Source of the DNA: a virus
Strand: one strand, 5' to 3'
Length of the DNA stretch: 64,000 bases
IMG/VR virus record: IMGVR_UViG_3300027759_000051
In this document: positions 1 through 64,000 of the stretch, in pieces
Numbering within the stretch: the first letter of the stretch is position 1
Layout of the letters: each line of letters opens with the position of its first letter
Position numbers and translations under genes: made by a program
Notes under the pieces: generated by a model
Seen by the model: the letters and a program-made list of their open reading frames with translations, nothing else
What the model was told of the DNA's origin: nothing
Database searches by the model: none

Positions 1-30
1 CTGTTTGTGAACATAGATAGGGAAAAAAGG

Positions 31-516
31 CTAGAAAGCTTGTCCTTGTCCGTCTTTTTTCAAAATCTTGTACTTTTGTTTTTGTAATTCATTGACGACA
101 TCGTTGTAAACGCGCACGAATACTTCTCTATCCCCATTAGTGTGCATCTCATAGGCTGCTGAACCTAGCTTCTCCAAAGTTTTTTGTAGTGCTTCTGGTT
201 TGGGCATATTAGTTTGTGTACCAAAGTTGGCGTCCTTTTGTGCGGTCATAAAAATACCCCAAGCAGAGTACCCATCTAAATGTGGGGGTATTCCAGTTTG
301 GGCATCAATGACTGCTCTTCTGAGTTGGCCCGGCTTTGGCATGTATGTTTCGTATACAGCCAACTCTAGGAATGCGTTAATCGTTTCCTCATACTCGAGA
401 TCGTTAAGAAGGTCGTACCATGCTCTATAGGTCATCTTCTTATCTACATCTAGGAGAGGCTTGTCATAGGTAGCGTATACCTGTTGGACAAGACTCATGA
501 GTTCTTCTTTGATCAT
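31..516 (-). CDS. Putative helicase loader/inhibitor (SPP1 G39P-like)
   Basis: Helical protein with 'AWYDLLNDLEY...YMPKPGQLR' and 'SAWG' motifs typical of G39P/replication-P-like proteins, next to an initiator-like gene; start moved to ATG 516 (ATGA overlap). Confidence 0.5.
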   Translation of the reverse strand: MIKEELMSLVQQVYATYDKPLLDVDKKMTYRAWYDLLNDLEYEETINAFLELAVYETYMPKPGQLRRAVIDAQTGIPPHLDGYSAWGIFMTAQKDANFGTQTNMPKPEALQKTLEKLGSAAYEMHTNGDREVFVRVYNDVVNELQKQKYKILKKDGQGQAF

Positions 517-740
517 AGGGAGCTTAACCAACCTATGGCCTTACCCGACATGTCGTTCCAGTCTAGGTTACCTATCTCCTGCAGTACATCGCCATCAGAG
601 AAGGATTCATCCCTATCTGACTTCATGCGCGCATAGATTGCTGTAAACAAAAGGATTGCCATCTCCTGTGCGTTACTGGCTATAGGGTATCCCTTCTCTA
701 CTTGAAGTTCTCCCGGTACATACCTGTAGTAGTCACTCAT
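513..740 (-). CDS. Hypothetical protein
   Basis: 75-aa ORF with GAGGAG SD, coupled to the downstream gene. Confidence 0.6.
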   Translation of the reverse strand: MSDYYRYVPGELQVEKGYPIASNAQEMAILLFTAIYARMKSDRDESFSDGDVLQEIGNLDWNDMSGKAIGWLSSL

Positions 741-830
741 CTACTATCTCCTCTCTGTCTTCCACCACCGTAGGCTAACCGTGGTGAATATTCGTGGGCT
801 CTTCTTGTTGATTGAACAACTCTTGACACT

Positions 831-1175
831 CTACCAGTCTGTGTCATTGGCGTCCTCGTCTGGGAGGAAGCTTAGGAACTTCTCCACTTTCTGGACGTCG
901 CGCAATATTAATTCAATATCATTATATTTTTTGTTGGATCGGTTCCGGCCCATGTGCCATTCGGAGTAAGTGCACCCAAGGATTGCGTCCTTACAAGTCT
1001 GCACCCCGTAAAGGTGGATGGCTGACCCGATGTTCCGGCGTCTCTCATGATCGAGCTGCGCGCGCGACTTTTTGTGAATCTCAACCCAATACTTAAATAC
1101 TTCTTCAACTTCAGAATCTGGAACTTTATTGGAGTTATCTATTTTTTCTAAAGTTTTCTTACGTAAGGTACCCAT
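831..1175 (-). CDS. Phage replication initiator/replisome organiser-like C-terminal domain protein
   Basis: 'VFKYW...R...I...AILGC...WHMGRN...YNDIELILR...VEKF' resembles phage Rep C-terminal domains. Confidence 0.5.
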   Translation of the reverse strand: MGTLRKKTLEKIDNSNKVPDSEVEEVFKYWVEIHKKSRAQLDHERRRNIGSAIHLYGVQTCKDAILGCTYSEWHMGRNRSNKKYNDIELILRDVQKVEKFLSFLPDEDANDTDW

Positions 1176-1517
1176 AGTTAAAAGTTACTCCTTATAAAGA
1201 TTTCTGTCAAAAACCAAATATGAGATAGATAACTAAGAACAAAAGAACTGATTAAGAATAGAATCAGTAAAGCACCACTTTGGAAGGGTTCCAGGGAAAC
1301 CTTTTGCTCAGGATTCCCCAAACCAGGGCAGCACAAACTAGACCTCAGTAATTCGGGTCGTAGGTGGACTACCGGTTTTTGGCGCGCCGTTAGTTGTCTG
1401 ATCACCATAGCAGTCTCTTCCACCACCGTCAAGTAACTCGGTGGGTTTTTCTAAAATATTTGGATAAATCTATCTGAGTTACACTGTTAGGTAAACCTGA
1501 TATGGTATTTTTTACTT

Positions 1518-1613
1518 GTCGGCGAAGGTCCCCTTTCCCTTAGCTGACGTGAACCCCAGGTTGAGTTTGGATGCGTTTGTAGGTGGCACATGCTGAACTC
1601 CCTGGGGTTCTTT
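1518..1613 (+). ncRNA. Candidate two-hairpin small RNA with anti-SD loop
   Basis: Extended -10 TGG-TATTTT (1503-1511) sits 6 nt before G1518; hairpin 1518-1548 with loop TCCCCTTTC; hairpin 1551-1610 closed by GAACCCCAGG/CCTGGGGTTC followed by TTT. Confidence 0.6.
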
Positions 1614-1893
1614 ATTTCCATCGCGAGCCCGGTGGTCTTTTATTCTTTTCCGAATTTAAATTGTTACCGGAAGTAAAAGAGTTGACGCTAGCCATAAAGA
1701 TGCGGATAAGACCGACGGTCATTGCCGCGGCGCCGGAACCTTTGACCGAATCCCAGTAGGAAACTGAAATAATTCCATTATCTAATTTAATTTCCGCGAT
1801 GTCCAGAACCCACCAGAAGGAAGTTCCGATTGAGAGGGAAAGGATTGCCAGGTAAAGCAGCGCGCCGGAAAGAATATTAATTGATTTTTTCAT
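1612..1893 (-). CDS. Membrane protein (2 TM)
   Basis: Two hydrophobic segments; ATGA overlap with the upstream gene. Confidence 0.55.
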   Translation of the reverse strand: MKKSINILSGALLYLAILSLSIGTSFWWVLDIAEIKLDNGIISVSYWDSVKGSGAAAMTVGLIRIFMASVNSFTSGNNLNSEKNKRPPGSRWK

Positions 1894-2456
1894 TTTACGC
1901 TCAGTTCCAGTGTGAACCACTCTTGCTCCACCATCATTCCAATCGCGCAGTAGTTAATTACATCCATGTAATTGTCGTAGAGTGATTCGTTTATTGGATC
2001 TGCCTGCTTTTTGATTAAATTCTCCAGACGTGCGACCTTGTCATGCAGCCGGACAAGTAATCCAATTCGTCCAAAACGAATAATATTGTCAGATCCGTAA
2101 TCATTTTGCTTTTTAACCAGGACGGAAGTGAACTCATTAATATTATTTTCGTTATTTTTTTTAATTATTTCTCCGGATCTGGCAGCTTCGTACGCGACTG
2201 ACCCAAGTGTCTCCCAGGAAAGTAACCATTCATCGTCGGAGATAAGGCATTTAGAATTATTATTTGAAGTTTTAATCATCGAGTCCAGTTGTTTGCGGAT
2301 GTCGTTAACGTTTACCCCGCTACCCTCGATCAGACGAAGTCTGGATCTGGTAGATGGTAAACAAATTAAAGAGACGCAGGTCTCGGCAGCTTCGTCCCAG
2401 GTTTCTGGTTCCCTGGGAATCTCTTCCACCACCGTATCGTCAATATAGGTTGTCAT
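1890..2456 (-). CDS. DUF1599-like nucleotide-modification-associated protein
   Basis: 'KKQNDYG..NI..FG..GLLVRLHDKVARLENL...ESLYD.YMD..NY' motif. Confidence 0.75.
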   Translation of the reverse strand: MTTYIDDTVVEEIPREPETWDEAAETCVSLICLPSTRSRLRLIEGSGVNVNDIRKQLDSMIKTSNNNSKCLISDDEWLLSWETLGSVAYEAARSGEIIKKNNENNINEFTSVLVKKQNDYGSDNIIRFGRIGLLVRLHDKVARLENLIKKQADPINESLYDNYMDVINYCAIGMMVEQEWFTLELSVK

Positions 2457-2861
2457 TTAAATTACCTCCGGGTTTATTTTGTGTAGGTCGAGGACTTGGT
2501 TGATTAGGTCTTGCATCAGCCCGTCCCAGTAAATGTCGGACATTGATTCGTTATCCATGCCGTCAGCTGTTGCTAGCTCACGCTCGAGCATCTGACTTGA
2601 CACGGCAGCTAGGGCTCGGTTCGGATCTGCAGTAGGGAAGAGCACCGGCCCGTCCTGGTTGTTGATGAGGGACTTGTCTACGTGCATGATCGTCACTGTC
2701 TTCCCGCCATCGGTTCCGACGAGGACAATATTGTTGCCCTCCCTCGTAGCCTCGAGCATTTCGTCAACAACGTTTGCAGCTACCTGTGGGTTCTGATCCT
2801 TAAGAGCTTTTATTGCGGATGCTAGGGCCACAATGCTTTCCGGGATCTCAGCGTCACCCAT
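2457..2861 (-). CDS. Hypothetical protein
   Basis: 134-aa ORF abutting neighbours in the operon. Confidence 0.6.
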   Translation of the reverse strand: MGDAEIPESIVALASAIKALKDQNPQVAANVVDEMLEATREGNNIVLVGTDGGKTVTIMHVDKSLINNQDGPVLFPTADPNRALAAVSSQMLERELATADGMDNESMSDIYWDGLMQDLINQVLDLHKINPEVI

Positions 2862-3108
2862 GGGTCATCCCTATATTAAACATTTGGACGGCGATGTCGG
2901 AAGCGACCCCGGTTTGCTGAAAGGTAGTGATCTCGTAGATTGCAAAGCAACCGCCACAGACGTAGAGTTCTCCGCCCCATGGTCCATCAACGTCGGGCTC
3001 CACAGGGCGTCCATCCTCGAGGCACGCATAGAACCCATCTATATTCGGAGTATTTCCACACTGGCAAACTAGCCAGTCATATGTTGTTTCTTTCAAATTT
3101 AGCGGCAT
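2854..3108 (-). CDS. Small Zn-ribbon-like protein
   Basis: CxC...CxxC; GAGGGG SD. Confidence 0.55.
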   Translation of the reverse strand: MPLNLKETTYDWLVCQCGNTPNIDGFYACLEDGRPVEPDVDGPWGGELYVCGGCFAIYEITTFQQTGVASDIAVQMFNIGMTHG

Positions 3109-3235
3109 GGTGCCCCTCTCTTTCCCTTGTTACGGACTATATCTTTATACTCGTCTAATAGCAACCTGTGTTGCCCTGATTTCTTCATATCAATAGTTCC
3201 CAGTTATTTTTAAAAACTGAATTATTATTCCATCT

Positions 3236-3619
3236 ATGGACAATAACTCAAGGTTTGATTTATACGTAAAAGCAGCGAAGCAGTTCATCGAGCGCAACGG
3301 TGATTGTTTAGTTCCAGCATCTCATATTGAGATTTACGAAGGCGCTGAAGTAATGCTTGGAACTTGGGTTTGTTATTGCCGCCAGAGACGTAGGAAAAAT
3401 CAACTTTCTCAGAAAAGAATATTAATTTTAGAGGGCCTCCAGGGTTGGACTTGGGGGCCACTCGATCCAGGCCCGGCAGTAAATTCAGAAAGAAATAAAA
3501 AGATAATTGAAATGCGTTCGTCCGGATCTTCGCTCCGGCAAATTGCTGACTTTTTTGATTTAAGCCGCCAGAGAGTTCACCAGATTGTAGGAAAACCAGA
3601 TGACATACAAGCCGCATAA
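3236..3619 (+). CDS. Helicase-associated (HA) domain + HTH protein
   Basis: 'G.CLVP...LGTW...R.....LS..RI..LE..GW.W' HA signature plus C-terminal 'SLRQIADFFDLSRQRVHQI' HTH. Confidence 0.75.
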   Translation: MDNNSRFDLYVKAAKQFIERNGDCLVPASHIEIYEGAEVMLGTWVCYCRQRRRKNQLSQKRILILEGLQGWTWGPLDPGPAVNSERNKKIIEMRSSGSSLRQIADFFDLSRQRVHQIVGKPDDIQAA

Positions 3620-3914
3620 TTATCCCAAGACCCGGCATGGCACACCTCTTCCACCACCGTTAGGTAAGGGACTGCCTGGGGACAAGCCGTTACTTGATGA
3701 CCGTGCACTCGAGCGGATCGAGAAATCAGGAATATTTATTTTTTTGATTATTATCACCGGGCTCGAGCTGCTTATCTGGGCCTGGGTTGCCTGGGCGATT
3801 ACCGGGAACCTGGATGCGCGGGGAGATAATTCATTTTCTGATTTTATTTGGATGTCCGGCATAGCTATCTTCGCGGTGAAGTTCAGTAAGGCCATTAGTC
3901 GCCGCAATCACTAG
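3600..3914 (+). CDS. Probable membrane protein (start uncertain)
   Basis: Two hydrophobic segments in the C-terminal half. Confidence 0.4.
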   Translation: MTYKPHNYPKTRHGTPLPPPLGKGLPGDKPLLDDRALERIEKSGIFIFLIIITGLELLIWAWVAWAITGNLDARGDNSFSDFIWMSGIAIFAVKFSKAISRRNH

Positions 3915-4062
3915 TTGGGTAGTCCAGCGGTACTACTAAGCTAAGCCCTGGTCTCGGCTTGTGGGACGTTGGATGACTACGTATCGAGTCAATACGAGAC
4001 TCATGCCGAGCTCTGTCAACTATCGGCACCAGCTTGAACTTCCGGGCTCTATCTTTTTTCAT
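3895..4062 (-). CDS. Small basic hypothetical protein
   Basis: MKKDRARK start with GAAAAGGA SD; the upstream part of the predicted ORF is a hairpin region. Confidence 0.4.
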   Translation of the reverse strand: MKKDRARKFKLVPIVDRARHESRIDSIRSHPTSHKPRPGLSLVVPLDYPTSDCGD

Positions 4063-4096
4063 GATAATAATTCCTTTTCTAATATTTTCTAATAGT

Positions 4097-4221
4097 GCAG
4101 CCAGGCCGGTCGAGTTAACTAAGCCCGACCGACCAGCGCACACGCCATGGGCGTGAAAGGGGAAGTTTCCCATGGCGGTAGTTGTTACTCCCCACTGATT
4201 CATTCACCAGTGGGGAGTAAG
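4097..4221 (-). ncRNA. Three-hairpin structured region downstream of the vWA gene (3' UTR or sRNA)
   Basis: Stems TTACTCCCCACTG/CAGTGGGGAGTAA, CGCCATGGG/CCCATGGCG (minus-strand loop AAACTTCCCCTTTCACG) and CGGTCG/CGACCG. Confidence 0.5.
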
Positions 4222-4225
4222 CGAA

Positions 4226-5698
4226 CTAGATTAAGTCACTCCCCATGACTTCACGGTGTGCTTTTCTCAACTGAGCAGGCCAATGAGATTTACCCTTGGT
4301 TCCGTTCTTCATTTTTTTGAGTTCAGCAACTGCTTCTTCAACGTATGGGAGAACAATGATGTTGTTCTTCTTGCAGAACTTGATGCACTGCATTGCCATT
4401 GAATCCATGTAGCCGTTACTTGCGCACACTGCACCATCTGTCACCCAAATGATCGGGGAGTTTGAGCGCTGCCGATTCTTCACTGCCCATTCAAGCGCAG
4501 GAAAGTCAACGCCATTGCCGTGACCAAAGGTCGGGAGTTCATTTACCATTCTTCCCTTGTCAGCAACTACCCACATGTTCGTCTTGTCGTCACCCTTGTC
4601 GGTGTAGACAGCGACGGTGGCACCAGGTCCATTCTCAACAATGCGCCTGATCTGATCATGGGTGAATGACATTGAACCTGAACCGTCAATGATGATGACG
4701 CCACCACTTCCTCTTGTGACCTTGTCAAAGATTCTCTTCTCGGGGTCGGTGAGTAGTCGGTGAATGCGACGTGGTGATTTACCCATGTTTGATGCAGTGC
4801 GCTTTTTGCCGATGTTTCCTTTTGTTTGTTTCGGCATTGGGCAATACTCAACAAGTAGTTTTTCCCAACTAGGAATACTGCCACCTGCGTTGGGAGTAAT
4901 ACCCTTATGGGGGCTTCCAGTAGCAGAACCTTCTTTTGATGTTCCGACACTTGATGGAGCGCCAGCAATTTTCCGGGGACGCCCACGCCCACGCTTTACT
5001 TCTTCACCGTCGCCGCTAGTCGTGAGAGTAGGCGCTACTGCCTCTTCTTCTTCTTCAGGTACAACAGATATGAGTCTGTCTACCCACTCAGCAATGCTTT
5101 CAGTGAATGAGAAACCGTGTGGCGCTAGTTTGGTACGAGGGTCTACTGCAGTACTAGCAAGACGGCCAGTCTTGTAAGCCTTGTTCATTTCTTTCACAGC
5201 ACGTTTTGAAATGTCGCCAAGGATTTCTCCCCACTGCTTATTGTGCCTACGTACTCCGTTAAGAAATGCTTTATTTGATGCAGTGCCAGCAGTTGCAAAG
5301 GTCATGCGCACAGCGCCAGCCCAATCTTTTGTTGCAACGATGCGTTCTCCATCTGCAGTTTCTCCACCGTCAGTGAGATTTCCCTTGACGTTGAATCCAG
5401 CTTTTTCGCAAAGAAGATTTACACGTAATTCTTCAACGACGATAAGAGAATCGTGCGATGCGATCTTACGATCTATCCAGTCATGCATTGAAATGGCAGG
5501 AGATACTTTTGCATGCATTAGTTCATGCGCTCTGATCACTCTTGCCAGTTCCGTGTCGTGCGATGGTGTTTTCATTTCCCGATTTACAATGTCGGTGTAT
5601 GGCTCCCCACGACGTGGGTTGCAGTCTCCTACAACCCACGTTCCGTGTTCGGAATCCTTACGACCCAACAATTCAGGTTCAGCGATAATGCGATTCAT
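4226..5698 (-). CDS. vWA-domain protein with N-terminal HEXXH motif and AT-hook
   Basis: HELMH; RGRGRPRK; MIDAS DGSGSM...WVTDG; adjacent to a MoxR-type AAA gene. Confidence 0.8.
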   Translation of the reverse strand: MNRIIAEPELLGRKDSEHGTWVVGDCNPRRGEPYTDIVNREMKTPSHDTELARVIRAHELMHAKVSPAISMHDWIDRKIASHDSLIVVEELRVNLLCEKAGFNVKGNLTDGGETADGERIVATKDWAGAVRMTFATAGTASNKAFLNGVRRHNKQWGEILGDISKRAVKEMNKAYKTGRLASTAVDPRTKLAPHGFSFTESIAEWVDRLISVVPEEEEEAVAPTLTTSGDGEEVKRGRGRPRKIAGAPSSVGTSKEGSATGSPHKGITPNAGGSIPSWEKLLVEYCPMPKQTKGNIGKKRTASNMGKSPRRIHRLLTDPEKRIFDKVTRGSGGVIIIDGSGSMSFTHDQIRRIVENGPGATVAVYTDKGDDKTNMWVVADKGRMVNELPTFGHGNGVDFPALEWAVKNRQRSNSPIIWVTDGAVCASNGYMDSMAMQCIKFCKKNNIIVLPYVEEAVAELKKMKNGTKGKSHWPAQLRKAHREVMGSDLI

Positions 5699-5700
5699 GA

Positions 5701-6426
5701 TTAAGCGCCGATCTTGTCAATAGCAATGGCGTCAATAATCGCTTCAGCACGATCTCCAAACGTCAGCACCGCCGCACGTTGAGCGCCGAGCGTATTTCGC
5801 AATTTGTCAAATGCCATGAATGCTCGCAATGAGATACGACGTTCGCCAGCGTCAGCCATGCGCACTGCGTATGGTCGCAAGTCAGCAGACAAGCGAAGCA
5901 ATGCGTCAGGGTGTGGAGCGTTGATGCGAATGCGAATTGGGAAACGGTCAGCCAATGCAGTTGGCAGTTCTTCCATGTTCTCAATGTTGGTGGTCATGAT
6001 CGCAGAGAAACCGTTTCGTGGGCGATGCACACGACCAGTCTCAGGATTCTCCCATGTTGCAGACTCAGGAGAGTCAAGCATTGAGAGAAGAGTTGCGAAC
6101 ACGTCGCCACCAGCCTTGTCTACTTCGTCAACGATCAGACGACCGCCGATGATTCCGTTACCTTCCCAAGCCTTCACTGCAGAACCGTAGTTCCACGTGA
6201 ATGTTCCACGCTCATTGGGCATGAATGCTCCAGTGACGTCTGAGTTGGTCATGTCTTCGGTGCATACCAAACGATGCGCACCACCGTCAATGTTTCCAAT
6301 AGTTAATCCAGCATAGGTTTTGCCAATGCCTGATGGCCCGTAAAGAATGACACGGTCAACGCCGTTGTTCATGCAATCTTCAAGTGCTTGCCAGCACTCA
6401 GGCAGGGTGGATGTTGATGTATTCAT
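5701..6426 (-). CDS. MoxR/CbbQ-like AAA+ ATPase
   Basis: Walker A GPSGIGKT, Walker B LIVDEVD, sensor TTN, Arg finger ALADRF. Confidence 0.9.
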   Translation of the reverse strand: MNTSTSTLPECWQALEDCMNNGVDRVILYGPSGIGKTYAGLTIGNIDGGAHRLVCTEDMTNSDVTGAFMPNERGTFTWNYGSAVKAWEGNGIIGGRLIVDEVDKAGGDVFATLLSMLDSPESATWENPETGRVHRPRNGFSAIMTTNIENMEELPTALADRFPIRIRINAPHPDALLRLSADLRPYAVRMADAGERRISLRAFMAFDKLRNTLGAQRAAVLTFGDRAEAIIDAIAIDKIGA

Positions 6427-6497
6427 AGTACCCCTTTCGTGGGTTTAGTTGTTAGTACACTTTCAACGTATCATGGTGAATAACCTATACCGAGTTT

Positions 6498-7004
6498 TTA
6501 GATCTCGGCTTCTCGGTCAGCTTTTGGATCTCGGATCTCCCATATTCCTTTTTTGATTTTTCTGAAGTGAGTTGAGTCTGTCAGAAATTTAAGAACAGTT
6601 GGGTAACTGAAGCCGGCCACTTCAACCAGCACTTCAGTTGAATGCTGTTCGCCGATTTTATCTTTAGTCCATGATATGAATGCGTCGTATTTATTTGAGC
6701 GCTTCTCTGTTTTGATCTCTTCTGAAATATCTTCTTCAGTGATATTCATATCGCACCATGTAGAGACAACATCGAGTAGAACACTTTCAGTTACTCCATA
6801 GTGCTGCAAGAAGCGAACTGGGCTTCCCTTCTCGCCTTCCATCTTCCATATGTCAAGTACGTACATTCCTCTTTCATATTCACTGATGAGGAATAGCTCG
6901 TCTTTAGGTACGTTGATAAACGCGCCGTAGTTCTCGGCGACTTTATCGCAGCGAACTTTTAATTCTTCTTTTATTTTTTCTTTGTTGATTTGAGTACTTG
7001 GCAT
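6498..7004 (-). CDS. Hypothetical protein, possible C-terminal wHTH
   Basis: 168-aa ORF with GAAAGGGGAG SD. Confidence 0.65.
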   Translation of the reverse strand: MPSTQINKEKIKEELKVRCDKVAENYGAFINVPKDELFLISEYERGMYVLDIWKMEGEKGSPVRFLQHYGVTESVLLDVVSTWCDMNITEEDISEEIKTEKRSNKYDAFISWTKDKIGEQHSTEVLVEVAGFSYPTVLKFLTDSTHFRKIKKGIWEIRDPKADREAEI

Positions 7005-7109
7005 TACTCCCCTTTCATGAGATTAATTATTTAAGTCTACATTAATGACTCGATGTTTCAACTTTTAAATTGTCTTCCACCACCGTCACCTAAATATTCA
7101 GTTATTTAT

Positions 7110-7415
7110 TTATTTTTCTTGACCCGGCGTCCGGATCTCCAGGCTTGAGCCGTCGGACAAACTGGTCACCCGCCTCGGCGGGGCTCCGATCTCGGGTTCA
7201 ACTGTCATCACATTCTCAGACATGAGCCTGCTGCGCACCGCGTCTATCGCCAGGCCTAGCTCGTCATACGTAATCCCCCAACCGTCAACCGTCTCCTCGA
7301 AGAACCCAGCATCAATGTCTTCTTGAATATTCAGCATCGCCCGGGATCCGGTAACGCCCAGCGTGTAGTAGTTCTCGTAGAGTATTTGTGATATCTCATC
7401 TATCGCAGAGCTCAT
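7110..7415 (-). CDS. Hypothetical protein
   Basis: ORF with GGAGG SD. Confidence 0.6.
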   Translation of the reverse strand: MSSAIDEISQILYENYYTLGVTGSRAMLNIQEDIDAGFFEETVDGWGITYDELGLAIDAVRSRLMSENVMTVEPEIGAPPRRVTSLSDGSSLEIRTPGQEK

Positions 7416-7416
7416 A

Positions 7417-7626
7417 TCATTCCTCCCAGTTCATTGTTTCTTCGTACTCGGTCAGGATGTCTCTGGCGCCCTCAATGTAGTCGTAGACAAGACCGTAGTC
7501 GCCCATCGGCAGCACAACTCCACTGCTCTCTAGTTCTTGAATCAGGCTATGAACAAAGTTGATCTGCTCGATGGACGTGGAGATATCTCTATCAATTTTG
7601 TAATTCATCTCATTCCTCGATTTCAT
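7417..7626 (-). CDS. Hypothetical protein
   Basis: Acidic small ORF in operon. Confidence 0.55.
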   Translation of the reverse strand: MKSRNEMNYKIDRDISTSIEQINFVHSLIQELESSGVVLPMGDYGLVYDYIEGARDILTEYEETMNWEE

Positions 7627-7763
7627 GTTCTGCTCTTATATCTTCGCCGTTTTCGTCACAGATATATTTCCATATCTTGTCGTCGCCAGTGGCATTCATA
7701 TCTGCCCACCCCGTAGGTGTAGCTGTGATGGTACGTGAACAATGTATACAGGTACTCATAGTT

Positions 7764-7946
7764 CTACTCCTCGCTTTCCTCTACGTCCCACGGAACATCC
7801 CAATTGTGACTTCCGTCCGTGTCCAGCTTCAACAACTCCTCGTGAGTCAGTTTGTCGTAAGCCTCTAGTGCAGCCTCTTTTGATTCTGCCATAATTTCGT
7901 ATGAATGACTGATGTCCTCGGTTACAGAGACAATAAACTTTTTCAT
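7764..7946 (-). CDS. Small acidic hypothetical protein
   Basis: 'YEIMAESKEAA' pattern common in small phage proteins. Confidence 0.6.
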   Translation of the reverse strand: MKKFIVSVTEDISHSYEIMAESKEAALEAYDKLTHEELLKLDTDGSHNWDVPWDVEESEE

Positions 7947-7948
7947 TA

Positions 7949-8575
7949 TTACACCTTCGCTTTCGTTAGTAGTCCCACCACTGTATCGGCTTTTTCATCT
8001 ATATCACTACGCAGGGTATATACCCACTCGTTATATTTTTCAGTTCCTTCCATCGAGTCCCAATCAACTTCGCCATCGTACTCTGATGGTGAGAACATCT
8101 CGGAAAAATCCATCTCCCCTTTACTCATTACTTCTGCTCCGCAGAAAAAACCTGCTTCTTCTTCGTAACTGAATAAGAAAATCAGTTCGGGAAACATAGC
8201 CGAGATTTTAAGGAATGCTTTTTCAGCAGTTCCCCAAGGAGTCTCAAAACGGAATTTTACTGAGGCTTCGTCTTGTTCATCTATGAACGTACTGCAGTCG
8301 CCCCACTTGACTCCCCAGTTATCGTGTTGCCAGTCGTACCAGTTTGCCGAGCCATAGTTTTCCAGCATTACCGCTGCAATATCTTTTTGTTCTTCCTTTA
8401 TCGGAGAGGTAACTTCGTAGAGTTCAGCAGGGCAAGGAATATAAGAACTGATTATCTCTAGATATCGAGTATCTGTATATTCATCTTTCTTGCCTTTCTT
8501 TATTCCAGTGATGAACTTGCTTAGTTCTCCTGAAGGCCCTGTTACTTCCAATGATGTATAAACCCAATTAGGCAT
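7949..8575 (-). CDS. YubB/Api92-like ferredoxin-fold protein (DUF1281-like)
   Basis: MPNW start, 'NWYDW...NWGVKW', 'FETPW', 'YEEE..FFCG'. Confidence 0.8.
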   Translation of the reverse strand: MPNWVYTSLEVTGPSGELSKFITGIKKGKKDEYTDTRYLEIISSYIPCPAELYEVTSPIKEEQKDIAAVMLENYGSANWYDWQHDNWGVKWGDCSTFIDEQDEASVKFRFETPWGTAEKAFLKISAMFPELIFLFSYEEEAGFFCGAEVMSKGEMDFSEMFSPSEYDGEVDWDSMEGTEKYNEWVYTLRSDIDEKADTVVGLLTKAKV

Positions 8576-8810
8576 AGTACGCCCCTTTCGTTAGTAGTTA
8601 TTTTTATTGTACTAGTGCGAATAACCTTTACCTAGTTAGCGCCAACGTTGCTCTATGAATCACCGGGCGCTGCATCATCTTCATCGTCGAGCCAAGGAAT
8701 ATCCCATCCAGCTTTGCGAATCAGATCTATTACTTCATCCATGCATTCACCATCACTCATTTCCGATGGTTCCATAGCTTTTATTATTTGCTGTATTAAC
8801 TCGACGTTGT

Positions 8811-8972
8811 TCATAACTCCATCTCCTCTAATTCACAGTCGGCACAATGGCCATCATCGTTTAATTCAGTTAGTGCGGCATTCTCATCGTAGAGAGTTGC
8901 GCACAAGATACAACGCGCACAAGAACAGTAGGCAACTTTCTCCCCACAGATTTCACACGGTTCTTCTTCCAT
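8811..8972 (-). CDS. Cys-rich zinc-finger protein (paralog of 13005-13166)
   Basis: CxxC..CxC..CxxC...CxxC; AAAGGGG SD. Confidence 0.65.
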   Translation of the reverse strand: MEEEPCEICGEKVAYCSCARCILCATLYDENAALTELNDDGHCADCELEEMEL

Positions 8973-8995
8973 ATCATTCCCCTTTTCTTTATACT

Positions 8996-9439
8996 TCATG
9001 ATAGCTGGAAATCTTGCACTCTCACCCAGTTTGGCTCTTTTCCATTCCAAGGAAAGAACCCGAGCATAGAGTTATCACTTGCCAAAATCACAAGTAGTCC
9101 ACCTTGACTAATGACGTAGACGTAATCTATCCAAGAGTCACTTAAGTTTTCAGGCGTGTACCACTCATCAGGGCTGCCCTGCTCTTCATTGCCAGCAATT
9201 CCGTAGCCCTCTACAACTTCCCAGCGAGACTCTTCAGGCTCTTCATTTGGTTGCCACGATTTAACAATAGACCAATAGAAATGGTCATCTACAAATGTCT
9301 TTACTGCTTTCTCGAATCCGTCACGTTGTACGATTTCCCAAATGTTTCTACCCTGATGTGAAGGGTATCCATCCCAATGGGCATAGCGCCCTTTCCAAGA
9401 GTCTCCATCCTGTTTTGCAATAACACTTCTAGTACCCAT
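8996..9439 (-). CDS. Hypothetical phage protein (MGTRS...HWDGYP type)
   Basis: Own promoter copy and SD; recurrent phage motif. Confidence 0.75.
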   Translation of the reverse strand: MGTRSVIAKQDGDSWKGRYAHWDGYPSHQGRNIWEIVQRDGFEKAVKTFVDDHFYWSIVKSWQPNEEPEESRWEVVEGYGIAGNEEQGSPDEWYTPENLSDSWIDYVYVISQGGLLVILASDNSMLGFFPWNGKEPNWVRVQDFQLS

Positions 9440-9496
9440 TTGTTCCCTTTCATAGTAGTTATTTATATCGTATCACTAGGAATAATCTATACCTAA

Positions 9497-9823
9497 TTAG
9501 CGAACATCCGTAATCGTGTAGATACTTGTTCCGTCTTTGCGCTTCGCAGACAAAATCCACGTAAGTAAATCTTCCTGCCAGAACTCACACGCTTTCATTG
9601 GGAGAAAGCACCCATCTTCTCTGTCCATAATGAGGTAGGTCATTGCTAATGGGTAGTTGCCAGCAGGGTTGTTGTGGAGTGTGTAAATAACTTCCCCATT
9701 TTGTGAAACTGTTGCTAGTAATTGGTAGCGACTCTTTGCCCCATGAAAGCGAATTTCTATCGCTTCATTCTGGTAGAACTTTGGAGCGTATCCAAGAACC
9801 TCGGAAAGATTTATAGTAGACAT
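9497..9823 (-). CDS. Hypothetical protein
   Basis: Own promoter copy and SD. Confidence 0.7.
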   Translation of the reverse strand: MSTINLSEVLGYAPKFYQNEAIEIRFHGAKSRYQLLATVSQNGEVIYTLHNNPAGNYPLAMTYLIMDREDGCFLPMKACEFWQEDLLTWILSAKRKDGTSIYTITDVR

Positions 9824-9877
9824 TTATTCCCCTTTGTTAGTAGTTGATGAAATTGTATCACAGTGAATAATCTATAC

Positions 9878-10063
9878 CTATTCTTCCACCACCGAAACCG
9901 TGACGGTCTGATGTGATGTGTACACTTCTATTGGTTCGTAATCGTGGTCGTAGAGTTCTTCGAGTTGAGCGTAGAGTGTTGCCTCTAGCGATGCGATGTG
10001 AAGATCGGTAAGCGCTCGGTCAGTAGTGAACTCGCCACTTATTTGGTATCGGACTAGAGCCAT
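9878..10063 (-). CDS. Hypothetical protein
   Basis: ORF coupled to the upstream small gene. Confidence 0.55.
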   Translation of the reverse strand: MALVRYQISGEFTTDRALTDLHIASLEATLYAQLEELYDHDYEPIEVYTSHQTVTVSVVEE

Positions 10064-10203
10064 TCTGCAATGTCCCCGTCTGCTATTTCGGAATAGTCAA
10101 GGTCATTGGCATCGGCTACTGCCTGCCAAAAAACATCTTCAGTGAGTGGCGATTCCCAATCAACGAAATCTTGCCATGCTTTTTTTGTAGTAGGTGTATT
10201 CAT
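10054..10203 (-). CDS. 49-aa acidic protein (not in ORF track)
   Basis: Promoter copy at 10241 and AAAGGGG SD; MNTPTTKKAWQDF...EWL*. Confidence 0.65.
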   Translation of the reverse strand: MNTPTTKKAWQDFVDWESPLTEDVFWQAVADANDLDYSEIADGDIAEWL

Positions 10204-10522
10204 AGTATCCCCTTTGGGTAGGTGTCTTACAGAATCAAATGTATCAGGGTGAATAATCTATACCTAGTTTTTTCGGTCTAGAAATTTCTCTTCCACCACC
10301 GTAGCTTAATTAAATACCTTTTTTATTTTTTAGCGGGGGCCTCGATATTGCTAGGGCAGCTCAGCTCGTCTCGAACCCGCCGGGATTCACCCGGAAGCCC
10401 CGTTCCAAAATTTGCCACTGAGCGAAGCGGGGCTCAGGATTGAGTTCGAGCGATATTCATAGCTGTTCGAGGATCCCGGTGTTCCCGAGCCGGGTATTGA
10501 CTTGGGCCTGGCCTGCGTCCGG

Positions 10523-10720
10523 CTATGCCGATAGCAGCGCATTGTTCTTGAGAGAAGCTAGGACTGCTTCCCACTTAAGAACGTCGGCCCTCAGTTTCCC
10601 GAGTAACGCAAGATCGTCATCATCAAAATAAATGGTGGTGTCATGTGCCCACCTATGCGCTTCTCTGCACCGCTCGACTAATGCCGCCACGTCTTCTATG
10701 TGTTTCTCTTCCGCTGTCAT
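10523..10720 (-). CDS. Hypothetical protein
   Basis: GAAAGGG SD. Confidence 0.6.
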   Translation of the reverse strand: MTAEEKHIEDVAALVERCREAHRWAHDTTIYFDDDDLALLGKLRADVLKWEAVLASLKNNALLSA

Positions 10721-10805
10721 AGCGCCCTTTCATTAGTAACTTAAGTGAGTCGGCCCTAAACCCCGACGGAATAGAGCCGACTCACAAATGAGTATATCGG
10801 CAGAA

Positions 10806-11279
10806 TTAGATCCTGCGCATTAAATGCTGGACTGCATTTGCTAAAGGCCCAACTGCTTCGCCTTCATCAACGACGACTTCATCCTGATCCTGAAAACGGA
10901 TAACGCTTGCCATATTGTCACGGCTTGCGCAAATGAATAAACGCACACGACGCTTCTCAGGGTGTTGGCTTGGTGGAGTATCTATTGAGTCCATTTGTTC
11001 TTTGTCGTAATCTTTAGGCAACGGTGCTGCCCAGCCACAAGTGACCAAACCGACTGCACCAAACCGACTGAGTTCTTTAGGATCAACACGATCTAAGAGA
11101 TCATAAACGTCATCACCTTGGGCAACGTCGGGATGAATGTTGTAAAAGTTCCCGTCACCATCAAGTGAGATACCGATAATGCTCGCATTTTCTAAAAAGA
11201 AACCCGACTCTCCATCAAGAGTCAAAGTGACGTGCATAATGCTTTCTGCTTTTTCTGCAATTTCCATAACTGTATTCAT
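10806..11279 (-). CDS. Hypothetical protein
   Basis: Own promoter copy and SD; followed by hairpin 10745-10785. Confidence 0.75.
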   Translation of the reverse strand: MNTVMEIAEKAESIMHVTLTLDGESGFFLENASIIGISLDGDGNFYNIHPDVAQGDDVYDLLDRVDPKELSRFGAVGLVTCGWAAPLPKDYDKEQMDSIDTPPSQHPEKRRVRLFICASRDNMASVIRFQDQDEVVVDEGEAVGPLANAVQHLMRRI

Positions 11280-11442
11280 ATATTCCCCTTACCTAGTAGT
11301 TGCTTACCTAATTATCGTACCACTACGAATAACCTATTCCTAATTTTGCTAGAACCATCGAGTGTGTCGGCGGCCGGTACGGGGCTTCCGCATCAATAGC
11401 TTTGCGTTCGCGTCGAGTGGCAGCGGGCATCACCGGTCCGGC

Positions 11443-11658
11443 TTAGGTGAATGTTGCGGAGCCGATATCTAACTCAGTGACACAGCACCCGAAGTACTCA
11501 AGAAGTTTTTCCGGAGTTTCGGTGCTTTCAATAATTGCACCAATTTCCATGAGGTGGTTATATGCGAACTTGGCCGCAAGGCTCATGGCTTCGCTCTCCG
11601 TTGTTGCGCATGCCATGACCTCATACTTCAGTGGGATAGTGGCAACGTAAACTTTCAC
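11443..11658 (-). CDS. Hypothetical protein
   Basis: AAAGGAG SD, GTG start. Confidence 0.6.
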   Translation of the reverse strand: MKVYVATIPLKYEVMACATTESEAMSLAAKFAYNHLMEIGAIIESTETPEKLLEYFGCCVTELDIGSATFT

Positions 11659-11822
11659 TTGCTCTCCTTTAATTTCTTTTTAGTTTCGTCCATGTGGTCA
11701 AACATCTCTGATGTTGTGGCGAACCCCGAGAATGCTTGAGTGGTTGCCCGACCTATTTGGTCTAATCCGTAGTAGCCCCAGCCGTCTGTGTCTTTGATGA
11801 TTTTGTATGATGTTGTACTCAT
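11655..11822 (-). CDS. 55-aa leaderless protein (not in ORF track)
   Basis: TACAGT-N6-ATG directly after a promoter copy. Confidence 0.65.
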   Translation of the reverse strand: MSTTSYKIIKDTDGWGYYGLDQIGRATTQAFSGFATTSEMFDHMDETKKKLKESK

Positions 11823-11976
11823 GCCTTCACTGTATCAGTACGAATAATCTATTCCTAATCCATTAAAAAGCTTGGCTCGAATTGCTGCCGTGAGCCCCGA
11901 TGGGGACTGTTCCGGAAATTAGGTACAGATTATTCACGGTGGTACAGTTGTGTTGTAACCAACGGAAAGGGAATAT

Positions 11977-12249
11977 ATGAAAGTAACTAACTTAGAAGTT
12001 TCGCAGCACGGCTGGCTCGGAGAAATGATCCACGCTGAAGTTGAGTCAAGCGTCATCCTCAAGTTCTACTGGTCAAATATTACTGGTGATGACGATCTAG
12101 TGGTCACGTTTAAGAGTGGCGCTCGTTACCGCTACCACAACGTGCCCATACTTGTTTTCATCCAACTGATCTCATCCGACAGCGTTGGTGAGACGTTTAA
12201 TAAAATTGTTCGCAACAATTACGAATACTATTTAGTGCCTGCTAATTAG
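11977..12249 (+). CDS. KTSC domain protein 1
   Basis: 'V.SS.I...Y......L.VTFKSG.RY.Y.NVP...F..L..SDSVG..FN..VR..Y'. Confidence 0.9.
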   Translation: MKVTNLEVSQHGWLGEMIHAEVESSVILKFYWSNITGDDDLVVTFKSGARYRYHNVPILVFIQLISSDSVGETFNKIVRNNYEYYLVPAN

Positions 12250-12269
12250 TAACGGCAGCAAAAGCTCTA

Positions 12270-12309
12270 GGGCTAGTGGTCACTCCCCCCGACCACTAGC
12301 CCTTTTTTG
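12270..12309 (+). terminator. Intrinsic terminator with C-rich loop
   Basis: GGGCTAGTGGTC...GACCACTAGCCC followed by T-run. Confidence 0.8.
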
Positions 12310-12434
12310 TTTTTCGAGTTCTCAAAGGCGGGGCTACATAGCGCGAGTCCAGCTTCGCGGGCCGGTGCCGATTTATAGGAATAGATTATTCTCTGCGGTA
12401 TAGTGAAGGTAACTACTAACGAAGGGAAATAGAA

Positions 12435-12686
12435 GTGGCAACATACATAGATTTTATTACTGAGGTTCTTGAGATCACTAGCAATGTTGAAGGGTCGGGA
12501 TTATCTGCTGAAGTAGAGATCGTAATTTATAAATACAAAAACTATTTCAACACGACCCCGGTCCCCGAGAGCGTTGCGAAGTGGGTCGGTGATCTTTACG
12601 ACCTTCTTGACAATTGCGAAGGCTCAGAGTTAGAGCGTGAATTAGGAGAAATTGAATCACCACTAAAAGCAACTAGCGGAAGGTAA
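12435..12686 (+). CDS. Hypothetical protein
   Basis: Promoter copy and SD. Confidence 0.65.
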   Translation: MATYIDFITEVLEITSNVEGSGLSAEVEIVIYKYKNYFNTTPVPESVAKWVGDLYDLLDNCEGSELERELGEIESPLKATSGR

Positions 12687-12688
12687 TT

Positions 12689-13015
12689 ATGAAAACTCAA
12701 AATGATGACAAAAAATTTGCTTATGCAAAAATGTTTGCCGATGAAACTATCTCTAATCATTGGCTACCTAATGACATGGCCGTTGATGTACACGGCGGCG
12801 AACCGATCTCACGAAAAGAATACATTGATGAATTACTTGAGTGGGAATTACGTGGCTCAATGACAACAGATTATTTTGTTTCACGTCTTACTGATGGCCT
12901 AGAGAAATTCTCTGCTGAAGCAGAATTCTTTTATGACGAAGAAGACAGCGCGCCAATAGATGACATCGTAGATATTTATTTCAAATTACTAAAGGAGTCA
13001 GCGCATGGAGAATGA
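12689..13015 (+). CDS. Acidic hypothetical protein
   Basis: ORF in operon. Confidence 0.65.
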   Translation: MKTQNDDKKFAYAKMFADETISNHWLPNDMAVDVHGGEPISRKEYIDELLEWELRGSMTTDYFVSRLTDGLEKFSAEAEFFYDEEDSAPIDDIVDIYFKLLKESAHGE

Positions 13016-13166
13016 AGTGTGCGAAGTGTGCAAAGAGAAAGTCACCTACTGCTCTTGTTGGCGTTGCGTCATTTGCGGAGCCATGTATGACGAAGACGCC
13101 GGCCCAGCGGCGATAAGTGAAGAAGGCTACTGCGATGAGTGTCATATGGAGGAGTACGGAGTCTAA
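13005..13166 (+). CDS. Cys-rich zinc-finger protein (not in ORF track)
   Basis: MENEVCEVCKEKVTYCSCWRCVICGAMYDE...CDEC; AAAGGAG SD; paralog of 8811-8972. Confidence 0.7.
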   Translation: MENEVCEVCKEKVTYCSCWRCVICGAMYDEDAGPAAISEEGYCDECHMEEYGV

Positions 13167-13295
13167 GCGCGTAGCTCGACGCTGATCCCGGTGTTCGAGT
13201 TCCCGTCATGAGCCCCGCCCTCAAGCTTTGCGGAAATTAGGTATAGATTATTCGCCGTGATACAGTTACGGTATAGCCAAACGGAAAGGGAATAT

Positions 13296-13571
13296 ATGAA
13301 CAAGGTAACATACTTCAACTCAAATAATTTCGGTGACAGCGTTTCAATGATGGCATTCGTGGAGTCAAGCACAATTGAGTTTGCTTACTGGTCAAACATT
13401 GTAGAAAAAGGTGGCTCAATGGTTATCAGGTTTTGGAGTGGCAAAGAGTACATCTACAAAAACGTAAGAGCATCTGCTTTTTCAACACTCATCTCGGCGG
13501 ACAGCGTCGGCAAAAAGTTCAATGAAATAATTCGTGGTCAATACGAATATGAATTGAAGCCTGCCGAATAA
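13296..13571 (+). CDS. KTSC domain protein 2
   Basis: KTSC motif; start reset to the ATG after promoter and SD. Confidence 0.9.
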   Translation: MNKVTYFNSNNFGDSVSMMAFVESSTIEFAYWSNIVEKGGSMVIRFWSGKEYIYKNVRASAFSTLISADSVGKKFNEIIRGQYEYELKPAE

Positions 13572-13799
13572 CGCAACGGCAGCACAACTTAATAACCCGT
13601 GTGGTCTTAACTGGCCCGCGGGTTATTTCCATTTCCCGGCTTCGAGGCATTGAGCTACTGCAGTCGGGGCTATAGCTTGTGCGCCGGATGTTCGAGCTAT
13701 CGCTGCATCGGTGGAGCCCCGCCTATCATCTTCGCTAAAGTTCGGGATAGATTATTCACCGTGATATGGTTATGTCATAGCCAAGCGAAAGGGAAAGTA

Positions 13800-14069
13800 A
13801 TGAAAAACGTACTTTATTTCAACTCGAATAATCACGGTAGTGAAGTAGCAATGAGCGCAATGGTGGAGTCAAGCACCGTTCTTTTTGTTTACTGGTCAAA
13901 CATTGCAAACAAAGATGGTGCAATGGTCATCACCTTTAAGAACGGTAGTCGTTACCGCTACGAAAACGTAGAGTCTGATACTTTTGCGAAACTCATTTCC
14001 GCAGAAAGTGTTGGCAAAAAGTTTAACGAAATAATCAAAGGCAAATACGAATATCAACTAACCGAATAA
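13800..14069 (+). CDS. KTSC domain protein 3
   Basis: KTSC motif; start reset; terminator at 14082-14122. Confidence 0.9.
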   Translation: MKNVLYFNSNNHGSEVAMSAMVESSTVLFVYWSNIANKDGAMVITFKNGSRYRYENVESDTFAKLISAESVGKKFNEIIKGKYEYQLTE

Positions 14070-14239
14070 AAAAGTAAAACTAAATACCCAACGTGCTGCC
14101 GTGTGCGTTGGGTATTTTTTTGTTTCGAGTTATGCATTTTTAATTAGTGCCGACGGGGCTACAACGCATACCCGGCATTCGAGCCGCCGTGTGGCTAGCT
14201 AAATGCGGTATAGATTATTCATGGTGATATTCTTATGGC

Positions 14240-14452
14240 ATGACAACAACACAGAAAACACAGCAGGTAATAGTCAAACTAACTAATGAGAACGGCGTAG
14301 TTATCGGGTCATTTAATTTTCACGATAAAGAGGCAATGGCAGAGCAGTGGTCATTCGCAATGCTCGGGCACGAAACAAAAAATGGAACCGTATGCCTTGC
14401 GCAAATTATTGACGACGAAACGGGCAAGTTGCTAAATGAGTTTGAGTTTTAG
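14240..14452 (+). CDS. Leaderless hypothetical protein
   Basis: TATTCT-N6-ATG. Confidence 0.7.
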   Translation: MTTTQKTQQVIVKLTNENGVVIGSFNFHDKEAMAEQWSFAMLGHETKNGTVCLAQIIDDETGKLLNEFEF

Positions 14453-14518
14453 CAACTAACTTTTTGAGGCATACGCAATAATCGCCGATAAAATAAAACA
14501 ACTAATGAAAGGGAAAAT

Positions 14519-14941
14519 ATGAAGACATCACAAATTGTATCTACGGGGACTATGACAAATAGTTGCACTTGCACTGTCTACGATAGTGACAGTGGGGAAT
14601 ATACCGATGAACCTGCAGCGGAGTGCTACGGCGATTGTTGGGAATACGTCATAGAAGACTTTACGATGGTTACCGAAGAATTGCGAGACAACAACGAAAC
14701 TAATTGGTGGCGTGTTGAGAACTTGCAGTTATGGAATAGGCAAGCATCGGGCATGTTTCATGCGAAGACAGTTGCAGACATAATTCGAGGCATGACAGTG
14801 GATAGTGAATGGACGATGCGCTACACAGTCTTCAGTGACAGAATTGAATACTCACTAAGTCACCACGATGCGCCAATGGGTAGTAACTCAACACTACGTG
14901 CAGTGACTGAAGAGCAACGTGAAGAATGGGGACTCTACTAA
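14519..14941 (+). CDS. Hypothetical protein
   Basis: GAAAGGG SD; 'SHHDAPMG' motif. Confidence 0.75.
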   Translation: MKTSQIVSTGTMTNSCTCTVYDSDSGEYTDEPAAECYGDCWEYVIEDFTMVTEELRDNNETNWWRVENLQLWNRQASGMFHAKTVADIIRGMTVDSEWTMRYTVFSDRIEYSLSHHDAPMGSNSTLRAVTEEQREEWGLY

Positions 14942-15143
14942 TAGTCTCAACGTCTCTAGTTCACGTGGCCGCCAACCGCGTAAGCTAGAGATACTAACCC
15001 CCGGCGTTCGAGTAAAGCTGAGCCCGGCCCCCGAAGCCCCGTCATCTACTCTTATCATTCGAGCGGCGTTGTGATTCTTCGAGGATTAGGAATAGATTAT
15101 TCATAGTGATACGATTATTTCATAACTACTAATAGGAGAACTA

Positions 15144-15383
15144 ATGAAACTCAATACAGTTGAAGCAAGCCAATTCGTTCTAAGTGAATACGGCTCAATT
15201 CTTGGTAAGACAATTATGGCAATACGTCCAATGAACCCCACCGAAATTGAATTGTTTGGTTGGGGCGAAGGTTGGGGCGGTGTGCCTATGGTGATCATCT
15301 TGAGTGACGGCACCGCAATTGTTCCATCTGCAGATCCTGAAGGAAATGGGCCTGGTCATCTATTCTTGGAAAAAGCGGAATAG
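15144..15383 (+). CDS. Hypothetical protein (D.EGNGPG type)
   Basis: Promoter copy and SD. Confidence 0.7.
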   Translation: MKLNTVEASQFVLSEYGSILGKTIMAIRPMNPTEIELFGWGEGWGGVPMVIILSDGTAIVPSADPEGNGPGHLFLEKAE

Positions 15384-15409
15384 ATTATTCGTAGTGGTAA
15401 GGTGAATAT

Positions 15410-15688
15410 ATGGAAACTAAACATATGACAGTTGATTTATTACCCGATGGCAGCGACGCTTTAGAAGGCGCATTCGTTGCGAGCAATTACTACGGTGGGC
15501 AATTCACCGCTCTTTATGCACTATCGAGTGCAGGTAATTTGGAGTTGTATAAAGGTGAAGGCTTACTACGTTTGCGTTGCGAACTATCCGAAGCAATTAA
15601 GAGTGCTGAAGATATGGGAGAGATAGAAGACATTCACCCGATGCAGGCTCTGCTTACTTGGGTAGACAATGAACTATGGGGGCAATAA
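15410..15688 (+). CDS. Leaderless hypothetical protein
   Basis: TAAGGT-N6-ATG. Confidence 0.7.
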   Translation: METKHMTVDLLPDGSDALEGAFVASNYYGGQFTALYALSSAGNLELYKGEGLLRLRCELSEAIKSAEDMGEIEDIHPMQALLTWVDNELWGQ

Positions 15689-15942
15689 TGAAAACAGCAA
15701 ACGAAATTAAAGTAGGGCAGTTGGCCGGGCTCGGGTACAGCGTTCTTCGAGTGAAAGATCTTGAGACATTCGCCGATGGGCGTGTGCGTTCAGTTGTCTT
15801 ATGCGAAAATAAGCACGCAGATAATAAGTACGTAACGTGGTTTGCGTACTCTCACCCTTGCGGCGATAGGCATTATGAGTCGGGCGTGTACTGTCAAGAT
15901 TATGAGCGCGCATATGGCTGGTATGAAATGCGTGGTGGCTGA
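15688..15942 (+). CDS. Hypothetical protein
   Basis: TAATG coupling. Confidence 0.6.
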   Translation: MKTANEIKVGQLAGLGYSVLRVKDLETFADGRVRSVVLCENKHADNKYVTWFAYSHPCGDRHYESGVYCQDYERAYGWYEMRGG

Positions 15943-16038
15943 GCTCTTACGCATTCATCGAGCAGGCACGCATTCACCGACTGGGTCGGGGCTCCGGTAT
16001 ATGGGTAGCTCGAGCGCCGTAGAGCCCCGCACGGATAG

Positions 16039-16054
16039 TGTTCCACGTGGAACA
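16039..16054. promoter_or_regulatory. parS site (TGTTCCACGTGGAACA)
   Basis: Perfect 16-bp palindrome matching the bacterial ParB-binding consensus TGTTNCACGTGNAACA; intergenic. Confidence 0.8.
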
Positions 16055-16122
16055 ATTAGGTATAGGTTATTCACGGTGATACAGTTATCTCAAGACAGGC
16101 AATACTTATTGAAAGGGAAATT

Positions 16123-16398
16123 ATGAACCAACTCAAAGAACTTCCAACAGATGCAGCAATTTCTTACATTGACTTTCGTCTTGCTCAACTTGACGTTCAC
16201 ATCAAAGCTCACGCTTACAACGTGGAAGTTTCTTCCAGTGACATCAAGAAGAAATTAGATCTCGAACAAAATCATCACACTGGCTTCGCCGTTAAAGATT
16301 TGCTTTCTTCGCTCAGCGAAAAAGTTCATCAACTCAGCCTTCTTCATGCCGAGTATCAAGGATTGGTTTTGGCAAAGCGAGAAATCGCAGGAGAGTGA
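16123..16398 (+). CDS. Coiled-coil hypothetical protein
   Basis: Promoter copy and SD. Confidence 0.7.
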   Translation: MNQLKELPTDAAISYIDFRLAQLDVHIKAHAYNVEVSSSDIKKKLDLEQNHHTGFAVKDLLSSLSEKVHQLSLLHAEYQGLVLAKREIAGE

Positions 16399-16458
16399 GT
16401 TAGGGATAGATTATCCTTGGCGATACAATTCATTTATCAACAACAAGAAAGGGAATAC

Positions 16459-16803
16459 ATGTCAGAAGATTTTCGGATCAAAGTTCAAAGCGCATTTGAT
16501 GCAGGAGTAATCATTGGAGACGGGCATACATTGTTCGCACCCGAGTACTACGCTCCGCACTTCACTGCAGATGAACTTGCTAAAGCACGTCTCATTCAGA
16601 AGCATGAGTCAGACGGAACAAACAAGGGAAGCATTATGGCTCCCGACGGTTCATTTATTCAAGAACTCGAAGCCGTTTACAACCTTGACTTTCTTTACTG
16701 GGTCTCGGAAGAACTTGGAGTTACAGAAAACACTTCAGCAATTGGCAGAGGCTCGCAGGCTCAACAACTTGTTGGGTTTATCAGCAAGGCTCTAGCCGCC
16801 TAA
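16459..16803 (+). CDS. Hypothetical protein
   Basis: Promoter copy and SD; terminator at ~16824-16860. Confidence 0.7.
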   Translation: MSEDFRIKVQSAFDAGVIIGDGHTLFAPEYYAPHFTADELAKARLIQKHESDGTNKGSIMAPDGSFIQELEAVYNLDFLYWVSEELGVTENTSAIGRGSQAQQLVGFISKALAA

Positions 16804-17016
16804 AGCAAATATTTAATTCATGAAAAGGTGGGCGCTCTTGCCGGGGCGTCCGCCTTTTTTGTTAACTCAAAGTATCCGGAATTTGAATGCATGCGATTCA
16901 CATCCCGATGCGGGGCTACGCAGTAGCAGCTTCGCAGCAGTATTCGAGAGTTAGGTACAGATTATTCGTACTGGTAGAGTTATGTCGTTACCAAGTTACT
17001 AACGAAAGGGAATACT

Positions 17017-17424
17017 ATGAGCACAAAGCCAATGAACGTTAAGGTGAGTACGTTAAAACTCATCACCGCACTTGAAGGTGCACTTGCTAAGCGACAGAAA
17101 GAAGTCGCAGATTACAAGAAAGCAAGAGAAGCCTACGAAAAAGAGCACTTAGCTTTTGAGAAGTCTCTTGTGAAACTTGTCGGTACAAACAAACTCACCC
17201 TGAAGTCATCACGAGTCCAAGACAACTGGAGAGAGGAACTGAAAGAAGTGACCCTTACCTTCAACCTCTCGGCAAGCGTGAAACTACCCGAAGCACCCGA
17301 CCACATTGGTCACTACCACGATAATCAGATTGAGGAAATCTCAAACGCTATCGCTATCCTGAAAATGACAGACGACGAGTACGTCGGCACAAGCACCTAC
17401 AAGGGCGTGGCTCGGTACCTCTGA
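17017..17424 (+). CDS. Hypothetical coiled-coil protein
   Basis: Promoter copy and SD. Confidence 0.75.
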   Translation: MSTKPMNVKVSTLKLITALEGALAKRQKEVADYKKAREAYEKEHLAFEKSLVKLVGTNKLTLKSSRVQDNWREELKEVTLTFNLSASVKLPEAPDHIGHYHDNQIEEISNAIAILKMTDDEYVGTSTYKGVARYL

Positions 17425-17599
17425 GTTCACTCCCCGACCTGAGCAAGTCGTGAAACTACTCACCCCACTCATTCGAGCGGCCAACGCTCTGCGAGCGCCG
17501 GGAATATATTAATGGCGGGGCTTCCGGATGCGAATCTAGCTCCCGGTGGTTTCTTTTAAATATAAAGATACGATAAATAGAAATACAAAAGGAGAAAAT

Positions 17600-17767
17600 A
17601 TGGGACACTACTTTGCCACCGATGGAAGCTATGGAGATCTGCACGGTCTAGTTGTTTGCGATACCGAAAGCTGGACAGAAGAAGAATGGCAGCAGATCGA
17701 GGACGCAAGCGATAGCGAAAGGTCATCTATCGCTCTTGCGATTAGCAATAGTAAAAAAGCGGAATAG
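17600..17767 (+). CDS. Small acidic protein
   Basis: AAAGGAG SD; MGHYFATDGSYG. Confidence 0.6.
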   Translation: MGHYFATDGSYGDLHGLVVCDTESWTEEEWQQIEDASDSERSSIALAISNSKKAE

Positions 17768-17815
17768 GTTATTCATAAAGATACACTTGGTTAGTTACTA
17801 AACGAAAGGGAAAAT

Positions 17816-18331
17816 ATGGGACTAGATAATATTCCGAAACAGTATCCTTGCAAAACTGGGGGAACTGCAGTTATGAAACCACGACTAGATAAAGATGGCG
17901 TGGCTCTAAAAGAAGATGATGGCTCCACAATGATGGTGATTGACTGCCAAGTAACACAAGCATTTGGCGGATGCCCATACACAAGAGAACTCGACAAACA
18001 AGACAAGACTCTGCTCGGCAATCCAGTTCACGGAATGTTTGGCACAGACTGCTGGTATCGGGGAAAGTATGGAAACTATCTCTTGGAAGAAATTGGCTAC
18101 GACGGAACTGATGACTTGTCATTTTATGGCGACAACGAAGATGGAACAGAGAAATCAAAAGCCTCATGCCTCACTCTCGCTAATTGCATTGACGAAACAC
18201 TCTTGGAGTCTTGCGATAAGAACGGTCACCTCATGGTGAACGGCGAAGATATTGCACCTGACCTACGATATGCAGAGTGGTATCTGAAATGGGCAGCAGA
18301 GTTTACTGATGGTTTAGTTTGCTGGTATTAG
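17816..18331 (+). CDS. Hypothetical protein (MGLD-start type)
   Basis: Promoter copy and SD. Confidence 0.75.
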   Translation: MGLDNIPKQYPCKTGGTAVMKPRLDKDGVALKEDDGSTMMVIDCQVTQAFGGCPYTRELDKQDKTLLGNPVHGMFGTDCWYRGKYGNYLLEEIGYDGTDDLSFYGDNEDGTEKSKASCLTLANCIDETLLESCDKNGHLMVNGEDIAPDLRYAEWYLKWAAEFTDGLVCWY

Positions 18332-18730
18332 TTACTCGCTTGCTACGGCATCACATTAGAGCGCGGTAGTTATAAAATAAAACTATTTATTTTTGTCACC
18401 GGGTATTAGCTTGCACAGAATAATAAAAGCCACCACAAATCCGGCAATGCAAGCGATAGATACCACGTGACGAATGGTACATCAAAATAAGATACACGCG
18501 TTGCAACACGTATCGCATAGGATAAGATCAACACCAGGCACTGCCGCACTTCATCTGCTCCCCACCGCAGACTGAGCGCAAGCCTGTCGGGGCCAGTTCT
18601 CTACCCTTCGAGGACTGGCCCCATTTTTCTCTTTAAGCCCCGTGCCGAGTACTAGCTGCGTGTTGTGTGGAAATTCGGTATAGATTATCCGTGTTGATAC
18701 AATTAGGGCAAGCCAAACGAAAGGGAAAAA

Positions 18731-19147
18731 ATGAAAGAAGTAAAAGCGCTCTTGGTCAGGACAACGGGGGCAGTTGAGCCTTTGTTGATTCCTGCTGTTG
18801 ATGGTCACAAGGTCATTCACGAAAACGTGGGTGGTTGGTTTGACGTTGTTCGTGGAGATGATTTCGTTGCCTACGTTCACGACGAAGGGCTTCTCATTCC
18901 GCTCGAACCAAACCTTGCGATCTCTGCACTTTTTCGTCAGGTCATCGCTGGCGATGTTGTCATCGTTGGTTCGCTTGACGAGAACGGAAATTACGACGGG
19001 GAAAATTACGACGCACCCGAGCGGTTCTTTGATTTAAGTTTTGCGAAAGCAAGCCGCAAGGTCGCAGGCGACGAAGAAGCAAAACAAGGGTGGGAAGAAT
19101 TGCGCACCGCAATCATTGACCGAGGCCCAATCGTCACCTCTTGGTGA
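18731..19147 (+). CDS. DUF3846 family protein 1
   Basis: 'VGGWFD.V......YV.DEGLL..L..N..S......IAGD.VIVG'; terminator at 19153-19200. Confidence 0.8.
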   Translation: MKEVKALLVRTTGAVEPLLIPAVDGHKVIHENVGGWFDVVRGDDFVAYVHDEGLLIPLEPNLAISALFRQVIAGDVVIVGSLDENGNYDGENYDAPERFFDLSFAKASRKVAGDEEAKQGWEELRTAIIDRGPIVTSW

Positions 19148-19335
19148 TCGCAAGCGTGTGCCGTGCTCAAAATATTAAGCATGGCACACGCTTTTTTATT
19201 CTGCGTACGGGGCTTCCGACATGATCACCGGAGGATTCGAGTTGTGGCTGCAAAGCTTTGAGCTACTGCTAGAGAATTAGGAATAGATTATTCGTGATGA
19301 TACAGTGAGTACAAGCAGAAGAAAGGGGAACCAAA

Positions 19336-19749
19336 ATGGCACAAGCCACTGCTGTTCTTATTAAAACGAATGGTGACGTAGAAACCGTTATCCTTCCCGA
19401 GTTAGATGCCCACGTAACTATCAACGATTTAGTTGGTGGGTGGTTTGATTGCGTCACTGCAGACAATTTCGTCATGTACGTTCATGATGAAGGTTTGCTT
19501 ATTGGGTTAGACATGAACCCAATGGCGAGTTTTCTCACTGGTCGCCCAATTGCGGGTGATGCTCTTATCGTCGGTACTCTTGATGAGAACGGAAACTATG
19601 ACGGCGAGAATTATGATGCGCCTTCGGGTTTCTTTTCTGAACAATTCGCCGCCGATGCGAAAGATCTCGTGAACGATTACACGATAAAAACATTAAAGGA
19701 AATGGCAGAAAAAATTGTTGAGCGTGGTCCAGTAATCCATTCTTGGTAA
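19336..19749 (+). CDS. DUF3846 family protein 2
   Basis: Close paralog of 18731-19147; terminator at 19753-19790. Confidence 0.8.
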   Translation: MAQATAVLIKTNGDVETVILPELDAHVTINDLVGGWFDCVTADNFVMYVHDEGLLIGLDMNPMASFLTGRPIAGDALIVGTLDENGNYDGENYDAPSGFFSEQFAADAKDLVNDYTIKTLKEMAEKIVERGPVIHSW

Positions 19750-19965
19750 TTCAATGGGTGCACGGTGCTTAGATGCCGTGCACCCATTTTGCTTTACTCA
19801 CAATATTTGATAAACTTTTTTGAGTTACTAATGAAAGGCTAATAATGAAAACACTTAAAGAAAAACAAACTATAAAAAATGCAGCAGAGATTTTGCTCTC
19901 TAACTTCTTTTCGTTCACGTGTCCCGAGTGCGACAAGGTATTTACTGAAGCAGAGGAGTGGGCGT

Positions 19966-20199
19966 ATGGTCACGATTGCGAGTGATGATTTCTTAGCATC
20001 AGCTTTATGTCGAGAGTATGATGTTTCTATTTTTTTTCCTAATAGCGGATCCGCTGGGAACAAGGCTAAAAAAATATGTGATCAGTGCTCAGTGAAAATT
20101 GAGTGTCTCGAATATGCGATAAAAAACAATATTGACTATGGCATGTGGGGCGGAGTAAGTGAGAGAGGAAGAAAGAGAATGAAAGTGATGGCCGCATAA
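19966..20199 (+). CDS. whiB: WhiB family transcription factor
   Basis: C...FFP...C..C.V...C...A......GMWGG. Confidence 0.9.
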   Translation: MVTIASDDFLASALCREYDVSIFFPNSGSAGNKAKKICDQCSVKIECLEYAIKNNIDYGMWGGVSERGRKRMKVMAA

Positions 20200-20390
20200 T
20201 GGGGATTCTTAGTTCGTACGTTGCCTATAAAGTTGGCAAAGGTAGAGAGAGAAAAAAATGGGAGACATTTACAGAAAGCCAAAAAGATATCCCGGTAAAT
20301 AGAGAATGCATTTATTTTTCTTCATTATGTGGCCCGCGGGGATCATGTCCGCGTCACTCGATACATCAATGCATGTATGATGAGGAGTAA
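20199..20390 (+). CDS. Small Cys-rich protein
   Basis: TAATG coupling to whiB. Confidence 0.5.
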   Translation: MGILSSYVAYKVGKGRERKKWETFTESQKDIPVNRECIYFSSLCGPRGSCPRHSIHQCMYDEE

Positions 20391-20534
20391 TGAACTTTCT
20401 TTTTTACTCTTATGGATCCGTAGTTGGTTTCTGCATCGGAATACTTGTTGCTGTAGCTTTTCTCCGCAATAGGTAGCCCCGCCCTCACTTGGTCAATATT
20501 CGGGATAGATTATTCGGGGTGGTACAGTGAAGGT

Positions 20535-20681
20535 ATGGAAGCAACAAAATTAGCAAGGGCAACACGGGAACAACTAGCAACGGCAAGGATTCTGTGGCAA
20601 CAGCAGAACCTTGACTCACCTGAAGCGTGGGACATGGAACAAGTATTGGAATACGTCATGGACGGGTGTGGGCTGAAATGA
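20535..20681 (+). CDS. 48-aa leaderless protein (not in ORF track)
   Basis: TACAGT-N6-ATG after a promoter copy. Confidence 0.65.
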   Translation: MEATKLARATREQLATARILWQQQNLDSPEAWDMEQVLEYVMDGCGLK

Positions 20682-20848
20682 AAACAGCAACAAACGCAAA
20701 GAAACTTCTTCTCGTTACCCGTGGTCTTACATACATCAGTATGTACAACTACGATTTCAAGATGGGAAAAATGACTAACGAAGAATACTGGGACGGTCTC
20801 GCCGAGGTACTTCGTTCTGTTGCACAAGTAGACGAAGACGATTTCTAA
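20678..20848 (+). CDS. Hypothetical protein
   Basis: ATGA coupling. Confidence 0.55.
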   Translation: MKTATNAKKLLLVTRGLTYISMYNYDFKMGKMTNEEYWDGLAEVLRSVAQVDEDDF

Positions 20849-20861
20849 ACGAAAGGGAACA

Positions 20862-21005
20862 ATGAGCACCAACACATTCTCGCTTCATGCTCAATTTCAG
20901 GCTCGCCTGATTTGGATGACTTGGGGGCAAAGTGAAGAAAAGATGATTGAGATACTGTCAAGAATTCTCACCAACGTTGAAGAACTCGAACAACAAGAAA
21001 CGTGA
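20862..21005 (+). CDS. 47-aa protein (not in ORF track)
   Basis: GAAAGGG SD. Confidence 0.55.
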   Translation: MSTNTFSLHAQFQARLIWMTWGQSEEKMIEILSRILTNVEELEQQET

Positions 21006-21117
21006 GCGCCAACTTATGTTCGCGCCCGGCATCTAGCTGTATCAGTAAATGCGGAATAGATTATTCTAAGTGATACTATTTAATCGTAAGCGAATAAGTT
21101 CTCTGAAGGGGGAAGCA

Positions 21118-21390
21118 ATGAATAATGAAAAGTCACCTACGTATTACACACTACGTACTTTTGTAAGAATAACCGTATGGGGATTAGTAACTTCTCTTGT
21201 TATTGTTCTTGCCACGTTGTTGATTACTGGCAGTAGCGAAGAAGCGAAACCTGTTTGTGATATTTCGCTAAACGTAAACTTCACTTGGGTTTGGAATAGT
21301 CCTGCTGTTTCTTTGACCGATTGCCTAGCACCCGAAGACGTAGTGATTAACGTTGATGGTTCTTGGAAATGGTTCAACCCCGATTTATAA
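21118..21390 (+). CDS. Single-pass membrane protein
   Basis: N-terminal TM; N-terminus resembles that of 36774-37067. Confidence 0.65.
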   Translation: MNNEKSPTYYTLRTFVRITVWGLVTSLVIVLATLLITGSSEEAKPVCDISLNVNFTWVWNSPAVSLTDCLAPEDVVINVDGSWKWFNPDL

Positions 21391-21445
21391 AAAGAGTTGG
21401 TTTTCCAACTTGAAGCAATATACTTAAACTAACGAAAGGGAAAAA

Positions 21446-21715
21446 ATGGCACAAGTAACAATTACATGGAAAGCATTCGGAGACGCAACATCTGCGACGT
21501 TTGATGTTCCCGATATCGGAGATGCTATTGACATCTGCGATATGTTGTTTCGCCAAACAAACCTTTACGAAGGTTATGCGTGGAATATCTTGGAGCCTTT
21601 GCTGCCCGAGAACCGTACCCATACCGCTTTATCGGTTGGAGATGAGATCACCGTTAATGGCGTTACTCACCGCTGCGAACCTATTGGCTGGGCCGAAGTC
21701 TCGCTAACCGTCTAG
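21446..21715 (+). CDS. Hypothetical protein (YodL-like 'SVGD' motif)
   Basis: 'HTALSVGDEITV...C...GW'. Confidence 0.6.
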   Translation: MAQVTITWKAFGDATSATFDVPDIGDAIDICDMLFRQTNLYEGYAWNILEPLLPENRTHTALSVGDEITVNGVTHRCEPIGWAEVSLTV

Positions 21716-21832
21716 TGCTAATGCGTAGCGTAAAGCTGCGCAATTCACTTCGCTCGAGAAGCCGAGAGCGGGGCTAACGTAATCGGTTCATTGTGTTGAT
21801 GTAGAATAGTCAACAACAGAAGGAACTGATTA

Positions 21833-22228
21833 ATGTCAATAAAGTACATTCCCGAAAGATCTGGCCCAACTGGCCCAACTGGCCCGGCTGGTGCGCCCGG
21901 CGGAGTTGGAGCTACTGGTTTACCTGGCGACTGGGCAACCGCGCAAACAGTTGCTTCGTTTACCACTGGAAACTTAACTTCAGTCAGTATAGGTAAATTA
22001 CTTTTCAATACGGCTGCATGTACCCTTACCATTACCAGCTCTACTGGGTTTTCAGTTGGTCAACGGGTAGACCTTGCTCGCTTAAATACTGGAACTTTTA
22101 CGGTTGCTCAAGGAACAGGAGCGACAGTCAACGGAACTCCTGCCCTTACACTTCGGGCACAGTACTCCGCCGCTTCTATTATTTGCACAGCCAGCAATGT
22201 TTATCTAGTTGTAGGAGACCTTGGTTAA
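21833..22228 (+). CDS. Collagen-repeat fibre/tail-associated protein
   Basis: GPT/GPA triplets followed by a beta-rich domain ending 'VVGDL'. Confidence 0.7.
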   Translation: MSIKYIPERSGPTGPTGPAGAPGGVGATGLPGDWATAQTVASFTTGNLTSVSIGKLLFNTAACTLTITSSTGFSVGQRVDLARLNTGTFTVAQGTGATVNGTPALTLRAQYSAASIICTASNVYLVVGDLG

Positions 22229-23346
22229 TGCCGTCAACTATTGGTATTGTTTCTTCTGGGTTCCAAACCATCATCCCAGCATGGACTGACAATACAATAA
22301 GCACAACAATGAATTTAACAATTGCTTATTCTGATTCAGTAGCTGCAAGCGGTGCGCCATCACCAACTTATTCAGTAACATCCGGTTCATTACCGGCGGG
22401 AATATCGCTTAATTCGTCAACCGGGGCAATAACTGGCACTCCAACGTCACCTAGCTCTTATTCTTTTACGATAACTGCGGCAAATGCTGTTGGATCTGTA
22501 AGTCAAGCATTCTCAATTACAGTCGGAACTGGAATTACCGGGGGGAGTTCGTTTGTTGACAGCGGCGGTAGGCGCTACCACTATATGACAGCAAATGGAA
22601 ACCTAACAAGCATTCGTGGTTCGAGTACCTCGATCAACGTGCGCGTTCACGCTGGTGGCGCTGCTGGAGGTTCATCTGTTGGAGGTGGAGGAGGAGCTGG
22701 AGGTTTAGTAACAGCTAACCAAACACTTCCTGCAAGTGGTTCTCTTGTTGCCACAATTGGAGGAGGCGGGGCGCAACAAACTTCTTACTTTGGCGGCCAA
22801 GGAGCTAATGGAACAAATACTACCGCAGTGGTAAACAGCGTAACAATCACAGCAACTGGTGGCGGTGGAGGTGGTTTCTACAACGCAAATGCCCCAACTG
22901 CTGGTACCGCTGGTGGTTCAGGGGGTGGTGGCTCTAGTGGCGTTAACTTAAATAACTTTTCAGCTGGTGGCGCGACAACTGACGCAACGCAGGGTTTTGC
23001 TGGTGGAGCCGGGGCGAACCAAACTAATGGATACTACCTAGCTGGCGGTGGCGGTGGTTTCGCTAGCGTTGGTGGAACTGCAGTTTCTGGTTCGAGTAGC
23101 GGTAATGGCGGCACGGGCACAGCTCTTTTGGGAACTTTCTATTCCGGCGGTGGTGGTGGCGGTGGAGATAACATTGCTGGAACAGGGGGAAGTGGAGTTG
23201 GTGGAAACGGAACTACCGGGAATACAACCGGGGTAAGTGCTGCTGCGAACACAGCAAGTGGTGGCGGTGGATGCAGAAACGCATCAGGCGGCGTTGCTTC
23301 CGGCGCTGGAGGAAGCGGAATAGTGATTGTGAGCTACTTGATATAA
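22228..23346 (+). CDS. Ig-like (He_PIG) plus glycine-rich tail fibre-like protein
   Basis: 'GSLPAGISLNSSTGAITGTP' then Gly-rich repeats ending GGSGIVIVSY; start reset to MPSTIG. Confidence 0.75.
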   Translation: MPSTIGIVSSGFQTIIPAWTDNTISTTMNLTIAYSDSVAASGAPSPTYSVTSGSLPAGISLNSSTGAITGTPTSPSSYSFTITAANAVGSVSQAFSITVGTGITGGSSFVDSGGRRYHYMTANGNLTSIRGSSTSINVRVHAGGAAGGSSVGGGGGAGGLVTANQTLPASGSLVATIGGGGAQQTSYFGGQGANGTNTTAVVNSVTITATGGGGGGFYNANAPTAGTAGGSGGGGSSGVNLNNFSAGGATTDATQGFAGGAGANQTNGYYLAGGGGGFASVGGTAVSGSSSGNGGTGTALLGTFYSGGGGGGGDNIAGTGGSGVGGNGTTGNTTGVSAAANTASGGGGCRNASGGVASGAGGSGIVIVSYLI

Positions 23347-23675
23347 TGTCGCACTGGGCAGAAATAGACGAAAATAACATTGTCATTCGAGTGACAGTTG
23401 GTGACAACAATGATCTCGACGAAGGTTACCAATGGTTGATAGACAACCTTGGCGGGCGGTGGATACAAACTTCATATAATAACAACTTCCGCAAACAGTA
23501 CGCCGGGATAGGGTTTACTTATGACGAGATAAATGATGTCTTCATATCACTGTCTCCGTACCCGTCTTGGGTGCTCGATGAGTCATTTGACTGGGTAGCC
23601 CCTATACCAATGCCGACGGAAGGCAATTGGATATGGAACGAGTTAGGGCTTTCGTGGCAAGAAGCAAATACTTAA
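23346..23675 (+). CDS. Tail-fibre-associated protein
   Basis: MSHWAEID...WIQTSYN..FRKQYAGIG..YD...F....PYPSW, typically found after Gly-rich fibres. Confidence 0.7.
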   Translation: MSHWAEIDENNIVIRVTVGDNNDLDEGYQWLIDNLGGRWIQTSYNNNFRKQYAGIGFTYDEINDVFISLSPYPSWVLDESFDWVAPIPMPTEGNWIWNELGLSWQEANT

Positions 23676-23684
23676 TTGCCTAAT

Positions 23685-23870
23685 TCACCAATTTGATGAT
23701 TCGAGTTCCTGCTGCAAATCTTGATACTGCTCGGCAAGGTTGTCGTAGCACGGTGAGCACAGATCGGTATCCCAATATGCTGGGTCAAATCCATTATGCC
23801 CGTGCACGATAGGAATTAGCGTTGAAGCAATTCCACACCGTTCACATTCTCCGATATATAAGTTGTTCAT
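23685..23870 (-). CDS. Small Zn-finger protein
   Basis: CxxC...CxxC; GAAGGG SD. Confidence 0.55.
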   Translation of the reverse strand: MNNLYIGECERCGIASTLIPIVHGHNGFDPAYWDTDLCSPCYDNLAEQYQDLQQELESSNW

Positions 23871-23892
23871 TATTTTCCCTTCTCGATGAGTT

Positions 23893-24093
23893 CTAAATTT
23901 GTTCCGTGCACCCTGAGCAAAATTGCGGTGCTTGAACTTCGTGACAACCATTCCACCCTTCGTACGCAACTCCATTGTCGTTGCACCAAGAGCGGTGACA
24001 CCAGTCTGAGCAAAAGTACTCTGCGTCAATTGCGTCTCCGTTAGCACTAAGGTGAATATGGATATGGGCACTTGTGAGTTCTTGTGTGTTCAT
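23893..24093 (-). CDS. Leaderless Cys-rich protein
   Basis: TATGGT-N6-ATG after a promoter copy. Confidence 0.65.
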   Translation of the reverse strand: MNTQELTSAHIHIHLSANGDAIDAEYFCSDWCHRSWCNDNGVAYEGWNGCHEVQAPQFCSGCTEQI

Positions 24094-24357
24094 AGACTCA
24101 CCATATCACGCCGAATAACCTATACCTTTTTTGAGTTTGCCTTTGTGCGCTTTTTTGTTGGCTGCATATTTGTCTGCCGAGCAGAGTAAAGGTTGAATCT
24201 TTTAACTAGGTCGAGTTCGGGCTTTTTTGGCATTAGGAGAATATATCCGCTTTGGGAATACTTTCCAATATTCGTAACGGTATGAATAATCAATACCGAG
24301 TCTTTTTTGATTATTCGAGAATTAGGTACAGATTATCCGTAGTGGTACACTCAAGGT

Positions 24358-24570
24358 ATGACAACAGCACAGAAAACATATGCAATGGGCGACTATGTAA
24401 CATTCTCAACACCTAACGGTAAGCAGGCATCGGGCGTAATCGTCTCGCTGAACATCGAGAGCGTAGACGGAACAGATCTCGCCGAGAGCGATATGCCGTG
24501 TCACGTTGCGTTGGTTTCAGACGGGGATTCGGCTTACACGTGGGCAGTGCCCGTCGAGTGGATAATCTAA
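24358..24570 (+). CDS. Leaderless hypothetical protein
   Basis: TACACT-N6-ATG. Confidence 0.7.
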   Translation: MTTAQKTYAMGDYVTFSTPNGKQASGVIVSLNIESVDGTDLAESDMPCHVALVSDGDSAYTWAVPVEWII

Positions 24571-24624
24571 CTCGACGGTATCCTAAAATTAGGTATAGAT
24601 TATTCGCCGTGATACAGTAAAGGT

Positions 24625-24792
24625 ATGACAACACTTACCGTTTCTGAGAACTTCGTCATCACGTTTCCTTCAGCTCTTGTTGCTGAGTGGGAAAAGCCAG
24701 TAGGCTTTGACGTAGAGAATGACTGCCCTAATTGTTACGGGCTTAGTGAGTCTTGTGCTTGGTACTTGCACGGCGAGTGCCAGCGTTGTTAA
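24625..24792 (+). CDS. 55-aa leaderless Cys-rich protein (not in ORF track)
   Basis: TACAGT-N6-ATG. Confidence 0.65.
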   Translation: MTTLTVSENFVITFPSALVAEWEKPVGFDVENDCPNCYGLSESCAWYLHGECQRC

Positions 24793-24804
24793 CAAAAGGA
24801 AAAT

Positions 24805-25200
24805 ATGCCACCAGAAAATAGTTGCAGTGAATGCGGGAATGGTCCCGCATCGAGCCCACGACTCGCTGATTGCGGTCTCTCGTTCGTCCCTAGGGAGTTT
24901 GGGTACTACGGTGGGTTTACAGACAATCAACCTTGGCTCGGGCCGGAAGACGGCGACTGGGTATTTCTTTGCCACTACTGCTCTCTTAGACTGCTGAGGT
25001 CTTTCCCCTCGATAGCGAAATCACTAGGTTCTCGTCTGCACCCGTGCGATAGCGAAACGCCGTGCTGTGAGTATGCGTGGAGGGCTACGGAGAACTTTGC
25101 AACGAACCGTGGTGAAACTCTTGTTCGCACTCAACACGCCGTCCTCGACGATAAAACTAAATATCTTTCTTGGGAAAATGACGAACCCGAAATGGGCTAA
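24805..25200 (+). CDS. Cys-rich hypothetical protein
   Basis: AAAAGGA SD; several CxxC motifs. Confidence 0.6.
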   Translation: MPPENSCSECGNGPASSPRLADCGLSFVPREFGYYGGFTDNQPWLGPEDGDWVFLCHYCSLRLLRSFPSIAKSLGSRLHPCDSETPCCEYAWRATENFATNRGETLVRTQHAVLDDKTKYLSWENDEPEMG

Positions 25201-25328
25201 ACTCTATAGATGAGTGAAGACGACAAAAAAGAAGAGAAGAAAAACGTTTCTCAAGCTGTAGCTAAAGCCCGGCAGATCCCGGGAAAAATAAGAACGCAAG
25301 TAATCCGCAGGGCTTGCTGCGGTGGGCG

Positions 25329-25658
25329 CTAGCGCTTTCTTAGTTCTGCTTCGTTTATTCTTTCTGCAATCCACTGAGCAACTGGACTAGCGACTCCATT
25401 GCCGATCATCTTCGCTCGACGATTATTGCTATTTGTTTTTCCATCTGCTCGATAAAGAGTGTGGTTGTCGGGCCAGCCCATCATTCTCTCCATTTCGAGC
25501 GGAGTCAATATTCTTGGGCTGCATTCATCAATTATTATTACAGTCGCTCTACTTTCCCCGGTATTATCCATCGAGTTAAGCGTTGGGCATACAGCATCTT
25601 CGAGCCAAGACTCGTAATCTTCTACGCTTTGTGCGCGCCGGGACTTAACAAACCACAT
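25329..25658 (-). CDS. Stand-alone C5-MTase TRD/C-terminal module
   Basis: 'PTL...RILTPLEMERMMGWPDNHT...GNGVASPVAQWIA' duplicates the C-terminus of the upstream MTase. Confidence 0.8.
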   Translation of the reverse strand: MWFVKSRRAQSVEDYESWLEDAVCPTLNSMDNTGESRATVIIIDECSPRILTPLEMERMMGWPDNHTLYRADGKTNSNNRRAKMIGNGVASPVAQWIAERINEAELRKR

Positions 25659-25660
25659 AA

Positions 25661-27229
25661 TTAGTATTGTAAGTTTATTTGTTCAGCAATCCACTGAGCT
25701 ACAGGGCTAGCTACGCCGTTCCCGGTCATTTTGTAGCGTGTTGTATCTGAGTTTGTTTTACCATCAGCGCGGTGCAGCGTGTGATTATCAGACCACCCCA
25801 TTAATCTTTCGCATTCCACCGGGGTAAGTCTTCTCACTGTCATTGTTGGTTCAGCGATAAAGGTTTGCGTATGGTGAGACTGAACTGACGGCCTCAGCGC
25901 GGATAGCGCTCGAGCGGTTTGTATTTCCGTAGCGGAAAATGTATTTGCTTTAGCATCTTCTCGAATACTGTAAGCAACGGCCTGTGCCCCGGTCTGATCG
26001 AGCGTGTAGGCCGGTGAGCCTTCTTCCGCAATTCCTAAACCGTTTTGTTTTTTCTCAATCTCCCGGCCATCTTGGATCGGAATAGCTAGAAAAGGAACGT
26101 TATTGCCGCCAGTGCCCATTCTGCTTTTAAGAGTTGGGGTCATTCCGTCATCATAAACTCGAACATCATCAACCCGCGTGCCATCGAGGACGTAAACTCC
26201 GTCGCTTTTGCTCTCTACTAGCAGCGTTTCGGTTCCGCCACCCAGGGTTCCGCCACTTGCGCGCAGCGTTCCGACACCCTCCGCGTATTGTGCAAAGCTT
26301 GTTTCAGTGAAGGGCAGCGTCCCGGCAATACTTGGTGGCCCTTGTGTAGCTTTAAGGGTCGGTGATATGTTCTCGAATACCCCGGCATTTGACCCAAACA
26401 GAGTGTCAAATGAATGAATAGTCTCCTGGATAACAAGGTGCTCTCCTCGACTCGACGGAACTCCACCATCTCCTCCACTACGCAGCGTTGGTGCTATGTC
26501 ATTCACAACTATGTTGCTTGCTGACTTGTAGTCACGCGCTGAGAGAGTTATGGATTGGTCTTGTTCTGTCCATCCTCCGAAGCTACTGCTTCCAAAGCTT
26601 GCTGCAGCTTCTCCGGGAGTGTCTTTCCGCGCCTGTTTGCCCTTCTTAGTATTCCTTGGGACGCTTTCGCCGACAGTAAGTACTTGCTGTCCACTTCCTT
26701 CGGAGACTGAAGGATCAAGGCAAGCGACGACGAACACTCGCCTACGCCTTTGGGGGACTCCGAAGAACTGCGCGTCGAGGATTCCCCATTCAACGAAACT
26801 CGCCCCCAGGCCTGCCATTTCTTTGAGGACTGCCTCAAAATCGTCACCTTCTCTTGAAGAGAGGGCTCCTGGGACGTTTTCCCAAATAGCCCATCTTGGA
26901 AAAGTTCCTCCTGTTGCATGCTGCATCTCCTTTATAATTCTGATTGCTTGGAAAAATAAACCGCTGCGTCCACCATCTAACCCGGCTCTTTTCCCGGCTA
27001 CTGATAGATCCTGACACGGTGACCCGAAAGTTATTACATCTACTGGAAATAGCTCGTATCCTGAAGCATCAGAAACGTCGAGCCATTTTGGAACATTAGG
27101 CCAGTGATAAGAAAGAGTTTGCTGACAATGAGCGTCCCACTCGACTTGCCACTTGCAGTTCCACCCGGCTTTTTCTAGACCGATATCAAAGCCGCCAACA
27201 CCGGCGAACAAACTTCCGAAAGTAAGCAT
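25661..27229 (-). CDS. dcm: DNA (cytosine-5) methyltransferase with extended multi-TRD region
   Basis: FAGVGG, GSPCQD, WENV, QRRRRVF, RRLTPVECERLMG, GNGV. Confidence 0.93.
   Translation of the reverse strand: MLTFGSLFAGVGGFDIGLEKAGWNCKWQVEWDAHCQQTLSYHWPNVPKWLDVSDASGYELFPVDVITFGSPCQDLSVAGKRAGLDGGRSGLFFQAIRIIKEMQHATGGTFPRWAIWENVPGALSSREGDDFEAVLKEMAGLGASFVEWGILDAQFFGVPQRRRRVFVVACLDPSVSEGSGQQVLTVGESVPRNTKKGKQARKDTPGEAAASFGSSSFGGWTEQDQSITLSARDYKSASNIVVNDIAPTLRSGGDGGVPSSRGEHLVIQETIHSFDTLFGSNAGVFENISPTLKATQGPPSIAGTLPFTETSFAQYAEGVGTLRASGGTLGGGTETLLVESKSDGVYVLDGTRVDDVRVYDDGMTPTLKSRMGTGGNNVPFLAIPIQDGREIEKKQNGLGIAEEGSPAYTLDQTGAQAVAYSIREDAKANTFSATEIQTARALSALRPSVQSHHTQTFIAEPTMTVRRLTPVECERLMGWSDNHTLHRADGKTNSDTTRYKMTGNGVASPVAQWIAEQINLQY
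26548..26919 (-). CDS. Nested alternative-frame MTase beta polypeptide (M.EcoHK31I-beta-like)
   Basis: AAGGAG SD; 'SSL..IL......KYLLS.KA..GILRRA.RRGK.LP..L..AL'. Confidence 0.7.
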   Translation of the reverse strand: MQQEELFQDGLFGKTSQEPSLQEKVTILRQSSKKWQAWGRVSLNGESSTRSSSESPKGVGECSSSLALILQSPKEVDSKYLLSAKASQGILRRANRRGKTLPEKLQQALEAVASEDGQNKTNP

Positions 27230-27426
27230 TAAAACAACTCCATTTGATCTAGATCTTGTCTGCTTGTGCAGTCTAGGTGTCTATACCTATAGTTCTCAGT
27301 CACTATTTCGTGAATTGTGCGCGACGTTCCTTTTAGCCAAACAATCGCCTGCCTGATAACGCGCTGCGAGTTTTGATCTATTGGCAGATCGCAAACAATG
27401 CACTTATATAGAGGTGGTAAAGACAT
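27229..27426 (-). CDS. Small Zn-binding protein
   Basis: CxxC...HxxC; leaderless TAGTCT-N6-ATG. Confidence 0.55.
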   Translation of the reverse strand: MSLPPLYKCIVCDLPIDQNSQRVIRQAIVWLKGTSRTIHEIVTENYRYRHLDCTSRQDLDQMELF

Positions 27427-27515
27427 TGGGCCAGACTACCAGAAGAAAGCCCCGTTGTCTACCGTCTCAACTGGAGAAGATGGTTTCATCTTTCCAGCCG
27501 AGACGGTGTGTGCGC

Positions 27516-27827
27516 TTACCCGTGCAAGTATTCAGACAGCTCTATGAAGTTGCGTAACCCTTCCTCGTCGTTCCGTCGTGCCTCGGCTTCTTCAAGCCGA
27601 TCCATTTCCCCGAAAACGTCGTCACGCAGATCGCACAGCGCCTTAACCGCTTTCACGGCTTGCGCTGGCGTAAGTGCCTTTTCCCCGTCCCAGCCGAATG
27701 ACTCAACGAGTTCTGCGTCCTCGTAGCAGTTGGAGATTTCTGATTGGCGGAATGTTTGCGGGTCGTCCCAGAGTGGCATTGCCTTGATTGCTTGCACAAT
27801 TTCATCGTAGTGTGGGTGAGTGTTCAT
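27516..27827 (-). CDS. Hypothetical protein
   Basis: Promoter copy and SD. Confidence 0.7.
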   Translation of the reverse strand: MNTHPHYDEIVQAIKAMPLWDDPQTFRQSEISNCYEDAELVESFGWDGEKALTPAQAVKAVKALCDLRDDVFGEMDRLEEAEARRNDEEGLRNFIELSEYLHG

Positions 27828-28007
27828 TGTGTCCCTTTCGCTTGTCTAGAACCTCAGCATACCACGACGGATAATCTATCCCGCATTGGGCTTCTGTCCC
27901 AATGCGGGCAACGGGGCTTATCTGCGTAGGAGCAAGTTGTCGCGAACACCGGGATTGTTTAATTAAATAATCGGTTTATTTATTATTCCCGGCAGCTTCT
28001 GGGGAGC

Positions 28008-28268
28008 TTATTCCTCAATAAAGATGCACTCGCCGGGGCATTCTTCGGCGGCTTCAATAACGCTCTCTAGGAGACTGTCAGGGATGCGCGCAAGACCTTC
28101 AGCCATTGCCGGGTTCGTCTTGCCATCAAAGAGCTTCTCAGCTCCATAGTGCTCCGCGGACTCCTTAACATAGAAAAGGCCGTCGCTTCCACCGAAAAAC
28201 ACATCGGGGGCAATTTCCGCGCATAGGCCATCCCCGGTGCAGAGGTCTTGGTCAATCCATACGCGCAT
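28008..28268 (-). CDS. fdx: Ferredoxin (actinobacterial single-cluster type)
   Basis: 'VWIDQDLCTGDGLCAEIAPDVF...AAEECPGECI'. Confidence 0.9.
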   Translation of the reverse strand: MRVWIDQDLCTGDGLCAEIAPDVFFGGSDGLFYVKESAEHYGAEKLFDGKTNPAMAEGLARIPDSLLESVIEAAEECPGECIFIEE

Positions 28269-28374
28269 ATTTAAATAATACCACGACCTCTAATCGCGAC
28301 AGGCAGGGCAATTCCCGGTAAACGGTATTTCACAAGTGCAGATGTCGTCTTCTTCCATATCTATACGCGAAGCC

Positions 28375-28623
28375 TTAGCGGCCTAGCATCTCCTCTTTCT
28401 TGTCTCTAATGAACTCTGCTAAGTGGTCTTTATAGTCCTCAGACTCTAGGAAGGCCTGCTCATCTTCTCCAGTTGTTTCCGTAAAGTCTTCGCGGTGATA
28501 CGCGTAGTCTTCACTCTTTAGATAGATGTCTTCGTAAACGTCATAATCTTCCGCGGTGTTCCAGTCCTCACCTAAGTGGAACTCTTGTGCCCGTAGCCGA
28601 TTTATCTCTCGTACTTTATTCAT
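28375..28623 (-). CDS. Acidic hypothetical protein
   Basis: Promoter copy and SD. Confidence 0.65.
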   Translation of the reverse strand: MNKVREINRLRAQEFHLGEDWNTAEDYDVYEDIYLKSEDYAYHREDFTETTGEDEQAFLESEDYKDHLAEFIRDKKEEMLGR

Positions 28624-28729
28624 CGTGTCCCTTTCGTTTTTGCCTACGCGATAACTGTATCAGGTGGGTTAATCTATTCCGTATCCACGGGTATAGCTGG
28701 GCGCTCTACGTGGAGCCCCGATGGGGGAA

Positions 28730-28745
28730 TGTTCCACGTGGAACA
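28730..28745. promoter_or_regulatory. parS site (TGTTCCACGTGGAACA)
   Basis: Second identical perfect palindrome, between divergent promoters. Confidence 0.8.
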
Positions 28746-28786
28746 TAAAACTCGGTATAGGTTATTCGGGGTGATACAGTTTCAGT

Positions 28787-29020
28787 ATGAAGTAAAGCAA
28801 CCGCTAGCGAGTGGAGAGAAACCCTCTCGCCTAGTTCTTACACGACTCAGAAGTACCGTCGTCCCTTCGGGATAAGGCTCTCACTGCGACACTCCCTCCA
28901 GTTTTCTAGAAACTGCGACAGTCACTCCAATGAACCGTCCTCCTCTGATAAACGAGTCAGGCTGCTGGGGAGAGGACGCTCTCGGTGTGGGAATTGGGCG
29001 AGGGGGTTTTTCTTTACCCC
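28787..29020 (+). ncRNA. Promoter-driven structured non-coding RNA, unknown family
   Basis: Promoter copy 28751-28780; only an ATG-AAG-TAA mini-ORF; 28811-28843 pairs with 28985-29017 (33 bp, 8 G.U, no mismatches); three internal hairpins. Confidence 0.8.
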
Positions 29021-29103
29021 AGTCGGGGCTTACGGTTCGAGTGTCTCGAGCTCTTGGTGGACACGATTTCGGAATAGGTTATACGCCATGATACAGTTTC
29101 AGT

Positions 29104-29298
29104 ATGAGCAAGAAAAAGATTGACCAAGAAGTCCTTATCAGAATCCTCAACATCTTGAACAAAGAAGATGCTGACGTAGAGGCAAGGATTGCAAATAGCA
29201 CACTCCTCGTTTACGGGGAATACGACGGAAGCTACCCTTACCGTATGGGTGCAGCGATTGCTGTTGCCAAGATGGCTCTTGAGTCAGCTTCCGCCTAG
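29104..29298 (+). CDS. Leaderless hypothetical protein
   Basis: TACAGT-N6-ATG. Confidence 0.65.
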   Translation: MSKKKIDQEVLIRILNILNKEDADVEARIANSTLLVYGEYDGSYPYRMGAAIAVAKMALESASA

Positions 29299-31203
29299 CA
29301 GGGACATCACCAACTGAGAAACCGACTCCACCTCGGCTACTCCACCATCTACCGCAGCGTTTACCACTCCGCGCTTTCGCTCGATCAGTGAATATATTTC
29401 CTCATCGAGCGTCCCGGACGCGAGCATATATGTCGCGGTGACGCTGCCCTTCTGTCCTAATCTATGGCATCTACTGTATGTTTGATCCACATCAGCTGGT
29501 GTCCAGGGCAACTCGACAAACAGCACTTCCTGGGCCGCGGTTAAAGTATGCCCGGTCTTTGCAGCTTGTATAGATAAAACAATTACCGGGGCTTCAGCTG
29601 CAGATAATTCTTGGAATTTCTTTTTTTGTTCCTCGACATCAGCTACGTCCATTCCGCCCTGGATACGCAAATTGCCGAATTTATTCGCTAAATCATTGAC
29701 TACTTCTCGATGGTGGGCCGCAATAACTACTTTCTTGCCTTCATTTATTCTTTCCTGGACCCATTCCTCGATCACCGGCATTTTCGCTCGAGCTGAAAGG
29801 CGGCGTAAAACAGATAAACGAACCAGGTGTTCGTTACTTTCTGCTTTTATTTTAGCTATTACCGCAGCTGATGCCGGGCTAAGGCCGAGCTCTCGAGCTA
29901 TCTCTCGAGCCCGGTCTTGTAAATATTTAATTATATCTTTTTCTGCTTTTTTGTACTCGACTAACCCGGCAGCTGTACCCTCTACAAGCAGTGGACTATG
30001 TATTACCGGGGGCAATTCGAGCAATACCTGGTCTTTTGTTCGGCGGATATAACACATTCCGCGCAGTCTTTCATTTAATTCGTCGAGGTGAGAGTGCCCG
30101 GATATATTCCATTGTCCGAAATTGTCCTGGTAAGCTCCGCAATAGCGGCGGTAAAAACCCCAGAGGCCGCCAAATTCTTTTAATTTTCCTAATATTTCTA
30201 GCTGAGCTGCATACTCAGCCGGGCGATTAGTTACTGGTGTCCCGGTCAAACAAAGAACAATGCCATCTTTCGGCGCGCTCTTAGCTATTTTCTGCGCGCT
30301 CTTGGTTCGCTTGGCCGTGGTTGTTTTACAGTAGTGGCTCTCATCAAATACATAAGAACGGTGTTTTGCTAATTCTTTCTCCCATTTCGTAATGTTACTG
30401 TAACCAACTACGACAACATCATAGGTTCCAGTCTCCGGGAACTCTTTTCTATTCATAACTACGGATACTTTTCTCCCCGGAAGCCATCTCGAGTATTCAG
30501 CTTGCCAGTTAAGCACCAGGGACGGTGGGCATACGACTACAGCCGGGTAGGAGTCCCAAACATATTCGAGGGTAGCTATAGCTTGTATCGTTTTACCCAG
30601 GCCCATTTCATCTGCAATAAATGTTCTTCGAGCACTAGCTGCGTACTGTATCCCGGCTTTTTGATACGGCAGCAACTGCCCGCGCAGGCCCGGGACATCA
30701 ATATCCGCGTCAGTAGACCTGGAAGACTCCCGGAGTTTCTCGAGATTTTCTTTTATATTTGCTGCTAAATAATATATTTCTTCATCAACCGGGATCGAGA
30801 ACGACTCCGCCCAGGAGATAACTTCTGCAGCTGAAGCTACCGGGACGCGCCAAAATGAATTATTCGAGTCCCAGGTGACGCCCGGTATCTGTTTAATTGC
30901 TTTTATTACCACGCGCTCGTATGGAACCCTAAGGCAGATCTGCCCATTGTTGATAAAGGTTGTATTACCCGGTTTCTTTTTATTGATTGTAAGCAATAAA
31001 ACTTCATTATCTATATTAAATCTATTGGCAGCTGCAAAACCTCTGGCCTCTTCGAGCGAAGATATTGGAACTTTCCATATTTTTGTTACTCGATCAAACT
31101 TCGCGCCATTTATTTTTTTAATATCAGCTACTTGGGCCGCATCATAAGGGAAATCCAGGCCCAGGTAATCATTTCCTAGAAATAATCGCATATGGAACAT
31201 CAT
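29284..31203 (-). CDS. SNF2/SMARCAL1-like helicase with N-terminal HARP-like repeats
   Basis: ADEMGLGKT, DESH, LTGTP, SRCHRLGQ; two N-terminal 'PY....IK.I.G..(W/F)D....W.VP' repeats. Confidence 0.9.
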   Translation of the reverse strand: MMFHMRLFLGNDYLGLDFPYDAAQVADIKKINGAKFDRVTKIWKVPISSLEEARGFAAANRFNIDNEVLLLTINKKKPGNTTFINNGQICLRVPYERVVIKAIKQIPGVTWDSNNSFWRVPVASAAEVISWAESFSIPVDEEIYYLAANIKENLEKLRESSRSTDADIDVPGLRGQLLPYQKAGIQYAASARRTFIADEMGLGKTIQAIATLEYVWDSYPAVVVCPPSLVLNWQAEYSRWLPGRKVSVVMNRKEFPETGTYDVVVVGYSNITKWEKELAKHRSYVFDESHYCKTTTAKRTKSAQKIAKSAPKDGIVLCLTGTPVTNRPAEYAAQLEILGKLKEFGGLWGFYRRYCGAYQDNFGQWNISGHSHLDELNERLRGMCYIRRTKDQVLLELPPVIHSPLLVEGTAAGLVEYKKAEKDIIKYLQDRAREIARELGLSPASAAVIAKIKAESNEHLVRLSVLRRLSARAKMPVIEEWVQERINEGKKVVIAAHHREVVNDLANKFGNLRIQGGMDVADVEEQKKKFQELSAAEAPVIVLSIQAAKTGHTLTAAQEVLFVELPWTPADVDQTYSRCHRLGQKGSVTATYMLASGTLDEEIYSLIERKRGVVNAAVDGGVAEVESVSQLVMSLLGGS

Positions 31204-31222
31204 AGCCGTGTACCCTATCCCT

Positions 31223-31453
31223 ATGGACAAAAATGAAGAATATGACATTGATGATCTGAAGGCGCAGCTAGCTCTGACCGTGCGTTACGTTAGCGTTCTC
31301 CAGGAGAAGGTAAAGGAGCTTGAGAAGTGGCGTATGTCTTTGACCCCATCTAAGACTGTATTTAGTGACTTCTCAAACACTGACTCGACCCGTGGTAGTA
31401 GGCTTGGTAAATCCATAGCAGATGTAACTAACTACCCACACATAACCGAGTAA
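31223..31453 (+). CDS. Hypothetical coiled-coil protein
   Basis: Leaderless TACCCT-N6-ATG. Confidence 0.5.
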   Translation: MDKNEEYDIDDLKAQLALTVRYVSVLQEKVKELEKWRMSLTPSKTVFSDFSNTDSTRGSRLGKSIADVTNYPHITE

Positions 31454-31530
31454 GCGCTTTAATTCACTAAGGCTAGGTATAGGTTATTTAGTGCTGTAAT
31501 GTTGGGGTACACCGATAGAAGGGGAATGAA

Positions 31531-31707
31531 ATGCAGGATTACCTTTACCCAACAATGGCTAGAGTGAATGCTTTTAACATCATCACGGGCAGTATGGATA
31601 CGCTGTGGTTTGATACGTTTGCTGAAGCGCTTTCATACGCTGATACAAATGGCAAAGGTGGAGAAGTTCTATTCTCACCAATCGTGGTAACTGAAGTATC
31701 ACGCTAA
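31531..31707 (+). CDS. 58-aa protein (not in ORF track)
   Basis: Promoter copy at 31473, GAAGGGG SD, terminator at ~31720-31758. Confidence 0.65.
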   Translation: MQDYLYPTMARVNAFNIITGSMDTLWFDTFAEALSYADTNGKGGEVLFSPIVVTEVSR

Positions 31708-31822
31708 CAACCCTCACGGTAACGGGATCAGGGAACTAGCCTGGTCCCGTTATTTTTATGCCCAATCCCAGGCCCTACCGCAGTATCCAAATACCGAGGT
31801 AAATTAAGGTAAGATACCCGGT

Positions 31823-32026
31823 ATGAACAAGACGTATGAAGTATTTGAGCAGCTAGTAGAAAAAACTTTTCCCGGAGATGGTTCTCGATATGGGAAACAT
31901 TGGTTTAATATTCTTTTTTCAGTTCGCCCGGATATAGCTAACGAGTTGCGTGGAACTCACCTCGACCCGGTTAATCGAGACATTATTTCAGATGAGCTAC
32001 GCAGTTTCACACTAAATAATTGGTAA
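31823..32026 (+). CDS. Hypothetical protein
   Basis: 'RYG..WFN.L..VRP.IA..LRGT..DP' motif seen in actinophage proteins. Confidence 0.65.
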   Translation: MNKTYEVFEQLVEKTFPGDGSRYGKHWFNILFSVRPDIANELRGTHLDPVNRDIISDELRSFTLNNW

Positions 32027-32030
32027 TTGA

Positions 32031-32492
32031 TTATTCTTTTCCGGGCTGCTCCGCGTCTGGATCAGATGCGCTTGCCGGGGTCATCAGCTCATCAGCTATT
32101 TGTTTTGCGTATTTTCTACGCAGTTTCCATATTTTCGAGTTCATTTCGTCCATTGTTGAGGAAGCTCGAGCCCGCGCAATCGCGTGCCTGTCATAAACGC
32201 CGTATTTATTAAATAAAATATCGTCAATATCGGAGTTCTCGAGAATTATGTCGCTTATCCACCCGGCTTTGCGGTCCATTACCATCATCATTTCACAAAA
32301 GCCCTCGTAACCGAACTCCTCATAGAGCCTATCGGCGAGAATCGTGCAGAAATGTTTTCTATAAAGGTTTTCAGCGTCTACACTGGCCGTCATAAACTCA
32401 CTCAGCCATAGCGCAAGCTCTTCCCGTGGTCGCTTGTGATCATCTTGATCTTCATCTTCGTCAAAGAATTCGTAGAATTCGTTCTCGCTCAC
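32031..32492 (-). CDS. Hypothetical protein
   Basis: 153-aa ORF, GGAAGGTG SD. Confidence 0.65.
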   Translation of the reverse strand: MSENEFYEFFDEDEDQDDHKRPREELALWLSEFMTASVDAENLYRKHFCTILADRLYEEFGYEGFCEMMMVMDRKAGWISDIILENSDIDDILFNKYGVYDRHAIARARASSTMDEMNSKIWKLRRKYAKQIADELMTPASASDPDAEQPGKE

Positions 32493-32540
32493 TTAGATCA
32501 CCTTCCACTAGGTACACAACAAGCATACATTTGCTGTATT

Positions 32541-33566
32541 TTATGTTAATGCCAATATGAATGCCTGGGCAGTATTCTTTTTCTGAGTAACAATAGAGGT
32601 TGTACTCATAGACGCGAGTGCGCGCTCATCACCATCTGCGTCTCGATAATGATCAAGATACTCGACAATCGCATTATAAGCTGACCAACCCGTATAACCA
32701 AATCCCCCGGCATTTCTTTCATTATCATACAGGGCGCGGACGGTAGATAGTATTTGTTCTCTGTTTCTCCGCTGCCTATCAGTTTCTTTTGGCTTTTCCG
32801 GGAAAACAGTCTCGATTAAATCAGAAAACTGCTTACTTGAACCCGGCATATTTACGGAAAGCATTTTTTTTGCTGCTGCTTGGAAGGAGATTGCCCAAGC
32901 TGTTGATATTTTAAGAACTTCTTGGGCTTCTTCCATTGCAGTTTCTGCGTTTCTTGTGTGGCGCGCTGTGAACACGCGCTGCGCATTCATCATTCCAGCT
33001 ATAACTGTATTTTTACACACTGCTCGAATGCTTGTATTTGCGAATGTTATTGCAGTTTTGCCATCGTGGCCGTTCCTGACGAGCAAATATCTATCAATTT
33101 TGTCATTTATTCCTGCCGGGTCAATTACTAAGCTGCCCAAATCTATCGAGGCAAAGAATTCTCGACCACCATCGAGGACTCCACAGGTATCAACAACAGC
33201 ATCTCCATTTGCTGCGCCCACTACAGCTAGTGCGCTCTCTAAACACTCTTTATTCTGCTGGACAACGTACCGCGTACCCACAGTAGCTAACCCATCAAAT
33301 GATCCATCAGGATTAACTCTTACCGTAGCTCTGCTGTCATCAATGATTACTGGCTTCCCGTCAGGGTTTCTTATGAACTCTCCATTGGCATCAACCGCAG
33401 CAACTGCCGTAGTGACTACATCAAAGTCTGCTTGCGCAGCAGAGAGCATTTCCCCGGCTGTCTGAAGGCCGTTCATACGCGTGCCAAGCCTATGCCAAGG
33501 TATTTCTCTATCGGCATAAGCCATTTTCGCTATACCTGACTTAGTGATCTCTAGCCTGTGTGCCAT
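32541..33566 (-). CDS. DUF932 family phage/plasmid-like protein
   Basis: 'PWHRLG', 'Y.VVQN', 'N.HDG', 'IRAVC.NT', 'RHT', 'W.AYNA..EY.DH'. Confidence 0.85.
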   Translation of the reverse strand: MAHRLEITKSGIAKMAYADREIPWHRLGTRMNGLQTAGEMLSAAQADFDVVTTAVAAVDANGEFIRNPDGKPVIIDDSRATVRVNPDGSFDGLATVGTRYVVQQNKECLESALAVVGAANGDAVVDTCGVLDGGREFFASIDLGSLVIDPAGINDKIDRYLLVRNGHDGKTAITFANTSIRAVCKNTVIAGMMNAQRVFTARHTRNAETAMEEAQEVLKISTAWAISFQAAAKKMLSVNMPGSSKQFSDLIETVFPEKPKETDRQRRNREQILSTVRALYDNERNAGGFGYTGWSAYNAIVEYLDHYRDADGDERALASMSTTSIVTQKKNTAQAFILALT

Positions 33567-33687
33567 ATCGAGTGTTTCTCTCTGTACTGTTTATATAGAT
33601 TTATCTAAAACAATACTTTGCGCACACATATGCAAGGTAGAACTAATGAAAATACATCTGACCATAGAGCACCAGGCCCCATAGCTA

Positions 33688-34461
33688 CTAGCCTCCGTAG
33701 ATAGACCAGTTGCGCAACTTGCCTGAACTATTCTCCATAATCCATTTGGCAACTTTTAGGTTGCAGTCTGCTTTAAGCAAAGCCTCAAGATCCCGACGAA
33801 ATGAACCCGTATCAACTTTGCAGACTTCACGAACAGTACTAACCCACGAGGAGTTTATTTGCACTAATCCGCTGTCCCAAGTTCCGTTGTTGTTAAGTGT
33901 GTAGGTCAATTGACCTTTACTGTTCCAACGAGCATTAACTGCTTTGGGGTTACATTTACTTTCTCGGTAAGCAATATACGAAAACACCTCCACGGGGAGT
34001 CCGTATTCCTTGAACTTTGCTTCCCATTTTGGGCAGCGTAAAGTCTTATCACTAGGAAAACGTGGACCCGTTGATGCTTTGTACACAACTGCTGGAACGT
34101 GCTTGATAGACATATCACGGGTAGACAAAGCATATATGTGTGCTTTTCTTGTCGCTGACCCGTAGTACCCGTCTACTTTCACATTCCAAAGTAAACTCTG
34201 AAGGTTCCTCACAGAGTCGCTACGTTCACCAAACTTATAAGTCTTGCTTATAGCGCTTTGTATCTTTCGTTCTCTTGCTTGCGTTTCTACGCTCGCAGAT
34301 GAAACAGGGTGAGAACTAGAGGAAACTTCACTGATTGATAAGAGCGCTGGAACGCTCGCCACCACCTTTCCGCCCAATGGTTTTGCTTCCGAAACATTCG
34401 GCGTTAGCAAACCAAGCAGTAGTGCGAATAATGCAGTAGCCAATACAGTGTTTTTTCTCAA
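33688..34461 (-). CDS. Secreted peptidoglycan-binding + lytic transglycosylase (SLT-like) protein
   Basis: Signal peptide; 'LQ.LL...VDG.YG..T' PGBD; 'IAYRESKCNP.A.N...D.GL.QIN'. Confidence 0.85.
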   Translation of the reverse strand: MRKNTVLATALFALLLGLLTPNVSEAKPLGGKVVASVPALLSISEVSSSSHPVSSASVETQARERKIQSAISKTYKFGERSDSVRNLQSLLWNVKVDGYYGSATRKAHIYALSTRDMSIKHVPAVVYKASTGPRFPSDKTLRCPKWEAKFKEYGLPVEVFSYIAYRESKCNPKAVNARWNSKGQLTYTLNNNGTWDSGLVQINSSWVSTVREVCKVDTGSFRRDLEALLKADCNLKVAKWIMENSSGKLRNWSIYGG

Positions 34462-34592
34462 TGCTTTTCTCCTTACTCAGTGGATAGAACGCACTCTTTT
34501 AATAGCGAGTGATTAGTGCAGTAAGTAGTATCAAGTTTATCAAATAATAACGTCGGATTAGGGTATTGCTGTATTCAGATCAAGCAATAAGC

Positions 34593-34862
34593 TCAGTCTT
34601 TTGACAATATCCCCTCCATAAAGGGAATTACGCCAGCAATATCTGCTGTTATTTTTACAATAAATGTATTCTCTCCCTCAACGCTGATGAGTTCAGGCTT
34701 AAAACTATCCCATAGAACCCAAGTGAGATCTTGGCAATCAAGCAGTAAATCTTCTTTCTGATCTTCATCTACTGCATCATCTTCTTGGTATAGGAACCAA
34801 AACATACCACCCGCAAGGTGATCAACAATCTTTTCTTTTGCTTCATTGTCTGAGGTGCTCAT
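34593..34862 (-). CDS. Acidic hypothetical protein
   Basis: Start reset to MSTSDNE. Confidence 0.55.
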   Translation of the reverse strand: MSTSDNEAKEKIVDHLAGGMFWFLYQEDDAVDEDQKEDLLLDCQDLTWVLWDSFKPELISVEGENTFIVKITADIAGVIPFMEGILSKD

Positions 34863-34974
34863 AGGTAAAACCTTAGCACCAAAACTGTTGGTTGCAACCT
34901 CACGAGAGTGCTGATAGAGTGACTGATGTCCCAAAAGGACACTAAGGTAAACACACAAAAAACAAGGAGATCAG

Positions 34975-35415
34975 ATGAACCCATCACCGACTGTGCTTAT
35001 AGGAAATATAACACAAGACCCGGAACTTACGTTTACATCAAATGGACAAGCCCGTTTAGGTTTTTCTATTGCGTGCAATTACGTATGGTACGACCAAGCT
35101 GGAGAAAAGCAAGAAAAAGTTTCTTACTTTAATATCGTAGCTTGGCGTTATGTAGCAGAAAACGCAGGGAGAGTTCTTGAGAAAGGACTTGGCGTTGTAG
35201 TTATGGGCCGCCTTGAGCAGCGCTCATACGAAACAAAAGAAGGCGAAAAGCGCTCGACTGTAGAGCTTGTTGCAGATGAAATTGCAATCAACGCGCGCAG
35301 TATCGAGGAAGTCGTACGTCGCAAGAAGTCTGACGGAGAGCAAAGCTCAAACACCCGTCGCAAGACAACAGAGCGTGTTCCAGCTGCAGTTGGAGCTGAC
35401 GACGAACCGTTCTAA
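34975..35415 (+). CDS. ssb: Single-stranded DNA-binding protein
   Basis: OB-fold 'GN.T.DPEL.FT...W...AEN....L.KG..V.V.GRL.QRSYE', tail DDEPF. Confidence 0.95.
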   Translation: MNPSPTVLIGNITQDPELTFTSNGQARLGFSIACNYVWYDQAGEKQEKVSYFNIVAWRYVAENAGRVLEKGLGVVVMGRLEQRSYETKEGEKRSTVELVADEIAINARSIEEVVRRKKSDGEQSSNTRRKTTERVPAAVGADDEPF

Positions 35416-35435
35416 CCCGTAGTAAAAAATAACTA

Positions 35436-35476
35436 AATAAAAAACCCCCGGACAAATCGCCGGGGGTTTTTTTATT
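35436..35476. terminator. Bidirectional terminator
   Basis: AAAAAACCCCCGG...CCGGGGGTTTTTT between convergent genes. Confidence 0.85.
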
Positions 35477-35482
35477 TCTCTT

Positions 35483-35698
35483 TTATTTGTTGTCTTTGTA
35501 TACGCCCATTGCTTCAGCAATGATTACGTATGATGAGCTACTCGGGTTTATGTAATCAGATACTCGAAGTATTCCTTGCCCGTAGGTCGGATCCTTAACA
35601 AGTTTAAGCATCTCACCGTAAGTAATAACTCCTGCTTCTTTAGGGTTATCAGCTTCACAAACAACAGACCATTGTACTGTGTATTTTTTCTTCACCAT
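35483..35698 (-). CDS. Hypothetical protein
   Basis: AGGAG SD, overlap coupling. Confidence 0.55.
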   Translation of the reverse strand: MVKKKYTVQWSVVCEADNPKEAGVITYGEMLKLVKDPTYGQGILRVSDYINPSSSSYVIIAEAMGVYKDNK

Positions 35699-36132
35699 TC
35701 TCCTGCTCTAGTGCTGTTCGCTTTTCCTAAGTGACCTTTGTTCCTTGCTTGACGCACCCATCTGTTTACCGTTGTGACAGGGCGACCAGTTTTCTGTGCG
35801 AGGTATGGTTGTACTGGCAAGCCCATACGGTATGCCTCCCTGTATAACTCTGCAACTATTTTCAGTTGTTCATCACTGCCAATCCACTTCTTTGCTGTTA
35901 CTGGCTCAAGTCTGCTATCTGATGAAAGTTCACTGTGACGCATTGACCTAGTTACTGATGCAACTGGCAATGAACGTAAAAACTTTTGTGAAACTATTGC
36001 ATTGTCATCTACTGAGTTAATGGATACGCCAGTAACCTCAATGCGACCGTTTATTAGTGACGTAGTGAATGATGCTGTGAACTCATTCTTCCTATCGTCG
36101 TAGAGCGTGATGCTCTGTGTTTCTTTTGTCAT
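35692..36132 (-). CDS. HTH DNA-binding protein (DUF6214-like)
   Basis: 'VAELYREA...P....LAQ......TV.RWVRQAR..G.L'. Confidence 0.6.
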   Translation of the reverse strand: MTKETQSITLYDDRKNEFTASFTTSLINGRIEVTGVSINSVDDNAIVSQKFLRSLPVASVTRSMRHSELSSDSRLEPVTAKKWIGSDEQLKIVAELYREAYRMGLPVQPYLAQKTGRPVTTVNRWVRQARNKGHLGKANSTRAGEW

Positions 36133-36172
36133 TATTTATTCTCCTATGTTGGTGGCTTTGTATTACTTCAGT

Positions 36173-36466
36173 CTATGAGTTGATTATTGCTTTTGACATT
36201 CTTATTTTTTCTATTGTCTCATTATGTTCCTTCATCATTTTTGTTAGTTTTTCCCTTGAGGGAATGAGACCACTGCTACGTGCAAACATAATTTGCTTGG
36301 CGGCTGTTGAGACTGCAATGCCTAAAGACTGTGCGACTTCCCTCTGTGCTGAGACTCTGTTTACGTACGCCGTGAGGTATATCTCTGCAACTCTTTCTAG
36401 ATGTATGTCTGAATGCTTCTTACCTTGACTCACTTCTTTCTCCAATCGGTAAGTTTCTTTTCCCAC
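36173..36466 (-). CDS. HTH DNA-binding protein, paralog of 35692-36132
   Basis: 'VAEIY..A......VAQ.LGI..STA.K.I..AR..GL'. Confidence 0.6.
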   Translation of the reverse strand: MGKETYRLEKEVSQGKKHSDIHLERVAEIYLTAYVNRVSAQREVAQSLGIAVSTAAKQIMFARSSGLIPSREKLTKMMKEHNETIEKIRMSKAIINS

Positions 36467-36773
36467 TGCAACATCGCTTCTTCACTTCCGCATTGCGAGC
36501 AGATCTCTGTCACGTTGTCGAGGCGTGATATCGCTCCGGGATATTCTCCCGGCGCTGCATTGCTTGGTATCCACCCGTAGCAACGTGGGCAAATGTTTGG
36601 TACTTTCATTTAGTAGTTCCTTTCGTCGTATTCGTCTACTGAAACAACTTCTATCATTGCGCCTTCTTCTAGTTTCCATTTAATAAATGACGCTGCCTCT
36701 GCAGCGTCAAGCGGTGCATCTAAGTCGTGCCTCTGTGACACTTTTACAATGAACGTATATTCTTTCATATCTA

Positions 36774-37067
36774 TTACTCCCTTTCCATAGTGAATGTTAT
36801 TACTTCTCCGATACTCAAGTCAATACCATATTGCTTAACTATGTCATCTACTGCTTGACCTATGTGACCATCACAGTTTGCTTCAGTCATTGACCACACT
36901 GTGTCATTCGCTTCAGCCATTACGCTCTTTCCATTGCAAGAGTATGCGAGATCATTCTGTGACAATGCTTTACCAATAAAGAACGCTGATAGAACAACTG
37001 CTACCAAGAGAGTTGTGCGAACTGATGAACGAATGATGTAGTAGGTATTGCTGTGGTGTGTTTTCAT
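36774..37067 (-). CDS. TM + LysM-like protein
   Basis: N-terminal TM; 'A..NDTVWS.........V..I......L.IG.VI'. Confidence 0.6.
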   Translation of the reverse strand: MKTHHSNTYYIIRSSVRTTLLVAVVLSAFFIGKALSQNDLAYSCNGKSVMAEANDTVWSMTEANCDGHIGQAVDDIVKQYGIDLSIGEVITFTMERE

Positions 37068-37071
37068 ATAT

Positions 37072-37278
37072 TTACTCTATGCCACTTAGCATACCTATGT
37101 CAAGCATTGTTTGCTCTGTGAAGTGCCAATACTTTATGTCTCTGCCATTGCACTCAGGGCATAGGCATTCGAGTCCCACTGTCCAGCCATCGCTGATCAT
37201 ACGTCTGTATACCTCTAGCGCGGATAGGTGCTGTTCTCTGTGCTCAGCTTTGCACCTTGCACACACTGCTGCGGTCAT
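37072..37278 (-). CDS. Zn-finger protein
   Basis: CxxC...CPEC. Confidence 0.55.
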   Translation of the reverse strand: MTAAVCARCKAEHREQHLSALEVYRRMISDGWTVGLECLCPECNGRDIKYWHFTEQTMLDIGMLSGIE

Positions 37279-37604
37279 ACCCGTATGCCACCCGTGAGGC
37301 TTCGGCTGTAGGTGTGTTGATCTGCTTCGCTCTCTCCTAGCTTTACGCCATCAAAGAATGCATCTGCTTGCAGACGGTCATAGTTTCGTGGTGGCTCAAG
37401 CACTACGGCTACTTCATACGCAATGCGAACGCCTAGATAGAACGCACTCCTGAGATCAGAGTTATCGCATCTATCTGCATCTCTGTAGTTGATCTCTGCT
37501 GCGACCTTCCATATCTCTAGTTGTTCTTGTGTTGGTTCTCTATCGCTTTCGCCTTGCAGTAACGTGGTGACGTACTGATCTACTTCTGTGTATGTGGTAT
37601 GCAT
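37275..37604 (-). CDS. Hypothetical protein
   Basis: Coupled operon, AAGGAG SD. Confidence 0.6.
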   Translation of the reverse strand: MHTTYTEVDQYVTTLLQGESDREPTQEQLEIWKVAAEINYRDADRCDNSDLRSAFYLGVRIAYEVAVVLEPPRNYDRLQADAFFDGVKLGESEADQHTYSRSLTGGIRV

Positions 37605-37993
37605 TAGACCTTCTCCTTCGGTCGGATTACTGAGATCGCCATCTCACCATCAGTAGCAATGATCTCTAGTATTCCCTCTGAACCATCACAACGTGCGATC
37701 ATCTCATTCACGTCATCACCAAGAAACTCTACGAAGTCATCTCCACCACAAGCGTCTATGAGTTTGTCGTAGTCACAACCACTCTCATATCCTTTTGCGT
37801 ACACGATTACGTTGTTTCCTTCACTGTCCACTAAACGTGGTGAACCATTAGACATTAGGTATGTACCATCATCTTTAATCCACCACAATCCTGCGCCAGT
37901 ATCCTCTCCATATAGAGTCTGTGCTTCAGGTGATGTCTTAGCGTGTGCGAGGAGTCGTGCTACTTCTCTGAGGTCAAAGCGTAATGCGGTCAT
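37604..37993 (-). CDS. DUF3085 family protein
   Basis: 'GLW.IKD.GTYLMSNG...VYA.G...GGDDFVEF'; promoter copy at 38025. Confidence 0.8.
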   Translation of the reverse strand: MTALRFDLREVARLLAHAKTSPEAQTLYGEDTGAGLWWIKDDGTYLMSNGSPRLVDSEGNNVIVYAKGYESGCDYDKLIDACGGDDFVEFLGDDVNEMIARCDGSEGILEIIATDGEMAISVIRPKEKV

Positions 37994-38059
37994 TAGTATC
38001 TCTTTCTGTAGGTGTATGCTCAGTGTATCAGGGCGACTAATCTATACCGACTCTCTAGC

Positions 38060-38920
38060 AGTGGTACACATATCCCTAGTGGGGGGTGTACCCGTATGGC
38101 TACCCGTGTGGCTGCGAGCCTTGAGCCATAAGGCTGAGGGGTTGATGGGGGTAAGGGGTAGAGGGGCTATGGGCTATGGGGTATGGGCTATGGGGTATGG
38201 GGTATGGGCCGGATATAGGTGATGGGCTATGTGTGGTGTATCACTACGGCTATTGGTATGGGTATCTGTTCGGCTACGTACTGTGTCTCTATGTACTAGG
38301 GGGTGTACTAATGAGTGGGGGGTGGTGATACCTATGTGTAGTGGGTGATGGTATGTAGGTGCGGCTCAGATGGTGATGATGAGTGAGGGTGATGAGTAGT
38401 GATGAGATGTTATTGAGTGAGGGTGATGGTGTTAGGTGATGTGTGTAGAGGAGAGATGAGAGAGGGGTTAGGTAGATGAGTGAGAGAGAAGTGGTGAGTG
38501 ATGAATGAGTAGAGAGAGATGAGGGGTGAGGGAGTGAGGAGTAGATGATGATCAGTGATGATGACATACATAGATGAGTGATGTGATGTGTAGTGATGGG
38601 TATCGAGTACTGGATGAGTGATGAGTGATGGTGATGATGGATGGTGATGATGGATGATGATAGGAGTGAGTGATGAGTGATGATAGGTAGTGGTGATGAG
38701 TGATGATGATGAATGAATGATGATGATGATGATGAGTAGTAGTGATGAGTAGTAGTGATGAGTAGTAGTGATGATGAGTAGGTAGTAGGTAGTAGGTGGT
38801 GATGATGATAGGTAGTAGTAGCTAGTAGTACGTACGTATGTGTAGTAGTAGGTACTAGTAGTAGTGGTATGTATGTAGTGGTATAGGTGGTATGTACTAT
38901 GTATATGGTGAGGTACTAAC
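38060..38920 (+). repeat. Strand-asymmetric, C-depleted low-complexity tract
   Basis: Units drift GGG(C/G)TAT > GATGAG > GAT > GTAGTA; almost no C on the + strand from 38330 to 38920. Confidence 0.9.
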
Positions 38921-39030
38921 TACCCGCAGAGATACCCGCAATGCTGCGCGATTCCCTGATGACTAAGGCCTCGCCTCGCCGGGCTACGTCGTGTCTACTA
39001 CGTGTGTGATGTGCCATACGTATTGACGTG

Positions 39031-39068
39031 CGCTCTCACTCGATGACGACGCTCTCACTCGATGACGA
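39031..39068 (+). repeat. 19-bp tandem duplication
   Basis: CGCTCTCACTCGATGACGA x2. Confidence 0.9.
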
Positions 39069-39420
39069 CGACTGCCCTTGCCCTACTATCACTGCGCTTG
39101 TGATGTGCTGAGTGAGTGATGTATGTATGAAGTGTTTATGTTTTATTTTTCATCACGACAACGAGCTTGCCTTGCTGCTGTGCGAAAACGTCTGCGTTCT
39201 TTTCTATTTGCGAGGGGTGTTTGTTTCTATTCCTGAGGGGCGGTTTCCGGCTGTCGTTTTTGCTGGCACGATTATTTTTTAAGGCATTTCCATAGGCACT
39301 TTTTGACTTGACTTGCCTCTAGGTTTTTGGTAGGCTGGAGGTTGTAGGGTTCGTTCGGTTGATAGGTTATTGTGTTACCTATACACTATAGACATTACCT
39401 ATAAGTGGTTCAGCACACTG

Positions 39421-39527
39421 TAAGGTGCACCTAACATACTTTGTAAGGGCAACCTAACAGATGATGTATGGTCAGCCTAACGCTGCTTGTAAGGTTAGCC
39501 TAACATTAGGTATTAGGTCAGCCTAAC
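39421..39527. repeat. Five DtxR/IdeR-box-like repeats at exact 23-bp period
   Basis: TWWGG-N4-CCTAAC at 39421, 39444, 39467, 39490, 39513; copy 4 (TAAGGTTAGCCTAACATTA) matches TWAGGTWAGSCTWACCTWA at 18/19. Confidence 0.8.
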
Positions 39528-39555
39528 ACGAGGGTGCGAAGCCCCGACTGCCTTG

Positions 39556-39569
39556 CGAACGTGTGTTCG
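39556..39569. promoter_or_regulatory. SOS (LexA) box, Gram-positive/actinobacterial type
   Basis: CGAAC-GTGT-GTTCG, perfect CGAAC-N4-GTTCG. Confidence 0.7.
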
Positions 39570-39858
39570 TAGTGGGGGGGTAGCTATAAACCAAATTTTT
39601 GAGTCCCCATTCTTTTAAATAGATTTATCCAAAGTTGCTGCTACAGCAATCCATCTTGATAGTCGTTCCCGGTGAAGAGTAAGTTGCGATACGCAGTTTC
39701 CTCAATGCTGGTCAGCGTGCGCCTTGTGCGCCTCTCGGGGGGTTCTAGGCGCTCCGTGATGGACTGTAAGTGCCTGTCTGCCCTCATGTGACCCTGAACT
39801 AAATACGACGTGTACAAACGCCTCAGGGCCGATTGTGACCAGCTGTGGTAATTTTATA

Positions 39859-39867
39859 TTATCCACA
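39859..39867 (+). promoter_or_regulatory. DnaA box
   Basis: TTATCCACA; a single 9-mer, so chance occurrence is possible. Confidence 0.4.
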
Positions 39868-39918
39868 TATTGGGTATGCGCTATAAATATTGTAGGCAGC
39901 CTCGTCTTTCGGATAAAT

Positions 39919-40182
39919 TTATCCCAGAAGTGCTCGTCCTTCTTTTGAGATTTTGAGCGCTCGGGCGAGCCGTTTTCCATCTTTTGGCTGTTCTATGTAC
40001 CCTTTAGCAGATATCTCTGCCATCATCTCAGCAACCGTGGAGGTAGAAGGTACGCCCATCGCTTCTCCGATTTCTCGAATTGATGGGCTGTAGCCATTTT
40101 CTTTAGCGAACGAATCAATGAACCTGATTGCTTCTGTCATGCGCTCTTGCGTTTTTAGGTTTCTTTTAATATGAGCAGCCAT
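39919..40182 (-). CDS. LexA-like repressor, DNA-binding domain only
   Basis: 'FI.......GYSPSIREIG...G..STSTV.......KGYI.......RAL'; no S24 peptidase domain. Confidence 0.85.
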   Translation of the reverse strand: MAAHIKRNLKTQERMTEAIRFIDSFAKENGYSPSIREIGEAMGVPSTSTVAEMMAEISAKGYIEQPKDGKRLARALKISKEGRALLG

Positions 40183-40259
40183 TTAATCTCCGATGTGGTG
40201 GTTTATTTGAATAAATCTATCCGAGAAAGGCTCATTTTCAAAAAAATTTCGGAGGGTTT

Positions 40260-40574
40260 TTATGATTCTTTACTGTTGTCTTCTTCTTTGTATTTGCGGG
40301 GGTTCCGGGCGCGGTCAAATTCTTCCATTTGTGTGTTGAATCCGCAGGTGCACCTCCCGTACTTTGTTGCGCAACTTACTTTGTGCTGTGCGTAAACGAC
40401 TGTGGCGTCTATAACTCTCCATGTATTTACTGTTACATCAGCTGTCGGTCTTGCTGTGAGGTACCGCAGGCTTGAGATCTCTGTGATTATCTGCTTGACG
40501 AATACGGCCTCATCTGAGCCCTTCTTTTCCTCGTCAGCAAACCACTCTTGCAAGATATCTAAAATGTCTGTCAT
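40260..40574 (-). CDS. Hypothetical protein
   Basis: H...C......C.CG motif. Confidence 0.55.
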   Translation of the reverse strand: MTDILDILQEWFADEEKKGSDEAVFVKQIITEISSLRYLTARPTADVTVNTWRVIDATVVYAQHKVSCATKYGRCTCGFNTQMEEFDRARNPRKYKEEDNSKES

Positions 40575-40598
40575 AGTGCTAGATGCTATCGGCTATAT

Positions 40599-40868
40599 CT
40601 ATCTGCCACGGCAACAACCACAGCATTCGTGGTCTTTAGACTCGGTTGCCTCGTCTGGATCTGGATGCGCTATGTCGTGCATGCAGATTCTCTCAATAAT
40701 CTTCTTTGTTGAATTCCAGTTCTGAGACCACGCAACCATGTGATGATCTGACTGGTTGTGTATTGGGCACTTTCTACCCGAACACTTAGTTGGGCTATGT
40801 ACTCCTACGAGCACCTGCCCACCTACCAGCGTGTATGAAATACCATGTATTACTTCTTTTTCACTCAT
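40599..40868 (-). CDS. Cys/His-rich actinophage-type protein
   Basis: 'H....C.G..C.IH..SDH.M..W......ER.C.H...HPDPD...H.C.GCC'. Confidence 0.7.
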   Translation of the reverse strand: MSEKEVIHGISYTLVGGQVLVGVHSPTKCSGRKCPIHNQSDHHMVAWSQNWNSTKKIIERICMHDIAHPDPDEATESKDHECCGCCRGR

Positions 40869-41193
40869 CTAGACCCCACATATCGTCATACCAAGCATTA
40901 CCGTACACCAGAAATGGGTGGAAACCGTACTTAGTGCAGATTCTGTCAGCTTCATACACGGTGAGACCACGTTCCTCCCACTTAGATATTGATCTTCTGT
41001 AGTCAAGGGAGAATTCTTTTGGCAAAAACTCTAATAATGGCAAGATAGATAGGCGTGCAGCTTTTCTTGATTTTCTTTTTTCATTATTATCTTTAATTGC
41101 TTTTTTTATTCCGTCTGTGCACTCTTGACATCTGCATTTGAGTTTGTAATAGGTGTATTGTGATCCGTGGGCGAGTTCTTCCACTTTTTCCAT
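40861..41193 (-). CDS. HG..Y...CRC..C zinc-knuckle protein
   Basis: 'HGSQYTYYKLKCRCQEC'; C-terminal 'ADRIC...G.HP..VYG'. Confidence 0.7.
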   Translation of the reverse strand: MEKVEELAHGSQYTYYKLKCRCQECTDGIKKAIKDNNEKRKSRKAARLSILPLLEFLPKEFSLDYRRSISKWEERGLTVYEADRICTKYGFHPFLVYGNAWYDDMWGLDE

Positions 41194-41344
41194 TTTCTAG
41201 ACTTTCTTATTCTGTAGCCATTGATGTGAAGCTGGTCAATGATGTGCTCTGGAATATTCGTTGTTACAACTATCCCGTGATGATTAAGTGCTCGTCTAAT
41301 TATTTCATTTTTGTTACCCATTGTCAACCTCTCTCTACCGATAG

Positions 41345-41408
<64 letters not shown>

Positions 41409-41418
<10 letters not shown>

Positions 41419-41591
41419 GTATTCGGTTTTCCCTCAGACTTTTTTGCAATCAAAACGTTCATGGGGGCTCCATTCCAGGCAACTTGAAAATATTTATCTT
41501 GATGGCTGCCGCAACATGGTGTTCCCCATGTGGCACCGTTCTTACATTGCTTGCCCTTGCTAGTTTTTGCTAGGCACCTGACGTATGTCAT
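41409..41591 (-). CDS. Small CCCH-type protein (C.A.T..G..CKN)
   Basis: 'RCLAKTSKGKQCKN...C..H'. Confidence 0.55.
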
Positions 41592-41947
41592 GTTTATTTT
41601 TTATTCTCTAGATTCATTTTCAATTTCCTCATCTCCTCTACTTGTAGCCATTTTTTGAGTTTCTCGCTCCGTATATGCACTTGTGATTGTCGTGCCACAT
41701 TTGCACATGTTCCCACTTGTGCCAGCGAAATGATTTCCTGCGACACTCCGTACAAATTCCACGAAAGCTTTTATCGGTGCTTATATTTAAAAGTGTTTCC
41801 ATTTATTTAATTTTGTTCTCTTTGTAAAACAATTCTAGTGCTTGTCGGATTACAGAACTTCTAGCAAGCTTCATGTTCTGAGATGCTAGTTCCATCTTTC
41901 TAGCGCTTTCTCCAGAAAGGTAAACAACCAATCTCTCTGATTCTTTT

Positions 41948-42196
41948 TTACTCATCATTCGCCTCTTCTGAATCGGTAGAACTCATAAATTTATTAGCAG
42001 ATGGAGTTACTGGAGGGAAGCGCATTATTGGTAGGTCAATATAGGGATGTTTTGGCAGACGCATTAACTCAAGTTCATGTTCAAGTTCATGTATCCTTAT
42101 CTGGAGACTCAGTATATCTGGATAGTTGTCTATTGAACGTGGACACTCATTGCATGTGTACTTTCCACCTGGGGTGAATGGCTTCCAATGTTTCAT
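41948..42196 (-). CDS. Hypothetical protein
   Basis: GAAGGG SD. Confidence 0.5.
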   Translation of the reverse strand: MKHWKPFTPGGKYTCNECPRSIDNYPDILSLQIRIHELEHELELMRLPKHPYIDLPIMRFPPVTPSANKFMSSTDSEEANDE

Positions 42197-42223
42197 ATCA
42201 TTCCCTTCTTTCGTTAACTATAG

Positions 42224-42297
42224 TACCGCACCTGGGAATTGAACCCAGCCGTGGATGTTTATAAGACATCTGTGTTCTACCAGCTCACCCGTGCGGT
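42224..42297 (-). tRNA. Atypical tRNA-Ile (TAT)
   Basis: ACCGCAC/GTGCGGT acceptor; GATGT-CTTATAA-ACATC anticodon arm; CTGGG-TTCAATT-CCCAG T-arm; G at position 8; 3-bp D stem. Confidence 0.8.
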
Positions 42298-42384
42298 CAG
42301 AATCATGCCCGCACAAAGCGGGCTAGGTTATTGAATTCGCACGAAAAATTGAGCTTGGCACGCCGTTATTATATCTGGCTTTTT

Positions 42385-42579
42385 TTATTTTTCTATTTTT
42401 TTACCGAAATATTTCTTCATTTCATCTCCATCTAATATTATGTCTGGAGTCATGTTTCTTATATCCAGCAACCTGTCTATGACGCTACTAATTGACAAAA
42501 GCCTATGTTGGTCATGAGCGTATATACTGGAAAGTTCTTCTAGGTAATCGTCTATTTCTTTCACTTCTGAAGCATACAC
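42385..42579 (-). CDS. Hypothetical protein
   Basis: 64-aa ORF. Confidence 0.45.
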   Translation of the reverse strand: MYASEVKEIDDYLEELSSIYAHDQHRLLSISSVIDRLLDIRNMTPDIILDGDEMKKYFGKKIEK

Positions 42580-42693
42580 GATTAAGGTTGAATATTTTTA
42601 AAATAATATTTGTTAGAGGTTGTTGTATTTAAAAAAATCTCATAATATAACAACAACCTACAAACAATGGCTAAATGCCTAAAGGAGATTAAA

Positions 42694-42897
42694 ATGTCCG
42701 AATACAATAAGCTTAAAAGCAAAGGACTTGGACGCGGTCGTCCAGCACTCAGCGCAGAAGAGCGTGAATCACGCCGTGACAGCAATGCGAAGCGCCAAGA
42801 AGCACGTCGTCGTGCTCATATTGTTTTGCAGCATAAGTACGCTGAAGAGTACGAGCGAATCTTCTCTACAGAGCTTCGTGAACTTACAAAAAAGTAA
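42694..42897 (+). CDS. Small basic AT-hook (GRGRP) protein
   Basis: AAGGAG SD; terminator at ~42910-42950. Confidence 0.7.
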   Translation: MSEYNKLKSKGLGRGRPALSAEERESRRDSNAKRQEARRRAHIVLQHKYAEEYERIFSTELRELTKK

Positions 42898-43292
42898 TAC
42901 TTTTTAACTAGACACCAGGTGATTTAACGTCGCCTGGTGTCTTTTTTTTATTCATTTTGAACTCAAGTGATGCTATTTGATCAAGCATATCTTCTCGTTC
43001 TGCTTTGTCTTTTTGCTCGTAAATTTTAACGCTACTTATCTGGGCTTTTTCTGATGAGTTTCTTATTGGAAGTGGCATTTTTACATCTCGTAATATTTGT
43101 TGTTGTTTTTTTGTTTATGTGGTCTTTTGCGTGATTCGCCGTAAGCAGTTTGAACCCATGTATCGTAATCTTCTGGTATTCCAGAATTTGATATTACGTA
43201 TTTTTGATACATTTCAAAAAGATCTTCATCTTCCTCAAAATTTGGCATTTTATTTTTTATCTTTCATATATTTATGTACTTAACTTTTTATT

Positions 43293-46200
43293 TTAGAAAT
43301 CAATTTTTGATTTTATCCTGATTGACGTTCCTGCCCACCTGTCGTTGTTGGCTAAGCGCATTCTTGCGTTCTTGCTCAACTCCGCCAACTGTCTTGCGCC
43401 GTATTCCATTTTTTTTCTACTCTTGGACACTGCTTGCTCCATCCAGTAATGGGACATGTCAGCATGTGCGCCAAATGCAGCGCCAAGATTCTCTGCTAAA
43501 CGGCGCGCTGCTTCGTCTTGCGCTGTCGTTGAGTATGACTCTCCGCCAGTGAATATTTTTCTTGCTCCCATTTCCTTAAGCATGTCAGCTACTTCTTTGT
43601 CAACAGTGTCACTGTTTTTGTTTTTAACTACTCTTGCGTTAGGAAGCCTTAGCGGTTCTCCCGGTTTTGGAACTAGATACGTATCTACGGGAAATAAAAC
43701 ATCAAGACTGTCTGGGTTTGCATCAAGAACGTCTTTTAATGGAACAATAATTATATTTGTCCCAGAATCACTACGTTGTCTCCACATGTGACCCTGAGCT
43801 AGGTGGTTTAGCGTGAAGTGAAGAGTGTCTCTGTAGTATTCGTATGGTTTTCCATCAGCGTCTACAGTTTCTCCATCATACCCTTTTATTTCATAGTCAC
43901 CCATTGGACGCAGAATAATATTTCCATCTTCGTCTTCCTCTGTGTCGTATTTTGATTCATGGACTAGATAGAGGTCTTCAATTTTCAGATCAGACACACC
44001 TTCTCTGGCCATTTCAGATTCTATTTGCTTTAATCGTTCTTCAGATCGAGTAAAGCCAGTCAATCTTTCCTGTCTGGCTTCTTCTATTAGTCTTTCTCCG
44101 CTCTCAGCCAACGCATTGAACTCATCCATGGCATCTTCGTCGCCCCTTGACCCGGCATATAGGAGTGCTTCAACCTTGGTGCCGTCTCCTGACGCAGCCT
44201 TTGCTGCCGTCCACTTGAGTGCGAACTCCTGTCCCTCTATTGAATCAGGAGAATACCCAGTTATCTCGTATGGGTTTATAGCAACTCTTTCAAAATCTTG
44301 CTCACTCCAGTCTTCCCCAGAGAATTCATCTTGCGACATGAACGCTACTTTTTCTCCACCAATATCCCATACGTCTGCTTCAAACGACACGTCCTCCGAA
44401 GAATTAACTGCCTTTTCTTTACTTGAAACAGATGTTGGTTCTGGTTTGAGGTCGCCTCTTTTAAAATTCCTAGAAACTTTTTTGCCAGACGATAAACCTA
44501 TTTGCTTACTATCCTTAACATCGCCTCTGTCAATCAAGAACTCCAAGTCAAATGGCGATAGGTCTCCAAATTCGTTGCCATCTTGTTTTTTTATTTTCTG
44601 TTTTGCTGCGCTTAATCCAGAACTGAGCGAACTAGCCGTGTCGTTATCAACCTTTTGTAAAGATAGGAAATCAGCCATGTCCTTTTCGTACTGAGCCATT
44701 TCTTGGGCGTACTTTTGTTTCTTGGCATCTTGTCTCTTTGGTATGCCTTCTACGTCTAATAGTTGTCTTGGTGCTCTCTGATTTCTAATGCCATACTCAA
44801 ACATCTTGTTCACGATCTCTGCAGATGTTTCTGAATCTACGTCAGCAGTATGCCAACCACCAGCCATATCAACTCCAAGGTAATCAGCAACTGGACCCAG
44901 TGAACTAGATGCAGACTTCTTTCCGTTCCTCTCGGTAAATGGTCCATCTGGATTTTCTGGAGACCATCTTGGCAGTAACTCATCAGCCATTGGCTTGCTA
45001 TCAATTACGCCAGCATGTTGAAAGTCAAGACCGCTTTCACTGAGAGATCTTTCAAGAAAACCTAAGTCAAAAGGAGTGTACTGACCGCCAAGTAAAGGGT
45101 TTTTCCCCGCCCACGTAATAAACTGAGCGTGAGCTTCTTTATTTGACATCTGACTATCAGCCCACTCTTGAGTTAGTGGATCGCCATTTGCGTCTTTCAG
45201 ATTCTTGAGTGACCACTCACTTAATTTTCTGTCTGGTTTTATAAATAGATTAAATCTTTCAACAACTTTTCCGCCCTTAACTCTGACAGCACCAAGTTGA
45301 ACTGGCTTGTCTTCATCTCCAAGACCAGTTGTCTCGTAGTCAAAAAATATAACCTCTAGAGCCTCGTACCTTTGTTTCATTTCTTCGTATGTTGTACAGC
45401 CCTTGAATATCTCTAAGAATTTTCCAGTGAATGGGCCATTGTCGGGTGGTCTTGGAGCAAAAGGTTCTCTTGCGGGTTTTTTTGCTTCTTCTGGTTTGCT
45501 GATTTCTTTCCCTAAGTCAAGCGATATCTGATCGGTGTCTTCTTTTCTTTTTCTCTTACGACCAGAAGAAAGTCCATTTGGAAGGACGTCCCAAGGAGAT
45601 TCGTCTTTGTCAACATCGAGCATGTCTTCTATGTCTTTTTTCAAAACATCATTTATGGCGAAATGTTTTACTTCTCTGTTTGGGTGAAGATATGCAGAAA
45701 AACCTTCCGCAAGCATCTCACTCATTGATGAGTGTGCGTAAGCCGATCTAGCCCACGGCATACTCTTGTCGGAACTTCCAGATAGCAAATTCTGGACAAG
45801 TGGTTTTTCTGTATTATATTTTTCAGCTATTGATTTTTGTTTATATGAATTTTTTCTTGTAAGTAATTTCTTGCCTGTTGGCATCTCGTCATCTTCACTC
45901 ATTAAGGCATGAAGATAATGACCCCACTCATGCCTAATTATTCCACCAAGCGTTTCATCAATAACAGCCATTCCAACCGGAGTTGTGTATCCGTCTTCAC
46001 CAAAATTTATTTTGTTCTGGTCAATGGGGGAAATAAATACTGTTCTTATGTTTCCATAGGTCGTTGCGACTGGTGGATCTACGTCAACATTTTCAAGGTC
46101 TGGTCTTTTTGCTACTGCATCTGCTGCGTATATTTTTTGTTCTGGCAAATCCATGAACGCATCATTTGCTGATTTTGTTCTTTTTACAAAAGACGGCATT

Positions 46201-46868
46201 CCGTAGTTTGAAACAGCCCATTGAAATGATGGTGATTCATCTATTGCTTTTTCAACAATCGCTCTTACTTCGGCAACCGCAGAATCACTAAAGTCAATCT
46301 GCTTGTGGGGGGCATCAAGCGCAGATGAAAATAGTAATTTTGCTTGTTTTTGCATTGCTGGATCAGATATGTGAGAAAGGCGGGAGTTTTTAAACATCTC
46401 CCACATTTGGTCTTCGTTGCCGGGAACAACAAGTTTTGAAATCTGCTTAGAGGTGAGACCCTTTAGCCAGTCTGCCCTGTTCGGCAATATTTGCTTTCCG
46501 TCAATTTCACTAATATCGCCTAATTTATAATCTTTTGCTTGGTGTCTTGCTAGCGCTTCAGATACTCCGCTTGGTAGAGCGCCGAGGGATGGACGAGCAC
46601 TAGGTGGAGACTGCTCAGGTTGCATTTCGTTCTTTGGCGATGGTTTTGCTGAGCTCAGTCCCCCAACATTTGGTACTGCTGGCCTTCTGAAAAGTGGACT
46701 GTCATCTTGCACGAATCCATCATCATCACCGTCTATGGCTTTTGGGTCAAAGCTGTCAACAGCTCCCCTAGCCTTACCGATAGTGCGACCTAATTTTCTA
46801 GATTTAGTATCTATTCTTCTTCTAAATCCCCTTGGCGTTCCATCAAGGTTGATGTATCTATTTTCCAT
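43293..46868 (-). CDS. Large multidomain protein: HEXXH zincin-like domain + DnaQ (DEDDh) exonuclease + unknown C-terminus
   Basis: HEWGH...SAYA....EMLAEGF; FFDYETTG...FD..FL...HTA..D; LSS(G/A) linkers; leaderless TACAAT-N6-ATG. Confidence 0.8.
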   Translation of the reverse strand: MENRYINLDGTPRGFRRRIDTKSRKLGRTIGKARGAVDSFDPKAIDGDDDGFVQDDSPLFRRPAVPNVGGLSSAKPSPKNEMQPEQSPPSARPSLGALPSGVSEALARHQAKDYKLGDISEIDGKQILPNRADWLKGLTSKQISKLVVPGNEDQMWEMFKNSRLSHISDPAMQKQAKLLFSSALDAPHKQIDFSDSAVAEVRAIVEKAIDESPSFQWAVSNYGMPSFVKRTKSANDAFMDLPEQKIYAADAVAKRPDLENVDVDPPVATTYGNIRTVFISPIDQNKINFGEDGYTTPVGMAVIDETLGGIIRHEWGHYLHALMSEDDEMPTGKKLLTRKNSYKQKSIAEKYNTEKPLVQNLLSGSSDKSMPWARSAYAHSSMSEMLAEGFSAYLHPNREVKHFAINDVLKKDIEDMLDVDKDESPWDVLPNGLSSGRKRKRKEDTDQISLDLGKEISKPEEAKKPAREPFAPRPPDNGPFTGKFLEIFKGCTTYEEMKQRYEALEVIFFDYETTGLGDEDKPVQLGAVRVKGGKVVERFNLFIKPDRKLSEWSLKNLKDANGDPLTQEWADSQMSNKEAHAQFITWAGKNPLLGGQYTPFDLGFLERSLSESGLDFQHAGVIDSKPMADELLPRWSPENPDGPFTERNGKKSASSSLGPVADYLGVDMAGGWHTADVDSETSAEIVNKMFEYGIRNQRAPRQLLDVEGIPKRQDAKKQKYAQEMAQYEKDMADFLSLQKVDNDTASSLSSGLSAAKQKIKKQDGNEFGDLSPFDLEFLIDRGDVKDSKQIGLSSGKKVSRNFKRGDLKPEPTSVSSKEKAVNSSEDVSFEADVWDIGGEKVAFMSQDEFSGEDWSEQDFERVAINPYEITGYSPDSIEGQEFALKWTAAKAASGDGTKVEALLYAGSRGDEDAMDEFNALAESGERLIEEARQERLTGFTRSEERLKQIESEMAREGVSDLKIEDLYLVHESKYDTEEDEDGNIILRPMGDYEIKGYDGETVDADGKPYEYYRDTLHFTLNHLAQGHMWRQRSDSGTNIIIVPLKDVLDANPDSLDVLFPVDTYLVPKPGEPLRLPNARVVKNKNSDTVDKEVADMLKEMGARKIFTGGESYSTTAQDEAARRLAENLGAAFGAHADMSHYWMEQAVSKSRKKMEYGARQLAELSKNARMRLANNDRWAGTSIRIKSKIDF

Positions 46869-46884
46869 GATTATATTGTAGTTC

Positions 46885-47196
46885 CTATTTTGGTAGACGT
46901 TTCCCACATTTAGTGCAAATAGTCGCCCAAGGGTAGAACTTAGTCATGTTCACTGGATGATCGCATTCGAGGAGTGATCTAGCAGCGGCATCAAGGGTGT
47001 CTCTTATCCATGAAGAAAGTGTTTCTCCTGATATCTCAGAAGCCTTTTTCCAGTAATCCCTTTGCTTATCTGTTGTTCTTATAAGAACCTGCTTGTCAGC
47101 AGTTCCGCCGTCTTCGTTGATTATTGGACTAACCCCAAGGTCTTTTGATTCCATTACCTTGTCTATGGCTGCTCTTATGTTGTTGTCTTTACTCAT
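46885..47196 (-). CDS. Ribbon-helix-helix-like protein with Zn ribbon
   Basis: 'QVLIR.......WK.A....G.TLS.WIR..L'; C.H...C..CG. Confidence 0.6.
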   Translation of the reverse strand: MSKDNNIRAAIDKVMESKDLGVSPIINEDGGTADKQVLIRTTDKQRDYWKKASEISGETLSSWIRDTLDAAARSLLECDHPVNMTKFYPWATICTKCGKRLPK

Positions 47197-47806
47197 CTGC
47201 TTCTCCAACTATCTCTGCATCAACTATTGAATCATCACCAAGCATTCTCTTGACCTGCTCGGGGGGTAGAACTCCAGATATCCCCATTAGTTCAAGAAGT
47301 TGTCTTGCCTCTGTCTCTGGATTAAATGCATCAACTGCAGGTATGTCGCTTATTGACCCAGCAAGCGTGGCCTTTATCGGTTCCGAGTTTCTGGACTGAA
47401 CATCCATCTGGACACTGACGTTGACCTGATCCATTCCTAGCAGCTTTGTTCTTCTATCCATGATTGACAGAACTTGCTGGATGGCTTTCAGGTCTGGTTC
47501 TATTTGTACTTCTGTACCATCGTCCATTACCTGTCTGCGGTGTTGCGTGAGTGGCCATATTGCCTGCTGAAGACTATCTAAGCGTTCCAACTCAAGACGA
47601 AGTACTTCTGGGTAGGCAAGAAGAACTTCTCTGTTCATTTTTTCAAGCTGACGCTGTATGGATTTTGATACGGCTGCTGTTGTTATTCCGAATCTGCGCG
47701 CTATCTCGCTTGTAGATGTACCCGCTTGGCGCATCTTGAATATGCGCATATCACGTTCTGATAAAAATTCTTTCGTAACAATTTTGTTTGATTTTTCGTC
47801 AGCCAT
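47189..47806 (-). CDS. HTH protein (possible terminase small subunit-like)
   Basis: N-terminal HTH; 'LELERLD.L...W...D.KAI..VL.IMDRR.KLLG.D'. Confidence 0.6.
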   Translation of the reverse strand: MADEKSNKIVTKEFLSERDMRIFKMRQAGTSTSEIARRFGITTAAVSKSIQRQLEKMNREVLLAYPEVLRLELERLDSLQQAIWPLTQHRRQVMDDGTEVQIEPDLKAIQQVLSIMDRRTKLLGMDQVNVSVQMDVQSRNSEPIKATLAGSISDIPAVDAFNPETEARQLLELMGISGVLPPEQVKRMLGDDSIVDAEIVGEADE

Positions 47807-47833
47807 TACACACCTAAGACAACTGTAGCCGAA

Positions 47834-49561
47834 CTATGTACTAACTTTAGCGAACTCCAGTACGTGGAATGGGAACATCTTTCCTCTAGTTATTTTTGTG
47901 GGCCATTGCCTCTCGTCTCGGGCTCCACGGAAATGCCTAAGATCATATACATACGGGGTTGGGGCAGTGAAGTCTGGGGTTATGGATATTCCGAATTCTG
48001 GCCACCTAGACCACACTGCTGATCCGAATGGTCGCAGGTCTCTGGTCGTCATACTTGTCCCAAGTGGGGCGTGGTGTTCTAGCCATAGAGCACATCCGTA
48101 GATGGTTCTGATGTAGTCAAGATATTTTGCAACCTCCAACGCAACTGCCTCGGATGTTCTTCCACCTGGGTCAACGAACGACTTATACAACGGCCCCAAC
48201 ACCAGTAGCTCTGGCTTTGCTTCCTCTATTTGTTGCTCCAGAAGCATCCTGTCTTCTTTTTTCAGAAGATCAAGACCTGCTGGCTGTGTATAAAGGTAGT
48301 TTGATGGATTTTTCATTCTTGACCTAGAAACGGCAGCCTCTAGAATTCTTCTTGATGTTCTCCTAATAATTCTTTCTGGGTTTTCTAAGTCAATGGTGAG
48401 CGTTCTTACGGGTTTTATATCCTGAAGTGTGAACGGATGTATCCCACATGATGACAAAATTGCCACTTGCCTAGCAAGCATTGTTTTTCCGACACCTTCG
48501 GCGGCAACAATTATTACTCTTTCTGATCTTTCCAGCAAGCCCGGAATAATCCAGTCGTAGGAATCGTCATCTGATTCTTTTACGAATTCATCCCAAAGGA
48601 CTAGACGACCCGTGTTGACTGGTTGCTCAGAAGATGTTGATTCAAGAATTGAATATGTCTTTGCAATCTTTTGGATTAGTGACATATCATCTCTTGATAG
48701 GAGAAGTGATATTTTTTCCAGAGCCAATTCTTCGGCTGATTTTTCTACTTCTTCTACTGCTTCGGCTTGTGGCTTATCTACGTCACCATCAAACCCGAGT
48801 TCAACCAAATCAGAAAAACGACCACCAGCAACAATGTGGTCAGTAATGTCCTTAGACGTAGGGGAGTGCATCACCATGACGGAACAACCAGCGGCAGAAA
48901 GTTCTTGCGAAACTAGTTTGGCATGGTTTTTTCCAGGTTCATCATTGTCGGCGATTATTGTTATGTACCCACCACGAAGTGTTTCCGTGTGAATGTCAAG
49001 CCATTTGCCAGCACCTCCGGGCATTGTCGTTGCAATTACCCCTTTTTCTGTGAGCGTGTCAGCATCTTTCTCGCCCTCAACTAAAAATACTCTGTCACCA
49101 TTTTTTATTGCTTGAGTAACTAGTGGTAAATTATACAAAACTTTTGGAGTGTCACCAAGCGAGTAGACCCATTCATCTTTCCCGTTTCCCACTGGTTTTC
49201 TTTGTCTAAAAGTCTTTTTACCATCTTGATCTATGTATCTGACTTTTTGGAATAGAAGATTCCATTCTTCGTCAACGTAGTCGTACGCCTTGACGAAAGT
49301 TATATATTCTTTTTTCTTTTCTAACTGCTTTTCTGGCATTAGGTCAGCAACCTTTATTCCAACAGAAGTACATATTGCCCCCACATCACACACCCCCCTG
49401 TGGCAGTGAACTAATGCCCTTCCGTCATTTCCCTCACTAACCACAAGGCTGGGATTCTGATCGTCATTTCTGCATGGGCATCTTGCTTGCCATCCAGTTG
49501 AGGTTTCTTTTACCCCCTCAAGCCTGTCTAATAAATTTTGTACCTGCGGTGAAGTGCTCAT
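47834..49561 (-). CDS. DNA primase-helicase (Zn-binding + TOPRIM + AAA_25/RepA-like)
   Basis: CPC..D..PSL...C; VEGEKD, ADNDEPG; AAEGVGKT; LEHH; GS..W. Confidence 0.9.
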   Translation of the reverse strand: MSTSPQVQNLLDRLEGVKETSTGWQARCPCRNDDQNPSLVVSEGNDGRALVHCHRGVCDVGAICTSVGIKVADLMPEKQLEKKKEYITFVKAYDYVDEEWNLLFQKVRYIDQDGKKTFRQRKPVGNGKDEWVYSLGDTPKVLYNLPLVTQAIKNGDRVFLVEGEKDADTLTEKGVIATTMPGGAGKWLDIHTETLRGGYITIIADNDEPGKNHAKLVSQELSAAGCSVMVMHSPTSKDITDHIVAGGRFSDLVELGFDGDVDKPQAEAVEEVEKSAEELALEKISLLLSRDDMSLIQKIAKTYSILESTSSEQPVNTGRLVLWDEFVKESDDDSYDWIIPGLLERSERVIIVAAEGVGKTMLARQVAILSSCGIHPFTLQDIKPVRTLTIDLENPERIIRRTSRRILEAAVSRSRMKNPSNYLYTQPAGLDLLKKEDRMLLEQQIEEAKPELLVLGPLYKSFVDPGGRTSEAVALEVAKYLDYIRTIYGCALWLEHHAPLGTSMTTRDLRPFGSAVWSRWPEFGISITPDFTAPTPYVYDLRHFRGARDERQWPTKITRGKMFPFHVLEFAKVST

Positions 49562-49908
49562 GAAATATCCGTTTTTGCGTAGTTGTAATTATTGATAATC
49601 ACTCCAGCACTGTACGAAACATTTTTTATATACCCCGATAGGACTATTCCTCTTTTGTTTCTCATATCCGCTCTTTGAGATTCGTTTTTTCCACCCCATG
49701 TTCCAAAAGGTTCATGCCTTAGTGAGTATTCGAGGCAATGTTCCCGAACTTCGCATCCTCCACATACTTGAGCTACGTAGGTGTCATTTGCAATTTTCTG
49801 TTTCTTCTCCGAAGGATTCATTCCGCCTTTTTTTATTGACGGAAACCAAAGCTGAACATCTTTCCCGGCACAAGACCCTCCAACTGGAGCGAAGTCGTAG
49901 TTGCTCAT
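49558..49908 (-). CDS. whiB: WhiB family transcription factor
   Basis: C...WFP...C..C.V...C....L.....GTWGG. Confidence 0.88.
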   Translation of the reverse strand: MSNYDFAPVGGSCAGKDVQLWFPSIKKGGMNPSEKKQKIANDTYVAQVCGGCEVREHCLEYSLRHEPFGTWGGKNESQRADMRNKRGIVLSGYIKNVSYSAGVIINNYNYAKTDIS

Positions 49909-49934
49909 AAATTCCCCTCTACAGATGCATATTT

Positions 49935-50357
49935 TTAATTAGGTTTTGAGATCCTAGCAACATCATGTGAAGAAAGAAATACCACTGCGCTCTTAATTAC
50001 AAATTTTCCGTCAACGTCACGAACTGATATGTCAATCGCATCAATGGGAATACCAAACCTACTGGCAATACCGGATCTAGTTCTTTCTACTGTCATTTCA
50101 AAATCAGTTAAAGACTGTTCTTCTTCTTCTTCTTCAAAAATATGAACAGGAGAAGCGGAAATGGCTTTCATCTCCGATGACTTTTCATCCACGCGAAGGC
50201 ACCATGCACAAGCAAGCGACTCGGTAGAAGATGCTCTTGCTCTTGATTCAACGTGACCACAAGAAAGTTTATGCAAATAACGCACCTGACCCCAAGAGCC
50301 AGTTTTAGTTACTTCAGTTACTTTTCGTCTAGGAGCACGGCGATGCTCTGTGGACAT
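49935..50357 (-). CDS. Hypothetical protein with Zn motif
   Basis: LSCGH...CAWC. Confidence 0.6.
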   Translation of the reverse strand: MSTEHRRAPRRKVTEVTKTGSWGQVRYLHKLSCGHVESRARASSTESLACAWCLRVDEKSSEMKAISASPVHIFEEEEEEQSLTDFEMTVERTRSGIASRFGIPIDAIDISVRDVDGKFVIKSAVVFLSSHDVARISKPN

Positions 50358-50363
50358 ATTTTA

Positions 50364-50717
50364 TTACTTGGCTTTAATACCAAGAATACGACGCCAGAAC
50401 TTAATTTTCTTTTGGCCGTTGTTGATTGCTTCACTGAAGATAGTGGTTGCTTCCGAGATCAACTCATCAGCTTTCTGAGTATCAATCACTTCGCTTGCTT
50501 CAGCGACTAAGCGTGAAAGACCAGCGCGATCAATTACATCATCAATGAATGATCCACTAGTGCTTTCTTCTTCAACTTTAGTTGTTGCTACTTTTTTAGC
50601 TGGTGCAGTCTTTTTTGCTGCAGCTTTTTTTACAGGTGCTTTTTTAGCAACTGTTTTTTTAGCAACTTCTTTTTTTGTAGTTGATTTTTTAACTGGTGTT
50701 TTTTTGTTATTTGACAT
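50364..50717 (-). CDS. Histone H1-like Lys/Ala-rich protein
   Basis: KKAPVKKAAAKKTAPAKK repeats; start reset. Confidence 0.6.
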   Translation of the reverse strand: MSNNKKTPVKKSTTKKEVAKKTVAKKAPVKKAAAKKTAPAKKVATTKVEEESTSGSFIDDVIDRAGLSRLVAEASEVIDTQKADELISEATTIFSEAINNGQKKIKFWRRILGIKAK

Positions 50718-50801
50718 GACAGTAATACTAGTCACAAATGTTTCCCTCATGGCGGAATTGCACCTCCCCTAGAAAAATTTAAAACAGTTTAGGCTCTTAG
50801 T

Positions 50802-51440
50802 ATGGAGGACAGTTACGCCGACAATTTCAGTAAACTCGCACTAGCTGCCACATCTGCGCAGCTAGCCAAAACTGTCTGCGTTCAAGAATACGGGGTCGGC
50901 GAAGATCTAACCTTTAATTTCATGGGGTGGAATGGTGATGAACTCATCATTGTTTGCCAAATGAAAAAAGAAATGATGCGAATGCACCCAAATGATAGGT
51001 TGGAGCGCTGTTCTTCCCTACTTACCGCACTCCGCAGGTACTGGTACATTACCGCTGTAACTATGGTTGCCGAAGGGTATTGCTCTCTTGACCCAGAAAA
51101 GACAAAGGGTGTTGAGTTAGCCAAAGATTTTGCAAAACAGGATTCAGCAGTTGAGGAGTGCATAACGCTAACTCATGCAGAAATAATTGATAACACTATA
51201 ATTAATGTTAATTTAATTGCTTTACCATATGTTTACGAAATTGGAAGAAACATAACTTGGCTAGAACTGCTCACTTGGCCGACGAAGGCTGAAAAGATAC
51301 TAAGAAATTCAGAATATCCAAAAATGCTAGAAAACTGCCTTAGGGGTGGCGTTGCTATGGATGATATTCCCATAGAGGCATACGACGAACTTCGTAGCAC
51401 AATAAATCAAAATGGATTCTATATACAGGAACTATTTTAG
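50802..51440 (+). CDS. Hypothetical protein
   Basis: Leaderless TAGGCT-N6-ATG; 212 aa. Confidence 0.7.
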   Translation: MEDSYADNFSKLALAATSAQLAKTVCVQEYGVGEDLTFNFMGWNGDELIIVCQMKKEMMRMHPNDRLERCSSLLTALRRYWYITAVTMVAEGYCSLDPEKTKGVELAKDFAKQDSAVEECITLTHAEIIDNTIINVNLIALPYVYEIGRNITWLELLTWPTKAEKILRNSEYPKMLENCLRGGVAMDDIPIEAYDELRSTINQNGFYIQELF

Positions 51441-51452
51441 TACAATCTACTT

Positions 51453-51797
51453 ATGGACAGGCCATTCTACGATTCTCAATATAACAATTCAGAATCTTCA
51501 CGTAGGCTCTTTGATGACACCACAATAAGCGGAGCAAATAGGGAACCATGCATTGTCTGTGGACACCCAACCGGCGACTGTCACGGAGAGTCTGCCCCAC
51601 TAAAGGGAATAGCTGGCTTCGGTATTACTGAATCGCTTAAGCAAGTGCAAACTTTTTATGTTGAAGAAGATATTTATGAAGAAAAACAAATAACTCCGTT
51701 CACGAAAATAAAAGTGCTTGTCCATCGAGCAGGAAAGCACATTCCGTACTTAGAAGCAGAAAAACTTGGGTTAATTGTTGACAAAAATGGTAAATAA
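51453..51797 (+). CDS. Hypothetical protein
   Basis: Leaderless TACAAT-N6-ATG; CxxCGHPTGDC. Confidence 0.7.
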   Translation: MDRPFYDSQYNNSESSRRLFDDTTISGANREPCIVCGHPTGDCHGESAPLKGIAGFGITESLKQVQTFYVEEDIYEEKQITPFTKIKVLVHRAGKHIPYLEAEKLGLIVDKNGK

Positions 51798-51917
51798 AAA
51801 ACACAGAAGTGCATATTTGTTAACGGCAAAAATTTAACACAACTTTAGACTCTTTCAGTATTTTGTGGTACGTTAAACTCTTACTTCCAAGTCAATCACA
51901 ACACACCTAGGAAAATC

Positions 51918-53840
51918 ATGAAAATTCTTGAACAATCATTTGTAGATTCGTATTCCCAAAAAGTAGCCCCATGGGGTTTTAGTGGCTTGGGTGAAATCGT
52001 TTTCTTGCGTACGTACAGTCGCAAAAAAGACAACGGTGACACTGAAACATGGCCCGAAACAATTCAGCGTGTTATTGATGGCGCTTACGCTATTGGTGTT
52101 CCGTACACCAAGAAAGAAGCGGAAAAATTGTTTGACCACGTATTTAATCTTCGCTGTTCTTTTAGCGGAAGAGCGCTATGGCAACTCGGCACGCCAATGG
52201 TTGAAAAGTTTGGCGGAGCATCTCTCAATAACTGCTACTTCACCAACATTGAAAAAGTTGAAGACTTTGAGTTCCTGTTTGAGTACTTAATGCTTGGTGG
52301 TGGAGTTGGATTTTCTGTTGAGCGCTCAAAGATCCATGATCTGCCAAAGGTAAGGGGATCTGTTGTTATCTCGCATGAGCGCAGCAATGACGCAGACATA
52401 ATCGTCCCAGACAGTCGTGGCGGTTGGAAGCGTCTTCTTCATAGCGTTCTCAAGTCCTACTTTGAGACTGGCAAGTCGTTTACCTACTCAACAATTCTCG
52501 TCAGAGAATACGGTGCTCCGCTTAAGGGATTTGGTGGGACAGCATCGGGGCCAGGGGCACTAATTGACGGAATTGCCGATATCTGCAAAGTGCTAGATGG
52601 AAGAGTTGGAAAGAAACTCCGCTCTATTGATGTGCTCGATATTTGTAATATCATTGGACGAATTGTTGTTTCTGGTTCATCTCGTAGGTCTGCTCAGATC
52701 TCAATGGGAGATCCTGACGACGTGCTGTTTCTGCGTGCAAAAAACTGGTCATCTGGATCAGTGCCTGCTTGGCGTGCTAACAGCAATAACTCAATATATG
52801 CAGATGGGTACGAAGAACTCCCAGCAGAGCTCTGGAAGGGATATGACGGCTCTGGAGAGCCTTATGGACTCATCAACCGCAAGCTTGCACGCAATGTTGG
52901 TCGTTTAGGAGAGAAGCGATCAGATCCGAGCATTGAGGGATTTAACCCATGTGCAGAAATTGGTCTTGCAGATGGCGAATCGTGCAACTTGGCAACAATA
53001 TTCCTGCCAAATATTGACACAATTGAGCAGTTCAAAGAAGTCTCACGCCTCTTGTACATGACCCAGAAGCAAATAACCCGCCTTGCGTACCCATATGAGA
53101 AAACAACCAATATTGTTCGCCAAAATGCTCGCCTAGGGCAGAGCATTACGGGCATATTGCAGTCCTCAAGCAAGCAACTCTCATGGTTGTCACCTGTTTA
53201 CTCGTATCTTCGTGAAATTGATAAAGAGTATTCAGCGAAAAATGGATTCCCAGAGTCAATTCGCATGACTACAGTGCAGCCTTCGGGAACATTATCCCTT
53301 CTCCCTGGAGTAACGCCCGGCGTTCACCCAGCATACGCTTCGCACTACATTCGGCGTGTTCGGTTTGGCTCAAATGACCCATTGGTTGACGCATGTCGTA
53401 AGCGTGGATACAAAGTTGTTTGGGATATAGGCATTGATGGACGCGAAGATCACACACGTTATGTTGTTGAGTTCCCATGCCAGTCACCTGAAGGTTCAAT
53501 TCTTGCCAAGGACATGACTGCCGTTGAGCAACTTGAGTGGGTAAAGAAAATGCAAACAGAATGGGCCGACAATGCCGTCTCTGTGACTGTGTATTACCGC
53601 AAGGAAGAACTTCCATTAATCAAGGAATGGCTAGAGAAGAATTACGACAAGAGCGTAAAGTCTGTTTCATTCCTGCTCCATTCTGACCACAACTTCTCGC
53701 TACCTCCATACGAGGAAATCACAAAAGAAGTGTATGAAAAACTCTCCAGCAAGGTGGATATGAGCATCCCATTGGTGCGGAGTTCTTTTGGAATGGTTGA
53801 CTTTGGGGATTGCGAAGGCGGAGCCTGTCCAGTACGTTAG
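51918..53840 (+). CDS. nrdJ: Class II (B12-dependent) monomeric ribonucleotide reductase
   Basis: RTYSR, GR.LW..G, NNC, NPCAEI, CNL, TVQPSGT, C-terminal CEGGACPVR; no NrdB partner nearby. Confidence 0.93.
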   Translation: MKILEQSFVDSYSQKVAPWGFSGLGEIVFLRTYSRKKDNGDTETWPETIQRVIDGAYAIGVPYTKKEAEKLFDHVFNLRCSFSGRALWQLGTPMVEKFGGASLNNCYFTNIEKVEDFEFLFEYLMLGGGVGFSVERSKIHDLPKVRGSVVISHERSNDADIIVPDSRGGWKRLLHSVLKSYFETGKSFTYSTILVREYGAPLKGFGGTASGPGALIDGIADICKVLDGRVGKKLRSIDVLDICNIIGRIVVSGSSRRSAQISMGDPDDVLFLRAKNWSSGSVPAWRANSNNSIYADGYEELPAELWKGYDGSGEPYGLINRKLARNVGRLGEKRSDPSIEGFNPCAEIGLADGESCNLATIFLPNIDTIEQFKEVSRLLYMTQKQITRLAYPYEKTTNIVRQNARLGQSITGILQSSSKQLSWLSPVYSYLREIDKEYSAKNGFPESIRMTTVQPSGTLSLLPGVTPGVHPAYASHYIRRVRFGSNDPLVDACRKRGYKVVWDIGIDGREDHTRYVVEFPCQSPEGSILAKDMTAVEQLEWVKKMQTEWADNAVSVTVYYRKEELPLIKEWLEKNYDKSVKSVSFLLHSDHNFSLPPYEEITKEVYEKLSSKVDMSIPLVRSSFGMVDFGDCEGGACPVR

Positions 53841-53849
53841 TAATGGTTA

Positions 53850-53922
53850 GCTCCCATGGCTCAGCGGATAGAGCAACAGTTTCCTAAACTGTAGGTCGCA
53901 TGTTCAAATCATGCTGGGAGCG
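53850..53922 (+). tRNA. tRNA-Arg (CCT)
   Basis: Canonical cloverleaf; ACAGT-TTCCTAA-ACTGT. Confidence 0.95.
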
Positions 53923-53926
53923 CAAT

Positions 53927-54394
53927 ATGGAAAACGCACACCCACACGAAGTTAAATGGTTGAAAGCGTGTTCTACGCTGGCAGAAATATTTTCAACTTG
54001 TTCAAAAAGGCAATACGCAGCAGTTATTCTGGCGCCAAATAAACGAGTGGCTGGATTTGGATATAACGGCTCACCTCCCGGAATGGCTCACTGTTCTGAC
54101 GGCGCATGCCCAAGGCTCCAAGCAGATTCGGACTCTGGCAGCAATTACGATACCTGCATATCTCAGCACGCTGAAGCAGGGGCGCTACTTTGGTCTGATC
54201 CATCAATGCGTATTGGCGGAACCATAATAGTAAATGGCCCACCATGTATGGGGTGTGCGAAACTTATTGCAAGTTCTGGATTATCTAGGGTTGTGCACAG
54301 AGAAGACACAAGTTACTCTCAATGGCCCGACATTGGTAAATATCTAAATAGTGCAGGTATCGTAACGGTAGGCGTTAATTTAACTCAAGAGTAA
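53927..54394 (+). CDS. dCMP deaminase
   Basis: GYNG, HAE, PCxxC; start reset past the tRNA. Confidence 0.9.
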   Translation: MENAHPHEVKWLKACSTLAEIFSTCSKRQYAAVILAPNKRVAGFGYNGSPPGMAHCSDGACPRLQADSDSGSNYDTCISQHAEAGALLWSDPSMRIGGTIIVNGPPCMGCAKLIASSGLSRVVHREDTSYSQWPDIGKYLNSAGIVTVGVNLTQE

Positions 54395-54403
54395 AAGGGC
54401 ATA

Positions 54404-54946
54404 ATGGCTGAAAAATATAGTGCTTACTATTTTAACGATAAAGAAAAGGGAACTGCGTTCTTTACCGCTCAACTCGAACAGGGTCATAAATGGACAAATC
54501 ACATTGCGGGAATATTCCAAGAAAATAACATTGAATGCTACGTTGATAAGATGCATGTCGCCAAGACTGTTGACGAAAGAAAAAAGTTCCACAATGAAAA
54601 AGATATTGTTTTTACAAAAATGCCCGGCTGCATAGAGACCAAATCCCAAAGCAGGCACTTTACCGAAGACCCAAAGAGTTTCCCATTTAAAAAAACAATA
54701 GTTGACACGGAACTTGGGTGGTCTAGAAAGAACCCCAAGCCGTTAGCGGTAGTTCTTGTATCAATACAGACTGGAAATTCATTAGTCATACCAAGAAGCA
54801 CTGAAGGCTCGTGGTGGACAGAGAAAATCTACGACAATTTCAGGAAAATAAACGACACGTTTTTGTGTGCTGACATAAAAGTGCTTAGACCACTTGACGA
54901 GTTAATTGAGTTTTTGCAAAAAAGGCAACACAAATACTGCAAGTAG
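54404..54946 (+). CDS. Putative PD-(D/E)XK nuclease
   Basis: 'KDI.......IETK' motif. Confidence 0.5.
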   Translation: MAEKYSAYYFNDKEKGTAFFTAQLEQGHKWTNHIAGIFQENNIECYVDKMHVAKTVDERKKFHNEKDIVFTKMPGCIETKSQSRHFTEDPKSFPFKKTIVDTELGWSRKNPKPLAVVLVSIQTGNSLVIPRSTEGSWWTEKIYDNFRKINDTFLCADIKVLRPLDELIEFLQKRQHKYCK

Positions 54947-54963
54947 TTAGGTAAGATAGGTAC

Positions 54964-55179
54964 ATGAAGCACATAATACACGTACATCAGCAGAACATAA
55001 AAAAGGGAATATCTGCGATTATTGATAGAACATATAAGGGGTCTAAACATCAAAGGAAACTTAGTATTGTTTGCCCCAACTGCAACAGTATTGCCGCAAC
55101 AGTAGTTCAGTCAGATGAGCCAGACAGATGTGGCGCTAGAGTATGGATAGAAGCAGAAAAGACTGGAATAGCGGAATGA
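54964..55179 (+). CDS. Hypothetical protein
   Basis: 'IIHV.Q..I....CGARVWIE' recurrent phage motif; leaderless. Confidence 0.65.
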   Translation: MKHIIHVHQQNIKKGISAIIDRTYKGSKHQRKLSIVCPNCNSIAATVVQSDEPDRCGARVWIEAEKTGIAE

Positions 55180-55277
55180 GATACTACATTTGATGGTCAA
55201 TAGGAATTTTAAATCTTGCAGTAACTATCTATCTGCATAAGCTAAACAAAAAAAGATAGTTTCATAAAGAACAAAAT

Positions 55278-55350
55278 GCCCTCGTAGCTCAGGGGATAGA
55301 GCAACGGACTTCTAATCCGCAGGTCGTACGTTCAAATCGTACCGAGGGCG
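55278..55350 (+). tRNA. tRNA-Arg (TCT)
   Basis: Canonical cloverleaf; loop CTTCTAA. Confidence 0.95.
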
Positions 55351-55817
55351 CAATTAATGTAAATGGAGAGTTCCAGCATGGCACCATACAGTTATGGAAG
55401 ATTAATAATACTTAGATGCTGTAGAGACTGGCCGTGTCACGAAGCGTACGCTTACGGCAGAGGTGGAAGATGTGCTATTTGCAGGAACTTTCCGGTAGTC
55501 ATTGAAGAAGACTACGTTACTCCCACATCTCCTTGTGTAGATTAATCAATTCTCTAGACCCAGATGATCTTACGTAAAAAGCGATGACTGCTAGTAATGG
55601 GAGAATGATGAACAATATTGCTTTTTTCATTTCTTTTCCAGGTTCATCATTTCAGCAGTAACAGCACCATCGTGCCAATGGTTTATTGAGTGCTCAATAC
55701 TGTCAAATTGATTCTTGGTTTTTATATCTGGCGGGAATTTATTTATTTTCTCTGGGTCATAAATATATTCTTCTGGATTCTCGTTATCTAAAAACATATT
55801 TTTTTCATTCATTTTAT

Positions 55818-56438
55818 TTAAGTATCCTTATTTTTTTTACTTACCCATTCAAAAAAATTAAATAATTGTATTTCATTTAGATCCGCAATAGATTTTTCGT
55901 ATTCACCAGAGTCCATTTTCCCAGAACGGTAACCGCCGCCGCGTTTTTTATATTCTCTAACTAGCCATGCGTTTGCGTAAGCGGATGGGTAAACATCAAA
56001 TTTTGCTTTAGCTTCTGCTTTTACTCGAGCGTACAGTTCTGGGTTTGTTGGAATTGCTGCTTTTTCTTCTACTGGCGTAAATCTTGCATCTTTTTTTTCC
56101 GTTGACACGTTAATTGGTTTTTTGTCTTTTCTAACCTGTGTTGACTCTGCTCGTCTTTTTCTTGAAACTGCAGACCTTATTTCATCTGCTGACATTGTTC
56201 TTGCTTTTGACAGAGGAACGCATTTTGGATACTTTCCACTCCCTGCTTCGTCTCTTCCGCATGGCTCAAAACCACCACCTGGTTTTGGTCGTGATATATC
56301 AACCCATTTTTCTTTAAACCATTGCTTTAGAGATTTTTCCTCATAAGAGAAATCAAGATCTTCATGAGATTCTTTTTTTTCTTCAAAACGAAAACCTAAA
56401 ATTTTTCCTTCGTAGTTTCCCCACGTGACTTCATTCAT
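55818..56438 (-). CDS. Head-region protein (DUF5872-like modules)
   Basis: 'LKQWFKEKWVDI...YPKCVP' and 'KFDVYPSAYANAWLVREYKKRGG'. Confidence 0.7.
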   Translation of the reverse strand: MNEVTWGNYEGKILGFRFEEKKESHEDLDFSYEEKSLKQWFKEKWVDISRPKPGGGFEPCGRDEAGSGKYPKCVPLSKARTMSADEIRSAVSRKRRAESTQVRKDKKPINVSTEKKDARFTPVEEKAAIPTNPELYARVKAEAKAKFDVYPSAYANAWLVREYKKRGGGYRSGKMDSGEYEKSIADLNEIQLFNFFEWVSKKNKDT

Positions 56439-56839
56439 TTTGTCTTAAATTCTTTCCACGTTTTGTCACCGATTCCAAAGTATTCTCTAGCATAGCCAGA
56501 CTCAATAATGTCTTTATTGAGGCATGCCGTATCTGGCAATTCTATATTGTCGGATGAGTAGATACGAGCAAGCACGCGACCGTACTTATCGTTTTTATCT
56601 GGAATTGTGTTTACGTAAACCCATTTGTGGTTTGTCATCCAGTCCTCAGTGAAACTTTTTGCTTTTAAGCCAAGTTCCTTCTCCGCAAGATCTTTTGTGC
56701 GTGACTCTGGAGTATTCACTCCATAGAGCCTAACTCTTATCTTGTGATGTATGTTAAATCCAAGATCAATCATCAGATCCAAGGTATCGCCATCAATTAC
56801 TTTTAGTACAGTTGCTCCGTACCAAAATCTTTCACTCAT
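56435..56839 (-). CDS. Thermonuclease (SNase-like)
   Basis: 'VIDGDT.D..IDLGF......VRLYG.NTPESRT...DKYGRVL'. Confidence 0.9.
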   Translation of the reverse strand: MSERFWYGATVLKVIDGDTLDLMIDLGFNIHHKIRVRLYGVNTPESRTKDLAEKELGLKAKSFTEDWMTNHKWVYVNTIPDKNDKYGRVLARIYSSDNIELPDTACLNKDIIESGYAREYFGIGDKTWKEFKTK

Positions 56840-57732
56840 TATTTTCTACCAGTATTTTTTGTTTTTTCATATCTAGCAAGGAGAGATCTTCCTTTTTCTG
56901 CAAGCTTTGCAGCTGATTCCATATTTTGTGGAATTGGCTCTCCCCAAGCAGCTGCGGACAGTGCGAGTCTTGTCGGTTGCCCTTTTTCGTCTTTCATTGG
57001 GCCAGATGGATTTGTGAAGAATCTTGTCAAGAAAGAACCTTTACGCCTCATTTTTTCTGGAGTGTCTGCTGGACCCTTTACACCAGGCTTAAGGTTTGCG
57101 CCTTGAGTTCTTTTGAAGTATTTCCTGCCAGCAGCGGTAAGTCCACCCTTTGGATTCTTTAATCTTTGCTTTGCTGCTTTGGCATCTATTATTGCATTCT
57201 TATCGTTAATTGCTTTTGATGATAAAAAATAATATTCATTATGTTTTGGCAAGTATTCTTTATCTAGCGACTTTACTTCAGTTTTGCGATCTTCGGTTAT
57301 CGGTCCACCAACAACCCACGCATCGCAGGTTCTTGATGCAGCGCATTTAAAATCAAATGCTTCGCAGTATCCGAGTTCTGCCTTGTCAATAGCATCCCAT
57401 GCATTACTTTTGCTACTATCTCCAGATTCAAGCCCCTTCTCAATGCATTCAAGAATACTTGGTGTGCGTATAAACATTACACAGTTTCCACAAAGTGACT
57501 TTTTTGCCTCATCTTCGCTGACGTCCCAGCGATCCATCTTTTCTTTCCAGAAGTCCTTATTCTCTTCTTCTGGATTCAATGGACCGTACTTTGCGGTCTT
57601 GATTGACTTTTCCCTATTCTGGAGGTTTACGCCAATGTCCTTGGTGGCGATTGGGCATTTTTCATCGGCTTTTACCAGTATGTCTTCAATTCTTTTCAGT
57701 TCTTCATACAGGTTTTCTATTTGATTTTCCAT
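56839..57732 (-). CDS. Head-region protein, Cys-rich domain + DUF6321-like domain
   Basis: 'CGNC..F...GYC..FDFKC...RTC.AW' and 'GGLTAAGR...NLK.GV...R..SF'. Confidence 0.65.
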   Translation of the reverse strand: MENQIENLYEELKRIEDILVKADEKCPIATKDIGVNLQNREKSIKTAKYGPLNPEEENKDFWKEKMDRWDVSEDEAKKSLCGNCVMFIRTPSILECIEKGLESGDSSKSNAWDAIDKAELGYCEAFDFKCAASRTCDAWVVGGPITEDRKTEVKSLDKEYLPKHNEYYFLSSKAINDKNAIIDAKAAKQRLKNPKGGLTAAGRKYFKRTQGANLKPGVKGPADTPEKMRRKGSFLTRFFTNPSGPMKDEKGQPTRLALSAAAWGEPIPQNMESAAKLAEKGRSLLARYEKTKNTGRK

Positions 57733-57836
57733 AGGTTTATTCTCTCATAGTTATTTGGTATGGATAAGAAGTATCCAATATACGAAAAAAGCCCTACACC
57801 GCAATTTACGATGTAGGGCTTTATTTCAACTACCTA

Positions 57837-58214
57837 TCAGTAGTAGCCTCTTGCCGTTGGCAAAACGCTAATAGCAATAGTGAAACCAGTTGATGCTACA
57901 GATGAACCAATCTGGTCACAGTCAACAGTAATAACGTCGCCAAGTGCGAGTGTTGTTACGTTTGGCAAAGCTACGGAAGCCGATACTGCTCCAGCAACAA
58001 TTGTTGGGCGGTTAGCCTGGGTTGTGAACAGAGTTGTGCCATTGTTGTTGACATCAAAAATCAGCGAAGCACCAGTTGGTGCAATATCAGTTGCAACTGT
58101 TACTGCCCTGATTTTACATGCAAATGGAACTCTGAAACGCAATTTATTCGCAGCAACGCTGTTTGCAGCATCTCTGCTGAGCGTAAATGTTGATACGGGG
58201 ACCTTTCCAAACAT
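57837..58214 (-). CDS. Probable capsid decoration protein
   Basis: Beta-rich, directly after the MCP, followed by terminator 57786-57826. Confidence 0.55.
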   Translation of the reverse strand: MFGKVPVSTFTLSRDAANSVAANKLRFRVPFACKIRAVTVATDIAPTGASLIFDVNNNGTTLFTTQANRPTIVAGAVSASVALPNVTTLALGDVITVDCDQIGSSVASTGFTIAISVLPTARGYY

Positions 58215-58281
58215 AATTTCTCCTTTGAACGAAGTTTGGCTTATACGGACAATATAGATTATACCATTAGTTGTTTTTATA

Positions 58282-58330
58282 AAAAGCAAAAACCCCACTC
58301 ATCCCCTATAGGACAAGTGGGGTTTTGCTT
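58282..58330 (-). terminator. Terminator after major capsid gene
   Basis: GCAAAAACCCCACT...AGTGGGGTTTTGC. Confidence 0.75.
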
Positions 58331-58338
58331 ACAGGTTA

Positions 58339-59676
58339 TTAGGCTGGTTCGTTGTCAAATGTTACTTCAACGAATGCCTCTGGACGCTTGACAGCAAGCG
58401 CAAGTCTCTGCTCTGCAAGGATGACGATTGCGTTGCGGACGAAGAAGTCCGAATGCTGTTCGCTGATGCGGATTGAAGCCTGCTCACGGTCGTACAGCTG
58501 AGCGCCAGTGCCGAATGCACCAACGAGAGCTGTTCCTGCTGCGATTGCTGGAGTGTCAACGATTGGCATACGCCATACCTTTGGCTCGCCACCCATTGCA
58601 ACCGAAACTGCGATGAGGTACTGGCCGTTGGCATCCTTGGTCAACTCGATGTCTTCCCAATCGTTCGGGTGAAGAACGATACCGGTTGGCTCGTAGTAAG
58701 CGAGGAATGACAAGGTAGCGGCACGGCGAAGTGCGTCAGCCTTTGTGTCAGGAACTGGCGTTGACAAGCCCGAAGACCAGCTGTACGTCTGAATTCCTGA
58801 AGTCTGAAGAACGCCGAGCAAGTTTTCGCCTACTCCGTCACCGTTGAGGATTTGTGAATCCTCAAGAAGGCGAAGACCGTACATCAACTCGTTGTCAATG
58901 ATTGAACGAAGTTGTGGTTCGTCAGCAAGCACGTTGCGGTGTGCAGCTTCCCAGTGTGCGAGTGTACGCACTGGAGCCTGCTCACCAACAAAAGCGAACG
59001 ATGACTGTGGTTTTGCACCAAATGCGGCGTTTCCAGCGGCTCGTTCTGCTACTGAAGAAGCGCTGTTGACGCCATGACCAGCATCCAAGGTTGTGAAACC
59101 AAGTTGACGGAAGTATTCAATAACTGCTGCAGTTGTGGTACGGGTTGGGAACAAGTCACGAACGCGCTTTGTGCGGGTTGGTGGCGTAACGATTGGGTCA
59201 CGCTGAATTGTTCCGAATGAACCTGGTGTGCCAGATGGGATTGCTGAGTAAACATCTTTAACATTGTACGAAGACAACGAAACATTTGCTTGCCAAGGGG
59301 CAGGCATGTTTGCGCCGTTACGTCCACCGTTAAGTGCTTTGAACTCTGCTGACTCAAGGAACATTGCGCCAATTGACTTGATTTCACGTGAAGAGAGTTG
59401 AGCAACTTCATTTGCAGTTGCTGCATATGTTGATCCTACTGATGCCTGTGGATCTCTTGCCCATGAGTCAACCTGGTCCATGGTCTCGAGACCAGAGATG
59501 AGGCTCTTGATTTCCTTGATATCTGACATGTTCTTGTCAAAAGCTGTTTTTTGTTCAGTAGAAACAACTACTGTTCCGTCTTCTATTTTGAAAGAATCTG
59601 CAATGGCTTTGTTGTCTGCCATTTTTACTCTAAGAGCTGATTGGAGCTCTTGTACTCTTGCTTTGTCCTGCGACAT
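58339..59676 (-). CDS. Major capsid protein (HK97 fold) with N-terminal scaffold-like domain
   Basis: 'AKPQS', 'ED.QILNGDG', 'LHPNDW..I...KD.NG.Y', 'F.RN...ILAE.RL...V.RPEAF'. Confidence 0.95.
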   Translation of the reverse strand: MSQDKARVQELQSALRVKMADNKAIADSFKIEDGTVVVSTEQKTAFDKNMSDIKEIKSLISGLETMDQVDSWARDPQASVGSTYAATANEVAQLSSREIKSIGAMFLESAEFKALNGGRNGANMPAPWQANVSLSSYNVKDVYSAIPSGTPGSFGTIQRDPIVTPPTRTKRVRDLFPTRTTTAAVIEYFRQLGFTTLDAGHGVNSASSVAERAAGNAAFGAKPQSSFAFVGEQAPVRTLAHWEAAHRNVLADEPQLRSIIDNELMYGLRLLEDSQILNGDGVGENLLGVLQTSGIQTYSWSSGLSTPVPDTKADALRRAATLSFLAYYEPTGIVLHPNDWEDIELTKDANGQYLIAVSVAMGGEPKVWRMPIVDTPAIAAGTALVGAFGTGAQLYDREQASIRISEQHSDFFVRNAIVILAEQRLALAVKRPEAFVEVTFDNEPA

Positions 59677-59827
59677 AATTTTCTCCTGTTTAGAATTTGA
59701 AGGGTTGGGGGTTTATGTTTTTTTAGTGCGGCTTAGGTAAGCACCCAGCCCTGCTTATACAAAAGTAACAGAGATTAATGATATTTAGTGGAACTACTTA
59801 TGTTTTACAACTATTGTGTGTAAATAG

Positions 59828-60871
59828 TTATTCTAAACCATAAATTTCTTCAAAAATTGAAACCTTGCGTTTCAGCTTTCTATTCTCATCTCTGACTACT
59901 GTTCTAATAGCGTTTTCAAAGTTGCGCCTTTGCCCTCGTCTACCAAGGGAGGTAGTTCCAGCGAGCCTTGAGTAGTCAGACATGTTTGTACATGGCATCC
60001 AAACGGCTCTTCCGGTCTTTGAAATTCTCCTACTTATCCCGATACATCCAAGTTGCCTTGATCTAAATTTTGCAGATTCTGGATCAATGAAAACATCTGG
60101 GTCGTTGTCCCTTACGTATTCAGGACCAGTTGTTTTTACAGCCTTGGTTTCCATTCCCTCGTCATAGTCGGATTTGCCTCTTTGGTATGGTTTGCCGTCT
60201 TCATCAACGAGGTCGTACTTGTCTGCTGGGTAGTTTTTTGGGTCAGGACCGTTGGGCATCAAGGAACGTGAGTTTCTTCTACCGCCACTATAAATGGTTT
60301 GTTTCTTTTTCTTTGGTTGCGGCAAAGTCTGGCCGCTTGTTTTTGGGGCGACGATGGCTGGTGTTCGTTTTGCTGCGTTTGGTTTCTTTATTGGAGCTGA
60401 ACGTTCATCATCTGTTCCATCATTGATTTTCCCATCTCCGTCTTTGTCAATACCACCTGAACCACCAGATGATGAGGCTCCGCCCATTCTTTCCCCGATA
60501 GATGCACCAAGGGCGGACTTGCTCCCAGGAGTATGCAAAGTTTTTCCAGAGGTTATTCCTAGGCCTGGAGTGGCATTTATTGATATAACGCCACGCCCCT
60601 TAAGTTTTTCCCATTCATTATCTTTATCTTTTTCAAGATCCCCGAAATCTTCAATAGATCTTCTTTTTTGCTTACCCGTTATGAATCTTGTTTTTTTAAA
60701 CTTCTTAGCGTCTCTTAAAGATTTTTTACCGGGTTCAGCTGCATTTGATATTTTCTCAAGTTCCTCCATGCTTGAGCACGGCATCCAGTTTCCTTCACTA
60801 TCCTCATGAGCGCCACTGCAGCCAATGTTCTTTGCCATTTTAAGCGCATCAATTTTTTTAACAATGCTCAT
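59828..60871 (-). CDS. Head-region protein with duplicated 'GC.G......WMPC' modules
   Basis: Two WMPC modules; DKDGDG.I.DGT motif. Confidence 0.65.
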   Translation of the reverse strand: MSIVKKIDALKMAKNIGCSGAHEDSEGNWMPCSSMEELEKISNAAEPGKKSLRDAKKFKKTRFITGKQKRRSIEDFGDLEKDKDNEWEKLKGRGVISINATPGLGITSGKTLHTPGSKSALGASIGERMGGASSSGGSGGIDKDGDGKINDGTDDERSAPIKKPNAAKRTPAIVAPKTSGQTLPQPKKKKQTIYSGGRRNSRSLMPNGPDPKNYPADKYDLVDEDGKPYQRGKSDYDEGMETKAVKTTGPEYVRDNDPDVFIDPESAKFRSRQLGCIGISRRISKTGRAVWMPCTNMSDYSRLAGTTSLGRRGQRRNFENAIRTVVRDENRKLKRKVSIFEEIYGLE

Positions 60872-61449
60872 TACGCCCTAAACTTTCTGGACTTGTCATC
60901 CATGGATATCTCTATTTTCTTACGCATTGAATAAGCATTTTTTGAATAATTTGCTTCAAGCGATTTAACCCTACGGGATATCCTTCTTACTGCTGCCCTG
61001 TTTGCTACTTCGTTCTGCGTACTTGATTTTTTAATTCTTTTTAAAAACATCTTTGCTTTAAAGTCAATAATTGAATTTTTTGTTTTTCTATCAAAATTTC
61101 TAATATTTGCAAAAGATGAAACTACTGATTTTTTACCAGTTTTGCTTCTCTTCGTAAAGACATGCTTAGCATCCAAAAGATTGGAGAATAGTAAAACTTC
61201 TTTTTTTTCAAATTCGTTACAGCACTGATTTGTTAATTTGCTTATTATTTTTTCCGTCTTTGTCGTTACTTGCTTAAACCCCGACGAAGTCATGCCGTCC
61301 GGCACTGAATAATTGTCATCAAACTGCGAGTTTGCCCAAGATTTTGCTTGATTGTTAAAAGGAAATATATTTATTTCATTGTTTTCTTTTACTACTAATG
61401 CAAAAACTGAATTCCTGACTGGATCTTTTATTAAAGAAAACTCAGACAT
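60871..61449 (-). CDS. Basic hypothetical protein
   Basis: Coupled in the head operon. Confidence 0.55.
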   Translation of the reverse strand: MSEFSLIKDPVRNSVFALVVKENNEINIFPFNNQAKSWANSQFDDNYSVPDGMTSSGFKQVTTKTEKIISKLTNQCCNEFEKKEVLLFSNLLDAKHVFTKRSKTGKKSVVSSFANIRNFDRKTKNSIIDFKAKMFLKRIKKSSTQNEVANRAAVRRISRRVKSLEANYSKNAYSMRKKIEISMDDKSRKFRA

Positions 61450-61450
61450 A

Positions 61451-63460
61451 TTAGCCTCCCAGCAGTTCTATTAGTTTCTTTTTTTGCGAAGATAAAGATT
61501 CAACTCGAATCTCAAATAATCTGTCAATAATCTTGATGTGCGCCAACTCTCCCACAGACAACCCATCTAGCGCCATGCGGGAACGAAGGTCATCAACCCT
61601 AAAGGATCTTGCTCTTTTTAGCATGCTTTCAATAGCTTTTTTAAAAATAATTTGCTGTTCAATTTTTAGTTCTTTGTAATAGTCTGAGTAGTCAATTTTC
61701 CCAGTTTCTCCATAAAACTCTAAAATATTCATTTTTGTTCTTTTTGTAATTTCTATTTTGCTCAAGTCGGTGAGACCGGACGTAGTGTTTTGAGCAAGCA
61801 TTGGAATAACTCCATCAATCGTCTGCATTCCGTAGACTGATGAAAGATCCCTTTCTCTCTGATCTGTCAAGAAATCTGAAATCATCATGATTGCGACATC
61901 TTTTGGATTCAAGTCATAAAGTTTTACGTCTGGGTTAAAAACTGAACCAGGCATTGCCGTTTCAACGTCTTGCCTCATGTATCGTCTTTTATCTCCCTGT
62001 GGCCCAGAGAATATTACGTCTGGAGATGAGAGACCAAGATGCTCTTGAAGATCCGAAGCAAATCTTTCGCCAATGTGCTGGAATTGCTTTGGATTCGTAT
62101 ACTCAAAGTATTTTCCATTGCCAACAGTGAGCAAGTTTTGGCTTTGTGAAATTTTTTCTTTTTTCACGAGGTTTGTTTTTGCGAGTACACGCTGAAGTAT
62201 TTTTGGGTCAATCATTGATAGCGATCCACCATTGTTTACAAATTCAATAGCATCCGTCAGTGATGAGATCTTTTTGCTCATTGCTGCATTGCTTGTTGTT
62301 TCTCTGCCTAGAGTTCCGTCTTCACCTACTGGTTTTGTTATATTTTTCTTGTTAAATACTTCGTTTGCCCATCTTGGCTTATTATTTTTTATTTCGTTCG
62401 GATTCCTTATATTTACAAACTCTTCAGAGTAGGATATTCCATCTCCCATTTCATTTGCTAAGTACTTGAGCCTCGCAGATGGGTCTTTTGAGTTATTCTG
62501 CGCCATTGAGATGGTTATTGTCTTGCCAAGTTTTCTTCTCTCACCAACGGTCAACTGTCTTGCTTTTTCAATCGTGAGACTAGAGCCACTTGGTGTTACG
62601 TAGATAACTGATTTTACTCCACTGTTTGACAGCATCCCAAGCTCGTCATTGCCGATGTCTTGTGGACCAAAAGCGGAGAGGATGTAGGTAGCTCCATCCA
62701 TATCCCTGTTATCTGGGATTTCCCTTAGTACCTTTGCTGGAACAACTGGTTCAAGAAGGAATCCATCACGGCGAACCATTCTCGCTGTTTTTGCGGGATG
62801 GGTAGCTATTGACCGTTTCATTTCTTTAATTCTTATGTCGGCAAGCCGTGAGTTATCTTTTGAAACTTTTGGTATTTGCGGTTTTCTTGACTCAATGAGT
62901 GAATCTGGATACTCTCCGCCAGTTATTGGATTACCAGTTATTGGGTCAGCGGCGCGTGTTCTGAATTTTTTTGCTAATGCTGATATGAGCATCCCAAGTG
63001 GAGATGGTATGTCAAAAAGTTTAACTCCGCACGTTGATAGCCGAGAGTCCGTGAAGCGTCCTCCATACTGGTAACCCTCTGGGCACCTGTATGGCTTGCC
63101 TTTTCTCCGAGAGCTTCCGCCACTCCCAAAACCCGGGGTGAGTGTTCTGTATATGGCGGAGCGCACTGGAGAACGAATTGGATCACTATCGCCAGGGATT
63201 GCCAAACTTGCCAAAGTATGAATAGCTCTTCCGCCAGAACCTGCTTTTATTGAATATTCTTCGGTAATTCTTTCGCTAGCCATCCTTCTAGAAGAGCCAT
63301 TAACTAGAGAAGTTGCCTTAAAGTCAATAAAGTTTTTACTTAGGGGTGTTTTTGTGCGCACCACATGGGTATGCGTCTTTTGTTCCGAAGATTCAAAAAT
63401 AACTCTTGTTATTATTGTTTTTCTAATGTCACCAGAACAGCAACTTTCATCTTTATTCAT
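61451..63460 (-). CDS. Large head-region protein with possible degenerate HipA/PI3K-like C-terminal domain
   Basis: 'RCPEG..YGG.FTD' N-terminal motif; 'E.FAS.L...LGL..P', 'DFLTDQRER' (degenerate D...N.DRH). Confidence 0.55.
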   Translation of the reverse strand: MNKDESCCSGDIRKTIITRVIFESSEQKTHTHVVRTKTPLSKNFIDFKATSLVNGSSRRMASERITEEYSIKAGSGGRAIHTLASLAIPGDSDPIRSPVRSAIYRTLTPGFGSGGSSRRKGKPYRCPEGYQYGGRFTDSRLSTCGVKLFDIPSPLGMLISALAKKFRTRAADPITGNPITGGEYPDSLIESRKPQIPKVSKDNSRLADIRIKEMKRSIATHPAKTARMVRRDGFLLEPVVPAKVLREIPDNRDMDGATYILSAFGPQDIGNDELGMLSNSGVKSVIYVTPSGSSLTIEKARQLTVGERRKLGKTITISMAQNNSKDPSARLKYLANEMGDGISYSEEFVNIRNPNEIKNNKPRWANEVFNKKNITKPVGEDGTLGRETTSNAAMSKKISSLTDAIEFVNNGGSLSMIDPKILQRVLAKTNLVKKEKISQSQNLLTVGNGKYFEYTNPKQFQHIGERFASDLQEHLGLSSPDVIFSGPQGDKRRYMRQDVETAMPGSVFNPDVKLYDLNPKDVAIMMISDFLTDQRERDLSSVYGMQTIDGVIPMLAQNTTSGLTDLSKIEITKRTKMNILEFYGETGKIDYSDYYKELKIEQQIIFKKAIESMLKRARSFRVDDLRSRMALDGLSVGELAHIKIIDRLFEIRVESLSSQKKKLIELLGG

Positions 63461-64000
63461 AAACGGGTCCACCGCAACATTTCTCACTTAGCGAAGAATC
63501 AAAGTTAACTGATTTAATCCGACCCTTATCATCTTCCCCGACGACTTCCCAGTTGTTCTCATCGCGGAGGTAGTCACAGAATGATTTTTCCATTTCAACA
63601 AAATCTGCCAAAACCTTCATTGCGTAAGTAACATCATCCTCTGTGACTACTTCTTCTGTCATGCCTTTTACGAGTGGTTGAAACTCCGTATAGAAAAAAT
63701 CTTCTTTTCTAAGGTAATCGTACTCAGCAGACTTCTTTCCAGCAGTTTTTGGTGGTGTTATTGATCTTTTTAGTCTTGACGCAAATTGCGAATTTGACCA
63801 ATTTTGCTTTTTTAGCTTACCTTTGCAGTTCTTCATGCCGGGGTGGTGGCATCCCTCGTTGGGCCATAGGCCAGTTGTTTCGTGGTGAAGCCAAGCACAA
63901 ATTCTCTCAAGAGGATAAAGTTCTGGGTGATTCGCCAGAATGACTCGACAGCGTGTGAATCCACCTTCTTTACGCATGATTGGACGCCAGTAGCGGAGAA
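63453..64000 (-). CDS. Head-region protein (5' end outside the window)
   Basis: 'GGFTRC...CAWLHHETTGLWP' motif. Confidence 0.6.
   Translation of the reverse strand, partial: LRYWRPIMRKEGGFTRCRVILANHPELYPLERICAWLHHETTGLWPNEGCHHPGMKNCKGKLKKQNWSNSQFASRLKRSITPPKTAGKKSAEYDYLRKEDFFYTEFQPLVKGMTEEVVTEDDVTYAMKVLADFVEMEKSFCDYLRDENNWEVVGEDDKGRIKSVNFDSSLSEKCCGGPVYE

Follow-up and report, generated by a model that had tools for sequence, protein, structure and literature searches.

The question raised by this locus is what a 435-nt non-coding gap (1176-1611) in a minus-strand phage operon encodes, and whether an RNA made from it could act on early genes elsewhere in the genome. The window, i.e. the whole 64,000-nt stretch of DNA analysed here, is part of a large uncultured freshwater phage without a close relative among sequenced phages; positions 1000-2200 gave no blastn match in 50,697 phage records, and the sequencing runs listed as carrying the stretch are 20 DNA runs of lake and freshwater metagenomes, with no RNA run among them. 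Genes between positions 1 and 11279 are on the minus strand throughout, and those around the gap include the following.

31-531, minus strand: helicase-loader-like gene, on the same side of the gap as the O-like gene
831-1175, minus strand: O-like replication initiator gene (phrog_16167 and phrog_18020), on the flank opposite the membrane-like gene
1612-1893, minus strand: 93-aa membrane-like gene, flanking the gap and convergent with the small RNA (stop codon 1612-1614)
1890-2456, minus strand: 188-aa neighbour (p188), DUF1599, 'nucleotide modification associated domain 1' (E = 1.9e-8)

A 75-aa gene is grouped with the O-like and helicase-loader-like genes on one flank. Upstream of the RNA gene, the minus-strand operon comprises p134, p188 and the membrane gene and has no terminator on its own strand. 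Conservation of the gap exceeds that of the surrounding coding sequence. Pfam and PHROGs searches with the neighbours and with ten early proteins returned nothing that names the host.

The gap holds a candidate small RNA gene on the plus strand, whose promoter is divergent from that of the replication genes. The features of this region are listed below.

1404..1432, minus strand: replication-operon promoter TTGACG-N17-TATGGT with TG, containing the 14-mer ACGGTGGTGGAAGA at 1416-1429 (promoter scan; conserved in relatives)
1462..1474, no strand assigned: palindrome GGATA-N4-TATC, a candidate operator between the two divergent promoters, conserved in most relatives
1503..1511, plus strand: extended -10 promoter TGGTATTTT without a -35 element; predicted start at ~1517-1519
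1518..1548, plus strand: hairpin 1, in which 1518-1528 pairs with 1538-1548 (10 of 11 positions paired in the fold)
1529..1537, plus strand: loop L1, UCCCCUUUC, the proposed anti-ribosome-site seed, with the invariant core CCCUUUC
1551..1610, plus strand: hairpin 2, a long 60-nt terminator stem (fold and covariation)
1575..1587, plus strand: apical loop L2, GUUUGUAGGUGGC, whose core GUAGGUGGC is invariant in independently retrieved relatives
1611..1617, plus strand: U-run TTTATTT of an intrinsic terminator, overlapping the stop codon (1612-1614) of the convergent 93-aa gene

A preliminary description of this DNA had placed an extended -10 six nt before G1518, a first hairpin with a 9-nt loop, and a second long hairpin followed by a U-run; all three were recovered at these positions. 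The two-hairpin fold has a predicted energy of -45 kcal/mol (z = -4.5), and none of 200 shuffled sequences was as stable; the minus strand of the same region gave -39.7 kcal/mol (z = -4.3). According to the fold model, L1 is open at a cost of 0.07 kcal/mol, and L2 is partly paired, with an opening cost of 4.2 kcal/mol. Searches of Rfam with the whole window at the gathering score, and with 1100-1700 at an E of 10 or less, returned no family match. Directly 3' of the first terminator, a second terminator-like hairpin (CCATCG..CGGTGG, then TCTTTTATTC) is present at 1618-1645 on the plus strand; it falls within the end of the convergent membrane gene and occurs only in the window's own clade.

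Relatives were gathered by flanking-protein searches, by a replication-leader pattern and by an RNA pattern, and were filtered with a covariance model (R1); this model identified 16 distinct contigs with a single RNA copy each. Across the 18 tabulated loci, the RNA has p188 or the membrane gene on one side and the O-like gene on the other and is antisense to these neighbours, and the identity of the O-like protein across RNA-bearing loci ranges from 45% to 100%. Locus L007 was retrieved independently via protein, and both L007 and the L012 group were found without the RNA's own sequence. A pattern scan of a genome collection (18 fixed bases) yielded at least 119 matches, approximately the chance expectation, and R1 confirmed only L130 (CAZWXO010000071.1). 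L130 is a 14-kb contig from an uncultured Thiobacillus MAG bin, with a complete replication module and the small RNA; it is probably a misbinned phage contig, and no evidence on the host.

In hairpin 2, both partners have changed in 13 of 23 pairs, and the proportion of paired cells is 94.8%; none of 500 shuffles did as well, and slid controls were 35-55% paired. In the relatives, hairpin 1 has 4-6 bp on the inner side of an internal loop and 3-4 bp on its outer side, kept through compensatory changes, and six distant homologues adopt the identical two-hairpin fold (z = -2.2 to -5.8). While the stems covary, the L1 seed is kept, in an unpaired loop in all folds: CCCUUUC lies within a loop of 7-10 nt in every homologue, including L007. 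Conservation of the loop in related phages had been proposed earlier as a check, and its core is unchanged in all homologues, which fits the expectation that a many-target seed cannot drift.

Several lines of evidence assign the gene to the plus strand. In the alignment, the TAnnnT of the extended -10 is present in all 16 homologues and the TG in 15, with variable inner positions, and this form, TGnTAnnnT, is also that of the phage's 30 early promoters and of the replication promoter. A T-rich tail follows hairpin 2 on the plus strand in 15/16 homologues, and the opposite strand has A-runs at the corresponding positions. Thus, features of a transcription unit of its own (TGnTAnnnT, hairpin and U-run) lie on one strand in 15-16 of the 16, with no conserved frame. 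G-U pairs outnumber A-C pairs on the plus strand by 49 to 10, although the excess among variable pairs is modest (17 versus 10). Several relatives have stops in every frame of both strands, and no reading frame is conserved. A 44-aa minus-strand ORF (1487-1621) was rejected as a small protein, its ATG being ACG in L001 and relatives having stops in all frames. The objection that the element might only be the terminator of the minus-strand operon failed, because the minus strand has no U-tract after hairpin 1 or hairpin 2; the U-run is on the plus strand, whereas the surrounding genes are all on the other, and the plus-strand promoter and U-run are conserved. Judged by sequence comparison, this is very probably a real, conserved and non-coding small RNA gene of the plus strand. 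If so, it would represent a new family of RNAs in abundant lake phages, one that has at least 16 members and is well marked by structure and covariation.

Candidate targets of this RNA are found among the early genes. The window contains 30 copies of an early promoter, ..TAGGTATAGA TTATTC-N5-TG(A/G)TAcagT, at 6466-29093 (6.4-29.1 kb). Nineteen of these lead into a leader of 25-40 nt that ends with GAAAGGG (or a close variant) and an ATG; at approximately nine others the ATG is only 6-7 nt past the -10, giving a leaderless message without a ribosome site. Leaderless messages and extended -10 promoters that lack a -35 would fit an actinobacterial host. GAAAGGG occurs 24 times in the window (8.5 expected), and 19 of the 23 copies outside the RNA gene are followed at 4-8 nt by an ATG with an ORF of at least 47 aa behind it. 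Nearly all of these 19 genes are at 6.4-28.6 kb, behind the repeated early promoter. The candidate target sites are given below; except at 19321, each is a GAAAGGG at the ribosome-site position of the gene named.

6432..6438, minus strand: 241-aa gene
7010..7016, minus strand: 168-aa gene
8583..8589, minus strand: 208-aa gene
9445..9451, minus strand: 147-aa gene
10725..10731, minus strand: 65-aa gene
11965..11971, plus strand: 90-aa gene
13284..13290, plus strand: 91-aa gene
13787..13793, plus strand: 89-aa gene
14507..14513, plus strand: 140-aa gene
16111..16117, plus strand: 91-aa gene
16447..16453, plus strand: 114-aa gene
17004..17010, plus strand: 135-aa gene
17804..17810, plus strand: 171-aa gene
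18719..18725, plus strand: 138-aa gene
19321..19329, plus strand: 137-aa gene; best candidate site, GAAAGGGGA, exact complement of the whole loop (-13.2 kcal/mol)
20851..20857, plus strand: 47-aa gene
21434..21440, plus strand: 89-aa gene
27833..27839, minus strand: 103-aa gene
28629..28635, minus strand: 82-aa gene

The loop core CCCUUUC is the exact complement of the heptamer GAAAGGG. A GAAAGGG(G) class of Shine-Dalgarno sites had been claimed before, with an exact GAAAGGGGA at 19321; the exact match was found there, and all sites named at the time are among the 19. Equally, genes outside this class had been said to start differently, and the capsid gene (59676) and other late or replication genes indeed have GGAG-type sites or none.

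Pairing energies of L1 were calculated for the loop alone and corrected for mRNA accessibility (opening cost); RNAcofold and whole-molecule duplexfold were uninformative, because they either do not allow contacts between loops or leave intramolecular structure out of account. An energy of -8 kcal/mol or better was reached at 20 of 129 gene starts, as compared with 13 of 500 random windows (Fisher p = 2.5e-7). Fifty-nine permuted loops of the same composition had a mean of 5.7 such sites and a maximum of 17, versus 20 for the real loop. Gene starts were enriched over both kinds of control. The best sites were all 11-16 nt 5' of the start codon. The mean duplex with L1 was -12.7 kcal/mol for the AAAGGG class and -6.9 kcal/mol for the GGAG class; in contrast, a generic 16S tail (CACCUCCUUUCU, an assumed sequence) did not discriminate between them (-9.4 versus -8.8 kcal/mol). 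It follows that, to a 16S rRNA with a long tail, GAAAGGG is a ribosome site like any other. Selectivity of L1 for the GAAAGGG over the GGAG class is supported by these modelled energies.

In relatives that have the RNA, leaders of the form '..CTACTAC-N-GAAAGGG..ATG' are present as well. Two RNA-bearing relatives, G001 and G002, contain six GAAAGGG-N4-9-ATG sites each, and two with the same replication module but no RNA-model match, G003 (66 kb) and G004 (114 kb), contain none, a contrast that is effectively one clade because the latter two share their O-like protein, and in which the host may differ. G003 uses AAGGAG 15 times. A counterpart RNA with a loop matching the AAACCAAAGGAG leaders of the RNA-less clade was not found in that clade.

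We hypothesized that positions 1518 to ~1617 of the plus strand encode a trans-acting phage small RNA of ~100 nt. Host RNA polymerase would start at the -35-less extended -10, and hairpin 2 and the U-run would end transcription. L1, which is unpaired and has the invariant core CCCUUUC, would then mimic the 3' tail of 16S rRNA and form 7-9 bp with the private site GAAAGGG(G)(A) in the short leaders of ~20 early-cassette genes, which could block 30S binding and perhaps make the message prone to decay. Leaderless genes and those with GGAG-type sites would escape, and early protein synthesis would drop as the RNA accumulates. Sequence comparison shows how the gene is built, that it is conserved, on which strand it lies and that complementarity exceeds expectation; that the RNA is made, pairs in the cell and represses, and when it does so, we infer. 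That the RNA represses the GAAAGGG class of early genes seems to us evenly poised between true and false, and the complete reading, i.e. a trans-acting anti-ribosome-site small RNA that represses translation of the early cassette, falls a shade short of that. The stronger proposal of the preliminary description, that one RNA silences the whole early set, is not tenable, because about nine of the 30 early promoters give leaderless messages.

Several points weigh on the repression reading. The pairing of L1 with its sites is short (7-9 bp, -8 to -13 kcal/mol), and any pyrimidine-rich loop pairs somewhat with purine-rich ribosome sites, which counts against it. Covariation of loop and site is not seen, because the loop never varies. 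Moreover, trans-repression leaves both the invariant L2 and the strict linkage to the replication module unexplained; the fixed place beside the replication operon and the second invariant loop point to an additional or alternative role.

One such role is suggested by lambda, in which the promoter pO, at the same relative place, lowers pR transcription and is needed for normal replication (PMC3985674). By analogy, the convergent RNA and its promoter would damp or cleave minus-strand read-through, through antisense pairing and polymerase collision, and would thereby insulate the replication operon and set the transcription that reaches it; the ribosome-site likeness of the loop would be incidental or secondary. 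The RNA is always directly upstream of, and antisense to, the O-like and helicase-loader genes, and its U-run extends over the stop codon of the gene that converges on it. On the minus strand neither hairpin has a U-tract behind it, and the operon lacks its own terminator, so that read-through into the RNA gene is expected. However, a cis-antisense RNA stays complementary whatever mutates, so that two invariant loops amid drifting stems are unexplained, as is the fact that the loop is complementary to early ribosome sites more often than expected; the overlap with the upstream coding region is at most 6 nt, and L007 has a 48-nt gap instead. We regard this explanation as unlikely, yet as a serious rival. 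The functional molecule could also be the read-through mRNA of the minus strand or single-stranded DNA of an origin, with the hairpins serving as processing, stability or replication structures within the operon and no separate plus-strand RNA. The minus strand folds nearly as well as the plus strand, Watson-Crick covariation is blind to strand, and the site adjoins replication genes; yet TGnTAnnnT and the U-run are conserved on the plus strand only, the G-U pairs of that strand would be A-C mismatches on the other (49 versus 10), and the A-runs beside the hairpins would have no role there; we consider this most improbable. A type I antitoxin, which goes with an overlapping gene for a small hydrophobic toxin, was rejected, since L007 and L034 lack the 93-aa membrane-like gene and keep the RNA.

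Two further explanations address the invariant loops. In a replication-control RNA, L2 (GUAGGUGG) would pair with CACCUACG(A) at ~1359-1366 on the minus strand, in the replication leader; this site is the 5' arm of a small leader hairpin (GACC/GGUC), so pairing would refold the leader and tune O-like synthesis. Complementarity of 7-10 bp is seen in about 9-10 of 12 clades (sequences judged by eye), two changes keep the pairing through G-U (L006 and L031), and the RNA is strictly syntenic with this putative target. The complement of L2, CACCTACR, occurs nine times (2.35 expected), always on the sense strand of local genes. The site is missing, however, in L007 and L034 despite an unchanged L2; the leader's own hairpin also accounts for it, an 8-mer match between two RNAs of 100-200 nt is not rare, and L2, being partly paired, costs 4.2 kcal/mol to open. 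We consider this role distinctly improbable, although less so than one in which the small RNA acts via a protein or on host messages, the loops being sites for a host or phage RNA-binding protein or host-mRNA seeds. Protein-binding RNAs, too, are marked by the combination seen here, two unchanging loops on stems that covary, but this reading does not predict that a loop should selectively match early ribosome sites of the phage itself; we give it little credence. Antisense or replication roles are compatible with the trans-acting role. A combined scheme, in which an RNA shaped like the 16S rRNA 3' end masks a private ribosome site that the host ribosome accepts and, through L2 as a second seed and its location at the replication promoter, couples early shut-off to the start of replication as a family-wide early-to-middle switch, is doubtful, if a little less so than the lambda-like explanation.

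Regarding L2 itself, copies of CACCTACR in the sense of local genes start at 7712, 17394, 21134, 37307, 38007, 38354 and 49776 among those listed; the one at 38007 is in a short leader, directly 5' of GAAAGAG and an ATG. Against the 19 early leaders, L2 paired better than permuted loops (0/400). Clamping of one early leader by both loops was rejected as weak, the pairing being just 4-6 bp (CUAC boxes) and the loops sitting atop stems of 11 and ~25 bp.

C-rich-loop small RNAs of Gram-positive bacteria include, in addition to 6C, staphylococcal/Bacillus RsaE/RoxS and Listeria LhrC. The phage RNA resembles 6C, RsaE and LhrC in that it is short, has its own (here predicted) promoter and carries a C-rich loop complementary to many G-rich ribosome sites. 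The C-rich loops of actinobacterial 6C RNAs pair with G-rich mRNA sites and are thought to need no chaperone (PMC6486639); G-C-rich pairing of 7-9 bp without a chaperone, thought to be enough, is common to the 6C-type RNAs and our proposal. Unlike 6C, for which at least two C-rich loops are the rule, the phage RNA has one of two (L2 being GUUUGUAGGUGGC), and the 6C covariance model (Rfam RF01066) matched neither the whole window at the gathering score nor 1100-1700 at an E of 10 or less. It also differs from the 6C-type RNAs in being phage-encoded, with the phage's own early genes and their shared, repeated leader as proposed targets.

Among phage RNAs, c4 of P1/P7 and sar of P22 are antisense RNAs whose loops block translation at ribosome-site regions of phage messages, and c4 is cut out of the transcript that also carries the one operon it targets. 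The RNA described here is likewise a phage RNA whose loops are proposed to pair with the ribosome-site region of phage messages; unlike c4, it has a predicted promoter of its own and ~20 dispersed candidate targets, and the Rfam C4 covariance model gave no match. With lambda oop (PMC3985674, PMC5869508) it shares a short length, a promoter and terminator of its own (here predicted), an orientation against operon flow and a place upstream of O-like initiator and helicase-loader genes, a position and orientation found in 18 loci. In contrast to oop, which covers the cII 3' end, it overlaps the upstream gene by no more than 6 nt, and in L007 and L034 the adjacent gene is not the membrane gene; it is upstream of a dedicated replication promoter, whereas oop lies within the single pR transcript; and it has invariant loops and no sequence similarity to oop. 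By these membership tests the RNA is outside the 6C, oop, c4 and type I antitoxin classes, and we regard it as a new RNA family that would use a known mechanism in a new setting.

Temporal switches of phages are known mostly as proteins, i.e. sigma factors, repressors, and RegA and RegB of T4. In T4, the RegB endoribonuclease and RegA inactivate early messages via a mark in the ribosome site (GGAG) and spare later ones (PMC3014915). The proposed task here is the same, early messages being marked by their ribosome-site sequence; T4 employs a protein nuclease or repressor as the agent, whereas this phage would employ an RNA, with GAAAGGG as the mark. If true, one small RNA would retire early messages as a class by way of the private ribosome site that they share, an RNA-based answer to temporal switching, and the avoidance of the canonical GGAG site by early genes in these phages would have an explanation.

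The region between the RNA gene and the O-like gene has further conserved features. The O-like gene has a replication leader of ~220 nt, whose core, GGTCTAGTTTG ... AAAGGTTCCCCC-N3-ACCCCCTCCAAAG, is conserved at 1260-1403 (minus strand) down to 41% overall identity, also in the clade without the small RNA. The leader had no Rfam match, and a consensus fold gave almost no structure; its tract CCCCCUCC is anti-Shine-Dalgarno-like, and a complementary GGAGGGG follows in many relatives. It could be a cis-regulatory RNA of a new type or an origin element. Between the divergent promoters, the counterpart in L012 of the palindrome at 1462-1474 is a perfect GGATAGATCTATCC. L031 and L051 have another palindrome (GATTGCA..TGCAATC) in its place, which looks like a swap of operator specificity.

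Two sequence blocks recur beyond this region. GG(A/C)GACTCTTGGAAAGGGCGCTATG is common to the relatives (L047 at ~1151, L031 at ~10656) and is found in the window at 9380-9400 on the minus strand, where it opens merely a 27-aa frame. The 14-mer ACGGTGGTGGAAGA of the replication promoter is present in seven copies in the window (0.3 expected), each along the direction of transcription.

758-771, 1416-1429, 2422-2435, 3647-3660, 7073-7086, 9882-9895 and 10289-10302, minus strand: the seven copies of ACGGTGGTGGAAGA

Some of these copies occupy promoter spacers, some precede early promoters and some fall within codons, as in the MTVVEE with which p188 homologues begin. The 14-mer resembles the one-way 'stoperator' repressor sites of mycobacteriophage L5, and it is letter-identical in all relatives, with 3-7 copies per locus.

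Follow-up and report, generated by a model that had tools for sequence, protein, structure and literature searches.

To our knowledge, few phage non-coding RNAs have known jobs, and most of the large ones, such as GOLLD (RF02032) and ROOL (RF03087), are without a function. These two are phage-encoded, stand-alone and structured, like the RNA presented in this study, and together with OLE they make up the "ornate" self-assembling RNAs (PMC12286853), with which the present RNA shares a palindrome-switching loop signature. GOLLD, ROOL and OLE are 600-800 nt or more in length whereas members of the present family measure ~210-290 nt, and there is no sequence or covariance-model similarity between them. 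Unlike these large RNAs, the present one is closed by a long perfect rod, does not lie near the tRNA genes of its window, and would be expected to give a dimer at most and no cage.

The packaging RNA (pRNA) of phage phi29 (RF00044) is an early-promoter RNA whose ends are paired in a long helix and whose central domain makes intermolecular loop-loop contacts. The present RNA shares the long helix between its 5′ and 3′ ends and, as predicted, the loop-loop contacts and an early promoter. The loops of pRNA are mutually complementary and lead to rings, whereas the present RNA has one consistently self-complementary loop, which would allow dimers only. Furthermore, pRNA belongs to small protein-primed podophages, while the phage studied here is ~150 kb in size with relatives that carry direct terminal repeats; the pRNA model does not match the present RNA, which is also missing from most complete related genomes. 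With 6S RNA (RF00013) and Ms1 the RNA has in common its size, an end-to-end helix and protein sequestration as a likely mode of action, but those RNAs contain an open bubble where the present one has a branched, sequence-conserved core, and neither model matches it. Ms1 occurs in Actinobacteria. Among viruses of eukaryotes, adenovirus VA RNA I/II and the EBERs of EBV are small abundant RNAs whose two ends form a terminal stem, often encoded as adjacent paralogs, that act as decoys for dsRNA-binding host proteins. Paralog pairs and a terminal stem are found here as well, and the analogy is a functional one only, since VA RNAs and EBERs are RNA polymerase III transcripts of eukaryotic viruses with no homology to the present RNA and no bacterial dsRNA sensor is implicated here. 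Lastly, Fremin and colleagues (2023; PMC10690425) reported ~8,500 candidate structured RNAs of 29-151 nt from IMG/VR. That catalogue draws on the same source and holds the same kind of element, namely covariation-supported phage intergenic RNA; compared by length only, its elements of at most 151 nt could include at most a fragment of the present RNA.

The window, by which we mean the whole 64-kb stretch of viral DNA analyzed here, encodes a capsid protein, a primase-helicase, a class II ribonucleotide reductase, an SNF2 helicase, a C5 methylase, a DUF932 protein and a lytic transglycosylase, as well as four tRNAs distant from the RNA locus. The neighbors of the RNA are small unknown ORFs, a ferredoxin, the C5 methylase and the SNF2 helicase, and no reverse transcriptase gene of the kind expected for a retron lies beside it. 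Among cultured phages, those of Arthrobacter carry the nearest relatives of the helicase (32-34% identity); the IMG/VR relatives are 118-170 kb contigs, and direct terminal repeats are present in some of them. The putative host is probably a member of the Actinobacteria, a placement with which leaderless messages and the type of -10 box fit. We are confident that the locus holds a genuine, conserved gene for a structured ncRNA on the plus strand. To the overall explanation, in which this is a stand-alone gene of ~230 nt whose product would be dimeric, trans-acting and protein-binding, we assign a probability of roughly 55%. The features on which the argument draws are as follows.

28757-28780, plus strand: promoter cassette copy, a perfect match to the consensus, with the -10 box TACAGT at 28775-28780 and the extended TG at 28772-28773
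28787-28795, plus strand: AUG-AAG-UAA mini-frame at the predicted 5′ end, a carry-over of the cassette
28787-29016, plus strand: predicted RNA of ~230 nt, from cassette geometry, fold, covariance-model match and RNA-library contigs
28811-28843, plus strand: 5′ arm of the terminal helix P1, from the helix count, with double changes at 26 of 29 consensus pairs
28846-28850, plus strand: 5′ strand of the second helix, P2, pairing with 28965-28969; 5 of 5 pairs doubly changed among 19 sequences
28861-28873, plus strand: small hairpin, loop UUC(G), continuing into motif A, found by folding and confined to the subgroup of the window
28871-28881, plus strand: motif A, GAUAAGGCUCU, near-invariant columns
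28883-28920, plus strand: 9-nt repeat present twice around the central hairpin, at 28883-28891 and 28912-28920, together with C-rich stretches
28899-28915, plus strand: central hairpin with the tip CUAG at 28906-28909; the stem covaries, with 5 of 5 pairs doubly changed
28935-28946, plus strand: motif B, CCGUCCUC, and a pyrimidine run, near-invariant columns
28945-28960, plus strand: small hairpin, found by folding and confined to the subgroup of the window
28965-28969, plus strand: 3′ strand of P2, pairing with 28846-28850, from consensus and covariation
28970-28983, plus strand: 3′ hairpin (5 bp, GACG loop) that immediately precedes the 3′ arm of P1; 3 of 5 pairs doubly changed
28985-29017, plus strand: 3′ arm of P1, from the helix count; the variant 29016 A>G still pairs with U28812
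29007-29015, plus strand: U-rich tract within the P1 3′ arm, a likely site of intrinsic termination
29017-29028, plus strand: short CCCC/GGGG hairpin of the generic inter-cassette type (AGCCCCG...CGGGGCU), from sequence and fold

The promoter cassette is 24 nt long and has an extended -10 box (TG-N-TACAGT) as its 3′ part. The sequence-only reading had counted about 31 copies; the repeated promoter is real, and our count is 23 copies at up to three mismatches and 29 at up to four. The 29 copies span 6465-38045 of the window and lie on both strands. In all except one (28/29), a reading frame of 48-241 aa lies downstream. Of these 28, nine are leaderless, with the ATG 6 nt past the -10 box, and the remainder have a leader of ~30 nt with a GAAAGGG-type ribosome site. 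The cassette at 28757 is the exception, since only ATG-AAG-TAA follows it, and the original observation that this copy drives no protein is thus borne out. The positions 28773-28790 are identical over 18 bases, extending beyond the -10 box as far as the ATG, to 29090-29107 in the adjacent cassette, which drives a 64-aa frame. Since the mini-frame belongs to this stretch and is absent upstream of the RNA in homologs, we regard it as a by-product of the cassette. The identity of the two adjacent cassettes suggests that a recent duplication or gene conversion may have moved the cassette of a protein gene upstream of the RNA. By the geometry of the leaderless cassettes, transcription would start near 28787, and the promoter is presumably of an early class. 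The covariance-model match at the locus covers 28802-29026 with 181.5 bits. In related phages, this role is filled by repeated promoter motifs that are quite unlike it.

The helix P1 that closes the RNA consists of 33 contiguous base pairs between 28811-28843 and 28985-29017, 25 of them Watson-Crick and eight G.U, without a mismatch; the pair count of the sequence-only reading was exact. When both strands of the 64-kb window were scanned for uninterrupted Watson-Crick and G.U helices of at least 18 pairs with arms no more than 320 nt apart, P1 was the sole helix found, and the minus strand at the same locus does not reach 18 pairs. Folding retains P1 in the minimum-free-energy structure (-102 kcal/mol, z = -3.7 relative to shuffles). 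The inner part of the 3′ arm carries GGGGG followed by UUUUUCUUU, with the nine-base U-rich run at 29007-29015, and a U-run follows P1 in most homolog lineages. A simple terminator scan does not call P1 with its U-run because the 141-nt interior counts as the loop. The inner part of P1 would serve as a terminator stem, with transcription stopping in the U-rich 3′ arm, so that the rod would double as terminator and as protection of the ends. The CCCC/GGGG hairpin at 29017-29028 may be a back-up terminator, and a hairpin of this inter-cassette type also lies 3′ of the RNA in four homologs (L084, L111, L106 and L091).

These properties could be taken to mean that the locus is a cis element only, that is, a terminator, an insulator or an RNase III site between divergent cassettes with no function in trans. 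It does lie between two cassettes, its helix ends in a U-run, and a perfect duplex of more than 20 bp is a substrate that RNase III cleaves. We give this reading very little credence, since the locus has a promoter of its own that drives nothing else, the 141-nt interior holds the most conserved sequence of the element, the ordinary terminators of this phage are short GC hairpins, and paralogs are kept in tandem.

Searches by sequence and by motif, and then with a covariance model (R1), recovered ~20 distinct versions of the RNA in ~30 IMG/VR or metagenome contigs from uncultured freshwater phages. Each version is preceded by the promoter repeat of its own phage, a repeat that differs between phages, and has a U-run and/or a GC-rich hairpin on its 3′ side. 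In every version, the terminal helix measures from 16 bp to more than 40 bp and is accompanied by a second, short helix, a central hairpin, a small hairpin before the 3′ arm, and two near-invariant motifs, A and B. Five related contigs, two of which may represent the same phage, carry pairs of paralogs 1.4-3 kb apart, and one of these contigs is a complete 148-kb genome. Diverged paralogs on the same strand include L121/L122 and L114/L115 (contig IMGVR_UViG_3300042373_001362, 126023-126251 and 127657-127881), and further sets are L091 with L243, L137 at two sites, and L146 with L134. A pattern search for tandem motif A added one paralog (L243), its four other matches being unrelated repeats, and none of the 74 listed IMG/VR loci with tandem motif B was confirmed, these being chance matches and coding repeats. 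An exact 21-mer of P1 had no match in IMG/VR. Five of six complete related genomes are without a match at the sensitivity of the model, so that this is an accessory, dispensable gene. A tblastn search of nine window proteins against all RNA-bearing loci found no conserved adjacent protein gene, thus no partner is indicated, and the synteny seen is loose and regional (p65, p103 and the helicase).

The evidence that these RNAs are conserved as structures comes from compensatory change. In an alignment of 11 sequences built without structure, 97% of the cells at consensus pairs are paired compared to 82% in shuffles, none of 500 shuffles reaches any of five measures, and slid partners give 44%–59%; the homologs are related, and shuffle figures of this kind overstate independence. 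A 19-sequence alignment, which was fitted to the model and therefore leans toward structure, has 96% of cells paired compared to 71% in shuffles, and double changes are seen at 51 of 61 pairs (26 of 29 for the terminal helix). Compensatory changes in homologs, which the sequence-only reading had set as a test, are thus abundant. A third subgroup (group C), aligned on its own without the model, keeps the terminal helix with an entirely unrelated sequence, so that the helix persists through complete replacement of its sequence from one subgroup to another. The terminal helices of 25 homologs contain 113 G.U compared to 38 A.C, the latter mostly at frayed ends, in an alignment that scores both alike. 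This excess indicates that the plus strand is the functional one and, together with the minus strand falling short of an 18-pair helix, agrees with the strand originally proposed.

Two further explanations bear on the same data, namely a DNA-level element, such as an origin, a cruciform or a protein-binding palindrome near the parS-like sequence at 28730, and a gene for a small protein. A perfect parS-type palindrome does lie upstream of the cassette, and the RNA of the window is spanned by one open frame. We find this pair of readings scarcely credible. A DNA element does not account for G.U pairs on the plus strand only or for helices of unrelated sequence maintained by compensatory changes, and the identity of the palindrome changes between lineages, so there is no conserved operator. 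As for a protein, no reading frame is conserved across the RNA, since every frame is broken in the close relatives L082, L111 and L106. The open frame in the window (28803-29024, plus strand) runs for 74 codons with no start codon at its head and results from the composition of the arms, which are pyrimidine-rich and G-rich.

The sequence of the RNA also occurs in RNA libraries. Two metatranscriptomes from different studies (freshwater, 2017, and riverine, 2018) each hold one contig without mismatch, covering 28806-28966 and 28842-28985, respectively, with the flanks uncovered. The sequence-only reading had named metatranscriptomes as a place to look for this transcript, and the contigs fall on the RNA stretch, although they carry no information on ends or strand and may derive from DNA carry-over, in runs that were found with a 701-nt query. 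We take them as a hint of expression. In the rest of the 1.8-kb stretch, the sole match is a conserved ferredoxin fragment from other organisms, and the uncovered parts do not imply that flanking genes are silent. That fragment, at 28013-28064 within the ferredoxin gene (28008-28268, minus strand), draws many foreign contigs at high depth in all four runs, which is cross-mapping of the conserved 4Fe-4S motif and not phage expression. A close variant from a contig of a DNA run differs by one change in 223 nt of the RNA (29016 A>G) compared to 17 in the following 780 nt. Near-identical DNA is found in lake and freshwater metagenome runs of at least 15 studies.

The 141-nt interior enclosed by P1 is a conserved multi-branched core with at least four covarying helices. 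In the consensus, 28870-28878 (motif A) pairs with 28937-28943 (motif B), leaving an internal loop of UAA opposite a single C, and the pair that flanks this loop is A-U in 10 sequences and G-C in eight (alignment columns 80/204). Judged from the alignment, the two motifs would meet in each molecule to form this conserved UAA-versus-C loop. Each motif occurs once in the subgroup of the window and twice in most other subgroups, and the hairpin directly before the P1 3′ arm is kept in all of them. Among the interior hairpins listed earlier, those at 28861-28873 and 28899-28915 are in place, while CGTCCTC/GAGGACG is not part of the family consensus. That helix is possible in the window; the consensus has instead the 28970-28983 hairpin and the pairing of 28937-28943 with 28870-28878. 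The 9-nt repeat was found again at 28883 and 28912 with the C-rich stretch at 28890, and flanks of a similar repeat and C-rich type are seen in L082, L111, L114 and L134. The invariant motif pair, the palindromic tip of the central hairpin and the paralog pairs in related phages go beyond the initial reading of the locus.

In Gram-positive bacteria, the C-rich loops of 6C or RsaE-type sRNAs block translation. By analogy, the present RNA could be a base-pairing sRNA whose unpaired C/U-rich stretches (motif B and the CUCCCUCC-type flanks) would block the G-rich ribosome sites of host or phage mRNAs. Several of its pyrimidine-rich stretches resemble an anti-Shine-Dalgarno sequence, the ribosome sites of the phage are of the GAAAGGG type with a third of the cassettes being leaderless, and a promoter and terminator of its own are typical of sRNAs. 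However, what is invariant in motif B is CCGNCC(U)C and not a CCUCC run, and by covariation motif B is paired with motif A inside the molecule. Sites complementary to motifs A and B are not in excess of chance in the 64-kb window, and a 33-bp rod with a dimer signature is foreign to sRNAs that act by seed pairing. We therefore consider an sRNA unlikely. A search for rRNA antisense or mimicry, in which 27 members were compared by blastn-short to three rRNA operons, returned scattered matches of 11-14 nt (best E ~0.03), none within the invariant motifs.

The same core bears on the role as an Ms1/6S-like decoy of host RNA polymerase, which was among the candidates named before homologs were available. 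The long end-to-end helix, a size in the range of ~200-300 nt and a likely host of the Actinobacteria type all speak for it. Yet no Rfam model matches at E up to 10, and the multi-branched core with its invariant paired motifs does not resemble an open bubble that mimics a melted promoter. Moreover, the promoters of the phage look host-sigma-dependent (extended -10), so that blocking the holoenzyme would harm the phage itself. In view of the missing model match and of the branched conserved core in place of an open-promoter-like bubble, this candidate has lost most of its appeal and is now very improbable.

More generally, no Rfam family matches the window or 12 homolog loci, either at the gathering score or at E up to 10. 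This outcome, the lack of a conserved frame and the RNA's own promoter all accord with the original view of an uncharacterized ncRNA. Searches with blastn against 50,697 cultured phage records gave no match. The motif-pair pattern had 92 matches in 185,579 prokaryote genomes, which equals the chance expectation, and none was confirmed by the model; the covariance model found nothing in a sample of 154 genomes (three chosen and 151 of one class). We conclude that this is a new RNA family, absent from Rfam, of a known kind, that is, the stand-alone structured phage RNAs of which some are self-assembling.

The tip of the central hairpin is, by eye, self-complementary in every subgroup, and the palindrome differs between subgroups. 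Its core is CUAG in the window and six other lineages, CCGG in four, CGCG in one and GUAC in one. Adjacent bases at the tip of a hairpin have no possibility of pairing with each other within one chain. Thus, a tip that switches from palindrome to palindrome indicates pairing between two molecules. Kretsch et al. (2025; PMC12286853) made this palindrome-switch argument for OLE and GOLLD, where it was confirmed by cryo-EM. When hairpins are called automatically from each minimum-free-energy fold, palindromic tips are found in 11 of 18 central hairpins compared to four of 57 other hairpins (Fisher p = 6e-6, a figure that overstates independence among related homologs). The seven automatic misses are mis-registered folds or off-centre loops in lineages that do carry a palindrome. 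In 13 lineages, nearest-neighbor energies make the intermolecular duplex 8-21 kcal/mol more favorable than a pair of separate hairpins. The loop that holds the palindrome has only 3-5 nt in several lineages, which is too tight for kissing of the classical type, and the contact there would require the top of the stem to be opened or an extended duplex.

The tip palindrome would pair with the same tip on a second molecule, giving a symmetric homodimer, and on the strength of the switching palindromes we judge that such a dimer forms with odds slightly better than even. In at least two cases the palindromes of paralogs differ: the two in the 148-kb relative have CGUACG and UCCGGA, and those in another genome CCGCGG and ACUAGU. 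In L137:9684-9978, L134:6415-6710, L118:406-619, L116 and L126 the loop of the small 3′ hairpin is also self-complementary (AGCU or GCUAGC) and could be a second intermolecular contact; in other lineages this loop is GACG or UCGCU.

An end-to-end helix and an intermolecular loop contact also recall RF00044, and invariant nucleotides in a compact junction would suit a ribozyme or an orphan aptamer, so that the RNA might be catalytic, sense a ligand or act as a phi29-type packaging RNA. We regard these options together as quite improbable. Neither ribozyme, riboswitch nor pRNA models match, no downstream gene is under control of the RNA as would be expected for an aptamer, a single self-complementary loop leads to dimers and not to rings, and an RNA missing from five of six related complete genomes is not an essential part of packaging.

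Of the functions for a stand-alone dimeric RNA, the one that we put forward, tentatively, is that of a stable trans-acting RNA that may bind a protein as a decoy or scaffold through its loops, its rod or both. The RNA would sequester or scaffold a host or phage protein via the invariant internal loops and the double-stranded rod. This possibility is raised because the invariant sequence sits in paired internal loops, the modules repeat and paralogs exist, and because the rod would shield both ends while there is no cis target and no detectable RNA target. Release of the RNA by RNase III and a role as decoy for defense proteins, both suggested at the outset, are plausible. A more specific version, which we offer as speculation and consider doubtful, is a two-copy particle of ~460 nt with kissing palindromes, ~30-bp rods and UAA loops, which would be the smallest self-assembling phage RNA and an early decoy for a host protein that recognizes dsRNA or structured RNA. 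If this were true, the decoyed protein could be, for example, RNase III or an RNA-sensing defense enzyme, and paralogs with different palindromes would make separate homodimers.

At ~230 nt, the present family is small enough for direct biochemistry and structure work. Its transcription unit is clear and its covariation strong, the predicted dimer can be tested, and paralogs that differ in their palindromes occur naturally. The phage has a wide distribution among lakes. If the RNA does sequester a host protein, it would represent a route of takeover or counter-defense in abundant freshwater Actinobacteria, for which phage-host pairs have become culturable only recently (PMC10202952).

The parS-type sequence near the locus is a perfect 16-bp palindrome of the chromosomal kind at 28730-28745, 11-27 bp upstream of the RNA's cassette. 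In the relative L114, a similar GTTTCACGTGAAAC lies just past the terminator of the RNA, before the next promoter.

Follow-up and report, generated by a model that had tools for sequence, protein, structure and literature searches.

The 64-kb stretch of DNA analysed here (hereafter the window) belongs to a large, uncultured actinophage of lake origin, and it carries five tandem copies of an 18-bp dyad, TGTWAGG-N4-CCTAACA, set at an exact 23-bp period within a gene-free control hub. The motif keeps its anatomy in related phages, where it is conserved, and it is identical with an operator linked to iron-uptake genes in host-type genomes. From these observations we infer that a host protein binds the array, that it may do so cooperatively and that a phage process is gated in this way. 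Specifically, we regard it as an even call that the array serves as a cooperative landing pad for an IdeR-type repressor of the host, which would make the phage control hub iron-sensitive. More generally, the phage probably reads or manipulates the iron sensor of its host.

The window has a GC content of 44%, and its proteins are ~35% identical to those of Arthrobacter phages. It encodes a capsid protein, a primase-helicase, a polymerase-exonuclease and a class II ribonucleotide reductase, as well as the two WhiB proteins and the ferredoxin that the first-pass annotation of this DNA had reported. The array lies inside a gap of ~1.6 kb (about 38000-39640), a hub between the replication operon (primase-helicase, polymerase) and the early-gene region, and the flanking genes all run leftward. 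As that annotation had also held, no obvious gene start follows the array: there is no ORF of at least 40 aa at 38571-39641 on the minus strand or at 39295-39953 on the plus strand. Neither a gene nor a strong promoter adjoins the array in the window. A weak promoter-like element, a degenerate version of the phage's early promoter, points toward it (Table 1); promoter-like matches near the array are no commoner than in shuffled sequence (7 vs 6.4), and a promoter and terminator scan likewise stayed at shuffle level. Rfam searches of the region returned sub-threshold noise only. The first-pass annotation had put forward three possible roles, namely a decoy, a nucleoprotein scaffold at the genome end and iterons for a phage protein; nothing places a genome end at the array. 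Also within the gap are a G/A/T tract that is nearly free of C and whose repeat unit drifts, and a 19-bp sequence duplicated exactly in tandem.

Table 1 Features of the array and its surroundings, in coordinates of the window
Feature	Position	Strand	Description
Unit 1	39419-39436	+	TGTAAGG-TGCA-CCTAACA; 14/14 to TGTWAGG-N4-CCTAACA
Unit 2	39442-39459	+	TGTAAGG-GCAA-CCTAACA; 14/14 to TGTWAGG-N4-CCTAACA
Unit 3	39465-39482	+	TGTATGG-TCAG-CCTAACG; 12/14, weakest unit
Unit 4	39488-39505	+	TGTAAGG-TTAG-CCTAACA; 16/19 to strict, 18/19 to degenerate iron box
Unit 5	39511-39528	+	TATTAGG-TCAG-CCTAACA; perfect TTAGG-N4-CCTAA core
SOS (LexA) box	39556-39569		Perfect CGAAC-N4-GTTCG; only one in the window, 0.06 expected
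LexA-type protein	39919-40182	-	Stand-alone winged-helix DNA-binding protein, 87 aa; Pfam LexA_DNA_bind 2.2e-13; PDB LexA 3k2z 1.6e-7
Promoter-like element, toward array	39359-39390	+	TTGATA-17-TACACT; ATAGGTTATT block common to the phage's early-promoter consensus; weak
G7 run, then GCTATAA	39574-39589	-	Reads TTATAGC-TA-C7 on the minus strand
G-rich, almost C-free low-complexity tract	38140-38920	+	10 C in 531 bases at 38370-38900
Exact 19-bp tandem duplication	39031-39068		CGCTCTCACTCGATGACGA, two copies
GGATAAATYTAT(CC) family	1462-1473, 39619-39630, 39911-39924, 40211-40222		Second operator-like family; copy at 39911-39924 is a perfect 14-bp palindrome
Single IdeR-type site	1485-1502		TGTTAGGTAAACCTGATA, 12/14; overlaps TGATATGGT extended -10-like element

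In a pattern search of the 64-kb window, TWWGG-N4-CCTAAC, the pattern first noted, occurs five times (starts at 39421, 39444, 39467, 39490 and 39513), always on the plus strand and with spacings of 23, 23, 23 and 23 bp. Dinucleotide shuffles of the window predict 0.08 occurrences, and none of 100 shuffles reached five, which confirms the five-copy array with its exact period; the period was also recovered by Tandem Repeats Finder and by a second repeat search. The true unit begins two bases before this pattern and ends one base after it, and so amounts to the 18-bp dyad, which is followed by a 5-bp linker; the array spans 39419-39528. Pairwise identity among the five units reaches 89% in the arms but drops to 32% across the N4 spacer plus linker, so that the earlier description of a conserved phase with divergent intervening sequence is borne out. 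The right arm is nearly invariant, with CCTAA in all five units, while the left arm is an imperfect mirror of it (TGTAAGG three times, TGTATGG and TATTAGG once each) and reads CCTTA in three units, CCTAA in one and CCATA in one on the opposite strand. Elsewhere in the window, a single site of 12/14 at 1485 is at chance level (~0.4 expected).

Given the ease with which tandem repeats form and the abundance of repeats in this region, the array might be a recent tandem duplication with no function. However, its spacers and linkers show random-level identity though the arms are kept, and the motif and its period recur in diverged phages with the arms under purifying selection (see below). This reading is already disfavoured, and we find it hardly credible.

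The conserved columns relate the units to the DtxR/IdeR family in a manner that differs from the classical iron box. The strict consensus of that box is TTAGGTTAGSCTAACCTAA, a 19-bp palindrome of four CCTAA repeats that takes two dimers; TWAGGTWAGSCTWACCTWA is its degenerate form. Against TTAGGTTAGSCTAACCTAA, units 1-5 score 13, 12, 12, 16 and 15 of 19; shifting the register by 5 bp gives 11-13 of 19. Unit 4 is the only one near the full 19-bp box, and the first-pass score of 18/19 for this copy holds against the degenerate form only, falling to 16/19 against the strict one (12-15 for the others). Moreover, the conserved columns are symmetric about another centre than that of the iron box. Since they are asymmetric about the iron-box centre, the units are not double-dimer boxes, and with strict scores of 12-16/19 we reject the canonical 19-bp DtxR/IdeR box as a description of them.

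Judged by sequence, the core of the units, TTAGG-N4-CCTAA, is instead the sequence published as the binding site of one IdeR dimer. A monomer of IdeR recognises one CCTAA, and a dimer occupies either the first and third or the second and fourth repeats of the iron box, which corresponds to TTAGG-N4-CCTAA, with inverted CCTAA pentamers 4 bp apart (Marcos-Torres et al. 2021, PMC8464063). In the same study, a designed half-site binds a single IdeR dimer with a KD of 78 nM, single C-to-T changes inside a pentamer are tolerated, and the half-site rule calls for a T at position 3 and a C at position 1 or 2 of each pentamer (PMC8464063). All five right arms and four of the five left arms obey this rule. 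The exception is unit 3, whose left pentamer (CCATA on the other strand) is without the T at position 3 that IdeR needs by this rule (PMC8464063), and this counts against the IdeR reading. Like the phage unit, the published half-site consists of two inverted CCTAA pentamers with 4 bp between them (in G001, a 128-kb related phage described below, the arms read CTTAA). The phage array differs in that the palindrome is extended to 18 bp (TGT...ACA), that five such palindromes stand in phase, and that they stand in a phage; the published IdeR site has neither the TGT/ACA extension nor the C after CCTAA. The DtxR/IdeR-family link proposed by the first-pass annotation is hence retained in a modified form: it holds for the one-dimer core and for the same motif upstream of host iron-uptake genes, but not for 19-bp double-dimer boxes.

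The host side of this link comes from a search for TGTTAGG-N4-CCTAACA in genomes of Actinomycetota at large, whose operator may not be that of the phage's own host. Among 401 genomes sampled across the phylum, we found 16 perfect sites against 1 for the control; among 61 genomes of one actinomycetotal order, sites with at most one mismatch numbered ~37 against 6 for the reversed control. The search was seeded from the phage consensus, and its independent parts are the enrichment over control and the gene context only. We examined 12 sites of the order search, either perfect or with a single mismatch, and found among their neighbours EfeU/FTR1 (L169), a ZIP transporter (L159) and an SBP_bac_6-type ABC binding protein (L160). 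Seven of 15 perfect-site loci adjoin genes of such iron- or metal-uptake type, namely EfeU (L169), a siderophore-interacting protein together with an Fe-siderophore binding protein (L172), and the same ABC binding protein as at L160 (L170, L171, L173, L174 and L175; six genomes in all); the remaining eight have unrelated neighbours or no clear ORF. For the recurrent ABC binding protein, the iron assignment is at family level only, with all NCBIfam matches below cut-off. By both enrichment and neighbours, the motif marks iron- and metal-uptake genes in host-type genomes, and together these two lines indicate that the phage unit is the operator of an iron-uptake regulon. Most simply, this regulon would be governed by an IdeR-type protein.

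The host sites are stand-alone 18-bp palindromes that match the iron box at best at 12-15 of 19 positions, and the canonical 19-bp box is absent from five of these genomes when up to 3 mismatches are allowed. Stand-alone copies of TGTTAGG-N4-CCTAACA at iron-uptake genes are seen in G005, G014, G046, G021, G034 and other genomes (loci L158-L184). In these Actinomycetota the palindrome looks like a lineage-specific operator for one dimer. In the one genome checked for its regulator (G005), the only DtxR-family gene encodes a full-length homologue of IdeR (7B1V, E 7e-38), with a recognition helix altered at base-contacting positions: Pro39 to Ala, Thr40 to Ser and Gln43 to Glu (IdeR numbering). 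No IdeR-type site was found near host IdeR genes, hence no sign of autoregulation, and one small-genome order, picked blind, yielded no sites. Tandem pairs of the motif in hosts are spaced at 20, 21 or 24 bp, not 23 bp. The 23-bp period of the phage array, unlike these pairs and unlike the 19 bp of MntR arrays, is a further point against the IdeR reading.

A pattern scan of IMG/VR reveals 23-bp-period arrays in related uncultured phages of at least six lineages, with GC contents of 43-61%. These arrays comprise five or six units in L007, L009, L021 and L026 (five in L026), four in L001 and L020, and three in G002, a 39-kb phage rated complete; L025 and L022 also carry the motif at 23-bp period, and G001 holds ~29 sites in ~ten arrays of two to six units at 41-55 kb. 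The array-bearing contigs and the window have a methylase, an SNF2 helicase and WhiB in common, and genes adjoining the arrays in the related phages are orphans. In three orthologous arrays of the L007 family, 9% of arm columns vary, compared to 30% in the N4 spacer and 62% in the linker (Fisher p = 6e-5). Arms that are kept while linkers drift point to selection on both the arms and their phase.

Neither the hub nor the array had a BLAST match among 50,697 records of cultured phages. Pattern scans of genome_contigs and metagenome_contigs gave no actinobacterial arrays among the matches listed, the majority of which were telomere-like or unrelated repeats. In a literature search, we found no published account of phages with arrays of IdeR sites. 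Two Treponema MAGs (L062, L118) contain 23-bp tandem repeats with GGTTAGGTCGACGTAACA-like units in 6 to ~15 copies; the likeness is superficial, the phylum is unrelated, and the repeats are probably an unrelated satellite.

Which protein might read the units can be narrowed by comparing the array-bearing phages. By BLAST and jackhmmer, WhiB is the only protein family found in at least three array-bearing lineages, and no sequence-specific DNA-binding protein is common to these phages, including any initiator or DtxR-like protein; the Pfam DtxR and LexA DNA-binding domains give no match in G001-G004. All 14 specified positions of the motif are nonetheless identical across phages of 43% to 61% GC. 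Such conservation across diverse phages, with no common phage-encoded binder, points to a conserved host protein as the binder.

These results bear directly on a phage-encoded alternative, according to which the units would be iterons or operators for a phage protein (an origin, a packaging site or the operators of a phage repressor) and their likeness to the host motif would be mimicry or coincidence. Five dyads at a 23-bp period do resemble ori-lambda, plasmid iterons and the spacing of lambda OR/OL, and the gene-free hub lies beside the replication module; DnaA-box-like sequences adjoin the G002 array, and one such box, TTATCCACA, is present in the window at 39859. However, the latter is 330 bp from the array and at chance level (~0.5 expected), no initiator gene is adjacent, the ~ten arrays of G001 are too many for one origin, and a phage-specific binder fits poorly with 14 fixed positions and no binder in common. 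As for other features of origin iterons, the period of 23 bp is in line with the ~22 bp typical of them, and AT-rich stretches are modest. We consider iterons or phage operators unlikely. In G002, DnaA-box-like TTATCCACA, TGTGGACAA and TGTGAACAA lie with three perfect SOS boxes and the array within ~250 bp (G002:C1:30850-31100, L029), a cluster that might represent an origin or serve as a master control region.

Arrays and LexA sites occur side by side in more than one phage. In the window, the SOS box begins 28 bp past the last base of the array, and perfect SOS boxes stand beside arrays in three lineages (G001, G002 and the window). G001 has six of them, all at 41.9-47.3 kb and four within 8 bp of an array, and one of the three G002 boxes overlaps the array end by two bases. 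Further elements accompany the arrays. In each of the seven G001 arrays that were checked, the perfect CCTAACA arm points toward a GTCCCG...CGGGR hairpin motif at a distance of 43-111 bp, and TTGTGAA-N4-TTCACAA sites, Rex- or CRP-like, adjoin some arrays of this phage. The 14-kb region concerned (L016; G001:C1:40900-55000) is made up of repeated cassettes with IdeR-type arrays, perfect SOS boxes, TTGTGAA-N4-TTCACAA sites and long A-tracts, and includes ~17 copies of a GTCCCG-AWTATAT-CGGGR palindrome. A TATAGC-C8/9 element similar to that of the window lies beside the arrays of L021 (about 5240-5262) and G004 (about 14750-14770), and C-runs adjoin the arrays in L022, L025 and G002 as well.

The LexA-type protein of 87 aa encoded near the array is itself a conceivable array binder: its gene is 390 bp from the array, and it has a weak secondary match to the Pfam DtxR N-terminal domain (E 8.7e-4, below cut-off), the sole match to that domain among the 119 small ORFs of the window. 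Yet the protein is clearly LexA-like and has more obvious targets in the SOS box and the GGATAAATTTATCC palindromes. Because array-bearing relatives are without that gene (G001-G004 have no LexA_DNA_bind match, and two of the four are rated complete), we judge it very unlikely that this protein binds the array. It may instead recognise the SOS box or the GGATAAATTTATCC palindromes, which flank its own gene. A search for relatives of the gene returned one unrelated high-GC phage, without arrays. The window also contains a second operator-like family, GGATAAATYTAT(CC), of which three copies ~295 bp apart sit at gene boundaries around the LexA-like gene; this family could be the target of the 87-aa protein.

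Taking the host repressor as the reader of the array, we propose that its five units would be tandem sites for the IdeR/DtxR-family iron sensor of the host, one dimer per 18-bp unit. (I) When Fe2+ is sufficient, repressor dimers would occupy neighbouring units, each 23 bp and ~69 degrees of helical turn beyond the last. (II) The loaded dimers would form a cooperative protein-DNA block in the gene-free hub, cooperativity sharpening the response. (III) Acting jointly with the LexA site next to it, this block would make a local event of the phage depend on both the iron status of the host and DNA damage. The gated event would most simply be transcription entering or leaving the hub, and possibly the start of replication.

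Alternatively, the same host protein might be bound with no regulation in cis, replicating arrays and SOS boxes acting as a decoy that soaks up host IdeR and LexA and thereby derepresses iron-uptake and SOS genes. That the units equal the host operator, that the array of the window has no adjacent gene, that G001 combines its ~29 sites with six SOS boxes and that the phage encodes Fe-S proteins all favour such a sponge, and very small host cells would presumably contain few repressor molecules. On the other hand, a sponge needs no exact period, yet the 23 bp are kept as linkers drift; the G001 arrays occupy intergenic cassettes in a fixed orientation toward another motif; and the window offers five sites only. 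We regard the decoy as a credible but rather doubtful reading. Because the period is kept in diverged phages, SOS boxes abut the arrays and the G001 arrays face hairpins, a cis-acting control element would fit better than a free decoy. A broader proposal, which we hold with similar reserve, is that of a lytic freshwater actinophage clade whose IdeR-site arrays and LexA sites either form a replication-amplified sponge, stripping both repressors and forcing iron import and SOS, or mark an iron-gated phage origin.

If the arrays do serve the host iron sensor, infection in iron-poor waters would be wired to host iron status. As a by-product, an 18-bp one-dimer IdeR-type operator appears to take the place of the 19-bp iron box in certain lineages of Actinomycetota, a point of importance when their regulons are predicted.

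Several known systems share parts of this arrangement. The lambda operators OR/OL, ori-lambda and plasmid iterons consist of dyads of 17-19 bp every 22-24 bp that are bound by dimers cooperatively. Unlike these, the array comes with no repressor/cro pair, initiator gene or defined AT-rich unwinding element, and its motif is that of a host regulon. Lambdoid tandem operators in particular, which overlap divergent promoters between repressor and cro-like genes, do not match the locus, where the flanking genes are all leftward, the nearest HTH gene is 390 bp off on the same strand, and the array is downstream of it. In corynephage beta, the tox operator is bound by host DtxR; it is one 19-bp box at one promoter, in a temperate phage, and controls a cargo gene. 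It is thus, similarly to the array, a phage-borne operator for a host iron repressor, but the array is phased and multi-site, belongs to apparently non-integrating phages (G001-G004 give no tyrosine-integrase match) and has no cargo gene alongside. The virulent Bacillus phage phi29 carries multiple Spo0A boxes and parS sites and reads host state with them. In phi29, too, multiple phage-borne sites are meant for global regulators of the host, though with another regulator and signal and with no strictly phased array.

The regulation of tox is also mentioned in PMC13001254. For the loading itself, a counterpart is Bacillus subtilis MntR, which loads cooperatively on four adjacent 18-bp dyads at mneP and gives a steep metal response (bioRxiv 10.1101/2024.06.28.601288). 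As proposed for the array, a DtxR-family regulator occupies tandem 18-bp dyad sites there; in contrast to the array, MntR activates a host efflux gene and senses manganese, and although the site length of 18 bp agrees, its period of 19 bp (1-bp gaps) against 23 bp leads us to reject an MntR-type array. In sum, known phage-borne sites for host regulators, such as the tox operator, SOS boxes and the phi29 Spo0A boxes, are isolated cases, whereas here a whole group of uncultured lake phages keeps strictly phased, putative iron-sensor arrays joined to LexA sites.
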